Shown here one piece after another: positions 1 to 64,000 of a stretch of 64,000 bases of DNA. The notes under the pieces are model-generated. The model worked only from the letters and a program-made list of their open reading frames with translations, had not been told where the DNA came from and did no database searches. Location: assembly GCA_036867785.1 (NCBI GenBank), contig CP145415.1:434001-498000 (forward strand), in the 5' to 3' direction. Origin of the DNA: Plasmodiophora brassicae. Taxonomy: Eukaryota. Each line of letters starts with the position of its first letter. Within the stretch, counting starts at the first letter, position 1. The position numbers and the translations under genes are program-made.

Positions 1-850
1 CCTGGCGACGGCCACCGCCGTGTCGTACCCGGCGGCGTACGACCAGTGCCAGAACACGAACGACCTGGTGAACCTGTGCACCGATGTCTGGTTCGCGTCC
101 TGGGACGTCCTCGTCGTTTACTTCTCCCTGCGCCTGGTCGTCTGCGTCGACGGGTTCTTCATCAGACGGGAGCTGATGCTGATCGCTGCGATGACCCTCG
201 TCCTGGTCGGCCTGTGGCTCGTGCCCGCCCAGACGACGTTCCCGATTGCTCTCGTCGGGTACTGCGTTGTTGTGCTGCTCGACGTGCTGATTTGCTTTTT
301 AATGCCCACTGTCCTGTCGTACACGACGTTCAACAGCCGAGCGGCCGACGACCTGCTGCCCATCACGCTGGACGCGTTCCTGGATCGACACGACCCAGCC
401 CTGGTGGAGGCGTTCGCCGAGTTCCTGTGCCTCGAGTTCTCGGTCGAGAACCTCCAGTTCCTGCTCGCTGTGCGGCGGTACGCGCGCCGGTTCGCGTCGT
501 CGCGTCGCAGGACGACCTGGATGGCAACAGCATCGCCGCCCCGGTTGTCGCTGGACACGTGGACAACGTCCGACGACGTCGCCGGCATCCAACCCACGTC
601 CAGCGCCAACGACGACGCCCTGTCCATCTACAGCACGTTCGTCGCGGCAGGCGCCCCGCTCGAAGTGAACATCTCGGGCGATATCCGCGACGCCATCACG
701 AAGCAGGTCCTCCTGGAGGCGACGCCTGGCGGCGGCGGCGGCGACGTCTTCGACGACGCCGCCAGGCAGATCCGCTCCATGCTGGAGTTCGGCGCGTTCC
801 ACCGGTTCCTGCATTCGGAAGCGGGTCGGCACGCTCTGCAGACCGGATGA
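1..850 (+). CDS. Membrane-anchored RGS-domain protein (7TM-RGS-like), 5' end outside window
   Basis: Hydrophobic TM-like segments followed by RGS motifs FAEFLCLEFSVENLQF, APLEVNIS and FHRFLHSE; stop at 848-850. Confidence 0.85.
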   Translation, partial: LATATAVSYPAAYDQCQNTNDLVNLCTDVWFASWDVLVVYFSLRLVVCVDGFFIRRELMLIAAMTLVLVGLWLVPAQTTFPIALVGYCVVVLLDVLICFLMPTVLSYTTFNSRAADDLLPITLDAFLDRHDPALVEAFAEFLCLEFSVENLQFLLAVRRYARRFASSRRRTTWMATASPPRLSLDTWTTSDDVAGIQPTSSANDDALSIYSTFVAAGAPLEVNISGDIRDAITKQVLLEATPGGGGGDVFDDAARQIRSMLEFGAFHRFLHSEAGRHALQTG

Positions 851-888
851 TAAACTGTGTGCATAGGGCGGACACACTCGCGTGTCGT

Positions 889-1427
889 TTACTGTGCGGA
901 GGAGGCCTGGGCGGCGGCGCGGGCCCGCAACTCGTTCTGGGCGTTCGTGAACAGCTCCTGGATCTGCTGCACCTTCTGCTTCGACTTGTTCTGCTCGTCG
1001 CGCTTCGTGTTCAGCTCCTTGTCGATCGAGGCCAGCTGGCCCTGCATGAACGCCATCCGTTTCGCCGTGTTGCCCTTGGCTTCGTCCAGGTCCTGTCGAC
1101 ACCCCGAGGTAAGACAGTGGGCATCGAGCGCACGACGACGACGACGACGGCGTACTACCTGCTTGACGAGGACGGGGCCGAACATCTTGTAGACGGCACC
1201 ATCGGATTCATCGACGAGGGCGAGCCTGCGGATCAGGGTCAGGGTTCGCTGAACGCAACGCAGTGGTCTGCGGCTGACTCGCTCTGTACGTCGGCCGTCT
1301 CCTGGATCTGCGCCAGCAGCCTGGCCTTGTTGGCCTGCAGATTCTGTATGGGCGCGTTGAACGCCTGGAACGTCTTGTACTCGGCCTGGTAGGCCTCCTG
1401 CACCCGGGTCATCATGTGCTGGTCCAT
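889..1427 (-). CDS. PFDN6: Prefoldin beta-type subunit (PFDN6-like), 3 exons
   Basis: Exons join as MDQHMM...QETADVQSE / LALVDESDGAVYKMFGPVLVKQ / DLDEAKGNTAKRM...; VYKxxGPVLVKQ is the beta-prefoldin hairpin motif. Confidence 0.8.
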
Positions 1428-1697
1428 GGTCGTCGTCGCACGTCGCGTCACGGACTCCGAGCTGCCTGCGTCTGCGTCGATCTACTGCCGCCGCCGCGCA
1501 ACGATCCGACCCCCGATGTGCGACTTGGTCAGCACGCCGTCTCGATGGGCGGCGTGCTGGCCAAGGGGGGAGGCGCACCAGATCGTCGACGGCGTGTATC
1601 GTCGCAACGCGATGGTCGACCTTTGGAAACGTCGCCGTCCGGCGTACTATCTCGAAACCAGGTAACTGACACGCTTGGCGGTCCACATATAGCCGCG

Positions 1698-1769
1698 TTC
1701 GGTATAGTTCAGGGGTCAGAATACGGCGCTTTCACCGCCGAGACCCGGGTTCGATTCCCGGTACCGAAA
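1698..1769 (+). tRNA. tRNA-Glu(TTC)
   Basis: Acceptor stem TTCGGTA/TACCGAA; anticodon arm CGGCG-CT-TTC-AC-CGCCG; T arm CCGGG-TTCGATT-CCCGG. Confidence 0.95.
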
Positions 1770-1903
1770 CGACTTCGCCGGTTTCTTTTTGCCGGGCGAG
1801 CTGTGATGCAGTCTGGGGAACAGGGCGGTGGTCTCCTTCCTCCTTCCTGCACCGTTTGCAGGACCTGCGAAATCGCAGGGTACAGCGAGTCGATCCACTA
1901 GAG

Positions 1904-2314
1904 ATGACGTCATCGACGCCATCGTCGGTGACGCAAGGAGAGTCGTACCAGGCAGCGGAGGCGTACTTCAAACAGCATGGCATCTTGCCGTTGTTTGACA
2001 AGCTGTGCGCCAGCTTGCTGTACGCGAAACCGGATAATCCAAGGGCGTTCCTGACCGCCCAGCTCAAGAAGCTCGAGCAGCGAGGCGGCGCATTGAAGGA
2101 CATTGAGTTCTATACGGACGAGGACCTTGCGGGCATGTTCAGCGTCCTCGATCCTCTGCAGCGAGGCCAAATCACAGCGGACGATGCGCGCAAAGGGCTG
2201 GTTATGCTGGGCATACCGCAAGACATAGCCGTCGACGAGAAGATGGAGCAGTCCCTGAATCGGGTCATGTTCATCGCAATGGCCCGTGGTCTACTTGACA
2301 AGACTGGCATTTGA
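1904..2314 (+). CDS. EFCAB10-like protein (dimerisation/docking domain + EF-hand)
   Basis: AEAYFKQHGILPLFDKLCASLLYAKPDNPRAFL (RIIa/Dpy-30-like) followed by MFSVLDPLQRGQIT (EF-hand-like). Confidence 0.75.
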   Translation: MTSSTPSSVTQGESYQAAEAYFKQHGILPLFDKLCASLLYAKPDNPRAFLTAQLKKLEQRGGALKDIEFYTDEDLAGMFSVLDPLQRGQITADDARKGLVMLGIPQDIAVDEKMEQSLNRVMFIAMARGLLDKTGI

Positions 2315-2550
2315 GTACGTACGGACGACGTGGAGAATCAATGTGATACACCAAGGCCGACCGTCAGTGACGTCAGCAGCTCTGCTGGGGGAACAGTGCT
2401 CGTGAGAAGAGATAATTACGACGGCACCGTATATCATTTCGTTTTCCCGAGCGACTTGGACCGTTGTCGTGGGTGCGAGGCAGCGCCAGGCTTCCTGAAA
2501 CGAACCAGAAAGTCACGACGCCGATAGAGAGTGTGTCCGACGACAGAGCA

Positions 2551-5151
2551 TTACTGTTCCTTTGATGAGGAGACGGATAACGATTTTCGTCTTCGCTTCG
2601 CAGGAGGCGGTGGAAGTGGATCCTGCAGCCCCTTCAGCGACCGGCGAAAGACACACCATCGTCGGCGCACGCCTACCTCACGAGCAGTGTAAACTTGGCT
2701 TGATTCGGCGACGAACCGTTCAGAGAGCCAGAACTTCAACGGCGGCATGCATCGTCGCCCCGATCGCGACGTGCGCAGACCTCTGGCCTATTGACGACAA
2801 CGACGTCAGAGAAAACGACCATGCCCGTCATGATGGGGTACCTCGTTCACGGGAACCACGTGCGTGAGAGAGATGTCAACCTGATCATGCAATCGGAATC
2901 GTATGGTAGCGAAGACGAATTACGGGAGGTACCTTGGCAACTGGACTCGTCGTTACAGGTGGTCGAGATCGCTTCCTAGACTCAGACAGCTGAGGAGCCA
3001 TGTTCTCCACAGGTGTAGCAGAAGACCGATCTGGAGGTCTTGGACTAGCCTTCTGTTTCATCTCAGCGGGCCCCACAGGACGATCCGGCGTGGCGGCCGC
3101 AGTTTCTGACACTTTCCTGATAGGCTTGCTCAAGCTCTTCTTGGACTTCGATGCCGTGGTTGGCGTCTTCGACGCTGATTCAACGGCAGTGCTGGCCTTG
3201 GAAGCCGATTTCTTGGGCATAACTTCTGCAGCTTTGGAAGCCGATTTCTTGGGCATAACTTCCGCAGCCTTGGAAGCCGATGTCTTGGGCGTAACGTCTG
3301 CGTTATGCTTAGCGGGTTTCGTCGCGAATTTCTTGGAGACGGTTCCCGTGCTTCGTCTGGCAGGGTTTGGAGCCGATTTCTTGGACGCACTTTCCACGAC
3401 GTGCTTGGCGCCCGTCTCCGCCGTATCGTTTACAGCGGTCTCGGCATCGTTCTCAGACAGCGGTGCCATGTGATCCGTGGAGGCGGCATCCACGCGACCA
3501 ACAGCTGCCTTCATGTCCTCGGCCCAGCTTTCAGGCAAACCTGATTCGAATTTGGCAATGACAGCACTACCATATCCAGCTCTTTGCATAGCGACGCGGT
3601 TGATCGATCCCAGAAGCACTGCACAAAAGCAGTCAGCACTGAGCACCGGTCGGACCCCGCGTGTTCCCAAACCGTAGCGGTTCCCTTCAATGACTGCTAG
3701 AGTCTGAGAGCGCCGCTGAAGAATTCGACCGTCGACGCGATTCGTCGTTTTTGAATCCACTCCTGATATGACTGGGAACGATCCTTCCATCGACACGTGC
3801 CATCCATCCAGGCAAATGCAGTCGAAGCCTCCTTTCGTTGCGACGCGCTCAGGCCCGGGCGCTTTCTTGGTACCTGCCGGACCAAATTAGTACGCCTGTG
3901 TACCGAACAGACACACCAATGAAGTGTCCAACCCGAGTGGGCTTGTTCCGTCGAACGTTGTTTGCGTGGCGTCGACTTGTTCTTGGAGGGCCGTTCGGTA
4001 GATGCCACCTTTCCATCACGGCTGTCCTCGCTTTGCTGGTCGCCCACAGACTTGACCGAAGTTGGAGTTAGTGCCACCTTTGCTGCCGCCATGCGTTCCT
4101 GTTGCAATTGCAGACGTCGCGCGAACGCGGGAGATGGACCCGTCGGACCAGGCGTCGACGAAATCAACGACAATATGGCGGACGTTGACGATGATCCGGT
4201 GCGGTTCTGGAGAGCCCGCACAACGGCCGATCCAGACACCGACGGCTTCTTCCTTGGGCTCTTTGAAACACTGGCTGGGGCGGCTCTCAGGGGCGACTTC
4301 AACGCAACCGGTGACGGTTCCGGTGCTTCAGATGGTATCCTCTCTGGAGCATCCCCGGACGGCAACGCACCCTCGGGCACGTCTTTCGGCGTTTGCACAG
4401 GGGCAACGGGATTCGTCTCGACAATCGCAACCGGTGCCCCCGACGGGACAGGCGACCTTCCACATGCAGGGGGCCTGGCCGTTGCTGTCGACGCCGGCGT
4501 CGGCGAGCGTGGTGGTGACGGCGAACCTTGTTGCGGGCAGGGCGATAACAGCGCCTCCTCCGCGCCGGTGATCGCCGGAGCCGCAGGGGAATCGCGGTCC
4601 TGCGCGGGTCTCTTTGGCGATCCCGACGCATGACGTGGAGGCGACGGATACTTTTCAACGACGAGACGTCTGGCCATGGCGCCAGCCTGCCAGTATGGCG
4701 CCGATGATTGCGCGTTCGCCGCCGCCGCCGCTACCTGGTCGAACCACGGTTTGTTCGTGCCGATGTCGCCGAACATCACGGTCTGGTCGGCCTTGACCGG
4801 GGCAGGGGAAAACGGAAGTTGCAATGCGTTCCGGGCCGCATCGGCGAGCGGTGGCACAGGAGGGACTCTGGCCGGCGCTGCGGGTTCCGACGGCGTAAAC
4901 GACCCTGGGAGATACTTGGACAGGCGATGCGATGACGTCATCGCAGGCGATTGCGTTGGCCACTCCGGGACAGGCGGCGACCGAAACGGAGACGGGGCGC
5001 CGCCGAGCCGCGACTGGATGGCCTTCGGCATTGGGCTCGCACGCCTCAGCGCATCGAGGCGCGCGTCCACCTCCTGGCGCCTAGCGAACGACATCGGCGC
5101 GCGATGCACGGCGGGTCGCAGAGGCGCCGGCGACCCGTCCGCCGCCGACAT
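2551..5151 (-). CDS. KNL2: KNL2/M18BP1-like CENP-A loading factor (SANTA domain + CENPC-k motif), multi-exon
   Basis: SANTA-like segments ...WIQKRRIASTVEF... and VLLGSIN...YGSAVIAKFESGLPESW; late exon RTSRSGRRCMPPLKFWLSER (~2716-2775) matches the CENP-C-like motif. Confidence 0.7.
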
Positions 5152-5469
5152 GGCCAGACCCCCCGGAACCCCGAACGCCTCACGCACTTCGAAAATGCAC
5201 AATGGCGACTACGTACTGTACAGCCCGCCCGCCCGTCAGGCGCGCCCCGAACCAACACTGCAACTGCAGTCGTAACTGCGTCGCGTCAGGGCGCCCGCAA
5301 GTCGGAACTACTCACCTGCGGGCTGCATGGCGGCGGCAGTGTGTTGGCGGGTCGGCCAGTCACGCAACGTTCAACATTTGCGTCGGTGGTCGCCGGCTGA
5401 GCGTTACGTCGTGACGCGACGGGGGCCGACCGTCATTTTGCATTTCGGCTGAGGGCGGGTGGGGTGACG

Positions 5470-6986
5470 ATGGCGACGGCACGGGCGCAGCGCCTGCTGA
5501 GCCAGTGCGAGACGGCGGCGGCGGGGCCGGCGCCGAAGAAGAAGCCGGTCAACGTGGTCGTCACGGGCGCCGCCGGCAACATTGCGTACAGCATCGTGTT
5601 CCACATCGGCGCCGGCCTCATGCTGGGCGATGATCAGCCCATCAACCTGATCCTTCTGGATATGTCGGGCGCCGTCCTTGCCCGTTCCGTTCGCACCTCG
5701 CTGATGTTGCCCTGGTCGTGTCCGTCAGCCCCGGAATGGAGAAGAAGATGGAGGGCGTCGCTATGGAGCTGCGCGATTGCGCATTCCCGCTACTGACGAA
5801 GATTGTTTCCACGACGGATTACAAGACCGCGTTCACCGACTGCCATATCGCCCTGCTGATTGGTAACACGACGCGTTGCGGTTGTTTGCTTGACTGACGC
5901 CCCTACGTGGTAGGCGCTCGCCCGCGAGGGCCCGGCATGCAGCGGGCGGACCTGCTCTCTGCAAACGCGAAGATCTTTGCGGGCCAAGGCAAGGCACTTG
6001 ACCAGTACGCGAACAAGAACGTCAAGGTCATGCGGCGTGCTGATCAATTGCGCTGCCGTCCTTGTATTGAGACGTTTGTGCCAGGTTTTGGTGGTCGGGA
6101 ACCCTGCCAATACCAACGCGCTCCTGACGGCTCTGAATGCGCCAAGCATACCTAAGCAAAACATTACGGCCTTGACACGACTCGACCAGAATCGTGCCAG
6201 TACGTTCGATTGTCCTGCTCCGCTGGATGGCACGGTAACCCCCGCTTAGTTGCCCAGGTTGCTGGCAAGCTGAACGTTCCGGTTGGTACTCTTTCGGGAT
6301 GTATTATATGGGGTCTGATAGAGCCTATTCGAATGCATTCGGTGTAAGTGTACTGAGCGGATCTCTGTGCGTCAGGTAACCATAGCAAGACTCAGTATCC
6401 CGATATCAACCATGGGTCCGTGATCGGCATTGGTGGTTCTAGGACGCCTCTCCCGAAAGCGGTTGCCGACAAAAAGTGGGTTCAGAACGAGTTTCTGACG
6501 ACTGTACAGGACAGGTATCCTTTGACGTCCTACATGTGTTGCGCCGTTCAGCTAAACTGCTAACTAGGGGAGCTGCTATTATCCAGGTGTGACGACGTTG
6601 CTCTGTTATGTATCGGTTCGGCGCACTTACTCTTACAGGCACGAGGGCTGTCCAGTGCTGCCAGCGCAGGGATTGCTGCAGTAAATCATATCAGGGACTG
6701 GGTCAAAGGAACGGCCCCGGGACAGATTGTTTCTATGGCAGTGTACTCCGACGGGAAACACTACAACATCCCCAAAGATATTGTGTACGGCTCCCGGCCT
6801 TCGCGGGCAGGCGAGGACCCGTGGTGATGACACGTCCTGTTTAGGTACTCTTTCCCTGTCACGTGCAAGAACGGAACTTGGACCATCGTTGATGGTCTGA
6901 AGATTGACGAATTCTCCCGCAAGAAGATGGATTTGTCAGCCGCTGAGCTTCTCGAGGAGAAGCAGTTGGCACTTGCGATGGAGTAG
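5470..6986 (+). CDS. MDH1: Malate dehydrogenase, cytosolic MDH1 type, multi-exon
   Basis: [16 protein letters not shown]-binding motif, [32 protein letters not shown]; stop TAG at 6984-6986. Confidence 0.93.
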
Positions 6987-7078
6987 GACTTATTGCCATT
7001 CGCAATACACGAAACGTCCGATCGGACTTGATTGCGTAAATACAATTGTCGATGTAAGGTTTATGCTGATCCGGACGA

Positions 7079-14708
<7,630 letters not shown>

Positions 14709-17358
14709 CCGCGTCGGCACAGTATTTCAACGGGTTCGAAGGCGCCTACAGACGACTCCGCATAGCGTGTCAACACGTCGTCCCCAGACGGTCTGTCGAG
14801 CTTGGCCGCTCTCTCGCACAAAAAATCGGACCAGCGCCTGGGGTTGCATTCTCTGGCCGTCCATCAAAACCCTGCGCGAAATTCATTAAGGTGAATAATC
14901 TCCCAGTATAGTAATGCCAACGGGTCGACCCGAGTCGGGCGAGCCAGGGACCTGTCCAGTCGGGTCTGGCCCGAATCTTGCCCTGGCGTCCACAATTCTG
15001 ACTCGGGTCAGACTCGAGTCGACCCAGGTCATGCATGAGTTGCATGCCACTTTCGTGCCTGCAGAAGGCCATGCTCGACGATTCACTGCAGACGAAATCG
15101 ACCTCGCCGCAAACGGTTCCAACGTCGTTGGCCGATAGTGATTCCTCGAGTCCAACCAAACGAATACGCCGGAGCTCGAGTCCAACCAGTTACGTTGGCG
15201 ATAACGCCAACGTCGGGATACAAGCTGGTGTTGTTGAAATCATTGATCCAGGGACCATATTCGAACGGCCCAGCATACAGACGAAGTCGACGTCGATGTT
15301 CGCACGACGACGTTTACGGGTTCTAGGATCGCGAGTCTTCAGACCGAGAACGCTGCGCACTAGGACGGCGTTGTTTGGAACCGCCTACTCCATCGCCCAT
15401 CGGGAACCAGGGGCTAAAGGAAGTCGACTTCTCGGGAATCACGTAACCGGGAAACTGGATAACGCAGGCCCCACCGCCAACATAGTCATTATCAGCGTGT
15501 TCAACCTGCCACCATCTACACAACAGTGGGGTCACCTTTCTGATAACAGCGGACAGATACTATGTGCCTAACTTGTCACAATAGAAACATTCCAGCTCGA
15601 ACGTTGAAGCGTCTGAAGTCGCTGCTGGGCATGGGAAGCCCAGGCGGGCAATCCTTCGAATGGATCCCAAGTATTGCCAGCCATATTCTCCAACGGTCAA
15701 GACAAGGTGGTTGCTTCTCCTTGGTTCGTCGCCATGTCCCTCGAGGTTGGCCTTCCAGAGGCAGTTGCCTATTACACCGGCCATGTAGCGGTTCATGGCA
15801 TGTGTGCACTGTGAATAAAATGCCAAAGGACGCTTGATTGAATACCTCGCACGTTGTCGGCAGATGGCGGACTCCAGCGACCGTCTTGCAGAACTTGTCA
15901 AACATTCGGATGTGACATATCTTGGAAAAGTTCTCGATACTGGCACGCGTTTCCTTGTGGAACATCTGGCATACTCTTCGGTAGTATTGCACGAAAGGCG
16001 AGTTCCGGTAATGCGCCCAGTCATCGGTCCATAGGTGGTGATGCAAATGGCACCGATCATCGTCCGGCAATGTACTCTGCGCAGCTAAAGCATCGTCGAT
16101 CCCGTATGAGGATCCATACACGACAGCTTGTGACTACAGGGTATCGACATCTTGAACCGGTCAGGGTAGAGAAACCTGCCACCCGTGATCAGCCATGTGG
16201 TCCAACATCCGATTGGTCGACATAGAGGCGACACTGGACTTTCTTCGAGAAGCGACAGTGGACTTTCTTCGAGAACGACGAATTCGGTAGCGGCGATGGT
16301 TCACGAACCGGTGACGTGAACCATCGCCGCTTCCGAATGCGTCGTCGCCTCTGGAAGAAACGCCTGTGGCGATGCACTCAGGGACAATGGGGACGGGCGT
16401 ACTTCAGGTGGGGACGACGACGATTTCGCCAACGCGCCTCGACGCCGCCGCTTTCGTAGTGGCAACACTGTTGTTTCAAGCCGGGGGATGACATCGATGG
16501 CGCTCGCAGCTGCAGTCCGGGGTGCGCGCTGCCTGGGCAGCTGGGCCAGGCCGTCCAGGGACAGGATACATTTGCTGTTGTCTTCCAGTACAAGATTTGC
16601 CTGTATTGTTGAATACGTTGTTGAGAGTATTTTGACACTATGTGAAGAAAAGGACATACGCTCACGCTGGCACTACGCTGTTACTGAACGCATCGATAGT
16701 GCCATGTTCCCTGCCAATAGATATCGAATACAGTACTGCGGGCAACAGCACCGCGCAAACACCACGACTGCGATCAGTCGTACATCAGCAGGCCTCTTTA
16801 TTTACGGACCAATCCGTACAATCCGTAAATAAGCTATTTACGGATGGACTACAGAGTTATATACGGATCCGTACGGATCCCTTAACGCATAGCGACATAG
16901 GGGGCAGTGACAATGTCTGGGAGTACTTTACTGACCTACTCAAACGTTAATGACTGCAGATATTCGTATTGCATGCAGTGCTGGCATCCTTCAAGGGATA
17001 AATCTGTAATCGCGACACGGAACTGGTCCTTCAGGGACTTCACGATCGAAAAATCGCTCTCGACCTGAGCGTTATGCGGGAAAACGGTCGCAATGCCACC
17101 ACAGAACTGTTGAAGGATGGGGAAGCGGTCTTTAACCGCTTTCCAACTGTCGTCGAAAGCAGAGCTTGAATCCAGACCATCCAGAGAGGCACGAAGAGTC
17201 GGCTCCATGGTATATGCTGAACACAACTCTCTATGTTGCTGTTCGATCAGGTCGATGTCGGTGCGGGTCCACTGCACCAAGAGACGAGAAGTTTGGCTAC
17301 GGACAACTGAGCAGAACTCCCTCGGCGGCAAGCGAACGAGTTCCTGTGGAGTGACTGG

Positions 17359-17450
17359 TGTCACGATCAGGCAAGCTGATGCAACGAACGCTTTGACGGA
17401 CTGGCGAAGTCCGTCGCGGGGTTCTCGGTTTATTCCGGACAGTCCTCACA
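17359..17450 (-). repeat. 3' LTR (92 bp)
   Basis: TGTCACGATC...GTCCTCACA, identical to 22783-22874. Confidence 0.93.
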
Positions 17451-17499
17451 TAATAGTCCCCTTCTAGCGATGGGCCTCTGACGGGTCCGGGATAGAAGG

Positions 17500-17805
17500 G
17501 CAGACGGATGGCCTCTGATGGGTCGCAGACGAACGGACAGGCGGATGAGCAGGCAGACGGGCGGGCAGACGGACGGACAGACGAACGGACAGGCGGATGA
17601 GCAGGCAGACGGGCGGGCAGACGGACGGACAGACGAACGGTGAGCAGGCAGACGGGCGGGCAGACGGACGGACAGACGGACGAACGGGCAGACGGACGGA
17701 CAGACGGACGAACGGGCAGACGGACGGACAGACGGACGAACGGGCAGACGGACGGATTAGCAGACGGACGGAGAGACGGGCGGGCGGGCAGACGGACGAA
17801 CAGGT
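17500..17805. repeat. GACG/GGCAGACG low-complexity tract
   Basis: Repeated GGGCAGACGGACGGACAGACG units; almost no T on the + strand. Confidence 0.85.
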
Positions 17806-17831
17806 TTGGTTAGTGACAGCACGTCGCAACC

Positions 17832-20800
17832 GAGGCCTTGACGTTGTGCAGGAGATGCCGAGGCGGGATCGACACTGGCGGACGGACGGACGGGTAGAGA
17901 CAGCAAGCGGTCAGGGAAACACCGGCGGCCTGGGAGGCAAACAGCACGGCGGGACACGCGCACTCTGGAACTTGGACCAGCTGCGACCGAGGCCTTGACG
18001 TTGTGCAGGAGATGCCGAGGCGGGATCGGCACGGACGGACGGGAAGAGACAGCAAGTGGTCAGGGGAACACCGGTGGCCTGAGAGGCATACAGCACGGCG
18101 GGACACGTACTCTGGGACTTGGACCAGGTACGACCAAGGCCTTGACGTTCTGCGGGGAATGCCGAGGCGAGATCGGCACGGACGGACGGACGGGCGGGAA
18201 GAGACAGCAAGCGGTCAGGGGAACACCGGTGGCCTGAGAGGCATACAGCACGGCGGGACACGCACTCTGGGACTTGGACCAGGTACGACCGAGGCCTTGA
18301 CGTTCTGCGGGGGATGCCGAGGCGAGATCGGCACGGACGGACGGACGGGCGGGAAGAGACAGCAAGCGGTCAGGGGAACACCTGTGGCCTGAGAGGCATA
18401 CAGCACGGCGGGACACGCACTCTGGGACTTGGACCAGGTACGACCGAGGCCTTGACGTTCTGCGGGGGATGCCGAGGCGAGATCGGCACGGACGGACGGG
18501 AAGAGACAGCAAGCGGTCAGGGGAACACCGGTGGCCTGAGAGGCATACAGCACGGCGGGACACGCACTCTGGGACTTGGACCAGGTACCACCGAGGCCTT
18601 GACGTTCTGCGGGGGATGCCGAGGCGAGATCGGCACGGACGGACGGGAAGAGACAGCAAGCGGTCAGGGGAACACCGGTGGCCTGAGAGGCATACAGCAC
18701 GGCGGGACACGCACTCTGGGACTTGGACCAGGTACGACCGAGGCCTTGACGTTCTGCGGGGGATGCCGAGGCGAGATCGGCACGGACGGACGGGAAGAGA
18801 CAGCAAGCGGTCAGGGGAACACCGGTGGCCTGAGAGGCATACAGCACGGCGGGACACGCACTCTGGGACTTGGACCAGGTACGACCGAGGCCTTGACGTT
18901 CTGCGGGGGATGCCGAGGCGAGATCGGCACGGACGGACGGGAAGAGACAGCAAGCGGTCAGGGGAACACCGGTGGCCTGAGAGGCATACAGCACGGCGGG
19001 ACACGCACTCTGGGACTTGGACCAGGTACGACCGAGGCCTTGACGTTCTGCGGGGGATGCCGAGGCGAGATCGGCACGGACGGACGGGAAGAGACAGCAA
19101 GCGGTCAGGGGAACACCGGTGGCCTGAGAGGCATACAGCACGGCGGGACACGCACTCTGGGACTTGGACCAGGTACGACCGAGGCCTTGACGTTCTGCGG
19201 GGGATGCCGAGGCGAGATCGGCACGGACGGACGGGAAGAGACAGCAAGCGGTCAGGGGAACACCGGTGGCCTGAGAGGCATACAGCACGGCGGGACACGC
19301 ACTCTGGGACTTGGACCAGGTACCACCGAGGCCTTGACGTTCTGCGGGGGATGCCGAGGCGAGATCGGCACGGACGGACGGGAAGAGACAGCAAGCGGTC
19401 AGGGGAACACCGGTGGCCTGAGAGGCATACAGCACGGCGGGACACGCACTCTGGGACTTGGACCAGGTACGACCGAGGCCTTGACGTTCTGCGGGGGATG
19501 CCGAGGCGAGATCGGCACGGACGGACGGGAAGAGACAGCAAGCGGTCAGGGGAACACCGGTGGCCTGAGAGGCATACAGCACGGCGGGACACGCACTCTG
19601 GGACTTGGACCAGGTACGACCGAGGCCTTGACGTTCTGCGGGGGATGCCGAGGCGAGATCGGCACGGACGGACGGGAAGAGACAGCAAGCGGTCAGGGGA
19701 ACACCGGTGGCCTGAGAGGCATACAGCACGGCGGGACACGCACTCTGGGACTTGGACCAGGTACGACCGAGGCCTTGACGTTCTGCGGGGGATGCCGAGG
19801 CGAGATCGGCACGGACGGACGGGAAGAGACAGCAAGCGGTCAGGGGAACACCGGTGGCCTGAGAGGCATACAGCACGGCGGGACACGCACTCTGGGACTT
19901 GGACCAGGTACGACCGAGGCCTTGACGTTCTGCGGGGGATGCCGAGGCGAGATCGGCACGGACGGACGGGAAGAGACAGCAAGCGGTCAGGGGAACACCG
20001 GTGGCCTGAGAGGCATACAGCACGGCGGGACACGCACTCTGGGACTTGGACCAGGTACGACCGAGGCCTTGACGTTCTGCGGGGGATGCCGAGGCGAGAT
20101 CGGCACGGACGGACGGGAAGAGACAGCAAGCGGTCAGGGGAACACCGGTGGCCTGAGAGGCATACAGCACGGCGGGACACGCACTCTGGGACTTGGACCA
20201 GGTACGACCGAGGCCTTGACGTTCTGCGGGGGATGCCGAGGCGAGATCGGCACGGACGGACGGGAAGAGACAGCAAGCGGTCAGGGGAACACCGGTGGCC
20301 TGAGAGGCATACAGCACGGCGGGACACGCACTCTGGGACTTGGACCAGGTACGACCGAGGCCTTGACGTTCTGCGGGGGATGCCGAGGCGAGATCGGCAC
20401 GGACGGACGGGAAGAGACAGCAAGCGGTCAGGGGAACACCGGTGGCCTGAGAGGCATACAGCACGGCGGGACACGCACTCTGGGACTTGGACCAGGTACC
20501 ACCGAGGCCTTGACGTTCTGCGGGGGATGCCGAGGCGAGATCGGCACGGACGGACGGGAAGAGACAGCAAGCGGTCAGGGGAACACCGGTGGCCTGAGAG
20601 GCATACAGCACGGCGGGACACGCACTCTGGGACTTGGACCAGGTACGACCGAGGCCTTGACGTTCTGCGGGGGATGCCGAGGCGAGATCGGCACGGACGG
20701 ACGGGAAGAGACAGCAAGCGGTCAGGGGAACACCGGTGGCCTGAGAGGCATACAGCACGGCGGGACACGCACTCCGGGACTTGGACCAGGTACGACCGAG

Positions 20801-22750
20801 GCCTTGACGTTCTGCGGGGGATGCCGAGGCGAGATCGGCACGGACGGACGGGAAGAGACAGCAAGCGGTCAGGGGAACACCGGTGGCCTGAGAGGCATAC
20901 AGCACGGCGGGACACGCACTCTGGGACTTGGACCAGGTACCACCGAGGCCTTGACGTTCTGCGGGGGATGCCGAGGCGAGATCGGCACGGACGGACGGGA
21001 AGAGACAGCAAGCGGTCAGGGGAACACCGGTGGCCTGAGAGGCATACAGCACGGCGGGACACGCACTCTGGGACTTGGACCAGGTACGACCGAGGCCTTG
21101 ACGTTCTGCGGGGGATGCCGAGGCGAGATCGGCACGGACGGACGGGAAGAGACAGCAAGCGGTCAGGGGAACACCGGTGGCCTGAGAGGCATACAGCACG
21201 GCGGGACACGCACTCTGGGACTTGGACCAGGTACGACCGAGGCCTTGACGTTCTGCGGGGGATGCCGAGGCGAGATCGGCACGGACGGACGGGAAGAGAC
21301 AGCAAGCGGTCAGGGGAACACCGGTGGCCTGAGAGGCATACAGCACGGCGGGACACGCACTCTGGGACTTGGACCAGGTACGACCGAGGCCTTGACGTTC
21401 TGCGGGGGATGCCGAGGCGAGATCGGCACGGACGGACGGGAAGAGACAGCAAGCGGTCAGGGGAACACCGGTGGCCTGAGAGGCATACAGCACGGCGGGA
21501 CACGCACTCTGGGACTTGGACCAGGTACGACCGAGGCCTTGACGTTCTGCGGGGGATGCCGAGGCGAGATCGGCACGGACGGACGGGAAGAGACAGCAAG
21601 CGGTCAGGGGAACACCGGTGGCCTGAGAGGCATACAGCACGGCGGGACACGCACTCTGGGACTTGGACCAGGTACGACCGAGGCCTTGACGTTCTGCGGG
21701 GGATGCCGAGGCGAGATCGGCACGGACGGACGGGAAGAGACAGCAAGCGGTCAGGGGAACACCGGTGGCCTGAGAGGCATACAGCACGGCGGGACACGCA
21801 CTCTGGGACTTGGACCAGGTACCACCGAGGCCTTGACGTTCTGCGGGGGATGCCGAGGCGAGATCGGCACGGACGGACGGGAAGAGACAGCAAGCGGTCA
21901 GGGGAACACCGGTGGCCTGAGAGGCATACAGCACGGCGGGACACGCACTCCGGGACTTGGACCAGGTACGACCGAGGCCTTGACGTTCTGCGGGGGATGC
22001 CGAGGCGAGATCGGCACGGACGGACGGGAAGAGACAGCAAGCGGTCAGGGGAACACCGGTGGCCTGAGAGGCATACAGCACGGCGGGACACGCACTCTGG
22101 GACTTGGACCAGGTACCACCGAGGCCTTGACGTTCTGCGGGGGATGCCGAGGCGAGATCGGCACGGACGGACGGGAAGAGACAGCAAGCGGTCAGGGGAA
22201 CACCGGTGGCCTGAGAGGCATACAGCACGGCGGGACACGCACTCTGGGACTTGGACCAGGTACGACCGAGGCCTTGACGTTCTGCGGGGGATGCCGAGGC
22301 GAGATCGGCACGGACGGACGGGAAGAGACAGCAAGCGGTCAGGGGAACACCGGTGGCCTGAGAGGCATACAGCACGGCGGGACACGCACTCTGGGACTTG
22401 GACCAGGTACGACCGAGGCCTTGACGTTCTGCGGGGGATGCCGAGGCGAGATCGGCACGGACGGACGGGAAGAGACAGCAAGCGGTCAGGGGAACACCGG
22501 TGGCCTGAGAGGCATACAGCACGGCGGGACACGCACTCTGGGACTTGGACCAGGTACGACCGAGGCCTTGACGTTCTGCGGGAGATGCCGAGGCGAGATC
22601 GGCACGGACGGACGGGAAGAGACAGCAAGCGGTCAGGGGAACACCGGTGGCCTGAGAGGCATACAGCACGGCGGGACACGTACTCTGGGACTTCGACCAG
22701 GTACCACCGAGGCCTTGACGTTCTGCAGGAGATGCCGAGGCGGGATCGAC
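17832..22750. repeat. 147-bp tandem array, about 33 copies
   Basis: Sequence at 18421 recurs in phase at 21361 (20 x 147); 49-aa periodicity in four ORFs; core units differ at only one or two positions. Confidence 0.97.
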
Positions 22751-22770
22751 AGGAGGGTGGTGGGATAGGT

Positions 22771-22781
22771 AGTCCGTCAAA
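22771..22781 (-). promoter_or_regulatory. Putative self-priming primer-binding site
   Basis: Minus-strand TTTGACGGACT lies 1 nt from the LTR and is the exact complement of AGTCCGTCAAA within the LTR (22826-22816). Confidence 0.75.
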
Positions 22782-22782
22782 A

Positions 22783-22874
22783 TGTCACGATCAGGCAAGC
22801 TGATGCAACGAACGCTTTGACGGACTGGCGAAGTCCGTCGCGGGGTTCTCGGTTTATTCCGGACAGTCCTCACA
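22783..22874 (-). repeat. 5' LTR (92 bp)
   Basis: Identical to 17359-17450; followed on the minus strand by a PBS complementary to the LTR itself. Confidence 0.93.
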
Positions 22875-25647
22875 ACTGGGGGGAAGTCAACCGTGCTCGG
22901 GTCGTTATTCGAATCCCGTTCACAAACAACATCAAAAATGCCACTGATAGCCAGCAAATACAGACTGGCAGTGGCGTCCACCACTTTGATGAAGGCTTCC
23001 GAATCCATCTCGTCAATTCGATCATGTACAAAGGTCCCCATGTCCAGAATAAAATTTTGAACATGTTCTCGATCGATAGCGAAACGATTACAGTCCGACG
23101 GCAACCACGAATCGCCCAACTGATCCACCTGATCGACAGACAAAGGACCGCGGCCATTGACATGCCCGAGAAGACGTCGGCAGAGCTCGCTCATTGCATG
23201 ACGTTGCATGTTAACCGTTTGTTTAGGACCCTGGATCGTCCTGAACGTGGTTCTGCAACAGGTAGCGAATTCGTGGACGACCATGAGCATAACCCACCAT
23301 TGGGGCGATGGTTTACACACAGGAGATGTCGAAAGCACATGGTCAAAGACCCGGACTCGGTGCAGGCTAAACCATGCTGTGACGCTGGCCATAGATTCCC
23401 ACCGGGTGTCGGCCACGGTGGGCACCTTCGTCCGCATTTCGTTGATGAGGTTGTGTTGACGACGCAGGTACCCGATTAACCTAGTGAGCGAAGAGTAAAA
23501 TTCGTCGTCGCCGTACCGCTTATAAACCTTCTGGAGAACAAGGTCTAGCTGGTGTGCGACACACCAAACGCGAATAAAACCAGGTTGGGCAACGCGCTGG
23601 AACCTGGTAACAACCCCGTTTAGCGACCCGGTCATCTTCTTCTCCCCGTCGGTAGTCGAACTCAGAATAACGTCACGCCACGACGTACAGACAGCATCCA
23701 GTGCTTTGCTGATAGTGTTGAAGATAACTTCAGCGGTATGCCGTTCGAATACTGGAATGGCGAGGAAATGACAGTTCACGATACCCGTGCGATTGCTGTG
23801 CAGGCGCAGGCGAACATCCAAGTACGACGTCGAAAAATGGGTCGACATATCCAGGGACACAGCGAATGCCCAAGATTTCGAAAGCATATCGGAGATCGAC
23901 TGCAAGTTGATGGCGCAGACGTAGCGCGCATATTTCGAAATAGTCGAATCCGAACACGACCCCAACGATGCGAGTCCCGTACGCTCCTTTGTGCGGGTAA
24001 GCAGGAATGCCGTCTGCCGGAACGAGCAGTTCACAGACAGATGGTCTACGGCAAGGTCGAATTGGGCAGGATTCCTGAAGTTGATTCAGTATTGAGATGA
24101 CATCTTGAAATTCACAACGCCTGACCGTATTTCGAATTCGTAGTTGCTGGGATCATCTGTTCCCTCAGAGGTAGAAAACGAACTCATCATCCGGGCACGC
24201 GTATCGCCTTCGAGGAGGTTCTCGGGATCCCAGAGCATATCGCCGATGATGACATCAACGATGCTCTTCTTGACCACGTGTACTCGCGTGACCTGACTCG
24301 CTCCAAAGTATTGGTGCAGAGTCGTCCGCACAGGTCGCGCGCCGCTGAAGAATGCCTTCTTCTGGTCGACACTGAGAGGCTCGTAGCGTTGCCAGTTCGC
24401 CGGATGCTGGCCTCTGTGATGTTGAGTGTAGTTATCAGCTCGGAATGGGAACCGGAAATACTTGACGTTCTTCCTCGCTTTGCGTTTGGCGCCAACCTTT
24501 TCTTCCCTGCCGAAATGGACGCAGAAGAGGCATTCGACGCTGAGCACAAGGTTCGGCTGGTTCACATGGTACTGAACGGGGCGCACAGCATATGCTAGCT
24601 CGTGAGAACGCTCGAAGGCCTCTGAATGCCCCGACGACATGCTGGCGCCACCGGCAACTGCACAATGCGGGGTCGCTTATTTACGGACCGACCGCAACTC
24701 TCCGTACGGATCCGTACGGAGAATACCGTGCAAAATCCGTAAATAAAGAGGCCTGTACATCAGGCCCGTTTTTCAATGACCACTGTCCGGATCCGCGTGG
24801 CTCCACACATCAGGAAAAATGGGCCTGATGAGGCGCCCCGACCCACCAGTGGTCGTTGAAAAATGGGCCTGATCTACGACTGCGCTCAGACATGCATCGG
24901 TGCTTTGGGGACCCCAACCCACAGTCAAGCAGATGCTCATTTGCGATATCGATCGCCAATGGCGAGCAACGAATCGAATCTGACGCAGACGACCAGATCC
25001 CGGAAGAGCGGCCCCGGACTAAGCGTAAGAGACGCGTTCAGAAAAGCAAAGGACCGTGCCCTCACTGGCACGAAATCAGCTGCAAGTTGGCTGCAGGCCA
25101 ATGGGCAATGGGCAATGGCTGCAGGCGGATGCAGGAATAGCTGCGCACAAGTTCACAACTGACGTCGTAAACAGCTGTTTCGCTATGTCGACGAGACCCT
25201 TCCTTTCAGCACTGGCCTTAAGATGATGCCCTGTCGAAGGGCAGAACGGCATCAGGCACGGGGGCAAGCGTACACCGATTCATCTTTGCGCAAGGCAACA
25301 TGGTGCGGGTGTGCACGATGTGCCATCCGGCCTTGGAGTTCCGCCGCCGGGGCGGACGGCGTCGTAATGACCAGTCCATCTGCAGTCCTGGGCGGGTACG
25401 GCGAATCTGACTCGGGCCGAATACCGGTATGTAGGAACCTCCAAACGTGAGTCGAGTTGGGTCGACTCGCTGCCCGTGTGGCCGTACGTTGCTGCGACGT
25501 TCAATGCACCGTTTTGCGTGTGGAGGCTACTGACGGATGGTGCCGTACTCTCCAAATCAATGACTCCTTGCCGATCCTTTCGTCGTTGTCCCGTCGAAAC
25601 CGCAGTGCTGGCGATGACAGTCGGTGTCGAATTGTAGATGAGGCGCT

Positions 25648-25708
25648 GAGGCCACCGATGCTCCCGGTCAAGAGGCCACCGATGCTCCCGGACAAGAGGC
25701 CACCGACC
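25648..25708. repeat. 24-bp tandem repeat, ~2.5 copies
   Basis: GAGGCCACCGATGCTCCCGG(T/A)CAA repeated. Confidence 0.8.
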
Positions 25709-25868
25709 CACCGTCATGCGAACCTGAAATAGGTCGCCCGGCAGTGGCGACTACCCACGGAGTCCGTCGCGGTGTTGTGCTGCGGACACGGGCTGGCTGC
25801 ACAGAGGTACCCCGGGCTGTCCAGCTGCATTTCGCCGCAGTCGCATTGTTCGGCGTGGGCGGTTGTTG

Positions 25869-26627
25869 ATGCTATCACGGAGGACTGCGCTAATGGCAGG
25901 AGGGCTGGGATTGGGCGTCATCGCCCTTGTTGCCGTCGTCTGCGTATTCTCGATTGAAGCGACGGAAGGCAATAACGGGACTGCCGTCGACCCCAGGGTG
26001 GCCGCCGAGAAGGACGCAGTCGAGAAGGACTTGATGGACATGGTGCTGGAGCGCAGGAAGGACAAGAAGAAGAAGGATGATGAGAAGAAAACCTGGACCG
26101 GCGCGTTTAAGAACCAGGTCAAGGTTTTGAACGAGAATCCTGTGGTTGCAACCGCCACCCGTGCGTACGCGCTGCACAAGGCGGTGACAACCGCATACGA
26201 CAAGATGGCAACCAGCCCATCGAAGCACCTGAAAACTGTGAGGGAGACCAAAGACGACGTTGTCAAGAAGCTGGCTGAGGTCAGTAGCCAGCCAGTCAGT
26301 CGCGCCCAGCTTGGGTTGTCCGTTGTTGGCGGAGCTGTCGTTGCTGGTAGCGCTGTTGCTGTCGTTAGCGCCCACATGAGGGAAGTGGAGAAGGCAAAGG
26401 AGGAGGAGGTCAAGAAGGAGAAGGAGAAGGAGAAAGCAAAGCAGGAACAGAAAGCCGAGACGTCCGGCATCTCGTCCAAGTCCAAGGTCCTGTTGACTAT
26501 CGGCATCATCGTTGCCTGCGCTGGCCTCTTCTTCCTGATCTACGTCGCGTACCCGCGCCGATCCGGTATCGTCATCAATGCAGCCGCCGCATCCCCCAGC
26601 AACGCTGGAGTGGCAACGTTCGCCTAA
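25869..26627 (+). CDS. Hypothetical membrane/secreted protein, single exon
   Basis: N-terminal hydrophobic segment, Lys/Glu-rich runs, central and C-terminal TM-like segments; gene-like codon usage. Confidence 0.7.
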   Translation: MLSRRTALMAGGLGLGVIALVAVVCVFSIEATEGNNGTAVDPRVAAEKDAVEKDLMDMVLERRKDKKKKDDEKKTWTGAFKNQVKVLNENPVVATATRAYALHKAVTTAYDKMATSPSKHLKTVRETKDDVVKKLAEVSSQPVSRAQLGLSVVGGAVVAGSAVAVVSAHMREVEKAKEEEVKKEKEKEKAKQEQKAETSGISSKSKVLLTIGIIVACAGLFFLIYVAYPRRSGIVINAAAASPSNAGVATFA

Positions 26628-27116
26628 GGCACACGCTGGCTTGCGAAAACGACAATGTTCCTTGCCCTAAAATCGCATACTCGCAATACACCCGCCGCGA
26701 TTCAGTTCACTGCGTTCCTATCTTGTATATTATTCGCGTTTCTCCCGTCTCTCAGATTCAGGTTCGGAAAATACAGACAGCATGTATGCAGTCGTGACGC
26801 CCTTGACGGCCACGACGGCAATGAATCCGCTGTACATGAGATTCGAATCGCGATTCGCGACGCCCAGAACTTATCATCAGCGTCAGACCGCCGACATGGG
26901 ACACGCATCCACCCTGCGACTAACGTGGCAACAGTAACGAGTGCGACGCGAAGAACACGAGGATTGGTATAACGATGACGGCGACGCCGGCGACAACCGC
27001 CTTGTGAATGCAGGACGCGTTCTCGGGCGCAAACACGACATCGGCCAGCGTCACCATCGTCGTCGCGCAGTCCGTGGGCGGCGGTTGCAGCTCCCACTGT
27101 GCCTGCCAGTGCCGCC

Positions 27117-27469
27117 ATGGCGTCAGGCGCGTTCACGTTCAAGCAGTAAGCGACAGGAACGGCCTGCTCTGTCCGTTTACCTGACTGAGTCCTGTTCAAA
27201 GCGAACTAGAGGTGGTGTTCCCGACGGCACGTCAGGCGGAGACCGTGGCGAACAGCCTGGCCGTCGATGACGATTTGCGATTGGAGCGCAGCCGGCGGTA
27301 CTTCTCGGCCAACGACGTCGTGCTGACAGTCCGGACCGAGGCGACGTCGCTCAAGTTCCTACGCGTCTCGGTCGATTCGATGATGGAGTTGGTCGTCCTG
27401 GCCATGAACACCGTTGACGCGTTCTGGCCTGGTCGGCCCAACCCGATGAATGGCGATAAACGGCAATAG
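27117..27469 (+). CDS. PCC1: KEOPS complex subunit Pcc1/LAGE3-like, 2 exons
   Basis: ELEVVFPTARQAETVANSLAVDDDL...LTVRTEATSLKFLRVSVDSMME fits the Pcc1 pattern; GT-AG intron ~27146-27201. Confidence 0.75.
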
Positions 27470-27750
27470 CAACGCCCGTTTCTGGTGAGCGCCGCTGCCA
27501 ACAATGAACACGGGCAACGACAATGGCAAGCGGTGAAGTGTAGTACCTCGTAGCCGACGATCACCGCAGAAGGCGCCGGAGCGCAGCACCGCGAAGGTCG
27601 CCGCGTCACAACAGCAACCGGCACTCCTGCGGCGGCCTCGTCGCGCGCCAGGTCGGCCCCCGGCGGCGCTAGCAGGCTGTGCCGCCCGTGCCCAGGGCAG
27701 GTAGGTGGGTGCCGGCGCCAGTAACGCGGGACGTGTGCATCGGGCAGACG

Positions 27751-28983
27751 ATGGCGACGCGGACGCTGACGACCTGGCTGGGGACCTGGAACCTCAACGG
27801 CAAGCCGATCGTGGTGCCGGACGGCGCCGCCCGCCAATGGATCGTCGATGACGCTGACGCCGACCTGTACGTGTTCGGCCTGCAGGAGCTGCCGGCGCTG
27901 GCCGTCACGTCGTTGCTGGCCGAGTCGTGGCCGTCCGACCAGTATTCGTCGCTGATCGCCCCCGTCCTCCAGGTGGGAGACCGGGCGCCGCCGCCCCCCA
28001 GATGATCGCGCTGACGAACGCACGCACGCATCCAGGGGAACTTACCGGCCGGGTACTCGCGCCTGATCTGCAACGAGTTCGGCGCGATGGCCATCGACGT
28101 GTACGTTCGGGACAGCATCCGTGACGAGATCCGGGAATTGGCGACCAGAGTCTATGGCGTTGGCCCGCTGGCCGGCCTGGGGCAGAAGGGCGCCATCTCG
28201 GTCCGGTTTGCCTTCCGCGGTACGTCCTGTCGTTTGTCGTGTTGTCAGAGGTCCCTTTCCCCCGTGACGTTGTTCGTCCCAGGGCAAACGTTCTGCTTCG
28301 TGTCGTGCCACCTGGCAGCGAACGAAGGCGCGCGGGACATTCGCGACAAACAGTTCTCGGACGCGTTCGAGCAGACGTCGTTCGCGAGTCCGAACGGGTC
28401 GGCGGTCCCCATCAGTGCCCATGACCACTGCTTCGTTCTCGGCGACCTGAACTACCGGCTGCTGACGACCAGGGGCGCCGTTCTACGCGTCGCTAGCGGC
28501 GACTCTCCCGTGGCCAAGCTGCTCGAGGCCGACGAATTGCTGCTGACGACGCGTTCCGGCCCTCTGAGCAAGGGGTTCGTTGAACCCGAGGTCACGTTCC
28601 TGCCGACGTATAAGTTCGCGGATGGCCAGTTTGTTGTCGATCGAGTTCCCTCGTACTGTGATCGTGTCCTTTATCGTCCCAGGGCGGGGTCCCTGTCGAC
28701 CCCCGCCGAGTGTCGACGCTATTCGTCCGTTCCGTTGTTCAGCTGTAGCGATCACAAGCCGGTGTTCGCCGTGTACACGTGCACGGTCGAGGAGGGCACG
28801 GGGCAAGCGGATGGGCCGGCGGACTGGCCACCTGAACAACGCAACCGGGCTGTTCGAAGCGCGGTCCAGTACGCAGGGGCGGTATGGGGCAGGACTACGA
28901 GCACGTGGACATACCTGACCGGGCAGGGCGGGTCCTCGTCGTCGGCACCGCCGCCATCGTCTGGGTCCCTATATGAACTATAG
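27751..28983 (+). CDS. Inositol polyphosphate 5-phosphatase, multi-exon
   Basis: GTWNLNG, YVFGLQE, KGAIS, FVSCHLAA, GDLNYR, PTYKF, PSYCDRVL, SDHKPV. Confidence 0.92.
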
Positions 28984-29651
28984 GATTACTTTGATTGAAC
29001 CTGTACGAATGCGCGGGCGCGAAAGGTCGAGTCGACCAGCGTTCTTGGCACATGGCGGATCCCCCGACTTCACATCGGCCCTGCTGATGTCGCCTACGTT
29101 GAGAAACGGGTAGGCGTCCCATCCGAGGCACCGATCCGACGACAACCAGTCTGGCGCCGTCCGGTCACGCGCCGGCCCGCATGGCGGTCCCGTGGTCAAT
29201 TGTCGGCAGCAGACCCGATGCCAGAGGAGGTACTGCGATCGAATGCTTCCAGGCCGGGCCGGGCCGGCACTGCACGGATCGCTGCAGTGCCCAGATGGCC
29301 CAGGTGCGTCACTGTGACGACGCCTTCGCCACTCGAACGGGCCCCGACCGTACGGTCATCTGCCGAGACAGACGAAGCTGTCCCTTTCGTTCTGTCGCGT
29401 ACTGCTCAATTACGTTGTTCGCCAGGCACTTAATACACGGCCACAGAGTCACCCACTCGTTGCTGCTGCGCTGGCCACCGGCGACGAACGGTCGTTGTCG
29501 GTGTTGTAGGAACGTAACCGTCGGTTAAGCATCATTGCGGCAGTGTAATGGCCAATGTTTCAAATCGCTGTACAAGAGCGTGTATTATGCAGCGCTTGAC
29601 AGCTCGGGAAAATAGCTCTTTAAGAGCATGTGTCGAATACACAGGTGTCTC

Positions 29652-29723
29652 GGCCGCTTAGTTTAGTGGCATAATTCTCGGTTTGGGTCCGAGAGGTCCC
29701 GCGTTCGATTCGCGGAGCGGCCC
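29652..29723 (+). tRNA. tRNA-Pro(TGG)
   Basis: Acceptor stem GGCCGCT/AGCGGCC; anticodon arm CTCGG-TT-TGG-GT-CCGAG; T loop TTCGATT; TTTT terminator follows. Confidence 0.95.
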
Positions 29724-30527
29724 TTTTGTACTTTTGCTGTACCTCACGAAGTGCAGACATCGCGTCAAAGGCGCCGTTCTTTCTCGATCGACTGGACCTT
29801 GTCGTCATTCCACACGCTATGCATGATCTCATGATCTGTGATGATGCGTGCGATCCGTGCTGATGAACGAGAAAAGCGCCCTTCTCGATTATACGGATTA
29901 TTCGTTAACAGCTGCAAGTAGCTGTGTACCGCCGAGCAGGTGCTGTGTACCGTCGAGTACTGACGCTCGACGGATTGAAGCCGTTCGCTTTCTACAAGTA
30001 CTTTCAGCTAGCGCCAGATCGTGAAACCAGCGAACACCTGGCGGAAGCGAATTTTTGGTGTCGGAGGAACGTTCTTTATGATCGCTCCCCTTTCAAATCG
30101 ATCGTACCAGGACGAGCAAGCTGAAGTGAAAGGAAGAGCGAGGATGCGCTACGTCCGCCGCGAGCGTCCGGTGACGCGATGGCTTCAGGCAGCAACGAGT
30201 GCACAAAGGAGGGGGCGTCAGCAGGACGATAGCATATCTACTAGAAGAAATGCGAACCGCAACTTTAGCGTGGCGTAGCTCGATCTCGATTGGTTGAGGT
30301 ACTGGGGTCGTACGATACATGGGCGATAATGCACGCATTGACGACCACCAGATAGCTCCACATCTACCGGCCGTTACCATCAAGGTGATAACCCGCTCGA
30401 CTCTCGCCTCCAACTACAATACCTACCTAACACCGTAGAAGAGCTGGCCGCTTGCAGCACACGGCTGCGGTTTATTTAGTCAGACCCAATGGGCTGTACC
30501 TTGGCACGGGTCCAGTGCGAACCGCGA

Positions 30528-33449
30528 TTATTTGGACTTGCCCATCAAATTTAAAGCCGATCCTGCTTTGAACCATTCAATCTGGCCTTCGTTGAACGTA
30601 TGGTTGACCTTGAACTTAAACTCCTTTCCGTCAGCCTTCTTCACGGCGACATCGAGGGGGACTCCCGGCTTGAAGTTTGCCAGACCAAGGATAGAGATCT
30701 TGTCGGTGCCAGAAATTCGATCATAATCAGCGGGATCCGCAAACGTTAATGGAAGCATGCCCTAGTAGTTGACGAAAGGTTAGAAATGCAGTGCATATAG
30801 GACCATTAATATATCCCCGGACCTGCTTCTTCAAGTTGGTTTCATGAATACGGGCGAACGACTTAACGATAACGGCGCGGCCGCCGAGGAATCGCGGCTC
30901 CAACGCAGCATGCTCACGGGAGCTGCCCTCACCTGCAAGAACAGTCCCATCAGCGGTATAGTTAGCCAAACAACAGAGTAGGCAGGTACCGTAGTTCTCG
31001 TCTCCAATTACAACCCAGTCGATGCCTTTCGCCTTCATCGCCCGGGCAACAGTTGGGACACTGTCGTACACTTCCTTGCCTTCAACAGCATGGTTGCGAA
31101 CTTTGTTGATTTCGCCGTTGTCGTCGTTGACGGCACCAATCAGGCAGTTGTTGCTGATGTTGTCCAAATGACCGCGGTATTTCAACCAAGGGCCCGCCAT
31201 CGAAATGTGGTCGGTCGTGCATTTACCGCGAGCCTTGATGAGCACTCGGGCGTCTGTACACAGGTCGCATTAGACGCCGATTCACAATCGCACGATGAAA
31301 TTGACCTTTGATGTCCTTGCCGTTCCAGGGCGCGAACGGCTTGAGCAGTTGCAATCGATCCGATTTGGGATCAACAACAACTTGGACTTTCGAGCCATCC
31401 GCAGGCGGCTTCTGGAACGTTTCCTCACCGGCGTCAAACCCGCTTTGTGGCAAATCGGAGCCCGTCGGCGGAGAGAATTTGAATGCATTGCCGGAAGCAT
31501 CCTTGAGCGTGTCCGTGATCGGATTGAACGACAGACTTCCAGCGATTGCCATTGCCGTCACAATGTCAGGTGAAGCGACGAAGGCATGCGTGGCGGGGTT
31601 CCCGTCGTTACGCGAGGTGAAGTTCCGGTTGAAAGAAGTAACGATGGAGTTCTTTTCGCCCTTCTTGACATCCTTCCGGTCCCATTGCCCAATGCACGGT
31701 CCGCATGCGTTTGCTAACACAGTGCCTCCGACTTCCTGCAATTCGTACAGCACACGTGTTACACTCGGCTTACGATTACGGGCACCAGGTCTGAACCTAC
31801 CTGAAGAACGGACATCTGACCATCGCGGGCGATCGTAGCACGGACCATCTCGGAACCAGGCGTAATGTTGAAGGGAACGGCCACCTGAAACGGATCTATG
31901 AGCAGACGTTGCTGCGGGCAACACTCCGAATATAAAACCTTGAGGCCATGATCTAGCGCTTGCTGCGCGATAGACGCAGCGCGCGACATGTCTTCGTACG
32001 ACGAGTTCGTGCACGAGCCGATCAGTGCAACACTAAGCTTCTCTGGCCACCCGTTCTTCTTTACCGACGACTTGAATTCATCGATAGGATGCGCCAAGTC
32101 AGGGGTAAACGGACCTGCCATCTTGACGTCAGACAACACGTCCACACGAATAGACGACGTACCAACCGTTGAGGTGCGGCTGCAGAGTGCTCAAATCGAT
32201 CTCAATAACCTGGTCGTACTTGGCACCCTCGTCAGGGACCAGAATGGACGAGTACTTTTCTGCCAGGGATGCCATCTCCTCCCGGCCCGTGCTCTGAAGA
32301 TACGCCAGGTGGCGCTCGTTAAACGGGAACACGGACGTAGTGGCACCGATTTCCGCGCCCATGTTGCAGATGGTCCCCTGGCCGGTACACGAGATGGACT
32401 GCACGCCCTCGCCGAAGTACTCAACGATCGCGCCTGTGCCGCCCTTGACAGTCAGGATACCGGCGACTTTCAGGATAACGTCCTTCGGCGCCGTCCACCC
32501 ATTCAACTTCCCCGTCAGGTGGACACCGATCACCTTGGGAGCCTTCAGCTCCCATGGCAATCCGGCCATGACATCAACGGCATCTGCTCCACCGACGCCA
32601 ATGGCACAAGCGCCCAGACCACCAGCATTAGGAGTATGCGAATCCGTCCCGATCATCAGAAGGCCTAGAGAGAGGGAGTGCGCGTGAATGTTAGCGTCGG
32701 AGATCCTGCAACCATCGGGGATGCCAACCAGGGAATGCATAGTTCTCCAGCAGAATCTGGTGAATGATACCGGAACCAGGACGCCAGAATCCGATGCCGA
32801 ACTTCGCCGATGCCGTACCCAGGAAGTCGTACACTTCCTTGTTCTGCGACTTTGCTCGAGCCAGATCGGCCTTTCCTTCAATCTATGGTGGCATTTGCCC
32901 ATGAGTTAATTGACGGGACGCTGACGCAGGGAGTTCCGAAGGCGGAACGAACCTGCGCCTCAATCAAGTGGTCACAGTGGATCGTCGACGGCACGCGGGT
33001 CTTCGGCAAGCCACTTGACATGAACTGAAGGACGGCCATTTGCGCCGTTGCATCCTGCATGGCCACTCGGTCTGCAATATATCGCATTACACACGAGAAA
33101 TCCCTCTGAACGATCGGAAACGGCACCCACCTGGTCGCAAGCGCAAGTACGATTTGCCGCGTACGATCTCGCCGGCCGTCTCAGGTTCATCCAGGTGCCC
33201 GTACACGATCTTCTCTGCCAGCGTCAGCGGCTGCTTCAGATGCTGCTGGACGACCTCAAGACGATCCGCCATCTTCTGGTACGTGTCTTCCAGCGACGTG
33301 TGCGGCTCGAACTGGCTCAGCGCCACCGACAGCGCCCGGCGCGACAGGCCCTACCCATGCATACGTCAGCAACGATCCCCCGGCCGGGGCGGCTCGTCCT
33401 CGATCTGTACCGCATGCCCGGACAGGAGCCGCAGGCGACGAACTAACAT
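30528..33449 (-). CDS. ACO2: Mitochondrial aconitase, multi-exon
   Basis: Transit-like [86 protein letters not shown]. Confidence 0.96.
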
Positions 33450-33866
33450 CCTCTCCCCCCAAAGGTCGCCAACAAGACGCCCAACCCCGAACGTTGAATG
33501 ATACAAAAACCACCGCCCCGCCCCCCGAAGGATCCAAAAACTCGCCGGCGCCGTCACTGCCTCGCACTGCGCCCACAAGTCACCGGGCGGTCGGCGCCCA
33601 AACTGGGAACCCGTCGCTTGTCACGTAGGCCAAGACGTGCACCGGGCGCCACGTGACTCGCCTGCTGCGCAGCGCCCGGACGCGAGACGACGCAGTTTGC
33701 CCGGGCGGGACCGACGCGGATCTGTGAACGGTACACCATCCGCAAGCGAGGGAGACCATGCCCAGCAGACAAGGCTTGGGTGCCATCTGTATATTCTACA
33801 CGTCATCACCGACGCCCATGCCGTCGCCAGGCTGCCGCCCGGAGCCAGAACTTAGTCGTCCCCGTC

Positions 33867-34787
33867 ATGGATGTCCGCCACGGAGTGCGACACGAGTCGA
33901 TTACCGCTCGGGAATTCCTCGGCCTGACTGGCTGCTGCGTTCGCTGCCCAATGGTCAAGCATGGTATTCCGAAGGTGGGCCTTGCTGTCAGAGCGTTGAG
34001 AAAGGTGTGCCCCCGGAAATTCCGACAGGCTCGGGATAGGCAACCGGATCGCAATCGACCACTGCCGGACGTCGCCATTCGCGTCAAAACGAAGGATCGT
34101 CAACAACTTCGCCGTCCGCATCCGACTGCCGACGTTCCCGGCAAGGGTAACGATGGGCACCAACTTCGTCGTCTAAAATCCATCGCCGTCGTTCGTGTCA
34201 ACAACGATGACATTCCGGTGAAGGTGATTGGTCGCGTCCTGTCGCCCGGGCAATGGATCCCCGACGAGATCGTCAACGCTTATCTGTACCTATGCGCGAA
34301 GAGGTCCTCCCGTCGCATCGTCGCCATCTCCAGTTTCCTGCTGGCGTCTATCACGGAACGTTGGCGCGCACCGAACCGACATCGCTGGACAAGACGCGTT
34401 GACTGGAACGCCGTCGACATTGCACTCGTCCCAATTCACGTCCCGTCTCGCATGCATTGGGTACTTGCCGTCGTGGATATATCCGAACATGCTATATCGG
34501 CGCTGGATTCGTTACCGGGTCAGGCATTGCCCAAGGAGGTCTTTGTCCTGGCGAGGTACATGCGAAGTGAGATGGCGGCGCGAATGGGCGACAAACGCCC
34601 ATGGTCGACCCGGCCGTGGCACTGCGCCGTACCGACCCAGATGAACGGCGATGACTGTGGTGTGTTCGTCTGTGAATTTGCTAGGCGGGTTGCCCTTCGC
34701 CGTCGTATCGATCGTATCAGACCTGACCGAATGGACCGGGTCCGATCCAAGATAAAAGAGGAGCTGCTCGTGCAGCCTGTAATGTAG
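33867..34787 (+). CDS. Ulp1/SENP (peptidase C48) SUMO protease-like, single exon
   Basis: WIPDEIVNAY, VPIH...HWVLAVVD, LDSL, QMNGDDCGVFVC: His-Asp-Cys triad and oxyanion Gln. Confidence 0.85.
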   Translation: MDVRHGVRHESITAREFLGLTGCCVRCPMVKHGIPKVGLAVRALRKVCPRKFRQARDRQPDRNRPLPDVAIRVKTKDRQQLRRPHPTADVPGKGNDGHQLRRLKSIAVVRVNNDDIPVKVIGRVLSPGQWIPDEIVNAYLYLCAKRSSRRIVAISSFLLASITERWRAPNRHRWTRRVDWNAVDIALVPIHVPSRMHWVLAVVDISEHAISALDSLPGQALPKEVFVLARYMRSEMAARMGDKRPWSTRPWHCAVPTQMNGDDCGVFVCEFARRVALRRRIDRIRPDRMDRVRSKIKEELLVQPVM

Positions 34788-35149
34788 AATAATGGGAATA
34801 TGCACGTTATGCGAACACGTATAGGCACGGTTAACCGGTACCATACAGCAATTTTCTCGCACATCATTGAGGAATCGGCCATCAGCCTGGACGAATCGGA
34901 ATAGAGATGTTGCCTGCGTGAGGGCATTCCCACGTTCAGCCCAGGCCGTGCCAAGACCAAGTGTGTTCTTGTCGAATCCATGTTGGCAATTGGAGTTCAG
35001 GTTGCTGTCGGCGCCACCCGCACAGTACCTGACGCGTCAGATCCACGCGGTGTGGGCTTGGGAATGAAGGAACATTCCGTCTCGAACCTGACGAAGACTT
35101 TCGTCGCGTTGACTGCCTGTGCCGCCCGCTGGCGAAGTCAGTCCCAGCG

Positions 35150-35296
35150 TTCATTTCAGGCACTGGCCACATGGGTTTGCAGAGTATTATGCGGTAGGAC
35201 AACATATACTCACGTCCGATTCATTTTCAGGCACTGGCCACATGGGTTTGCAGAGTATTATGCGGTAGGACAACATATACTCACGTCCGATTCATT
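35150..35296. repeat. ~70-bp tandem duplication
   Basis: CAGGCACTGGCCACATGGG...CACGTCCGATTCATT present twice. Confidence 0.9.
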
Positions 35297-35668
35297 GCCT
35301 CATGCCTGTCTGACTAAACTCTTCACATAGACGAAAGGCTGTACCAGAGACATGGTAGACTGCGGCCCGCGGGAGGAACGTCCGCCTGTCGGAACGGGTT
35401 CACACCGCGTCGGTCAGCTGCGTAACGCACGTTGGGTCAGCTCCGGCCGGAGTTCGGGGTACCGTTTGCACCACTGTTCGGCACACTATTTTCGTTCGCA
35501 CCACTGTTCGGCAAACTATTTTAGGTTCGTGATCCAGTGCCCAGTGCCCAGTGGTCCCTGCCCTCCTCACCCGTCGGGCGGCTGCATTCCCAAACGCCGT
35601 CTGTTGCATCCGTTGTGCCAACGCTGTCTGGAGTTTTACCATCAGCGCCGATGCGCCCCGCTACGAGG

Positions 35669-37207
35669 ATGCAGCTGCTGCTTCTGCTTGCCCTGGTCGT
35701 CGTCGACGACGTCGTCCTCGCCATGCCTGGCTTAAGGCACCCGGCTTTCGTGCCGAACGCGATCATGCCCGAAGAGAACGTGTATCGTTCGCAAGGCAGC
35801 GCTGCAAAGTTCCCATCGACGGGCGCCAGCTCGCGACCCCAGTTCACGATGCGTAAAGCCGTCGACGACACCCCTGGCCGGTTGCACCCGGCTTTCATCC
35901 CAGACGCGATCATGCCGAGTGAGGAGAAGACGGTGCGCCGACGTTCGTCGAACAACAACCTCAAGTCTCTCATGCGGGACGGGACCCGTCAGGTCATCAG
36001 CTCGCGATCCCAATTCGCGACACGTATTCCCGCCTCCCGGCCTGGTCTAACGCATCCCGCTTTCGTTCCGGACGCGATCATGTCAAGTGAAGAAGGCGAA
36101 ATGGATCCTCGTCAGTCGGACATCCCAACACTACCCTCAGTGGATGTGGTATTGCCCGAGGACGAGGCCACCGGCTCACAACTCCAGCCCGCCATACGCA
36201 AATCCGGTCAATCTCTCGGATTCGCATCCACGCCATCAATCTTGCCCAACAAGCCTAATGAGCTACACATGGACGTCTCTTCGCGTTGGTTCGCGTTAAA
36301 GGCAACGGTGGTGCTGATGCCGTCGACAATGGGCGTGTATCGTCTGACTTTAGAGAACGTTCAACGGCGTAAACTTCGTCAAGAAACCCCATTCTACCTT
36401 ATGGACAAGCGAATTCGTACGATCCTGGATAGACTTGTCGCTGTCAAAGACGTTGCATTGATCGATGTGCCCGGTGTCGACGTTGTCGCGATCGTTATCA
36501 GGCACCCCAATATCCAGAGGCTGATATATCGTTTAATGGCACCAGTTGGCCTCAAGGACGCGTTAAGGATCCCAGTGGGGCACATTGTCGGCGACGTTTG
36601 GGGCAATGATGTTATCCGCCTCACACAAGCGTCGTCAGTCGACGTCAAATACCAGATATCGCTCTGCTACCCAGTCTCACGCGTTCTGCTGACCTACTCC
36701 TGCCTGTCAAGGCGGTTGTTCATATCGTACTGCCATGTCACCTTCGGCGGACAACCTACCACCCATCATTGGGAGCTGAACGCCACTGAAATCGAATTTG
36801 GCGATCCGGGAGAATTTCTGAAAACGTACCCGAACCGGCACGACATTGAGATTCACCTGTCGTACTGCCCTCTGTCCGAGTCGGGTGTGCACGTGACCAA
36901 GCACTTCGCCATAAACAGGGTATACCAAAAGAACCCGACTAATGCTATGGGGTCGGATGTCATCGGCCAACTGAGGGCCGTCAAGACCGAGATCGATCCT
37001 CAACTTGCCAGGATCGACTATGTCATCCAGGCATTTTCCAGAGCCGGTTTGTCAATGGAGATGCAGGTCAGCGTCGCCGCCAGTGCCAATGGTCCCGAGA
37101 AAACCTTCCGTTCGAGGTGGACCTGGGCCGTTGGGAAGTCCTGGCCCATGGGGAGGTTCTGGCTGGACTTCGCTAATGAAGTATTTCCCGACAGCCCCAC
37201 TGCCTGA
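35669..37207 (+). CDS. Secreted hypothetical protein, paralogue A
   Basis: Signal-peptide-like MQLLLLLALVVV; three HPAF(V/I)P(N/D)AIM repeats; C-terminal region shared with the next gene. Confidence 0.8.
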   Translation: MQLLLLLALVVVDDVVLAMPGLRHPAFVPNAIMPEENVYRSQGSAAKFPSTGASSRPQFTMRKAVDDTPGRLHPAFIPDAIMPSEEKTVRRRSSNNNLKSLMRDGTRQVISSRSQFATRIPASRPGLTHPAFVPDAIMSSEEGEMDPRQSDIPTLPSVDVVLPEDEATGSQLQPAIRKSGQSLGFASTPSILPNKPNELHMDVSSRWFALKATVVLMPSTMGVYRLTLENVQRRKLRQETPFYLMDKRIRTILDRLVAVKDVALIDVPGVDVVAIVIRHPNIQRLIYRLMAPVGLKDALRIPVGHIVGDVWGNDVIRLTQASSVDVKYQISLCYPVSRVLLTYSCLSRRLFISYCHVTFGGQPTTHHWELNATEIEFGDPGEFLKTYPNRHDIEIHLSYCPLSESGVHVTKHFAINRVYQKNPTNAMGSDVIGQLRAVKTEIDPQLARIDYVIQAFSRAGLSMEMQVSVAASANGPEKTFRSRWTWAVGKSWPMGRFWLDFANEVFPDSPTA

Positions 37208-37724
37208 AGCGCCCGCGCAGCACAAATCCTAACATTAGGAGGTTTTCAGTGACCATTGACCCAGACGGTTTGTATACAATACACGCTACTCCTCAAAGGG
37301 TGCCATCATTAGGAACCGCGTCGTTCGCCCGGGTATGTGCTGAGTGGGTGCCCTGACAGCCCAGTGGGGATTAATGACGTCATGGAGTCCATTGCTAAAC
37401 AAAATCGCCGTTCGTACCGAGCGCATGTATCACAGGAGCAATAAACGGCCAAAGCGTTCCGGGGGGACGCCGTTTGTTGCTGGGTCCGGAACGTGGCCCG
37501 TAAGGAACATCTGTTTGGCGCTAGTGGCGCTGCAGAGCAACGTGCCAGACGCGCTGGTCAAACAATGCGTCTGTCGCAAAACACAATGTTGCGACAGTCA
37601 TTCGAGCAGCAACTGCGCCACTGTCGCAACTAGCAGACTGCGAACTTGTGGACGCGTTCGCCGCGTCAATCACTGCGCAGTTTTGATCGCAGCACCGTCG
37701 GAACCGCCATCACGCGTCTGCACC

Positions 37725-38924
37725 ATGACGACGCTGGTGATTCTGCTCGTTCTGGTCATCTGCAACCCCGTCGTTGCCACAGCAGCTGACAAGTTTATAA
37801 CGCAACCGCGCTCTACGCTCAGCTTGCGCCCTGTTGCGGGAGCTAAGGCCAATATCCGTCGGCGATCGTTCAACGTCGCCCCAGAGTTCCCCCTGCTGGA
37901 CACGGTCCCCCAGTTCGACTCGCCAAGCAGGTTCACGGTGACGTCGTCCGGATCCCCACCCGCATCTCCGACGAAGTCCGCGTCCACCTTCAAGGTCATC
38001 GTCTTGCGCAAGGAGCCCGACGACCACATCCTGCACCTAGACGTCTCGTCGCCCTGGTTCACATTGTCCAAGCTGATGGCACCGGCACCGAACGTGCACC
38101 ATTTGACGCTCGACAACGCCCGAGGACACACCCGCGACCTCAATGAACGCATTCGCACCGTCCTGGACAAGATGGGTGGGATCCAGGACGTCACGCTGAT
38201 TGGGGTACCCGGGTTCCACATCGTTCCGAGCGTCGTCGACCACGACAATATCCAGACGATGCGGTCCCTGCTAAAAGCACCGGTTCGCGGCAAGGGTGCG
38301 CTACCGTTCCCGAAGGGTCACGTCCTCGGCGCCGTTTGGGGAAACGACGCTCTTCAGCTGACTGAACAATCTTCCGTTCGTTTGGTCGTCTCCACGCGTA
38401 AAGAGCAGACATGCAAGCTGCTGGCGCCAGCTGTCCTGTCGTACTCCTGCCACACGGGGCGCCTTTTCATATCGTACTGCCAGGTCCTGCTGTTCGGTAC
38501 ACGACGAAGGACGCGCACGTGGGACCTGTCCGCCGATTACGTCTCGTTCGCCGGCGCTGAGACCTTCCTGTCGACGTACTCAAACGTGCACAACGTCGAG
38601 ATCCGCCTGTCGTCCTGTCCGCTGTTCGCAACGCACGTTCACCTGCCGAAGCACTTCGCCAGGAACGTCGTCTACCAGAAGGACCCGATTGACGCCCGTT
38701 ACATCGAGCGTCTGCACGTCCGCATGCCCGAGATCGACCCCGACCAGGCCAGCATCGATTACGCCGTCGTCGAGTCGACGCCATCCGGTTCCGAAATGGA
38801 GATCGAGGTCAGCGTCGACGGCGACCGAATCGTCCGCTCCAAGTGGACATGGTCGAAGGGGCGCTTCCGCATCGCCGACCACGTTGCCGCGAATCGCGTC
38901 AAGCACCAGCGTCGTTACGAATAA
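37725..38924 (+). CDS. Secreted hypothetical protein, paralogue B
   Basis: Signal-peptide-like MTTLVILLVLVICNPVVATA; shares LHxDVSSxWF, RIRTxLD, VWGND, RLFISYC, KHFA, VYQKxP, EIDP and IDY with paralogue A. Confidence 0.8.
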   Translation: MTTLVILLVLVICNPVVATAADKFITQPRSTLSLRPVAGAKANIRRRSFNVAPEFPLLDTVPQFDSPSRFTVTSSGSPPASPTKSASTFKVIVLRKEPDDHILHLDVSSPWFTLSKLMAPAPNVHHLTLDNARGHTRDLNERIRTVLDKMGGIQDVTLIGVPGFHIVPSVVDHDNIQTMRSLLKAPVRGKGALPFPKGHVLGAVWGNDALQLTEQSSVRLVVSTRKEQTCKLLAPAVLSYSCHTGRLFISYCQVLLFGTRRRTRTWDLSADYVSFAGAETFLSTYSNVHNVEIRLSSCPLFATHVHLPKHFARNVVYQKDPIDARYIERLHVRMPEIDPDQASIDYAVVESTPSGSEMEIEVSVDGDRIVRSKWTWSKGRFRIADHVAANRVKHQRRYE

Positions 38925-38931
38925 ACCCAGC

Positions 38932-39783
38932 TCACTGGCTTGTTGTATGCCTAGAGGAATGCGACGTGTTCCAGCCGCCTACGATCGCCGCCAACGCGAC
39001 CAGCGTCAGCAGCCCGCTGGCCACGATGACGATCACCGTCGTCCGAGACGACGCGTCGTCCGCCTTGGCTGGGCGTTGCCCCTGCTGGTCGACCCTGTCG
39101 ACAAGGCGTTCGTAGAGCGCGTCTCTGGCGTTCATGGCAGCGACCCAGGCTCGCCACCGTTTCTGGATCGTCGCGGCGGCCCGCCATCGACGCTCCATCT
39201 CGCCGGCACCGCTCATCTCGCCGATCTGCTTCCGCAGCTGACGGTTCACCCGCGCCATGCACTGGAGCCGGTTGCCGACCCGGTCGACCGCCAGCAGCAG
39301 GTCGCGTAACCGTCCAGGAGCAATGGCGTCGTCGACGTCGTTGTCCCTGGCGATGAGCATCGCGCGCAGCTGGTCGCGCTCGCTGACAACCGCCCTGAGC
39401 TGCTCACGAAGGTCGTCGCCCACGCGCTGTGCCACTGCCAGGCGCTCGCCCAGGGCGACACGCTCGCTCTGGACCGTCTTCAGCATCGACATCAGGAACT
39501 GCTTGTCGCTCTGGTCCGATCGCGACGTCGCCGGCTGCGCCGACGACTGCCGGCGAAACATCCAATCGGGGACGGACGGTGCATTGCCGGAGTGCTTGCG
39601 AAGCGCCGGGACCGGGCGGAACCCGAACGGCGACTGCCGAGGCGGGCGCCGATACTCCAGGCTCGCCGGCGGGATCGGCGCGCGTCGCCCGATCGCATCG
39701 CCGCCGGTGCTCACCGTTAGACCCGCAAGGCGCTGACGACGCGCCTTGTCCGCCGGGTCGGGGCCCGGCGACGTTCCCTGCAT
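38932..39783 (-). CDS. Coiled-coil, IQ-motif, tail-anchored hypothetical protein; start uncertain
   Basis: Heptad-rich region, AAATIQKRWRAW (IQ-like), C-terminal TM VIVIVASGLLTLVALAAIV. Confidence 0.65.
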   Translation of the reverse strand: MQGTSPGPDPADKARRQRLAGLTVSTGGDAIGRRAPIPPASLEYRRPPRQSPFGFRPVPALRKHSGNAPSVPDWMFRRQSSAQPATSRSDQSDKQFLMSMLKTVQSERVALGERLAVAQRVGDDLREQLRAVVSERDQLRAMLIARDNDVDDAIAPGRLRDLLLAVDRVGNRLQCMARVNRQLRKQIGEMSGAGEMERRWRAAATIQKRWRAWVAAMNARDALYERLVDRVDQQGQRPAKADDASSRTTVIVIVASGLLTLVALAAIVGGWNTSHSSRHTTSQ

Positions 39784-40157
39784 TGCATGTGCGGGGATCG
39801 ACCCGTGTACGCTGGGCGGGATATCTCGGCGCCCTGCTGCCGTATCTCCCCGCTCTGGTTCATTTCGACATGCGCGTCGACGCGCCCCTGCGCCTGTGCG
39901 TCGGGCACCGGGCCGCACCCGACGTGCGCGCCCGCGTTAAGTACTTAGCGTCTTAGCGGGGCGGTGCTCTGGCGCCAGTTGTCGTTTATAGACGAGTGCG
40001 TGACGGTGTCGCATGTGGGTGGACGGGGCGCAGCCTCGTGCTAAATGCGGCGCCGTGAGTCCGTGGGCGTCCGACGGGCTGCAGTCGCTCACTGACTATT
40101 TCTGTTGGGTACGCGACGCGCGCAGCACAGTTCGGGGCGGGCGCGCCGGCCACCACC

Positions 40158-41214
40158 ATGGGCAGGAAGAAGATCGTCATCCACCGCATCGATGACCAGA
40201 AGAACCGCGCCGTCACGTTCAACAAGCGCAAGGTCGGCCTGATGAAGGTACGCCCCCGCGGCCGGCGCCCGCCGTCGCCACACGATGTACGGATCTAACG
40301 CGACCGAACAGAAAGCCATCGAGCTCTCCGTCCTCTGCGATTGCGAGGTCGCCGTTATCGTGTTCCACGACAATCATTTATATCAGTACTCGAGCGAGGA
40401 GCCCATCGACGCCACGCTCGAGCGATATTACATGTTCGAGGGGCCGCAGGACACCATCCGCAACGACGACCTCGAGCAACTCATGCCCGGCAAGGCGTCA
40501 TCGTTCAAGGTCGGCGAGACGACACGGAAACGGGCGCGAACCTCTGCCGTCGTCCGGGCCGTCGTCTACGACGACCAGAACAACTCGCAGCAGCAACAGC
40601 AGCAACCGCCACCGCCGCCACCGCAACGTCCGATCTATCATCGTCCGCCGCCGCCCCCGGAATCGTCGCTTCTCTCCAAACGGAATGGTCCTCGTCAACC
40701 GCTGCAGGTCTACATCCCGGAAGCGCCCGCCCACCTGCCGGAAGTGGCCGTCCAGGAAATGGGGCCACCGGGCGGATCGAACGCCACGCCGCTGTTCTCG
40801 CCCCAGGCGCATTACGTGTCGCAGACGACGTCGTTCATGCCGTCGCGTATCTGGACGACCACCGGCCAGCAGTCGCACCTGCCGCCGCTGATGCCCGACC
40901 AGCACCTGAATCCCTGGTCGCAGCAGCCGGTCACGTCACCGTCGCCGTTCGGGCAGCCCCCTTCGTATCCCATGCCGCTTGCCACGCCGACCTTGTCGCC
41001 GTTCGCGCCGCATGCGACGTTCGCCCATGGGTTCGCGTCGTCCGCCGGCGGGTCACCATCGTACAACACGGCGGCGCACGAGTACCCGCAGCTGCACCAT
41101 CATCACCTGCCCTCGGCACCGGCGGCGCAGCAGTACGTGTCGAAACAGGATGCGGTCGACGCCGGCGACGAACACCACAGCTATGGCACGGGCGTTCAGG
41201 AGCAGCACTCATGA
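40158..41214 (+). CDS. MADS-box transcription factor (MEF2-like), 2 exons
   Basis: MGRKKIVIHRIDDQKNRAVTFNKRKVGLMK / KAIELSVLCDCEVAVIVF...LYQYSS, then a Gln/Pro-rich tail. Confidence 0.92.
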
Positions 41215-41432
41215 TGCCTCCCACCTCAATCCATATAATCGCGCCCGTTCCTGATAGTACACCCAGAGCTGTGTGCGCGCCACTGTCGCATCGACGTAGT
41301 ACCGCGCACTCGCGGACTGCGCGACTGCCGACCTGCACCCGGCTTCGGGGTTTTGGAACGCCCGAACACCACCATTTGAGGCGATAATAATCATGACGAT
41401 CGTTTTAGTCGGGTGGGGCGGCGGCCGCACGC

Positions 41433-43469
41433 TCAATGCATGAACCGGGACGCCAGCAGGTCGGGCGACGGTGCGCCTTCGTCCGCGGGGACGCTGACGT
41501 TGCCGGAGGCGGCGACGACGACGTCGGGTGACGCTTCTGCGGCGGCGGCGGCCGTCCCGCTGAGCAGGGCCAGGGCCTCGTCGTGCCAGACCCTGGCCTG
41601 GGAATTGCTGGGGTCGATCGTCACGGCGCTCTTGAAGTCGCGCAGGGCGCTCTCGTACTGGGCGGCGGCGGCGCCGGACGACAGGTGCCCGCCGTCCTTG
41701 GCCTTGGCCAGGACGGTCAGCCCCCGGGTCACCAGCGCCGACACGCATCGCGGCCGCAGCGCCAGCGTCGCGTCGCAGTCAGCAATGCACTCGTCCAGCA
41801 TGCCCTTGTTGTAGTACGTCAGGGCGCGCGTCAGGTACGCGTTCGCCGCCGACGCCGACTGCGGGTTGATGTCGATCGTCGTCGTGCAGTCCATGATCGC
41901 AAGGTCGAACTGCGCGCATTGTGCCATTCAGCGTCCTATTCATGGCGCGCTCCCAGACTGACAACGTACCTCGCCCTTGCTGTTGAACGCCATGCCCCGG
42001 TTGGTGAACGCGTCGGCGTAGGAGCAGTCGAGGGCGATGGCCGTGGAGAAGTCGTCGATCGCCGGGTCGACCATGCCCTTGGCGTAGTAGACGACGCCGC
42101 GGTGGTTGTACAGGACCGCGTTCGCCGGGTTCGCCGCGATCTCCTTCGTGTACTCGTCGATGCTGCGGTCGTAGTTCTCGGTCGCGTCCAGCGCCGGCTG
42201 CAGGCACGACCGGTCGTCGATCGCGCTCGGCATCGCGCCGCCGCCGAACGCATGCATCGGCGCCGTCGGGAAGCACGTGTCCAGTGCAGACGGGTGCTGG
42301 TGGCCGCCGCCCAGACCCGGCATCGTCGACCCGGCGTACAGCGACATCGACGACGCCTGCATGCCGCCGCCGTACTGCCTGACGTCGTCGTCGTCGCGCT
42401 GCCCGACAGGTCAACGGTCAGCACGGGCGGGCGCGTGAGTGTGCGTGGGCAGGCGGCGCGCGCACCGCACCTTGCGTTTCTTCATCATGCGCGCCCATTT
42501 CGACTTCAGGCTGTGCGCCGTGCGGTGCGCCAGGTGCGGGCGGTACCGGGCGTCCAGCAGGATCGCCTTCCAGTCCGTGCCGTACGTTTCGAACCCCTTG
42601 ACGAGCGCGTCGGTCTCCAGGCGCCCCCACGATCGCATCGACTGCAACCCGGACTGTGGCGCCTTCGTCAGGCGGGGGCGCGCGTCCAACCAGGGGCGAC
42701 GACGCATGTACCTCGGGTGTGCCTTCGCCGCCGCCTTCGCTGCTGCACTCGTCCTGGTTGCCGCTGTCGTGCGCGCTGGGCTTCGGCATTTGCTGCTGGC
42801 GTGTCACGTCGACGGGGACGGCGCCTCGGCACACCGACGTACCTGGAGCTGGTTCCACCAGCACTGGAGCGCCGCCGGCGACCGGTTCATGAGCGGGACG
42901 GCGTAGTTCGGGTCGGTGAGGATCGCGGGCCAGTTCGGGCCGTACCGTGCCGTGCCCTCCTTGAGCGCCTGGAGCTCGTCGGGGCGGAACGCGTCGAACA
43001 TGGCCATCTCGCCGGGCATGCCGACCCGTGCACCGTACCCGGCGTCCATGAACATGCCGCCGAACGGCCCGCCCAGATCGCCTTCCAGCATCGACAGCGA
43101 CGCCTGCTGCTGCTGCTGCTGCTGCTGGCCGGGCGGCATGCCCCAGAGGCGCGAGTTCACCGACATCTTCTCCTCGTGCTCCTTGGACATCTTGTACCAC
43201 TTCAGCTTCAGGCTGCCGGCGGACCGGCCACCCAGGGTCGGCGCGAAGTCGCGATCGTCGAGGATGGCTTTCCAGTTGCGCCCGTACCGGGCCACGCCCT
43301 GTTGCAGGATCTCGACCTCGTGCGCCTTCCAGACCTGCTGCTGCGACCGGGCGCGTTTGCCTTCGACGACGGGCGCTTCGGGTTCCTGCCGCGACTCGCC
43401 GTCCAGGCCGAACGGGACGAACATGGCGTCGGCGTACTGGCCCGATTTCAGGAGCGCGTTGCCGTGCAT
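41433..43469 (-). CDS. Protein with three telobox-like Myb repeats and C-terminal TPRs, multi-exon
   Basis: GVARYGRNWKAIL...LKLKW; GTARYGPNWPAIL; GFETYGTDWKAIL...LKSKW; TPR motifs YNHRG, AFTNRG, AYLTRA. Confidence 0.8.
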
Positions 43470-43889
43470 TGCCCCAGGTGCACTGGCGACGATCGCGGAC
43501 CGTTCCGGGAGCGCGGTTGTCGGCCCGTACCCCCGATACGGACGACAATACCGAGCGGAGAGCAGCGGAATGCCCTGTGACGGCCCCCAACGACCCACAG
43601 CGCCACACTGCCTGTACAGTCACCATGCGTGCATGCTGCTCCAACCATCACCCTCCGGCACCCCCTGTCCCGCTGCTGCGCGTCGGCAGCGCGTACGGGT
43701 AACGACGATGCAGTCGGTAGCGGGTGCGCCGCCAGTGAAACGCGCGCACGGCAGCTTCGCCGACTGCGGGGCTGCACCTGCGGACTGCTACTGGAACCGG
43801 TGCGTCGGTGGCGGCGCCCGGTTCCGCCCAGGACGTCATCGGCGGCTGGACTCCCACACACCAACACGTTATTCATTAAGCGCTAAGCA

Positions 43890-44747
43890 TTAACGAGCGG
43901 CGGATTCGTCGTCGTCGTCGCCGGCGATGGTGGGTATGTACGATATCTCGACAGAGGCGGCCGAGACGCGGCGATACGAGCCGGCGTCGTTGCGCGCATC
44001 GGTGATCGCGCGCAGACGTTTCCGAATCAGGAAGACGATGTAGGCGGCGGACGCGACCAGGCAGACGGTGCCGGCATACATGAACGCCTGGCCGATCGGC
44101 GAGGCGCTGTGCCTGCCCGACGAGATCTGGCTGAGCGAGTCCAGCGTCGACCCGACGAACGTGAAGACGGCGCATTCGGGCAGCAGGCCGACGGAGGCCA
44201 GCAGGAACACCTTGGCCGGCATGGTCGTCGTACCCGCTACGTAGCTGAGCACGCTCTGCGGCACGACGGGCGACATGCGCAGCAGGACCAGGATCCGGAA
44301 GCCCTGGTCGACGATGGCGCGTTGCAACTCGACGTACTTTGGCGACGGGGCGATGACCCGCGCCTGGATGTACGACGACAGGAAGCGCCTCGCCAGCATG
44401 AACGACAGGAACGTCGACACGTACTGTGATAGGAACGTGGCCAGCAGGGCGACCGGGATGCCGACGGCGACGCCGAGCTCGAAGCAGAAGATGAACCCGC
44501 CCGTGGTCGCCAGCAGCGACGTCGGCAGGCAGCAGGCGGCGAACACGATGTAGAACAGGCAGTAGCCGACGACCTCCAGGGCGATCCCGCCGGTGCTGTC
44601 GCCCAGCCCATAGAACCGTCGCTCTTCCAGGTGCGCCAGCAGCACGAGCAGCACCTTCGACAGCAGGTAGACGACACCGACCGCGGCGCCCGCGACAACG
44701 GCAGCGCCGGCCGCCATCGCAACCCTCCTCCTCGTCGTCGTCGTCAT
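43890..44747 (-). CDS. TVP38/TMEM64 (DedA/VTT) membrane protein
   Basis: LLATTGGFIF, FMLARRF, LLRMSPVVPQSVLSYVAG, multiple TMs. Confidence 0.85.
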   Translation of the reverse strand: MTTTTRRRVAMAAGAAVVAGAAVGVVYLLSKVLLVLLAHLEERRFYGLGDSTGGIALEVVGYCLFYIVFAACCLPTSLLATTGGFIFCFELGVAVGIPVALLATFLSQYVSTFLSFMLARRFLSSYIQARVIAPSPKYVELQRAIVDQGFRILVLLRMSPVVPQSVLSYVAGTTTMPAKVFLLASVGLLPECAVFTFVGSTLDSLSQISSGRHSASPIGQAFMYAGTVCLVASAAYIVFLIRKRLRAITDARNDAGSYRRVSAASVEISYIPTIAGDDDDESAAR

Positions 44748-44793
44748 CGTTAGTTGGTCGTACTCGATCAGGAGAATCTTGGAGCGCTGTATA

Positions 44794-45642
44794 TTAAGTT
44801 GCCGCTGGGGCGGCCCGCAGACTGGACAGGTACGCGTTCATGCTGTCGATGAAGTCGGCGTCGGCGAGGTCGGTCTCGTCGCCCGGCCCGGCCAGGCCGA
44901 CGCCGGCCTGCAGGACCTTGTTCGCCAGGTCGATCTCCTCGTCCAGCGACTTCACGTCGGCGCTCACGTCGATGTCCATCTCAACGGGCGGCTCCACGAT
45001 CGCCGCGCGGACACGTTTCCCTGGGCGCTCGCCCGCCTGCTTCTCAATCGAGTGCTTCGCCCGCCGTTGATGTTGTTGTTCGTGTGGCCGCTGCTGCTGC
45101 TGCTGCTGGAGTTGCTGCTGGGGTTGCTGCTGCTGCTGAGGTTGTTGTTGTGTGTTCTCGGGTCGCTCGATCTGTTTCCGGGGTTCGTCCGGTGGTGCAG
45201 GTGCCGCCGGCGCCGCAAACTTGGGCACTTGCAGCGTTGATGGTTTCGGTGTGGCGGCAGCAGATTTCGTCGTGGCTCGGCCCTGGGGACGTGGCCTCGA
45301 TGGCGCCTGGGCGGATTTCGCGTCGGGGCGCGGCTGCGGCGGCGCTCGTTTCTTCCGCGGTTCCTGGACGGCAGCGCCGCCGCCGCGCCGCCGCTGTGCA
45401 GCAGGGGCGGCGCCGCCCGCCGACGCGCTGGCGGCCGCCTTCTTCGCGCGCATGATCTCCGCGAACGTCTTCACGTGGATGTCGGGCGCCGCACCAGCGC
45501 CAGCGCCACCCCGTTTCGCCCGACCGCCCCGCTTCTCCGCCTGCGGCCCGGCCGACGCCCCCGCCTTGGCCGCCATCGAGTTCAGCAGACGCGCCCGGTA
45601 CTCCTCCTCGCGCCTGGACGCCTCCGGATCGTCATCACCCAT
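44794..45642 (-). CDS. Hypothetical low-complexity protein
   Basis: ORF MGDDDPEA... with IHVKTFAEIMRAKK, a polyQ tract and an acidic C-terminus. Confidence 0.6.
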   Translation of the reverse strand: MGDDDPEASRREEEYRARLLNSMAAKAGASAGPQAEKRGGRAKRGGAGAGAAPDIHVKTFAEIMRAKKAAASASAGGAAPAAQRRRGGGAAVQEPRKKRAPPQPRPDAKSAQAPSRPRPQGRATTKSAAATPKPSTLQVPKFAAPAAPAPPDEPRKQIERPENTQQQPQQQQQPQQQLQQQQQQRPHEQQHQRRAKHSIEKQAGERPGKRVRAAIVEPPVEMDIDVSADVKSLDEEIDLANKVLQAGVGLAGPGDETDLADADFIDSMNAYLSSLRAAPAAT

Positions 45643-45944
45643 CCAGCACGGACGCGCGCGCGTTCCCCCGAATGACGGGCACGCACAGTGCGTCGTGAAG
45701 ACTGCGCGGCGCGCGCACCTTCTTCTGACGACGGGGGGCCGACTGCAGCCTGCAGCCCGCACGCCGACAGGGCGCACACCTCGTACGGAGCGGTCCTCAT
45801 CACTATGATACGTCGGCGTTACACGAGCAGCAACGAGGACGACGTGTCCGTTTTTTCAGCGGCCCGGCCCTGTCTGCAGCGGCCACGGGGGCGGGGGCGC
45901 GCCTCGTGAGGCGGGAGACGACGAACGACCGTGTATTGGTCACG

Positions 45945-47622
45945 CTACTTGGCGGCCTGGAGGGCGGACTCGATCTGCAGGAGGCGGTCGTATTTGCAGG
46001 CGTTCTCGGCGGGGGCGATGGGCCCGAACCGGGCGAATTTCGCGCCGACGCCGACGGCCACGTCGGCGATGATCGACTCGGGGCCTTCCACGGGGCGCCG
46101 GCTGATAACGACGTCGCAGTTCGCCTCCCGGGCGCTGCGCGCGTCCTGGATTGCTTGCGACACGGTGGACGATAGTGAAACGGAGACGGCCGCTCCGGGA
46201 ATGGGGTCGGACGACGACGATATCGGCGTACATCGTCTCGCCGATGCGTTCGCGAACAGGGCCCAACCTGTTCGCAATCCGGTCAGCCGATTTGGAAGCC
46301 GCCAGGGGGGCGCGCCCAGCAGGGTACCATCCCGGTCGTCGCGATGGAACGGGTCGATGAGGGCGGATACGGCTGGATGCGACGCCAGCATGCTCTCGTA
46401 CTGCGCGAACAGCTCCTCACGAGACACGGATGCGCCCCCGTCGACTTCGTATTCGTTCGCCTCGGCGACGAAGCACGCGTCTGCGCCGACATCAACCCAG
46501 ATGCCAACCTGTCGGCATTCTGCAATCAGCTCCGCAGGCAAGGCAAGGCAGAGCGCAACGGACCGGACCTGTTCGCCGAGGACGACGCCGGTCGACGTTA
46601 TTGCCTTCTCGATCACGTTGAGGACATCGTCGAATTTCTTGCCGTCTATCGTGACCGTCCCATTGGCGGCGACGGTCCCGACACTTTCCAGCGCCTGCGC
46701 ACGAACAATCACGCCAAGGGTCGTGTTCGCCCGACGACGCCCGCCCGTCACCTACTTTGCAGATTGTTTGGGCGCGTTGCAGCTGGGACAGGAGAGGCTG
46801 CCCGGGCGGCAAGGCAACGATCCCTATGGCACGATACTTCGAGGCCCTCGGCCTGGCGACCTCGACCAGTGGGCTCGGTATCGCCAGCTCCGAGTCTTTC
46901 TGAACCGTCAGCGGGCAGCGTCAGAGGCGGCGTGCACACACACACACATGCATACACCCAAGGAATGCTGACCTTCTGCTGGCCAAAGCAGATCGAACTG
47001 ATCAGGGCATACGGCTCCAGATGCGACACCTGGGACACGGAAATCGCCAGCGCTGTCGACAGCGACGGTTTGACCGCCGGTGCCCATTCCTTAGACAGGT
47101 CGCTGACCAGCTGGTCCAACGCGACCAGGTCCGCAAGGCCTTGCCCTTTCAGCAGCGCCGTCAGCGCTTGGCTGACCTCTTCCGCTGACGTCGTCGTCGC
47201 GGCAGGCGGGTCGCTCTGCGGGACGCTTCCCGCTCCACATAGCTGGACGCACGCATCAGTGGGTGTCGCGACCGGGACGACGACGGGGCAGGCACCTGAT
47301 CCGGTTGGTAGCACTTTCCATACACAGACACGTGAACGGACGACAGGAGGCGGACGACCCGCACTCTGGTGATGGTGGCCGGCTGCTGGATGCGGTGCAT
47401 CTGCGTCGCCATGAACGCGAACGGGTCGTCGGCGCGCGCCCGGACGCACGCGTTCACGATGTCGTTCAGCTTTTGCGTCAGCTCGTGCGTCGTCAGGTAC
47501 TCCATGACCTCCTGCGCCTTGGGCGACTGCGACGCGACGCTCGTGGCCGTCGCGGACGGCGACCCGCCGCCCTGCCCGCTGCTGCCGGACGTCGACGCCA
47601 TGATCGCCGTGGCGGACGCCAT
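45945..47622 (-). CDS. Enolase-like (ENO4-type) protein with N-terminal docking domain, multi-exon
   Basis: YLTTHELTQKLNDIVNACVRARADDPFAFM; C-terminal IADVAVGVGAKFARFG...KYDRLLQIE resembles a degenerate enolase end. Confidence 0.7.
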
Positions 47623-48032
47623 TTTGCCCGCCCGTCCCGCTATATGTGTCCTACCGGTCCTATGACGACACTGGGCGCACGCCGACCCTTATGTAGGTAC
47701 CACCAGTACCCCGACCGACTCGCGTCTCAATCTGCGCCCCACATCTGGTTCAGGCCTCGATCCAGGGGCGCGCGCGCGTGTGGTGCCACACTCGTTCCGT
47801 TCCGCCCATGTGCGACGGCGAGGTCCGGCGGGCAGCACGCGATGATGCGGACGGAGGCTTCGTGCACGCCGCGCAGTGCGTAACGGTGCGCGGCGTCCAG
47901 TGCGGCGTTTCGCGCTTGGCACCACCGGTCACGCGCACCAACGTTACGAGCCGGGGGGAGCGCGCCCGCGCACTCATCTGCGTTACGGTCGAGTGTGCGC
48001 TTCGCATCGGGTCGACGACGACGACGTTGGTG

Positions 48033-49489
48033 ATGAACGCGATCATGAGCGTGCTGCTGGTGCTGCTGCTGTTGACGGTCGCGTCGGCGTACAAGTCGGA
48101 GCTGAGGCAGATGCCGGGGCGCCGCGTGCCGAGCGTCGTCCGGTCGGCGTTGCCGCACGAGTACATCTCGCCGGGCGACCTGCCGGAGACGTGGGACTGG
48201 AGGAACGTCAGCGGGGTCAACTATGTCACCAAGGACCTGAACCAGCACATCCCCCAGTACTGCGTATGACTGGCCGGTCGTGCCCCGATGCCCGCCGTTG
48301 CATCATCTCTGACCATTGCGCGCGCAGGGGTCGTGCTGGGCCCACGGCGCGCTGTCGGCGTTGGCTGACCGGATCAAGATTCGTCGCCAGGCCCGGTTCC
48401 CAGACAGTACGATGTGCTGTGCCGACCGTGCCGCTGTGGCCTGGTCTTATGGTCGATCGGTGCCTCGTAGTTAACCTGTCGGTCCAAGTGGTCCTGAACT
48501 GTGGCACGCATATCGCTGGGTCCTGCGACGGTGGCGATGCCGGAGGGGCTTACGTACGTACGCCCGTACGGTGCTGTCGTTGCATTGCCCGGTTGACGTG
48601 GCGGGCCCTGCCATAGGAATACGTGCACGAGAACGGCGTCCCCGAAGAGACGTGCCAGCAGTACAAGGCGATCGATGACGAGTGCACGCCGATGAACCAG
48701 TGCCGCAACTGTAGCCCAGATCCAAACGTCTGCTTCCCTGTTGACAAAGACGAGTACCCGCAGTGGTTTGTCGATGAATACGGGTCCGTCGACGGCGAGC
48801 ATCGCATGGTTGGCATGGCTTCGGCCGTATAACGACGCGTGTCGATTGACTGTGCCATATCGGGCAGATGGCTGAGATCTACGCGCGTGGCCCCATCCCG
48901 TGCCAGGTGGACGCGACCCCGCTTGAGGACTACAAGGGAGGCATTCTCGTAGCATCAGGTCGGGTCCCCTTCTGAGCTGATCGGACCCGGCGCGTCCGCT
49001 GACGTTCCGGCGCCACCATAGAGGAGTTCAACGAGCCGAACCATATCATTGCGGTGTCTGGCTGGGGCGTTGACCCGATCACCAAGCAGAAATACTGGGT
49101 ACGCTGCGCAGGCGCTCGCCAGTACTCGTAGCCCGGCCAGGTCGTTTAACGTCTGTCTGTAGATTGTTCGCAACTCATGGGGAACCTACTGGTACCCTGC
49201 TCGACGCTGTGATGTGCTCACTTTGTGCTGTGTTTGTAACACCTGTCGTTCAGGGGCGAGCACGGCTGGTTCCGCGTGGTGCGCGGCATCAACAACATCA
49301 TCATCGAATCCGGCTGCAACTGGTACGGGTCCTGCCCGCCCGTCCCCATCATCATGTGCCGTCGGTAACGGGCTTGCCAGGGCGACGCCGCTGATGAAGA
49401 GTGACGAGGACATCAACGTGCGGTTCGACGTGCAGCAGCACCGCTCGACAATCTCCATGCCAGGGCTCGACCTGACGCAGACGTCGTGA
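48033..49489 (+). CDS. CTSZ: Cathepsin X/Z-like cysteine protease, multi-exon
   Basis: Signal peptide, LPETWDWRNV, NQHIPQYC/GSCWAH, GSCDGG, NHIIAVSGWG, RNSWG. Confidence 0.92.
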
Positions 49490-49632
49490 CGCGTTCGCCG
49501 TTTCATTCCCATACAGCCACCTGTTGTGATGGGGCCTCGTGATACTCTCCCCGAGATTTTACCGAACGCCCATGGTACAAGTCCCCCGATGCGGGATATC
49601 TGTTCCCGGAACGATACCGAGTCGGGCGCGCC

Positions 49633-52166
49633 ATGGCCGAGGTGGCGTCCGGCGAGACGAGCGCGAGCCCCTGGATCGAGCTCTACGACCCGTCGGCGGG
49701 GCTGCCGTACTACGCGAACCCGTCCACCGGCGAAACGTCCTGGGAGCGCCCAGCGGGCGTCACGTTCCCCGTCAACGGCACCGACTGGCGCACGTGCATC
49801 GATGCGGAGACGCAGACCACCTACTGGTACAACGTGGGCACCAAGGAGACGGCGCGCGAACCTCCGACCGAGTTTGCCACGAGCGCACCGGCGCCTGAGG
49901 TGCGGCCGGGCCCCGACAGCGCGCCGGTCGCCGACAAGCGCGCGTCGATCGTGCACCAGATCGAGAAGGAGCGCGCCTCTGCCGCTGACAGCATGCCGGA
50001 ACTGGGCAGCATCGCCGAAGCGCCCTTGGCCAAGCTCGACCTGGGCCTCGACGATCTCGCCGAGCAGTTCCAGTTCAGCGACGACGACGATGACGACGAC
50101 GGTCTCTCCGGCCACGGGGACGACGATGCGGTCCCGTCGTTGAGGCACGACCTGCTGCCGGCGAAGAAGGACCTGAAACCGTACGACAGTCGAGCGGCCA
50201 TCATGGCCAAGCAGTCGATGCGAGGCGAGGCGTTCCTCGCCCAATGCGTCGCCGACGCGTCCGCGAACCCGGAGCCGGAACCGCCCGAGGACCTCGGCAT
50301 CCGGCTAGCCGTCTTGAGCGGCAACGACTGGAACGGGACGACGCTGTACGCCGTTCCGCACCCGACGTGGCCGGTGCCGAGTCCAGATGCCTGCCGAACC
50401 GAGATGGACCTGTACCCGTTGCGCGATTACGCTGAGGCGCACATCGACGTGGCCGGGTTGCAGAAGTCGGTCGGCGGGTGGTTCTCCCGGAACAAGGACG
50501 GCGAGATGTCGCCCGCCGACCTCGCCCTGTCGCAGATCGTCCACACGGGGAAGGTCGCCAAGCACCCCATCCTGAGGTTCGTCCCCGACGGGCCATGCGC
50601 GGCCCTGGCCGTCCGCCTCAGCAAGAACATCTTGACGTACTGCGGCGAACGACGCAGCGGGAAGGTGTGGTGGCCCGGGTCGTCGATGCACGACGGACGG
50701 GATGCTGAGCGAGCCTGCAGGACTGGTTCGGGCACGTGACGAGAATCCTGGCCAGCATGCTGGGGCAGTACGGCGACCTGGGTCCCGCGCAGACGGAAAT
50801 GCTGGTCAGCGAGGTGTACGTCCAGGTCCTCAGACAGATCCGGGGGAACGGGAACGCGCGGTCGCTACGCCTGGCCTGGAAGCTGCTGCTGATATTGGGG
50901 TCGATCGTGTCGCCCGGCGAGGAAATGTATTCGTACCTGTCGTCGTTCCTGCACGCGCAGATCTGCGACCTGGTCCAGGCCGCCAACAAGGACGACAATG
51001 ACGTGCTGGACACCGTCGTCCACTGCCTAGCGTCGCTGGACAAGACCCGCAGGAACGGATCCCGCCATCGTCTCCCCGCTCTGGCGGAGGTGGCCGCCAT
51101 TCAGTCGCTGTCGACGCTCGAGGTCAACCTGTGCCTCCTGCACGGCGAACAGGTCAAGGTCGGTCCACCCACTGCCAGATGCGCCTGCCCTGGCACGCCC
51201 GCCTGCCCCTGACCGCGTCTCGGATTACAGATCGGCGTGCACTCGCAGACGACAATCGGGGAGATCGAGGACCTGTGCGCCACCTTCTTCGAGGCGGACG
51301 CCCCGCTGCTGGCGGTGCACCAGATGGAGATCGATGCGGCGGCTGGCACGCGCGTCTTCCGAGGCCTGGACCGCACCGATCGCGTCATGGACATCATGAC
51401 CGCGTCGCCGGATGCGCTGCTGGCGCTCCGGGTCCCCGTCATCACCACGGCCGTCGTCGAGGACAACACGATCAAGATCGGGACGCGGTCGCTGATCTTT
51501 GTCGAGCTGTGCTCGTCGCTGATCTACGGCTGGCACCGGTTGTCGCAGGACGCCCAGATTGCGAGCGCCGCCCTGATGCTTCAGGGCACGCTCGACTGTC
51601 GTCGCATCCAGACGGCCAAGCTCGACGGGTTCATCAGGGCGCACGTTCGCGAGATCACGGCGAGCAGGTTGCGACGCGAGCTGGGCGAGGACATGCTCAT
51701 CATGAAGGTGGCGGCGGCGCTCGACGCGCAGGGCTCGATCTACAGGGTCGGACGGGCGCGACGCTGCCTGATCGACGAGCTCGTGCACCTGGCCACGTTC
51801 GGCTCGTCGTTCTTCCCGGCGGAACGCCAGACCACCGACCACAAAGGCCACACCGAATCGTCGACCGTCGTCCTGGCGATCAGCTGGCGAGGCCTCCTCC
51901 TGATCGAGCCGGAATCGCGCGCCATCATGCACGGGTTCACCGTCCCCGAGCTGCTGACGTACGGCCGGAAGGACGCGCAGCTCATCATCGTCGCCGGCAC
52001 GTCCGTCCGGCACGACAAGCTGATCTTCGTCTCGCCGATGGCGGACGCCATCGACAAGCACTTCCGTCTATGCTGCCCGACAGCGCCCGCCATCGTCGCC
52101 CTGGGCACGACCACCTCACCGACGGCCGCCATCCGCGCCGCCCGCACGTCAATGGCGTTCCAGTAA
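49633..52166 (+). CDS. WW-MyTH4-FERM-like protein, multi-exon
   Basis: Two WW domains (WIELYD...YYAN...TSWERP; WRTCID...YWYN); MyTH4-like SEVYVQVLRQI...AWKLL, RxxxP; FERM-like LATFGSSFF, VLAISWRG. Confidence 0.82.
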
Positions 52167-52423
52167 ACCCCTAATGACCGCCGCGCCGCAGGTGTCGACA
52201 TACGGTACGGTACGTAGTCGAGGTGCACTTTTCGTGTGCGGGAGGCGGACTATTTTCTGCGGCTATTTTTGCGGGGGCGCGCGGACTGCGGGCTGCCGAC
52301 TGGTGCGGAGGCCGTGCCTGAAATAGCATTGTAACGTTTCGCAATCCGGCATCCACACGGCGGCGCCTGCGTGGGTTTGTGACGGGACTGGGCGAACACA
52401 CGCCGGGCGGGCAAGAGCACGCG

Positions 52424-52454
<31 letters not shown>

Positions 52455-52502
52455 TCTCGCGAAGGCCACTGCCGCACGTCTCCAGCCCGTCCCGTTCGAT
52501 GT

Positions 52503-52937
52503 ATGATGATGCCGTCCTCCGCACCCTGTCGGTCGCCGTCGCCGCCGCCTTCCCGCCGCATGTCGCGGCAAGCGTCCCCGTCGGCGTCGTCCGTCATCGC
52601 AGGCAGGTTTGTGGTCTCTAACCTGCCCGAATCCGACGCCCCGACCTCGGCGCCGTCGTCGTCGGAGCGGTGCCCGGCGTCGCCCGTCGCGTCGACCGTC
52701 AAACGGCGAATCGCCGGCCGGTTCGTCGTCGACGACCTGCCGCTGTGCGACGAGGACTCGCGAGAAGGGCGCTGTTCGTCGGCGTCCTCGTCCCTCAGCA
52801 ACACGCTTCGATCCCTGGCCGATCGCATCCAAGCGCTGGAGCAGGACAACGAGCGCCTGCAGCGCGAGAACGCGTCGCTGAGGGCGGACCTGGCGCTGTA
52901 CAAGGCCAACCTGTCGGCGCTGATCGTCGACCAGTAA
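52503..52937 (+). CDS. Small RFxV-motif/leucine-zipper protein (TSC22-like)
   Basis: Two IAGRFVV motifs and a C-terminal coil LADRIQALEQDNERLQRENASLRADL. Confidence 0.6.
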   Translation: MMMPSSAPCRSPSPPPSRRMSRQASPSASSVIAGRFVVSNLPESDAPTSAPSSSERCPASPVASTVKRRIAGRFVVDDLPLCDEDSREGRCSSASSSLSNTLRSLADRIQALEQDNERLQRENASLRADLALYKANLSALIVDQ

Positions 52938-53012
52938 TATATAAGCCCATCATACAACGGTGGTACTGTCGGGAACCAATTCATGCCGTGTAATACCGGG
53001 TCGGTGTGCCAA

Positions 53013-53297
53013 TCAGGCCGTCTCGGGCGCGGCCCCGGCCGCCTCCGAGATGGACGCCTTCTTCTCGGCCAGGTACGCCTCCTTGATGAGCTCCGGCAGG
53101 TCGTCGTTGGGCGGCGTCACCTTGTTCAGCTCGACGCCCTGCTTGACCTCCGTGTGCAGCTTGATCTGCTCGGCGACGACGTTCTTCTCGACCGGGACGG
53201 CCTTGCTCTTCTTCAGCGGCACGCCTTTCTGGATCTCCTTCAGCAGGCCCGGCTTCGGCTTCGGGTTCTCAATGCTCATGACGACGGGGCGCGGCAT
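53013..53297 (-). CDS. Small double-WH2 (actobindin/thymosin-like) protein
   Basis: LLKEIQKGVPLKKS and LHTEVKQGVELNKV fit the WH2 helix + LKK pattern. Confidence 0.65.
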   Translation of the reverse strand: MPRPVVMSIENPKPKPGLLKEIQKGVPLKKSKAVPVEKNVVAEQIKLHTEVKQGVELNKVTPPNDDLPELIKEAYLAEKKASISEAAGAAPETA

Positions 53298-53579
53298 CTT
53301 GACGTTGACGTTGGGCGACGGGCGATTTGGACTAGTGGTGGCGACTGCGACGACGACGACGAGGCACTGGGGGATTGATTCACGGGAGCACGCGCCCCTG
53401 TACCAGTGACGCGCTTGATCCGATCGAGGCCTCGGTAGTAGTAGTGTTGCAGCAGCAGCAGCGGCGGCTGTGTGTAGGTTCGTCACAAATATCTGGAGAC
53501 GGGCTGCCCGCCACCTGACAGCTGCTCGTGGTCGATCGTACCCGCTTCAGGCAACAATGTGTATCGCGCAAATGGTCGT

Positions 53580-54815
53580 TTATATCGTGGGCAGGAACTG
53601 CTGGAAGTAGCAATTGGACATGTACTGGGCGATCTGCGGGTCGTCGGCGACGAAGGTGCCGTCCTGCGCCGATGGCGCCTTGCCGGTGCCGTCGAACCGC
53701 ATCCCGATCAGCGTTGACGACGTCGCCCTGCGCTTCAGGGCGCTGTCTACGGTGCCGCCGTGGAGGAACAGGAGGTCTGCCCTTGGGCGTTATGTACACA
53801 ATGGTCGAAAGCGCCACCGGCGTCGCCGTACCGGTTTGGGATTTCGTCAGCGTTCCCTGGCGCGTTTCGAGTAGGCATGCGCCTTCGTGCAGCCAGACGT
53901 CGAGGACGTCGTGAGCGCGTTGCTCGGCCCGATCGATGACGAGCGCGAACCAGACGTCCTGCACCTTTCTGCCTTCCGTAAACGGGACTGGCGACGACAT
54001 GTCCACCTCGGCATCGCTGATCACGTGGCAGGCCTGCGAAGCGCGCCGGCCGAGAACGTCGGATCCCGATTGCCTCTGCGCGGAGCCGGTCAACGCAACG
54101 CCAGACGCGTCCCGTGCCGTCGTACGTACGGTGGTGGCCAACCTGTAGTGGACCTCGCCGTCGGTCTCGTTGAAGTCGTGCACGCGGAACCACTGGTTGT
54201 TCCAGACGGACAGCTTGGCCGACTGGAACTGTTCCGCCAGGCTGAAGTACGAATACTGCATCGCACGCGCACGGTCAGCAGAGGAGTGCACAGCGCGTGG
54301 TCCCGCGCCCGACCTGGAAGCACGAGATGCGCAGGTCCCTGGTGGTCTCGATGCTGGGCTGCGTGCTGCAGAACAGCATGAGGTCGACGTCGGCGCAGTC
54401 GCGCGTGCGCAGCTGCTGGCAGGCGCAGACGACGCGGCAGCGCCGGCAGTCGCGCAGGAACACGCTGGACTCGCACGGCCCGATGAAGATGCGGCAGTTG
54501 GTCGCAAAGTCGACCGTGACCTGCGCGCTGTAGTCGAACAGGAAAATGTCGCAGTCGTCGGCCGTGTCGATGATGAACTGCTGGCCCGCGATCGCGCTGT
54601 GGCCCGTCAGCAAACAGGACGACGGCGGTGGGGCACAGTGACGAACAGCACACAGACCCAGGTGGACGGACGACAGTGACGCCCTTGGCGTTCATGACCA
54701 TGAAATCCTTCGGGTCCAGCCTGGGCTTCGCTGGCGCTGGGGTGGCGGGCGGCGCCTCGGGCACAGCGTCGCCGGCGGACGCGGGCGCCTCTCTCCTACA
54801 CAGCCAGCTACCCAT
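53580..54815 (-). CDS. RP2: XRP2 (RP2) TBCC-domain Arl3 GAP, multi-exon
   Basis: MGSWLC acylation-type start; IAGQQFIID, QVTVD, IFIGP, SVFLRDC, ACQQLRTRDC, LSVWNNQWFRVHDF. Confidence 0.88.
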
Positions 54816-54938
54816 CGCCGGGTCTACCTAAAGTGGGCCGGATCGTCACAAGGGTACGCTCGAAACGGGCGAATGGTCGACGCCCATGGACGTATATTGC
54901 ACAGGCGATAGATAGTACACGACCACGACCAGCGGCGT

Positions 54939-55214
54939 TCATGCATGGCCGCCGTTGAAGTAGTCGTTGCATCGGGCGATCCAGGAAGCGGACGCGCGGC
55001 AGAAACACCAGGCGCCCGCGCAGGCGAAGACGCACAGGATGACGACGACCATGATAATGAGGAACGTCGGGTAGGGAGCCGGATCCGACGAGGTGGTCGG
55101 CGGCGGTGGTGGCGTCGTCGTTTTCGGCACATCGTCGACGGCCGCCGCCAGTTCAAACGCGTTCGCAACAAGACCGCCAAGGAGTACCCGAGGAGCGACG
55201 CCTCTGACGACCAT
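54939..55214 (-). CDS. Small single-pass membrane protein
   Basis: Pro/Thr-rich stalk, TM FLIIMVVVILCVFACAGAW, Cys-rich juxtamembrane region. Confidence 0.5.
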   Translation of the reverse strand: MVVRGVAPRVLLGGLVANAFELAAAVDDVPKTTTPPPPPTTSSDPAPYPTFLIIMVVVILCVFACAGAWCFCRASASWIARCNDYFNGGHA

Positions 55215-55291
55215 GCCTGACTCGACAATGGGTGAGTCAACACAGCCGCCTTCGTCGAACGGCAGAGCGCATCATCACCTTACCAGCGGCC

Positions 55292-55357
55292 TGGACGTCA
55301 ACTCTTCGACAGACCGTTGCTATACCATCAGCCGAGGCCGAGTACATGGCGCTAACC
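55292..55357 (+). mobile_element. Ty1/copia RNase H remnant
   Basis: WTSTLRQTVAIPSAEAEYMAL resembles the copia motif WxSKKQxxVALSSxEAEYxAL. Confidence 0.6.
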
Positions 55358-55413
55358 GCAGGGACCCTGAGCCAAACGAATCGCGCCTTATTAATGAGCA
55401 ATTGCCTGGCGTT

Positions 55414-57225
55414 TCAGGTGTGTTGCAGGCTGACGAGGTAGTCGATCGTGGCGGCCGTTGCCTGCGTCGCCTCGCACGGATTGGTAACCTCCAGCGGGCT
55501 GGATCGCAGCTCGCTAGCCTGGGAGACCTGTCGGGCGAACTCGGCCAATGCGTCGCGAAAGTCGCCCAGCGTGCCGTACACCCTGGTACGACCCGACAGA
55601 TGTCGCGTGCAGACGGCGTCCCATGCCGCTGATACGCCCTCATCGCCTATGGGCAGGACCCGATGCCGCATGAGCTCGGTACCCAGGCGACTCCTGTCAG
55701 CACGACGAATCAGCGCAATGGTCGGCACGAAGCAATCAAAGGCTCAGCATACCACGCGGGGCGGTTCAGGCACAGGCAGACGCCACGGGAGTCGCTTAAG
55801 GGCACCAGCGCGTACTGTTCCACCGATGTGCTGACAAACGGAACTGTTGGCGATCAGCAAACGGGGCCGGCCGCTGGTATGGCGCCCTTACGCTCAACGA
55901 AGGAGTTCTCCAGGAACCAGGCCGTCACGATCGAAGGACAGACGCGCTCCATCTGCTGGGCGACCATTGCCTTGGCGTCGGCCGGGCCCGTGTACCCGTC
56001 GGGCATGTCCATGCGTATCAGAACGTCCAGGTCCTTGGCCTGGATGAGACCGGTGCCGCCCCAGTGCAATACATAGGGGAAACGCTGCGACCAGGGCAGA
56101 TCGTCACCGGCAGCGTGTTGCGACGGTGGGTATTCTGTCTGGAACGTCAGCGTCGATATGTCAACGCTGCGGGCGCCATGGTCGCCTTCCGCGTCCCGCT
56201 CCCCTTCATCGTCATGCATGGATTCCATCGGCGTACACTCAACAGGTTCCGGAACCGCCTCCGTGTCCTTCGTCTCTCGCGTGCTATCCGAGCAGATCAC
56301 CAGGGGCTGCGTTGACGGGTCAACGGCTACGCGAACGGAGTCATTGTCGCTTGCAATGTCTTCCGCTCTGCTCGCCTCGACAGCGTGCTCATGGTCTTCC
56401 TCATCCCTCGTCATCTGCGAATCCTCGAACCTGTCATCCTGGATAAAATCGATCAGTTGGCGTGAATGCGCATGACACTGCGGTTGCGCATGACACTGTG
56501 GTCGACCGTACACGTTCGGGTCCCGTAAGGAACAGCACACTGGCTTGAGTGCCCAGCAGACCGGTGTCAACAGGTTCGTCTGCGGGCAACGCCGCCTCCA
56601 TGCGGTCGTCGGACGGCGTGCCACAGCCAAAGCCAGCGCCTGCGCCCTCACTTTCTTCCTCGTTAGCCGCTGCTTCACCTGGCGGTTGCCGACCGAGGTC
56701 GGCGTTCTCCTTGTCCGCGACAAGCGGAAGGCGGGGTCGACGCTGGAGCTGTTTCAGCGCTGGCCGTATCGGGGGCCTGACAGTCGGGATGTCGACCGGA
56801 TTCGGGTCGAACCATGCGATGGTCCTGAGAGTGAACGTGACCATGGGATCCTCACCGATGACTTCATACCGAACTGGGCACTGCTCGGCTGGATCGAATA
56901 GCCATGGGTGCGGGCGCGCACTGGTCCAGTAGAACAGAATGCGATGAACGCCGTCACGACGCCAGACGTTACTAAACGGCCCCGGCCGCATGTGATGCTG
57001 CCTGCGAAGCACCTCGTACTCGGCATGCAGATCGTACACGTCCCGGCACAGCAACAGCGAGTACTGCGCCATCATCTCGTCCGTGCGCCACGCGACACAC
57101 GCCCGATGCGCACGACTGGCAACCGGAATCCAGCGCTGCACCGACCGATGCCGGACGTGTTCGTCGTAGTCGTCGTCATTGTCATTGGATCCGTCGTCGT
57201 CTGCGGCGACCCGCTTCCGAGACAT
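55414..57225 (-). CDS. Hypothetical multi-exon protein; boundaries approximate
   Basis: Consecutive minus-strand ORFs 57225-56434, 56723-55854 and 55728-55414 with protein-like composition; no family recognised. Confidence 0.45.
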
Positions 57226-57841
57226 TCCCGACGAACTCCGTGTCGCTGCGCAGCGCCACGCCCCCCCGCCTGTGCCTGTGGCGTCAACTCAAGGTCCCCA
57301 CTCCTCAGGTGTAGCTTCCACTGCGGATCCGGGTGCAGCTCCACTACGCATCCCCATGTACAGCTCCCACTGCGCATCCCCATGCGTACGTCGGAAGACA
57401 GGCCCGCTGCAAGGCCACCTCATGGGTCCGCACTACACCCCCTCAGTCTCCGCAATGGAGGCCTGTAAGGGAGGGTGAAGATAGGCAACAGGTCACAGGA
57501 AACCTGGAGGTGGGAACCGAGTCCGGTATCGTGGATCCGAGGTCGGGCGGCGTGCTCGCGCTTGGCCAACGGGCTCGTGTTTTCGGTCCCGATGAGCGAC
57601 CCGAAGGCGAGGTCGAGGTTCCAGGAACGACTGGACGCGCACCGGCCGACCCCCGTCACGATCAGCACGCACCACTACCGAAACGCATCGCAGCGTTCCC
57701 AGTCCAAGCTCGCCACCGATACCGTCGCAGTTGACGGCGAATCGTCCCCGGAACCGCTCTCCCATCCCGGCTGCCGCCAAGCGCCCCCATAACGTAAACA
57801 ACCGCTGAAGTCCTACCGCCTCCATCCAATGTCCTCTTGTT

Positions 57842-58474
57842 TTACTCTGGGAACCTGTCGATTGTCGATATGTTCGGATCGGACCGAAAGGCGTCGCCGC
57901 TCTCGATGACGCCTTTCAGAGCATCGAGGAGACGGTCGAGGTAGGCGGTCGCAACGGAAGCGTCTTTCTCATCGGGAGCCCATTCGGGCCATTCCTTATC
58001 CGTCTCTGGCGAACCGCTGTACGGCCCCGACTTGACCGAATAGACGACGGTCCCATCGCATAGCGGCACGACGGTGTGGAACAGGTCCCCGGGGATGTCG
58101 CTGACGAAGGGTGTTGTTTCACTTGCACCGGACGACCCAACCGACATAACGCGTTCGGCCCAGACCACGTCACCCGTCCTGCCGAATATCACAACGACAG
58201 CGGCGCCGGATAAAACCAGGTACCGGCTGCGATGGTTGGGTGGGAACAGCTGTCGATGGGGGCGAATGTAACTGTGCCTGTTGCCGCTCGGGTCAGGCAA
58301 TCACACCCGCACCGGGATTCCGTCCTTGCACGAACGTTACCTGTTCAAGACATTAAACATGACCTGAACCGGGGCGTCCGGCTGCGTTGTCGGGCACACG
58401 GCCATGTATCGCCGACGATCCGATTGGTTCGCCAGGGCGACCATTCTGGCCATATCTGCTGGCGATGTCACCAT
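57842..58474 (-). CDS. WbuC-family cupin-like protein, 2 exons
   Basis: PVQVMFNVLN / RHSYIRPHR, VLSG, DIPGDLFHTVV, VKSGPY, KEWPEWAPDE...AYL; GT-AG intron ~58340-58279. Confidence 0.75.
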
Positions 58475-58658
58475 CGCCAGGTACGGTTTCGTCCCGCCCT
58501 CATGACCTGATCATCGCTGGTCAGCACCGGCGCGCCTCACATTACGTCTGGGAGAGCGGATCCCACCGATTCGTTCCTCTGCCATTGGTCTCGCCAGCGT
58601 TCCCAAGGGGCTGCGACTAGTGAGCCGTGTTTCGTGGCGCAACCTTCTCGTCAGCGTC

Positions 58659-59198
58659 ATGTCGACGGCGGAGGTGGACCCGTTGATCTGCCTGAATGAC
58701 GTGTTCTGTCAGGGAACGCGTCTGGTCACCCCGATTATTGCCCATGTGGCCCTGGCGTTCATCGTCGTGTTCCTGATCTACATACTACGGTCCGACCGGT
58801 TCTTCGCGTCGATCCTGGCCCTTTGGGAGATCAACCTGCTGATCTTCTGGTTCGTCCAAGTGCAGTGGCTCTGGTATGCACTGGTCGCGTTCGACCTGTG
58901 GGTCATGAACAAGTACCTGGACACGAAGAAGGTGACGGAAACGCCGCAACGTGTGTTGTGGATCACTTACAGAACCGTGGTGGGGCAGGCCCGGCGCGAC
59001 GGCGAAGAAGACGTCGCTGAAGAGAACCCCGACGCGGAAGAGAACATGCTGGGCCAGAGGAAATATGCGCCGGGCGAATCGGCGAACGGCAATGAGACGG
59101 GTGCCGAAAGCAATGACGAAGGGTCCCAGGATGGTTCCATCGGTAGCTCCGAGGAGAAGAAGACGCACAGTGCTTCGGTGTCCCAGAACCCTTACTAA
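58659..59198 (+). CDS. Hypothetical membrane protein
   Basis: Two or three TM-like segments followed by an acidic tail. Confidence 0.55.
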   Translation: MSTAEVDPLICLNDVFCQGTRLVTPIIAHVALAFIVVFLIYILRSDRFFASILALWEINLLIFWFVQVQWLWYALVAFDLWVMNKYLDTKKVTETPQRVLWITYRTVVGQARRDGEEDVAEENPDAEENMLGQRKYAPGESANGNETGAESNDEGSQDGSIGSSEEKKTHSASVSQNPY

Positions 59199-59699
59199 GT
59201 TCAGTACATTCCCACAGTACTGGCGCTGTAGAACTAGTCGTGGAACGAATGCCAATCCGCTATTTAATAACGACCGGTAATGTTTATAGCGTTAACAGCT
59301 GAGAGACCTTCGAGCGATGCCGCTTCTCACAGACAGGGCGACGACTGGAGCCTTGCACGCAGTGGTGGCGCTGGACGATGTCTTCCTGACGACGGTCCCG
59401 AACTGGATGATCTTGATACCCAGGACCCTCTCGATCTTGGTCCTGTTCCCCGCCTGCCGACCTTCGATCACGCCACGGCAGACGCCGTCCTCTCCGACCA
59501 CAAACAACATGATTGTCGTCTGACGACGTCCGTCGCCGCCGTACCGTACCCGTGTCCACGTCCGACGTCCCACTGGGGCGCCAACTATTAATAGTGAGCA
59601 CGATCCTATTTCGGTCACGGCTCACGGGTCGACTCTTCCTGCAGCAGCCACGGGTCGGCAAAATCACGCCATGAGGTATTGAGGTTTGCACGATTCATC

Positions 59700-62600
59700 A
59701 TGTTTGGGCTGATGAGATATCAGGAATTGGTGTCTGGGCAATATCTTCCATCGGTGTCGGCGTCATCAACGGGCGGGCCGGCGACGTCATGTCGGCGCAG
59801 AAGGCGGCGATCTCGTCGGCCAATGACGTTTCCGACGCCGAGGACACTTTCGCGATCGACAGTGTCACGCCGCCCCGGGCCCGCACGTCGATGCAGACCG
59901 ATTTCCCATGCGTGAAGGTCCCAGCTGCGTTCAAATAACGGCAGCGGCGACCTCTGAGCGACGGTCGTCCGCAGACGAACAAGTTCGGCGTGCGACAGGA
60001 CCGGGTGTTGAAAATTGACCGGAATGACGGTTCCATAACGTGTTACGACATGAAAGCGAATATGAAGAAGCGCCTGCCGCCGATTGCATACATCTCGTCA
60101 TCGGCGCCACCGCCGCGCTCAGGTGCCCACTCAACGAGGCAACAGGCGGCACTGTATCGTTTCTGAAGTGTTCAGACAGACGATGCCTCCTCCTCGGCCA
60201 TCCGGATCGAGTTTCGGGCGCCATCGGATCAGGTAACGAGTGAACACGACGCGGCTTCACAGTTTCACATTTTGAAACCTGTCGTACGCTAGCGTCCTTA
60301 CGAGATTGAGTTTGGGAACCAGCACCTTTGCGATCGGTTCGTGAAGATGGCGACCGACACTGTCGCCAGCGGCCCGACTGCGCAAACGGTCAGTCCGTGT
60401 TTGGCGGCCCCCATTTACCTGCTCCGATGATGTCTGACGCAAGCGTTCCAGCAGTCAGGGCCGGTTGCGACACATGTGTACCCGGACCTCCCGTTGTATG
60501 AGGTCTACAAATCTGGCAAGTACGGGACGGCCAAAGCGCGGGTCGTGCAGATCAACCCGGCAGCGAGCCGCCTGCTGGTCGCGACCTTGGGGAACCGAAA
60601 GGTGTCAGCGGCGCCGTTCATTGCAGTCTGGCGCGCGTTGCTTACGAATGGTTACAGATCAAGCGAACCTACAACCTGGACGGCCTTGTCGGCGTCAGCA
60701 TGAACGATGCGGCTGACTGCCAGCTACGGTTCCGGAATGAAATGCTTCCTGAGCATGGCGGTGCGCTCGTGTCGTTGCAGTTTGCCGACTCCTGCTCGCG
60801 TAGCGAATTCATCGATCAGGTGCGATCGTGCTGCAAGTCGCCCTTGGGTAGGCAGGTCCCCGTCGTCCGTTCGGGCCCTTCGCCTATGAGCTTGTCCTCA
60901 GACGTGAGCGCACCTGTTCAAGTTCGCGACGACAACATGGTCAGGTTCGCGGTCACGTCAGTGGGCCGATACGGCGTCCGACGATCGAGGACGATCTATG
61001 TCGATCCCAGCGACAAGCGAATGTATATCGTTCGCCCGCGTAAGCGATACTTGCCGCTGGAACGCTACCTGCTGATACCTGAGCATTCCCAGCGGACCTG
61101 CCCGTTGCAGTACCCCTTGCTGATATCATCGATGCTACGCGATCGTCGTCAGACCAACGCAGGGCTTCGATCCGGTTCCAGGAGAAGGACGCCGTCAAAG
61201 TGAAGGAATTCGTATTTTCGTGCCGGTCGGCGCGGGAGACGTTCCTCGCTCAGGCAGGCCGCGACGTTGCTCGAGATTGTGGCAGTGGCTAACAGGAGGA
61301 CGGCCTGTCCGACAGATTAACGAGAACCACAATATGGGCGACGAGATCGCGGAGCCCAAGCAGGCGCGGACGTATTCGCTGTGGGTCGGCTCCTGGAACA
61401 CGGGTAAAATGCCAGCAGCCGGTGAGTTGGCAAATCAGTGGCGGCTCCGAACGATTGCAATTGATGAACACGCGCGGTGGGAACCGGCAGATGTGGAGAG
61501 CAGCGTCGACTGGGTCCCCGCCGGCCATGACCTGTACGTGGTCGGCCTGCAAGAGTGCCGCAACAACCAGGCGTGGCAGGCCGCAATCCAGGCGCATCTC
61601 AACGGCGGCGACGACGAATTCGTGCTGCTGAACTCGCACTCCCTCTGGAGTATTCTTCTGCTCGTGTTTGTTCGCGCCTCGCTCTCTGGAACCGTAGACC
61701 GAGCCGCGACGTCCCCTGGGGTGACAGGTGCTGACTTCCCATAGGTATTTGTCACCATGACCGACTCGGTGGGCACCGGGATGAACAACTTGGCCGGCAA
61801 CAAGGGCGCGGTGGTTGCGTCGCTTCGCATCGACGACGACGTCGTCTGCTTTACCGTCTGCCACCTAGCCGCTCGGGCGGAGCGCATCTTCGATCGCAGA
61901 AGCAACATCAGGCACATCATGGCCGAGGTCAAGGACGATGTCTACCATACCGCCAGGCATCTGGTGTTTTTCGGTAGGCGCTGAGGGCCCGGAGGATGTA
62001 CCCTTTACGTTCTGTATTAACACTCGTTCAGGAGACCTCAACTACAGAGTCATACAGGAGTTTTCCCGCGTCTGTTCCGCAATCGCAGCGGGCGCCCTGG
62101 ATGCGTTAGTCAGCTCCGATCAGCTTCAGGACGAGATCGCGCAGAAGGCGATCTTCCTCGGCTATCACGAAGGTATGGGGAGGACCTGGATGAAACGAAT
62201 TCAACCGATGAGCTTTGTTCGGCGTGGCAGGGGCGTTGGCTTTCGCGCCTACGTATCGCATGGAACGGAATTCCTCCGAATATTCCAACAAGCGAGAGCA
62301 GTCACCTTCTTGGACTGATCGTATTCTGTATAAATCGCGCCCGGATGCAGAGAACGAGTTCGTGCTCAAGGAATACAGGTCTCACCCTACGGTGCTCGGG
62401 TAGTGGGCTTCTGAACCCCCTCCCTCGAAATACTCGCTGACGCCTGCTTGCAGATCGGACCATCGCCCAGTTAGCGCCGTGTTCAACCTGAAACCCAGAT
62501 CCTCGCTTCACTGCGGGTCGCTGGGAGGTTCCCGAGGGCCTCTTCCTCGGATAAGGTTCCTGTACATCGACGTCTGCGTACCGAACATTAGCTTGGTCGA

Positions 62601-63200
62601 TGAGGACCTGGACCCTGCAGAAACCCCCGTTCATCTGCGGATAAGCTCTGAGATCGAGCAGAATTCTGTCAGTTGACTCTGATTCGGGCCGGGTGCCCTG
62701 AATGCTGACTTCTTTGCCTTTTTGTGGTCGCAGTTGAAAAGCAGGGCGGGGACAATTGTGCAGACGCCTGATGAGGCAGTCAGGTTACACTGGAATGCGT
62801 CTGACTTGCCGCCTCTCAATTCCCTGATAACGGCTGACGAGACCTATATCGCGTCGTCCCACATAGAATTTCATGTATATTCGTTGAACTCCAGGCTCGG
62901 TACACAGCTCTGAGTACGCTCTATGCCCCCTTACGATTTACAAATGGTTCGTTGGACAGGTTCATCCATTATAGCGTTGACTACGCTGTTCGACAGCGCG
63001 GATGCCGAAACAGGAGGAATGCAGTTCTCCGCCGATATCGGCTTGCACAGCCAGTTTATCGGAACGGTAGGGCACGGCACAGCCGGTGTGCCCATCTGTT
63101 CTGACATATCCTTCAGTTGAACGGTGCGGTTATGTTGGAACTTCCGCTATAGCACGGGATTCTTCTACGCGTCAATCACGATGCGAATTAGTACTAGGTA
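59700..63200 (+). CDS. Inositol polyphosphate 5-phosphatase with N-terminal PH-like repeats, multi-exon; ends approximate
   Basis: VGSWNTG, YVVGLQE, NKGAV, CHLAA, GDLNYR, PTYR, PSWTDRILY, SDHRPV. Confidence 0.85.
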
Positions 63201-63385
63201 CATACATCATAATACATTACCGCTCGACGTGGTATACAGCGTTCGTCAGCGGGAATATGGCCGCAATTCAGCAACCCTGCCGTGGTCGGGCAGCACTATA
63301 TGGGGATGCGCTAATATCCGATGGAGGCAGTCCGCCACGGAGTCCGTAGGGCGGCGTTCCCATCGCCCAGCACAATCGAACAACC

Positions 63386-63986
63386 ATGACGTCTACGGAC
63401 CCGGTTCCATCCGTCCAGGTCTTCGGACGCAAGCGATCGGCGGTCGCCGTTGCCTACACGAAGCGCGGCAAGGGCCTGATTAAGATTAACGGCACGCCGA
63501 TTGAGTTCGTGCAGCCGGAGGGCCTCCGCATCAAAGTCATGGAGCCCGTCATGCTCCTGGGCTTCGAGAAGTTCTCCAGCGTTGACATCCGTGTCCGTAT
63601 CCAGGGCGGTGGTTTCACCTCCCGTGTCTACGCCATCCGTCAGGCGATCGCCAAGAGCCTGGTTTCGTACTACCAGAAGTGTACGTTGTTTACGGCGCTT
63701 GCGCTGCCCTGATGATTCCTTTGTATTTTTAAGTTTGAGATCCAACATGTCGTGCTGGACAACATAACGTTTATGATTGGGAACATTGCTTCTGATATCG
63801 TGCGTATCGGGAACGTACACTGACACCCATGTCGATACAGTTGTCGATGAGGCGTCGAAGAAGGAGATCAAGGACATCCTGATCTCGTACGACCGATCAC
63901 TGCTCGTTGCCGACCCGCGTCGTCGTGAACCCAAGAAGTTCGGTGGTCGCTCCGCCCGTGCGCGCTTCCAGAAGTCCTACCGTTAA
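63386..63986 (+). CDS. RPS16: 40S ribosomal protein S16 (uS9), 2 exons; intron 63681-63840
   Basis: [55 protein letters not shown]. Confidence 0.97.
63705..63800 (+). ncRNA. Candidate intronic box C/D snoRNA
   Basis: Box C TGATGA (63710-63715) and box D CTGA (63792-63795) in an unusually long (160-nt), AT-richer RP-gene intron. Confidence 0.55.
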
Positions 63987-64000
63987 GTTACACGTGCGGA

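Follow-up and report, generated by a model that had tools for sequence, protein, structure and literature searches.

The question raised by this locus is whether a gene-less LTR retrotransposon, the interior of which is almost wholly a satellite-like tandem array, has truly been inserted there, and by what means an element of this kind could move and carry its cargo. In this study, we report the computational analysis of a 5,516 bp element, consisting of two 92-bp LTRs and an interior of 5,332 bp, in a 64,000 nucleotide stretch of DNA (the window). We consider it probable that the element is a non-autonomous LTR retrotransposon and a member of a multi-copy family whose LTRs measure 92 bp, recently integrated into a hAT transposase gene and most likely lying on the minus strand. 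The positions of its features are given in Table 1.

Table 1. Features of the element and of the transposon that it interrupts (window positions; assignments marked candidate or inferred are predictions)
Feature	Positions	Strand	Remark
Host hAT-type DNA transposon, 2,446 bp once the insert is removed	16789-24755	-	Inverted ends and 8-bp duplication
hAT 8-bp duplication TACATCAG	16781-16788 and 24756-24763		
hAT terminal inverted repeats, 20-bp perfect	16789-16808 and 24736-24755		
Left TSD copy, ACTGG	17354-17358		
92-bp LTR, the 3' LTR if the element is minus-strand	17359-17450	-	92/92 identical to 22783-22874
Unique 74-nt interior adjoining the 3' LTR (minus strand)	17451-17524	-	Common to several family members
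Purine run AGAAGGGGA, PPT candidate, lying 6 nt before the 3' LTR	17457-17465	-	
Short-period repeats, periods 8-52, GACGGACGGACA-like / GACGG-type, 280 nt	17525-17804		
147-bp tandem array, 33.3 copies	17829-22748		Homogeneous core and diverged edges
PBS candidate TTTGACGGACT, 1 nt past the 5' LTR	22771-22781	-	Perfectly complementary over 11 nt to positions 49-59 of the LTR (minus strand)
92-bp LTR, the 5' LTR if the element is minus-strand	22783-22874	-	Identical to 17359-17450
Self-primer candidate AGTCCGTCAAA in the LTR, at the inferred transcript start	22816-22826 (also 17392-17402)	-	
AATAAA, TATA-like or poly(A) signal candidate, inferred only	22853-22858	-	
Right TSD copy, ACTGG	22875-22879		

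The two LTRs are identical over 92/92 positions and have TG..CA ends, and the identity extends 0 bases past either border. ACTGG is intact on both sides of the element (a five-letter match at two borders, taken alone, has a chance of ~1 in 1,024) and occurs once in the uninterrupted target. Its length is within the 4-6 bp of LTR-retrotransposon duplications. The target can be assigned to the hAT type from its 8-bp duplication and 20-bp perfect inverted ends. When the element and one ACTGG were removed, a minus-strand transposase ORF of 525 codons (24034 to 16936) was obtained, which is split by the insertion after codon 385, with both sides of the split still open. Homologues of this hAT sequence, 52 in number, are scattered across eukaryotes; the ORF contains what we take to be a CxxH motif, and its match to the hAT dimerisation domain is weak (E = 0.065, below the cut-off).

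Public sequencing runs were compared with positions 15500-17524 of the window. In these runs, hAT paralogues part ways exactly at 16788. In run X17, positions 16788-17358 are matched by a 1,513-nt contig without any difference; the contig then continues with 30/30 letters of 22880-22909, so that an uninterrupted hAT copy with a single ACTGG is seen. The left flank of this copy at 16788 is different, and it is therefore a paralogue and not the empty allele of the locus. Taken together, the exact borders, the TSD and an uninterrupted copy of the target establish a true insertion. The identical 92-bp TG..CA LTRs and the 5-bp TSD described in the earlier note were confirmed, and its proposal of a recent insertion agrees with the identical LTRs, the intact duplication and the split hAT ORF open on both sides.

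The LTR is multi-copy and is also found next to other flanks. In run X1, LTR-only unitigs had depths of 1,342-1,856 compared with 66.9 for the 14-kb flank contig, and in run X2 a depth of 3,225 compared with 47-56 for the flank; the resulting ratios of about 20-68 are depth ratios and do not equal copy numbers. A contig over 17423-17524 reached a depth of 452.5 in run X1 (~7x the flank, 66.9) and 787 in run X2 (14-17x the flank, 47-56). Loose ends in runs X1, X2 and X17 join the LTR to other sequences, at 17358/17362 on the side before it and at 17450 on the side behind it. A search for further LTR copies had been advised previously, and the LTR beside other flanks in public runs indicates that the family is multi-copy. 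A second complete copy was not among the matches to 15500-17524. Run X1 may be the sample behind the window's assembly.

One of these relatives bears on how the element could be mobilised. A 5,250-nt contig of run X17 terminates in LTR positions 17395-17435 with 3 differences, and 17/20 letters of the next 20 nt match the sequence adjoining the LTR in the element. Behind the variant LTR there is thus an interior of at least 5.2 kb that is non-collapsed and non-repetitive, and this relative is a candidate autonomous partner if, as we assume, it holds gag-pol. The autonomous partner postulated earlier may have a counterpart in the long relative, the gag-pol of which is presumed.

For the array, Tandem Repeats Finder gave a period of 147 and 33.3 copies, with 98% matches, and the array occupies 4,920/5,332 bp (92%) of the interior, in line with the ~33 copies and about 90% given in the earlier note. 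The distance of ~30 nt between the 5' LTR and the array, also given there, applies to the minus strand (31-34 nt) and not to the plus strand, where 378 nt separate the left LTR from the array (of which 74 nt are unique and 280 nt consist of short-period repeats). Within the short-period repeats GACGGAC occurs 16 times, on the plus strand in every case.

Identical sequences were found in 20/29 of the 147-nt units, and the remaining core units differ at one site; variants reappear at a spacing of 8 units (units 19/27 and 20/28). Compared with the core, divergence is 8.2% with 3 indels in the first unit (at 17831), 4.1% in the second unit, 2.7% in unit 32 and 9.1% in the terminal partial unit, and an 8-nt insertion is common to two units. 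Edge units diverged by 2.7-9.1%, taken with LTRs that differ at 0/92 positions, argue that at least a small array would be older than the insertion of the element. At 8.2% divergence, a 92-bp sequence would show no difference with a probability of ~5e-4; this argument on age presumes that array and LTRs mutate at equal rates and that the LTRs have not exchanged sequence by gene conversion. The suggestion that such an element carries arrays hence receives indirect support, from edge units 4-9% away from the core next to identical LTRs.

The alternative that survives best is that the mobile unit was a ~0.8-kb TRIM-like element, holding one 147-bp segment and a 44-nt repeat, and that the entire array is a local expansion that followed integration, and not cargo. 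The 20/29 identical units, with the other core units off at one site, imply that most of the growth was very recent, and the 8-unit spacing of variants agrees with DNA-level unequal exchange. Direct repeats are also readily lost in reverse transcription, which counts for growth in place. However, the edge divergence, the three indels and the shared 8-nt insertion, set against LTRs with no difference, point to several distinct units older than the insertion, unless the mutation rate of arrays is far above that of LTRs, and growth of the whole array in place is regarded as unlikely. We favour instead an array produced by tandem duplication of the segment bounded by the 44-nt repeat, several units of which were likely present before this copy was reverse transcribed.

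A minus-strand orientation is the most likely one, since only there does an 11-nt stretch by the 5' LTR complement the LTR. On that strand the 25 nt past the 5' LTR reach a complementarity of 11 nt with the LTR, a value reached by 1/5,000 shuffles. The predicted minimum-energy fold of the RNA from 22826 down to 22755 consists of a 12-bp primer/PBS stem and an inner hairpin (-23.7 kcal/mol); 0/200 shuffles were as stable, and the z-score of -4.9 is inflated because the start of the fold was picked from the complementarity. From these predictions, a Tf1-type, self-primed reverse transcription seems more likely than not. The purine run AGAAGGGGA is 9 nt long, and thus short, with a gap of 6 nt to the LTR; two of the loose-end relatives keep a purine-rich run at the equivalent place (AAGAGGA). 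The LTR contains AATAAA only in the minus-strand sense, where it precedes the inferred transcript start by 27-32 nt. As a poly(A) signal, it would leave a very short R.

A plus-strand element primed by a tRNA or a tRNA half, for which the 11-nt complementarity by the right LTR would be incidental, could draw on the G-rich, mostly purine sequence GGAGGGTGGTGGGATAGGTAG located 12 nt ahead of the right LTR. Against it, the 25 nt past the left LTR complement the LTR over no more than 5 nt (equalled by 3,930/5,000 shuffles), the complementarity on the minus strand was matched by only 1/5,000 shuffles, and AATAAA is confined to the minus strand of the LTR. A TGG start, as in a tRNA-type PBS, is absent next to the LTR on both strands, and the LTR-adjoining 25 nt have no more than 5 nt of complementarity to the two tRNAs of the window, the only ones in its whole length. 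A plus-strand orientation is accordingly judged improbable. For the minus-strand reading, the self-priming site proposed in the earlier note was recovered as the 11-nt complement, and its plus-strand equivalent amounts to 5 nt at most; for the proposed PPT, the 9-nt purine run is a candidate, at a distance of 6 nt from the LTR and not abutting it.

The element is without coding capacity. Its non-array interior is only 412 bp, which leaves no room for gag/pol, and no reverse transcriptase, integrase or gag domain was found in the 80 ORFs scanned, out of 109 with >=150 aa in the window. The array is spanned by four long ORFs (1,444-1,939 codons), with 4/6 frames open, and 147 is divisible by 3, as would be expected if the array were a protein-coding repeat of 49 residues per unit that was captured by the element or fused to it. 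However, four frames open at once are expected from a stop-poor repeat alone. GC by codon position is flat in the array frame (0.65/0.65/0.67), unlike that of two real window genes, for which the values are 0.60/0.49/0.64 and 0.61/0.48/0.91, and searches of the array frames against Pfam gave piled-up sub-threshold matches only, with 0 stretches passing alone. In a collection of 15 billion proteins, 0/7 versions of the array ORFs were found, while the neighbouring window gene is present there. A coding array is thus very improbable, and the absence of gag/pol claimed earlier was upheld by the small non-array interior, the flat codon-position GC and the lack of a credible Pfam match.

The weakest alternative, an artefact of assembly or recombination in place of transposition, can appeal to an array length that short-read contigs cannot check and to the absence from every public-run record of 31 letters on each side of the LTR border, the bridging rule, but it is scarcely credible given the exact borders, the 5-bp TSD, the ORF exactly restored after removal, the presence of the LTR in multiple copies beside other flanks, and the contigs of two studies (runs X1 and X2) that enter the LTR from the flank by 30 and 27 letters, respectively, with 0 differences.

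In the proposed explanation, the transcript is predicted to start at LTR minus-strand position 49, and the leading 11 nt would pair, by folding back, with the 11-nt site 1 nt past the 5' LTR. The folded-back 5' end would then be cut off and serve as the primer. Proteins would be supplied in trans by the longer relative, which has the LTR and the region adjoining the 3' LTR in common with the element. A segment of the interior, delimited by the 44-nt repeat, would have been duplicated in tandem to give the array, and the near-identical core of ~28 units may have grown by unequal exchange or template switching, before or after the insertion. More speculatively, an active self-primed lineage could be repeatedly re-inserting an array of nucleosome-length (147-bp) units and thereby scattering satellite seeds of variable length over several loci of a compact, gene-dense genome; we hold this to be possible, though doubtful. 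On this reading, the cargo contains 52 same-strand copies of the 7-nt core of the self-primer, and template switching at these might alter the length of the array.

The locus indicates that a gene-less LTR element can be almost wholly a satellite-like array and yet look freshly inserted. It is a clean example, its borders being exact and its target known, and it bears on the dispersal of satellites. If self-priming is true, a non-autonomous parasite of such elements would employ the Tf1-type trick, in a host for which no close relative has been sequenced. Recent activity at the locus seems to have involved two transposon families, as an intact hAT transposon was struck by an LTR element. The LTR and hAT depth ratios are unlike between runs, and insertions of this kind could act as markers between isolates.

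Among known systems, TRIM and LARD elements resemble the present one in their LTRs, in the positions of the PBS and PPT candidates, in the lack of gag/pol and in presumed mobilisation in trans. Classic LARDs are large and have long LTRs, in contrast to the 92 bp found here. TRIMs are described as <1 kb in the available part of PMC13570524; at 5,516 bp the element exceeds this limit of ~1 kb, although without the array it would be TRIM-sized (about 0.8 kb).

Cassandra TRIMs and retrozymes are likewise small, non-autonomous and equipped with a structured LTR motif, which in the element is an 8-bp hairpin. The LTRs of Cassandra and retrozymes bear 5S-like or hammerhead RNA, respectively. Neither identity was retained for the element, as a search of 17200-18700 on both strands against Rfam families, with E up to 1, gave 0 matches and hence no hammerhead or 5S-like LTR sequence.

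In Tf1/sushi elements an 11-nt site just past the 5' LTR complements a stretch within the LTR, as in the element, according to the portions of the literature available. The predicted hairpin between primer and site is reminiscent of the U5-IR stem-loop, a term in the title of a 1998 paper by Lin and Levin. In self-priming of this type, the complementary stretch forms the extreme 5' end of the transcript and RNase H removes it. The LTR of Tf1 is several times longer than 92 bp. Tf1/sushi elements are autonomous and their lineage is defined by pol genes, through the place of RT/RH/IN in the Tf1/sushi clade of Ty3/gypsy, whereas the element has no pol. Self-priming is known from the Tf1/sushi, Tcn1 and TAR lineages (PMC6317226, in part), with Tf1, Tf2, Tj1, Maggy, Skippy and others in the Tf1/sushi group, in addition to plant Tcn1/TAR (PMC7175516, PMC4600332 and PMC6317226, each in part).

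In Ogre/Retand elements, tandem arrays occupy the region that separates pol from the 3' LTR, and these elements have been described as sources of satellites (PMC7004042 and PMC11963269, as far as available). Like the element, they hold family-specific arrays inside LTR retrotransposons, and their arrays vary in length and sometimes expand. By these same partial accounts they are plant Ty3/gypsy elements of large size, autonomous for the most part, and their arrays lie in the 3' part, whereas in the element the array starts ~30 nt past the priming site and there is no other cargo.

The closest comparison is provided by sugar beet, where ten families of non-autonomous LTR retrotransposons have internal satellite-like arrays (TRIM-03, -04, -11 and others) and a 5.5-kb element with 186-bp LTRs is found (PMC13570524, available portion). 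The concept of a gene-less LTR element with an internal array is therefore not new, and the earlier view that the combination was undescribed is not supported, given these published arrays and the self-priming already known (PMC6317226, in part). The sugar-beet families, as described in that portion, share with the element short LTRs, a non-coding interior enlarged by arrays and 5-bp duplications. The element differs from them in its 92-bp LTRs, in an array that takes up 92% of the interior, in its self-complementary priming site, and in a host that is not a land plant, as judged from the neighbouring window gene, which has no relative of >33% identity in the protein collection.

Examination of the window bore out the LTR and array structure that the earlier note had described. 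The two LTRs of the 5,516-bp element are TG...CA repeats identical at 92 of 92 positions, their identity ends exactly at the borders, and the 5-bp target-site duplication ACTGG lies immediately outside each of them. Between the LTRs is an interior of 5,332 bp (17451-22782), dominated by a 33.3-copy array of the 147-bp unit that is purine-rich on the plus strand (GC 0.66, GC skew 0.21-0.22, AT skew 0.35-0.36). The further claim that the array starts about 30 nt from the 5' LTR holds on the minus strand, where the right LTR is the 5' LTR, and fails on the plus strand, where the first three interior segments (74 + 280 + 24 nt) intervene.

Features of the element, of the surrounding hAT transposon and of the rest of the window (interior segments in plus-strand order)
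Feature	Position	Length	Details
hAT transposon	16789-24755	2,446 bp without the LTR element
hAT terminal inverted repeats	16789-16808 and 24736-24755	20 bp each	perfect
Left LTR	17359-17450	92 bp
Unique stretch		74 nt	first part of interior after left LTR
Short-period repeats	17525-17804	280 nt	GACGG-type
Spacer		24 nt	between short-period repeats and array
147-bp array	17829-22748		33.3 copies, 98% matches, 92% of interior
Unique stretch		34 nt	between array and right LTR
Right LTR	22783-22874	92 bp
tRNA-Glu (TTC) gene	1698-1770
tRNA-Pro (TGG) gene	29652-29723
Ulp1-protease ORF	33780-34787
71-bp repeat	35150-35296		2.1 copies
Long ORF without Pfam family	35537-37207
Long ORF without Pfam family	37344-38924
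VTT-domain protein	43890-44747		minus strand

The element is a true insertion, and its target is another transposon. A minus-strand ORF extends from 24034 into the right LTR; when the element and one ACTGG were removed in silico, this ORF continued to 16936, giving 525 codons in total, with the break falling exactly after codon 385. The unit containing it is bounded by inverted repeats and flanked by an 8-bp duplication, TACATCAG. Terminal inverted repeats together with an 8-bp duplication are a hallmark of hAT transposons. In the split ORF the hAT dimerisation domain reaches a sub-threshold score only (E = 0.065). Its 52 homologues occur patchily in oomycetes, chytrids, diatoms and a moss, a spread typical of transposases. 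Apart from the LTR element, the hAT looks intact in its inverted ends, its TACATCAG duplication and its 525-codon ORF.

The element itself is non-coding. The array leaves four of the six reading frames open, which a stop-poor repeat unit (3 x 49 bases) would produce by itself, and GC per codon position in the array is flat in every frame (0.65/0.65/0.67), compared with 0.60/0.49/0.64 and 0.61/0.48/0.91 in two real genes of the window. Pfam searches of the array ORFs gave only summed sub-threshold matches, no stretch passing alone, and exact look-up of seven array-ORF versions in the protein collection found none present; the same collection does contain a neighbouring gene, on six contigs. No reverse transcriptase, integrase or gag domain was found in the 80 scanned of the 109 window ORFs of at least 150 aa, the scan having left out 25 ORFs mostly overlapping longer ones and four array ORFs, the latter scanned in part. 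The scanned ORFs represent ordinary, intron-split eukaryotic genes (BEACH/WD40, aconitase, enolase, RGS, Ulp1). Rfam detected no RNA family on the element, and two tRNAs only in the whole window.

Elsewhere in the window, the Ulp1-protease ORF is followed by the 71-bp repeat and, downstream of it, by the two long ORFs; the region 33780-38924 may be another mobile element. The VTT-domain protein has its own entry on six contigs (longest 1.37 Mb) and one relative only among 5.8 billion proteins, with 33% identity over 36% of its length. Sampling of the host lineage is sparse.

Neither a second LTR nor a further unit was found in the rest of the window, where the best matches were 19 nt (LTR) and 21 nt (unit). 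A 21-nt word of the LTR had no match in metagenome or viral contigs, and a 30-nt word of the unit had none in metagenome contigs. The single prokaryote-genome match to the LTR word was rejected as chance, only those 21 letters being common with the LTR.

Logan contigs of four public sequencing runs (X1, X2, X16 and X17) were compared with the window over 15500-17524, which covers the left junction only; no run is listed as RNA, and six public runs are classed so by guess only. The filled junction was seen in a 14-kb contig of X1, possibly the sample from which the window was assembled, and in a 157-nt contig of X2. Starting in the flank, the two contigs cover 30 and 27 letters of the LTR, respectively, with no differences; these lengths are those expected of a k = 31 graph at a repeat and lie below the 31-letter bridging rule. 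In X17, a contig of 1,513 nt agrees with 16788-17358 at every position and continues with 30 letters identical to 22880-22909; it has one ACTGG and so represents a target site free of the element. At its other end it parts from the window at 16788, where the hAT ends, and the contig is therefore a paralogous hAT copy rather than an empty allele of the window locus. Most of the unique flank (15500-16787) is without coverage in X17. The runs contain hAT paralogues departing from the window exactly at 16788, and a hAT derivative without 16845-17035 (191 bases) occurs in three runs. Depth of the hAT relative to the flank is unequal between X1 and X2, which suggests copy-number differences between them.

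The same contigs point to a family of elements. Among the loose ends listed, the LTR adjoins flanks other than those of the window, both before it (17358 and 17362) and behind it (17450). Unitigs of the LTR only have depths of 1,342-1,856 in X1 (flank 66.9, ratio 20-28x) and 3,225 in X2 (flank 47-56, ratio 57-68x), ratios that are rough and are not copy numbers. The contig that joins the LTR end to the adjoining interior (covering 17423-17524 and continuing further) has about 7x the flank depth in X1 and 14-17x in X2, so that several family members have this end in common. In X17, a 5,250-nt contig ends in LTR positions 17395-17435 with three differences, and its next 20 nt match the element sequence adjoining the LTR at 17 of 20 letters; a relative with a non-collapsing interior of at least 5.2 kb therefore exists. 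The identical LTRs, the lack of a gag/pol domain and the LTR's occurrence with other flanks thus support the proposal of a recently inserted, non-autonomous member of a mobile family. In X16, depth is 57,000-324,000 over the LTR and adjoining interior (17336-17524) and 5-1,100 on the nearby flank; it is very uneven, peaking at 323,661 over 17472-17524, and the contigs are short with adapter letters at loose ends. The peak may reflect very abundant family RNA or an unusual library.

To judge orientation and priming, the 25 nt following the 5' LTR were searched for the longest stretch complementary to any part of the LTR, and its length was compared with 5,000 shuffles. This stretch measures 5 nt on the plus strand (reached by 3,930 shuffles) and 11 nt on the minus strand (reached by one). 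The minus-strand candidate site, TTTGACGGACT, lies 1 nt after the LTR and complements AGTCCGTCAAA at LTR positions 49-59. The RNA fold predicted from LTR position 49 has a 12-bp primer/site stem around a 5-bp hairpin (-23.7 kcal/mol); none of 200 shuffles folds as well, the start point being of our own choosing and the comparison not an independent test. No TGG start follows the 5' LTR on either strand, and the region after the LTR matches the two tRNAs of the window by at most 5 nt on both strands. The AATAAA located 27-32 nt upstream of the inferred transcript start, the purine run AGAAGGGGA lying 6 nt before the 3' LTR, and the start of the array some 30 nt downstream of the 5' LTR all fit a minus-strand reading. 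The element is probably on the minus strand and self-primed. Self-priming has been inferred from like complementarity for Tj1 and others (PMC4600332), and predicted for the plant Tcn1 and TAR lineages (PMC6317226). GACGGAC, the plus-strand form of the 7-nt core of the presumed primer site, has 16 copies in the short-period repeats and 36 in the array, all copies within the element being on one strand; the other 58.5 kb of the window contains 12, both strands combined. A minus-strand transcript would contain 52 internal sequences that resemble the core of its own primer.

The array is nearly uniform in its middle and diverged at its edges. Twenty of the 29 units of 147 nt are identical, eight others differ at a single site, and unit 32 has four differences. 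Divergence from the core climbs towards both edges, with 8.2% and three indels in the first unit, 4.1% in the second, 2.7% in unit 32 and 9.1% in the terminal 44-nt partial unit; two units have a common 8-nt insertion. Over 44 nt, the start of the first unit and the terminal partial unit depart from the core at five and four sites, respectively, and from each other at one. This is the signature of a putative tandemly duplicated segment bounded by a 44-nt repeat, the middle of which would have been homogenised later. At 8.2% divergence, the chance of 0/92 differences between the LTRs would be about 5e-4. If equal rates are assumed, several distinct units must therefore be older than the insertion and have gone through reverse transcription; growth of the near-identical core may have preceded or followed the insertion. 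Variants recur at a spacing of eight units (units 19/27 and 20/28), a hint of block duplication.

A literature search, judged by titles and abstracts, found no self-priming non-autonomous LTR element with a tandem array. In sugar beet, ten families of non-autonomous LTR elements are reported to carry satellite-like arrays in their interiors, and the same paper describes an element of 5.5 kb whose LTRs are 186 bp long (PMC13570524); arrays within Ogre and Retand elements, with their growth into satellites, are established (PMC7004042; PMC11963269). Gene-less LTR elements with internal arrays are thus already known. The present element differs from them in its combination of features: an LTR of 92 bp, a self-complementary candidate priming site in a gene-less element, a different share of the interior taken up by the array (here 92%), and a host outside the land plants, without close relatives in the protein collection.

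Follow-up and report, generated by a model that had tools for sequence, protein, structure and literature searches.

A putative Tf1-like self-priming site in a young, non-autonomous LTR retroelement of Plasmodiophora brassicae

[quoted passage not shown] It is predicted in the Tf1/sushi elements of fungi, vertebrates and non-seed plants and in the TAR copia elements of plants. The RNA of Tf1/sushi elements is described as a "pretzel" consisting of the primer:PBS (primer-binding site) duplex and two duplexes formed by PBS-adjacent and LTR sequence; the predicted transcription starts coincide with the first base of the primer and lie downstream of TATA boxes (bioRxiv 10.1101/2022.12.06.519325). 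Tj1 of S. japonicus has been interpreted in the same way (PMC4600332).

Neumann et al. (2019) predicted self-priming for 12% of plant elements, which belong to the Tcn1 clade, kin of Tf1/sushi, and to the TAR lineage of Ty1/copia. Their operational criterion is a stretch of at least 10 bp in the 5' LTR that is complementary to a region beginning 0–5 bp past this LTR (PMC6317226). The TRIM elements, among the closest described non-autonomous elements, are shorter than 1 kb, have terminal repeats of 100–250 bp and carry a tRNA-type PBS; the account of them in PMC6934838 describes no self-priming non-autonomous element of such kind. Published descriptions of Plasmodiophora brassicae assemblies give a repeat content of 11–14%, mostly Gypsy and Copia LTR elements. 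In the literature searched, no paper was found that joins self-priming with Plasmodiophora.

The window analysed here, a stretch of 64,000 nucleotides of P. brassicae DNA, contains on its minus strand a young, non-autonomous LTR retroelement which lies inside a transposase-like ORF and measures 5,516 nt from LTR to LTR (17359–22874, Table 1). Its two direct repeats of 92 nt are identical to each other and have TG..CA ends, and the same five bases, a target duplication, are found on both flanks. A self-BLAST of the window in which the 147-bp array was masked found no other LTR pair.

Table 1. Coordinates of the features of the element and of the ORF that it interrupts (positions in the window; LTR nucleotides are numbered from the first base of the LTR on the minus strand).
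Feature	Position	Strand	Basis or remark
Target duplication CCAGT, upstream of the 5' LTR	22875..22879	-	Single copy in the empty-site contig
5' LTR, 92 nt, TGTG...GACA	22783..22874	-	92/92 identity with the 3' LTR
AATAAA, LTR nt 17-22, sole WATAAA of the LTR	22853..22858	-	TATA-like and/or poly(A) candidate, function inferred
GACGGACT, LTR nt 36-43, 8 letters identical to the 3' part of the PBS	22832..22839	-	Pair probabilities
Candidate self-primer AGTCCGTCAAA, LTR nt 49-59	22816..22826	-	Sequence; 22826 (A) is +1 in a YYANWYY match
U5 hairpin ATCAG-CTTGC-CTGAT, LTR nt 71-85	22790..22804	-	Minimum-free-energy and centroid folds
Primer-binding site TTTGACGGACT, 1 nt past the LTR	22771..22781	-	Sequence, fold; extended to 12 bp if T22782 forms a G-U pair
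147-bp tandem array, 33.3 copies, 98% matches	17829..22748	-	Without retroelement protein domains
Short-period repeats, CCGTCCGTCTG type on the sense strand	17525..17804	-	Repeat analysis
Candidate polypurine tract AGAAGGGGA	17457..17465	-	Function inferred
3' LTR, 92 nt	17359..17450	-	Repeat comparison
Target duplication CCAGT, downstream of the 3' LTR	17354..17358	-	Sequence
Host ORF, upstream part	22877..24085	-	hAT-transposase-like, protein-atlas lead only
Host ORF, downstream part	16939..17352	-	In frame after removal of the element and one duplication copy

The excision of 17359–22874 together with one CCAGT fuses the flanks into a single uninterrupted reading frame. Public reads contain the corresponding empty site. 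In run X13, a contig of 1,177 nt spans 22875–23100 with no differences and continues with 30 letters that are those of window positions 17324–17353, with a single ACTGG, i.e., one copy of the duplication, between the flanks. A loose end of 13 letters in run X15 has the same flank-to-flank junction. Whether the empty site is allelic or paralogous to the occupied one, a contig with one duplication copy fixes the borders of the element to the base. Considering the target duplication, the TG..CA ends and the empty-site contig, the insertion is of the integrase type, and the site examined here is its true 5' LTR/internal junction.

The five letters of the target duplication are also those of LTR nt 47–51 (22824–22828), around the transcription start proposed below. 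This is probably a coincidence, as a match to one of the 5-mers of the LTR is expected in roughly 1 case out of 12.

Past the 5' LTR, the internal region consists, in this order, of a T (22782), the 11-mer of the PBS, 22 nt of unique sequence, the 147-bp array, the short-period repeats and a purine run, and the 6 nt CTATTA separate this run (17465–17457) from the 3' LTR. The element reaches 5.5 kb because of the 4.9-kb tandem array. Four of the six frames of the array are open, and open frames are common in GC-rich repeats. No Pfam match to RT, integrase or gag was obtained in 32 frames (30 long ORFs of the window and two open frames of the array); the Pfam hits in the array are sums of tiny repeated matches, none of whose stretches passes alone. 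Two contigs from RNA libraries, one from X19 (oligo-dT) and one from X20 (metatranscriptome), correspond to the array only (22640–22748 and 22640–22755, respectively). They differ from one array unit at 7 of 109 nt and at 3 of 116 nt, and may result from DNA carry-over.

The interrupted ORF has about 540 codons and no Pfam match. Its protein-atlas features (0.91–0.95) indicate a likeness to FAM200/ZBED5 RNase-like proteins, DUF4371 and hAT dimerisation domains. It thus resembles a hAT-type transposase, as far as a lead from such features goes.

A preliminary description of this locus, made from the DNA letters, had claimed that the minus-strand sequence past the 5' LTR does not begin with TGG, that it reads instead as a perfect 11-nt complement of a sequence inside the LTR, and that an AATAAA lies about 30 nt upstream of that 11-mer. 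These three observations hold. The PBS TTTGACGGACT (22781–22771) pairs at 11/11 positions with AGTCCGTCAAA (22826–22816), the hexamer is found at 22858–22853, and TGG is absent from the 43 nt beyond the 5' LTR, which excludes a tRNA 3' end as the primer. The PBS was also compared with tRNA 3' ends, as the preliminary description had proposed. The window has two tRNAs, tRNA-Glu(TTC) (1698–1770) and tRNA-Pro(TGG) (29652–29723), which are its sole Rfam matches at the gathering score; with CCA added, their longest pairings with the region past the LTR are of 0 and 5 nt. A tRNA-primed LTR retroelement was rejected on these two grounds, the lack of TGG within 43 nt and the 0 and 5 nt of pairing.

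The 11-mer pair is the longest complement between the LTR and the 30 nt beyond it. In the window, the 11-mer or its complement occurs at three sites, the two LTRs and the PBS, whereas 100 shuffles gave an expectation of 0.00. The operational definition of a self-primer by Neumann et al. (PMC6317226) covers this locus, with 11 bp and an offset of 1. The frequency of such matches was evaluated in the window with a strict null, i.e., a 92-nt block followed within 0–3 nt by an 11-mer whose perfect reverse complement is inside the block. On each strand, 54 of 63,894 positions show this arrangement, grouped in 11 and 10 clusters, one of which is the present site. The looser published form (a complement of at least 10 nt, offset 0–5) is satisfied at 147 and 141 of 63,893 positions on the two strands. 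The chance of such a match at a given LTR border is therefore roughly 1 in 1,000.

In the contigs from public runs, no variant letter at a frequency of at least 5% is reported in 22771–22874. A minor 61-nt contig of X15 (22766–22826) has two other letters; with a word size of 31, a bubble around one variant has this same length, and no meaning is attached to the ends of the contig.

The RNA that would extend from LTR nt 49 to past the PBS is predicted to fold into a 12-bp stem of −23.7 kcal/mol (z −4.33; 0 of 200 shuffles are equally stable), which encloses a short 3-bp helix and the 5-bp U5 hairpin. The pair probabilities of the primer:PBS duplex are 0.89–1.0 in a 227-nt context, and 0.5–1.0 if the RNA starts at LTR nt 1. 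The model also predicts a hairpin between nt 36–43 and nt 49–56 of the LTR, with a probability of 0.88–0.96 in the context of the 3' LTR and 0.0 in that of the 5' LTR. The 11-mer would therefore be bound to the PBS in the 5' LTR and hidden in the hairpin in the 3' LTR. According to this fold model, nt 36–43 might act as a decoy for the primer copy of the 3' LTR, which it would mask, or contribute to 3'-end formation.

The third duplex of the Tf1 pretzel, between the sequence past the PBS and the LTR, was also looked for. Its energy here is −11.2 kcal/mol; the 1,000 shuffles average −10.6 kcal/mol, and 37% of them are as good. This duplex is not supported, so that the folding predictions support two of the three duplexes. 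A search of Rfam with 22700–22900 gave five matches at E 1–3.9, all far below gathering scores.

YYANWYY is the initiator consensus of animal promoters. Its sole match in the LTR is CCAGTCC (22828–22822), whose A is nt 49, 32 nt past AATAAA; the consensus of the host may be a different one. The geometry of the hexamer and of this initiator match is suggestive of a start at nt 49. Such a start would give an R+U5 of 44 nt, with the sole AATAAA upstream of it; 3'-end formation is therefore unexplained by the model.

Tf1-style self-priming appears to be the best explanation of these observations and is, as an inferred mechanism, rather probable. Transcription would start at or near LTR nt 49 (22826), about 30 nt past AATAAA, and the first 11 nt of the RNA (AGUCCGUCAAA) would fold onto the PBS (22781–22771) over a 34-nt loop that holds the small U5 hairpin. 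The RNase H of a helper element would then cut past the duplex, as occurs in Tf1 between nt 11 and 12, and the RT of the helper would extend the 11-mer. The PBS of each new copy would be re-copied from the primer, and the pairing would thereby stay perfect.

Two further contigs of X13 (22779–22815) consist of the last 30-odd bases of the LTR and TTT or TTTT, followed by unrelated sequence. In the same run, the summed contig depth is 1,700–2,300 over LTR nt 60–92, compared to about 300 over nt 1–59. The TTT and TTTT contigs are possibly sister elements, other insertion flanks, or the product of an overlap in the assembly graph. If they are the 5' junctions of sister elements, the present PBS is not common to the whole family.

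The stem could have another function than priming. It might be a structure of the 5' leader, involved in packaging, dimerisation, stability or start-proximal regulation, while another RNA (a tRNA half or fragment, or a small RNA) would be the primer. Half-tRNA primers are indeed described in several Ty1/copia lineages (PMC6317226), the comparison made here took in only the two tRNAs of the window, the start at nt 49 is itself a prediction and the third pretzel duplex is unsupported. This explanation is nevertheless considered unlikely: the lack of TGG past the LTR excludes a tRNA 3' end, the complement begins 1 nt past the LTR, precisely at the place of a PBS, and has the same length as that of Tf1 (PMC7175516), and within the 64 kb the complement of the PBS is found nowhere else than in the LTR. 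It is even less probable, and indeed extremely so, that the 56-nt stem-loop is a substrate of host RNAi (a miRNA-like or siRNA precursor) instead of a priming structure. The idea draws on a report that in P. brassicae palindromic regions give rise to miRNAs and transposable elements to siRNAs (PMC13547706). The Rfam matches to mir-2 are at chance level (E 1.1 and 2.4, with 16 and 15 bits vs a gathering score of 45.5), the position at the LTR/PBS border is better explained by priming, and a role in RNAi would in any case be compatible with priming.

The complementarity might also be devoid of function, and be a by-product of the GTCCGTC/GACGGAC low-complexity repeats that fill the element and the LTR. 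The sense strand of the element contains 54 copies of GTCCGTC, both orientations of the motif are present inside the LTR (nt 36–43 and nt 49–56), and the evidence comes from a single element. Several observations make this very unlikely. The antisense motif GACGGAC is found only three times on the sense strand, at nt 36–43 of each LTR and at the PBS, which is thus its sole internal occurrence; the match runs 4 nt past the shared 7-mer; the geometry of the start site coincides with the match; and the background rate of the strict null is low (54/63,894).

Self-priming, if it occurs here, depends on the enzymes of a helper. The preliminary description concluded that the helper is a Tf1/sushi-like Ty3/gypsy element, and this conclusion was not upheld. 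No helper element was found in the 64-kb window, since RT, integrase and gag are matched in none of the 32 frames. The 11-nt self-primer signature, the central duplex and the adjacent U5 hairpin all speak for mobilisation by a chromovirus of the Tf1/sushi group, as do the self-priming common to Tf1/sushi elements (bioRxiv 10.1101/2022.12.06.519325) and the gypsy elements reported in P. brassicae assemblies. On the other hand, this genome is reported to contain copia elements as well, the third pretzel duplex lacks support, and the Ty1/copia TAR elements are also predicted to be self-priming (PMC6317226). As the prediction concerns both the Tcn1 clade and TAR copia, the signature does not identify the class of the helper. 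A Tf1/sushi helper is a possible but rather doubtful proposal. A 5-bp duplication and TG..CA ends, which both occur here, do not discriminate between Ty3/gypsy and Ty1/copia. The helper could be Tf1/sushi-like Ty3/gypsy, TAR-like Ty1/copia, or of another class.

The element can be compared with the described systems irrespective of its helper. It has in common with Tf1/Tf2 of S. pombe and with the Tf1/sushi group (Tj1, Tosmo, Tcn1, Maggy, Skippy, sushi-ichi) a PBS located directly past the 5' LTR and complementary to an 11-mer of the LTR, the position of this 11-mer about 30 nt past a TATA-like hexamer, a central primer:PBS duplex with a neighbouring U5 stem-loop, an LTR ending in CA and a 5-bp target duplication. 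It differs from them in that it has neither gag nor pol, that its LTR is only 92 nt long, that the third pretzel duplex lacks support, and that it has an extra copy of the PBS letters in U3, which is predicted to pair with the 11-mer as a hairpin when in the 3' LTR. The hosts of Tf1/sushi elements are fungi, vertebrates and non-seed plants, whereas the host is here a rhizarian. The likeness to the plant TAR elements, whose self-priming is predicted, is that the same operational criterion applies to both (PMC6317226).

Similarly, the element resembles TRIM and LARD elements in its terminal direct repeats, the position of the PBS, the candidate PPT, the target duplication, the absence of coding capacity and the dependence on a helper (PMC6934838). 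In contrast with a TRIM, it measures 5.5 kb rather than less than 1 kb, its PBS is self-complementary rather than of the tRNA type, and its 92-nt LTR is below the range of 100–250 bp. The identification as a TRIM was ruled out by the length of 5,516 nt, the 92-nt repeats and the lack of a tRNA-type PBS.

In X13, the LTR and PBS have a summed contig depth 6–80 times that of the flank. Depth is not equal to copy number, and this excess fits the presence of several copies. Taken together, the identical LTRs, the empty site in public reads and the depth in X13 indicate that the family has probably been active recently. A scan of metagenomes with a 24-nt word of the LTR gave no match. When the 11-mers of the primer and of the PBS, separated by 20–50 nt, were searched for instead, 10 loci were recovered, all of them unrelated hairpins (in contigs of 26–53% GC) and none similar to the present LTR.

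The window contains other features. An aconitase ORF (32129–32902, minus strand) is 99% identical to a P. brassicae protein (NCBI), with 66% of the query aligned. On the plus strand, two adjacent ORFs (35651–37207, 518 codons, and 37374–38924, 516 codons) lack Pfam matches and share 115 nt at 73% identity (36824–36938 and 38574–38688). Judging from this similarity, they may be tandem paralogues. Just upstream of this pair are an ORF for a Ulp1-type C48 peptidase (33867–34787) and a 71-nt tandem repeat (35150–35296). At a distance of 1 kb from the 3' end of the element is a palindrome of about 100 nt (16264–16360), for which the alignment to the reverse complement has 102 columns at 82%.

The priming mechanism proposed here is a known one; what is unusual is the host and the degree to which the element is reduced. 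Read jointly, the features described above would define the first lineage of self-priming LTR retroelements in Rhizaria, in a stripped-down form, with a 92-nt LTR that serves as promoter, primer and U5, a satellite as cargo, nt 36–43 as a mask and a dual-use AAUAAA. This joint reading is speculative and its probability is low. If it is true, the U3 copy at nt 36–43 masks the 3' primer so that only the 5' copy reaches the PBS, and the same hairpin draws AAUAAA nearer to the downstream cleavage site, so that one hexamer is both TATA box and poly(A) signal. Neither a masking hairpin nor a dual-use hexamer is described for Tf1.

The probable recent activity of the family makes the element a possible marker of insertion polymorphism. 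A clean rhizarian case would widen the range of self-priming, or show that it has an independent origin. A protein-less element with only an LTR, a primer, a PBS and a PPT would mark the minimal cis-requirements of self-priming.
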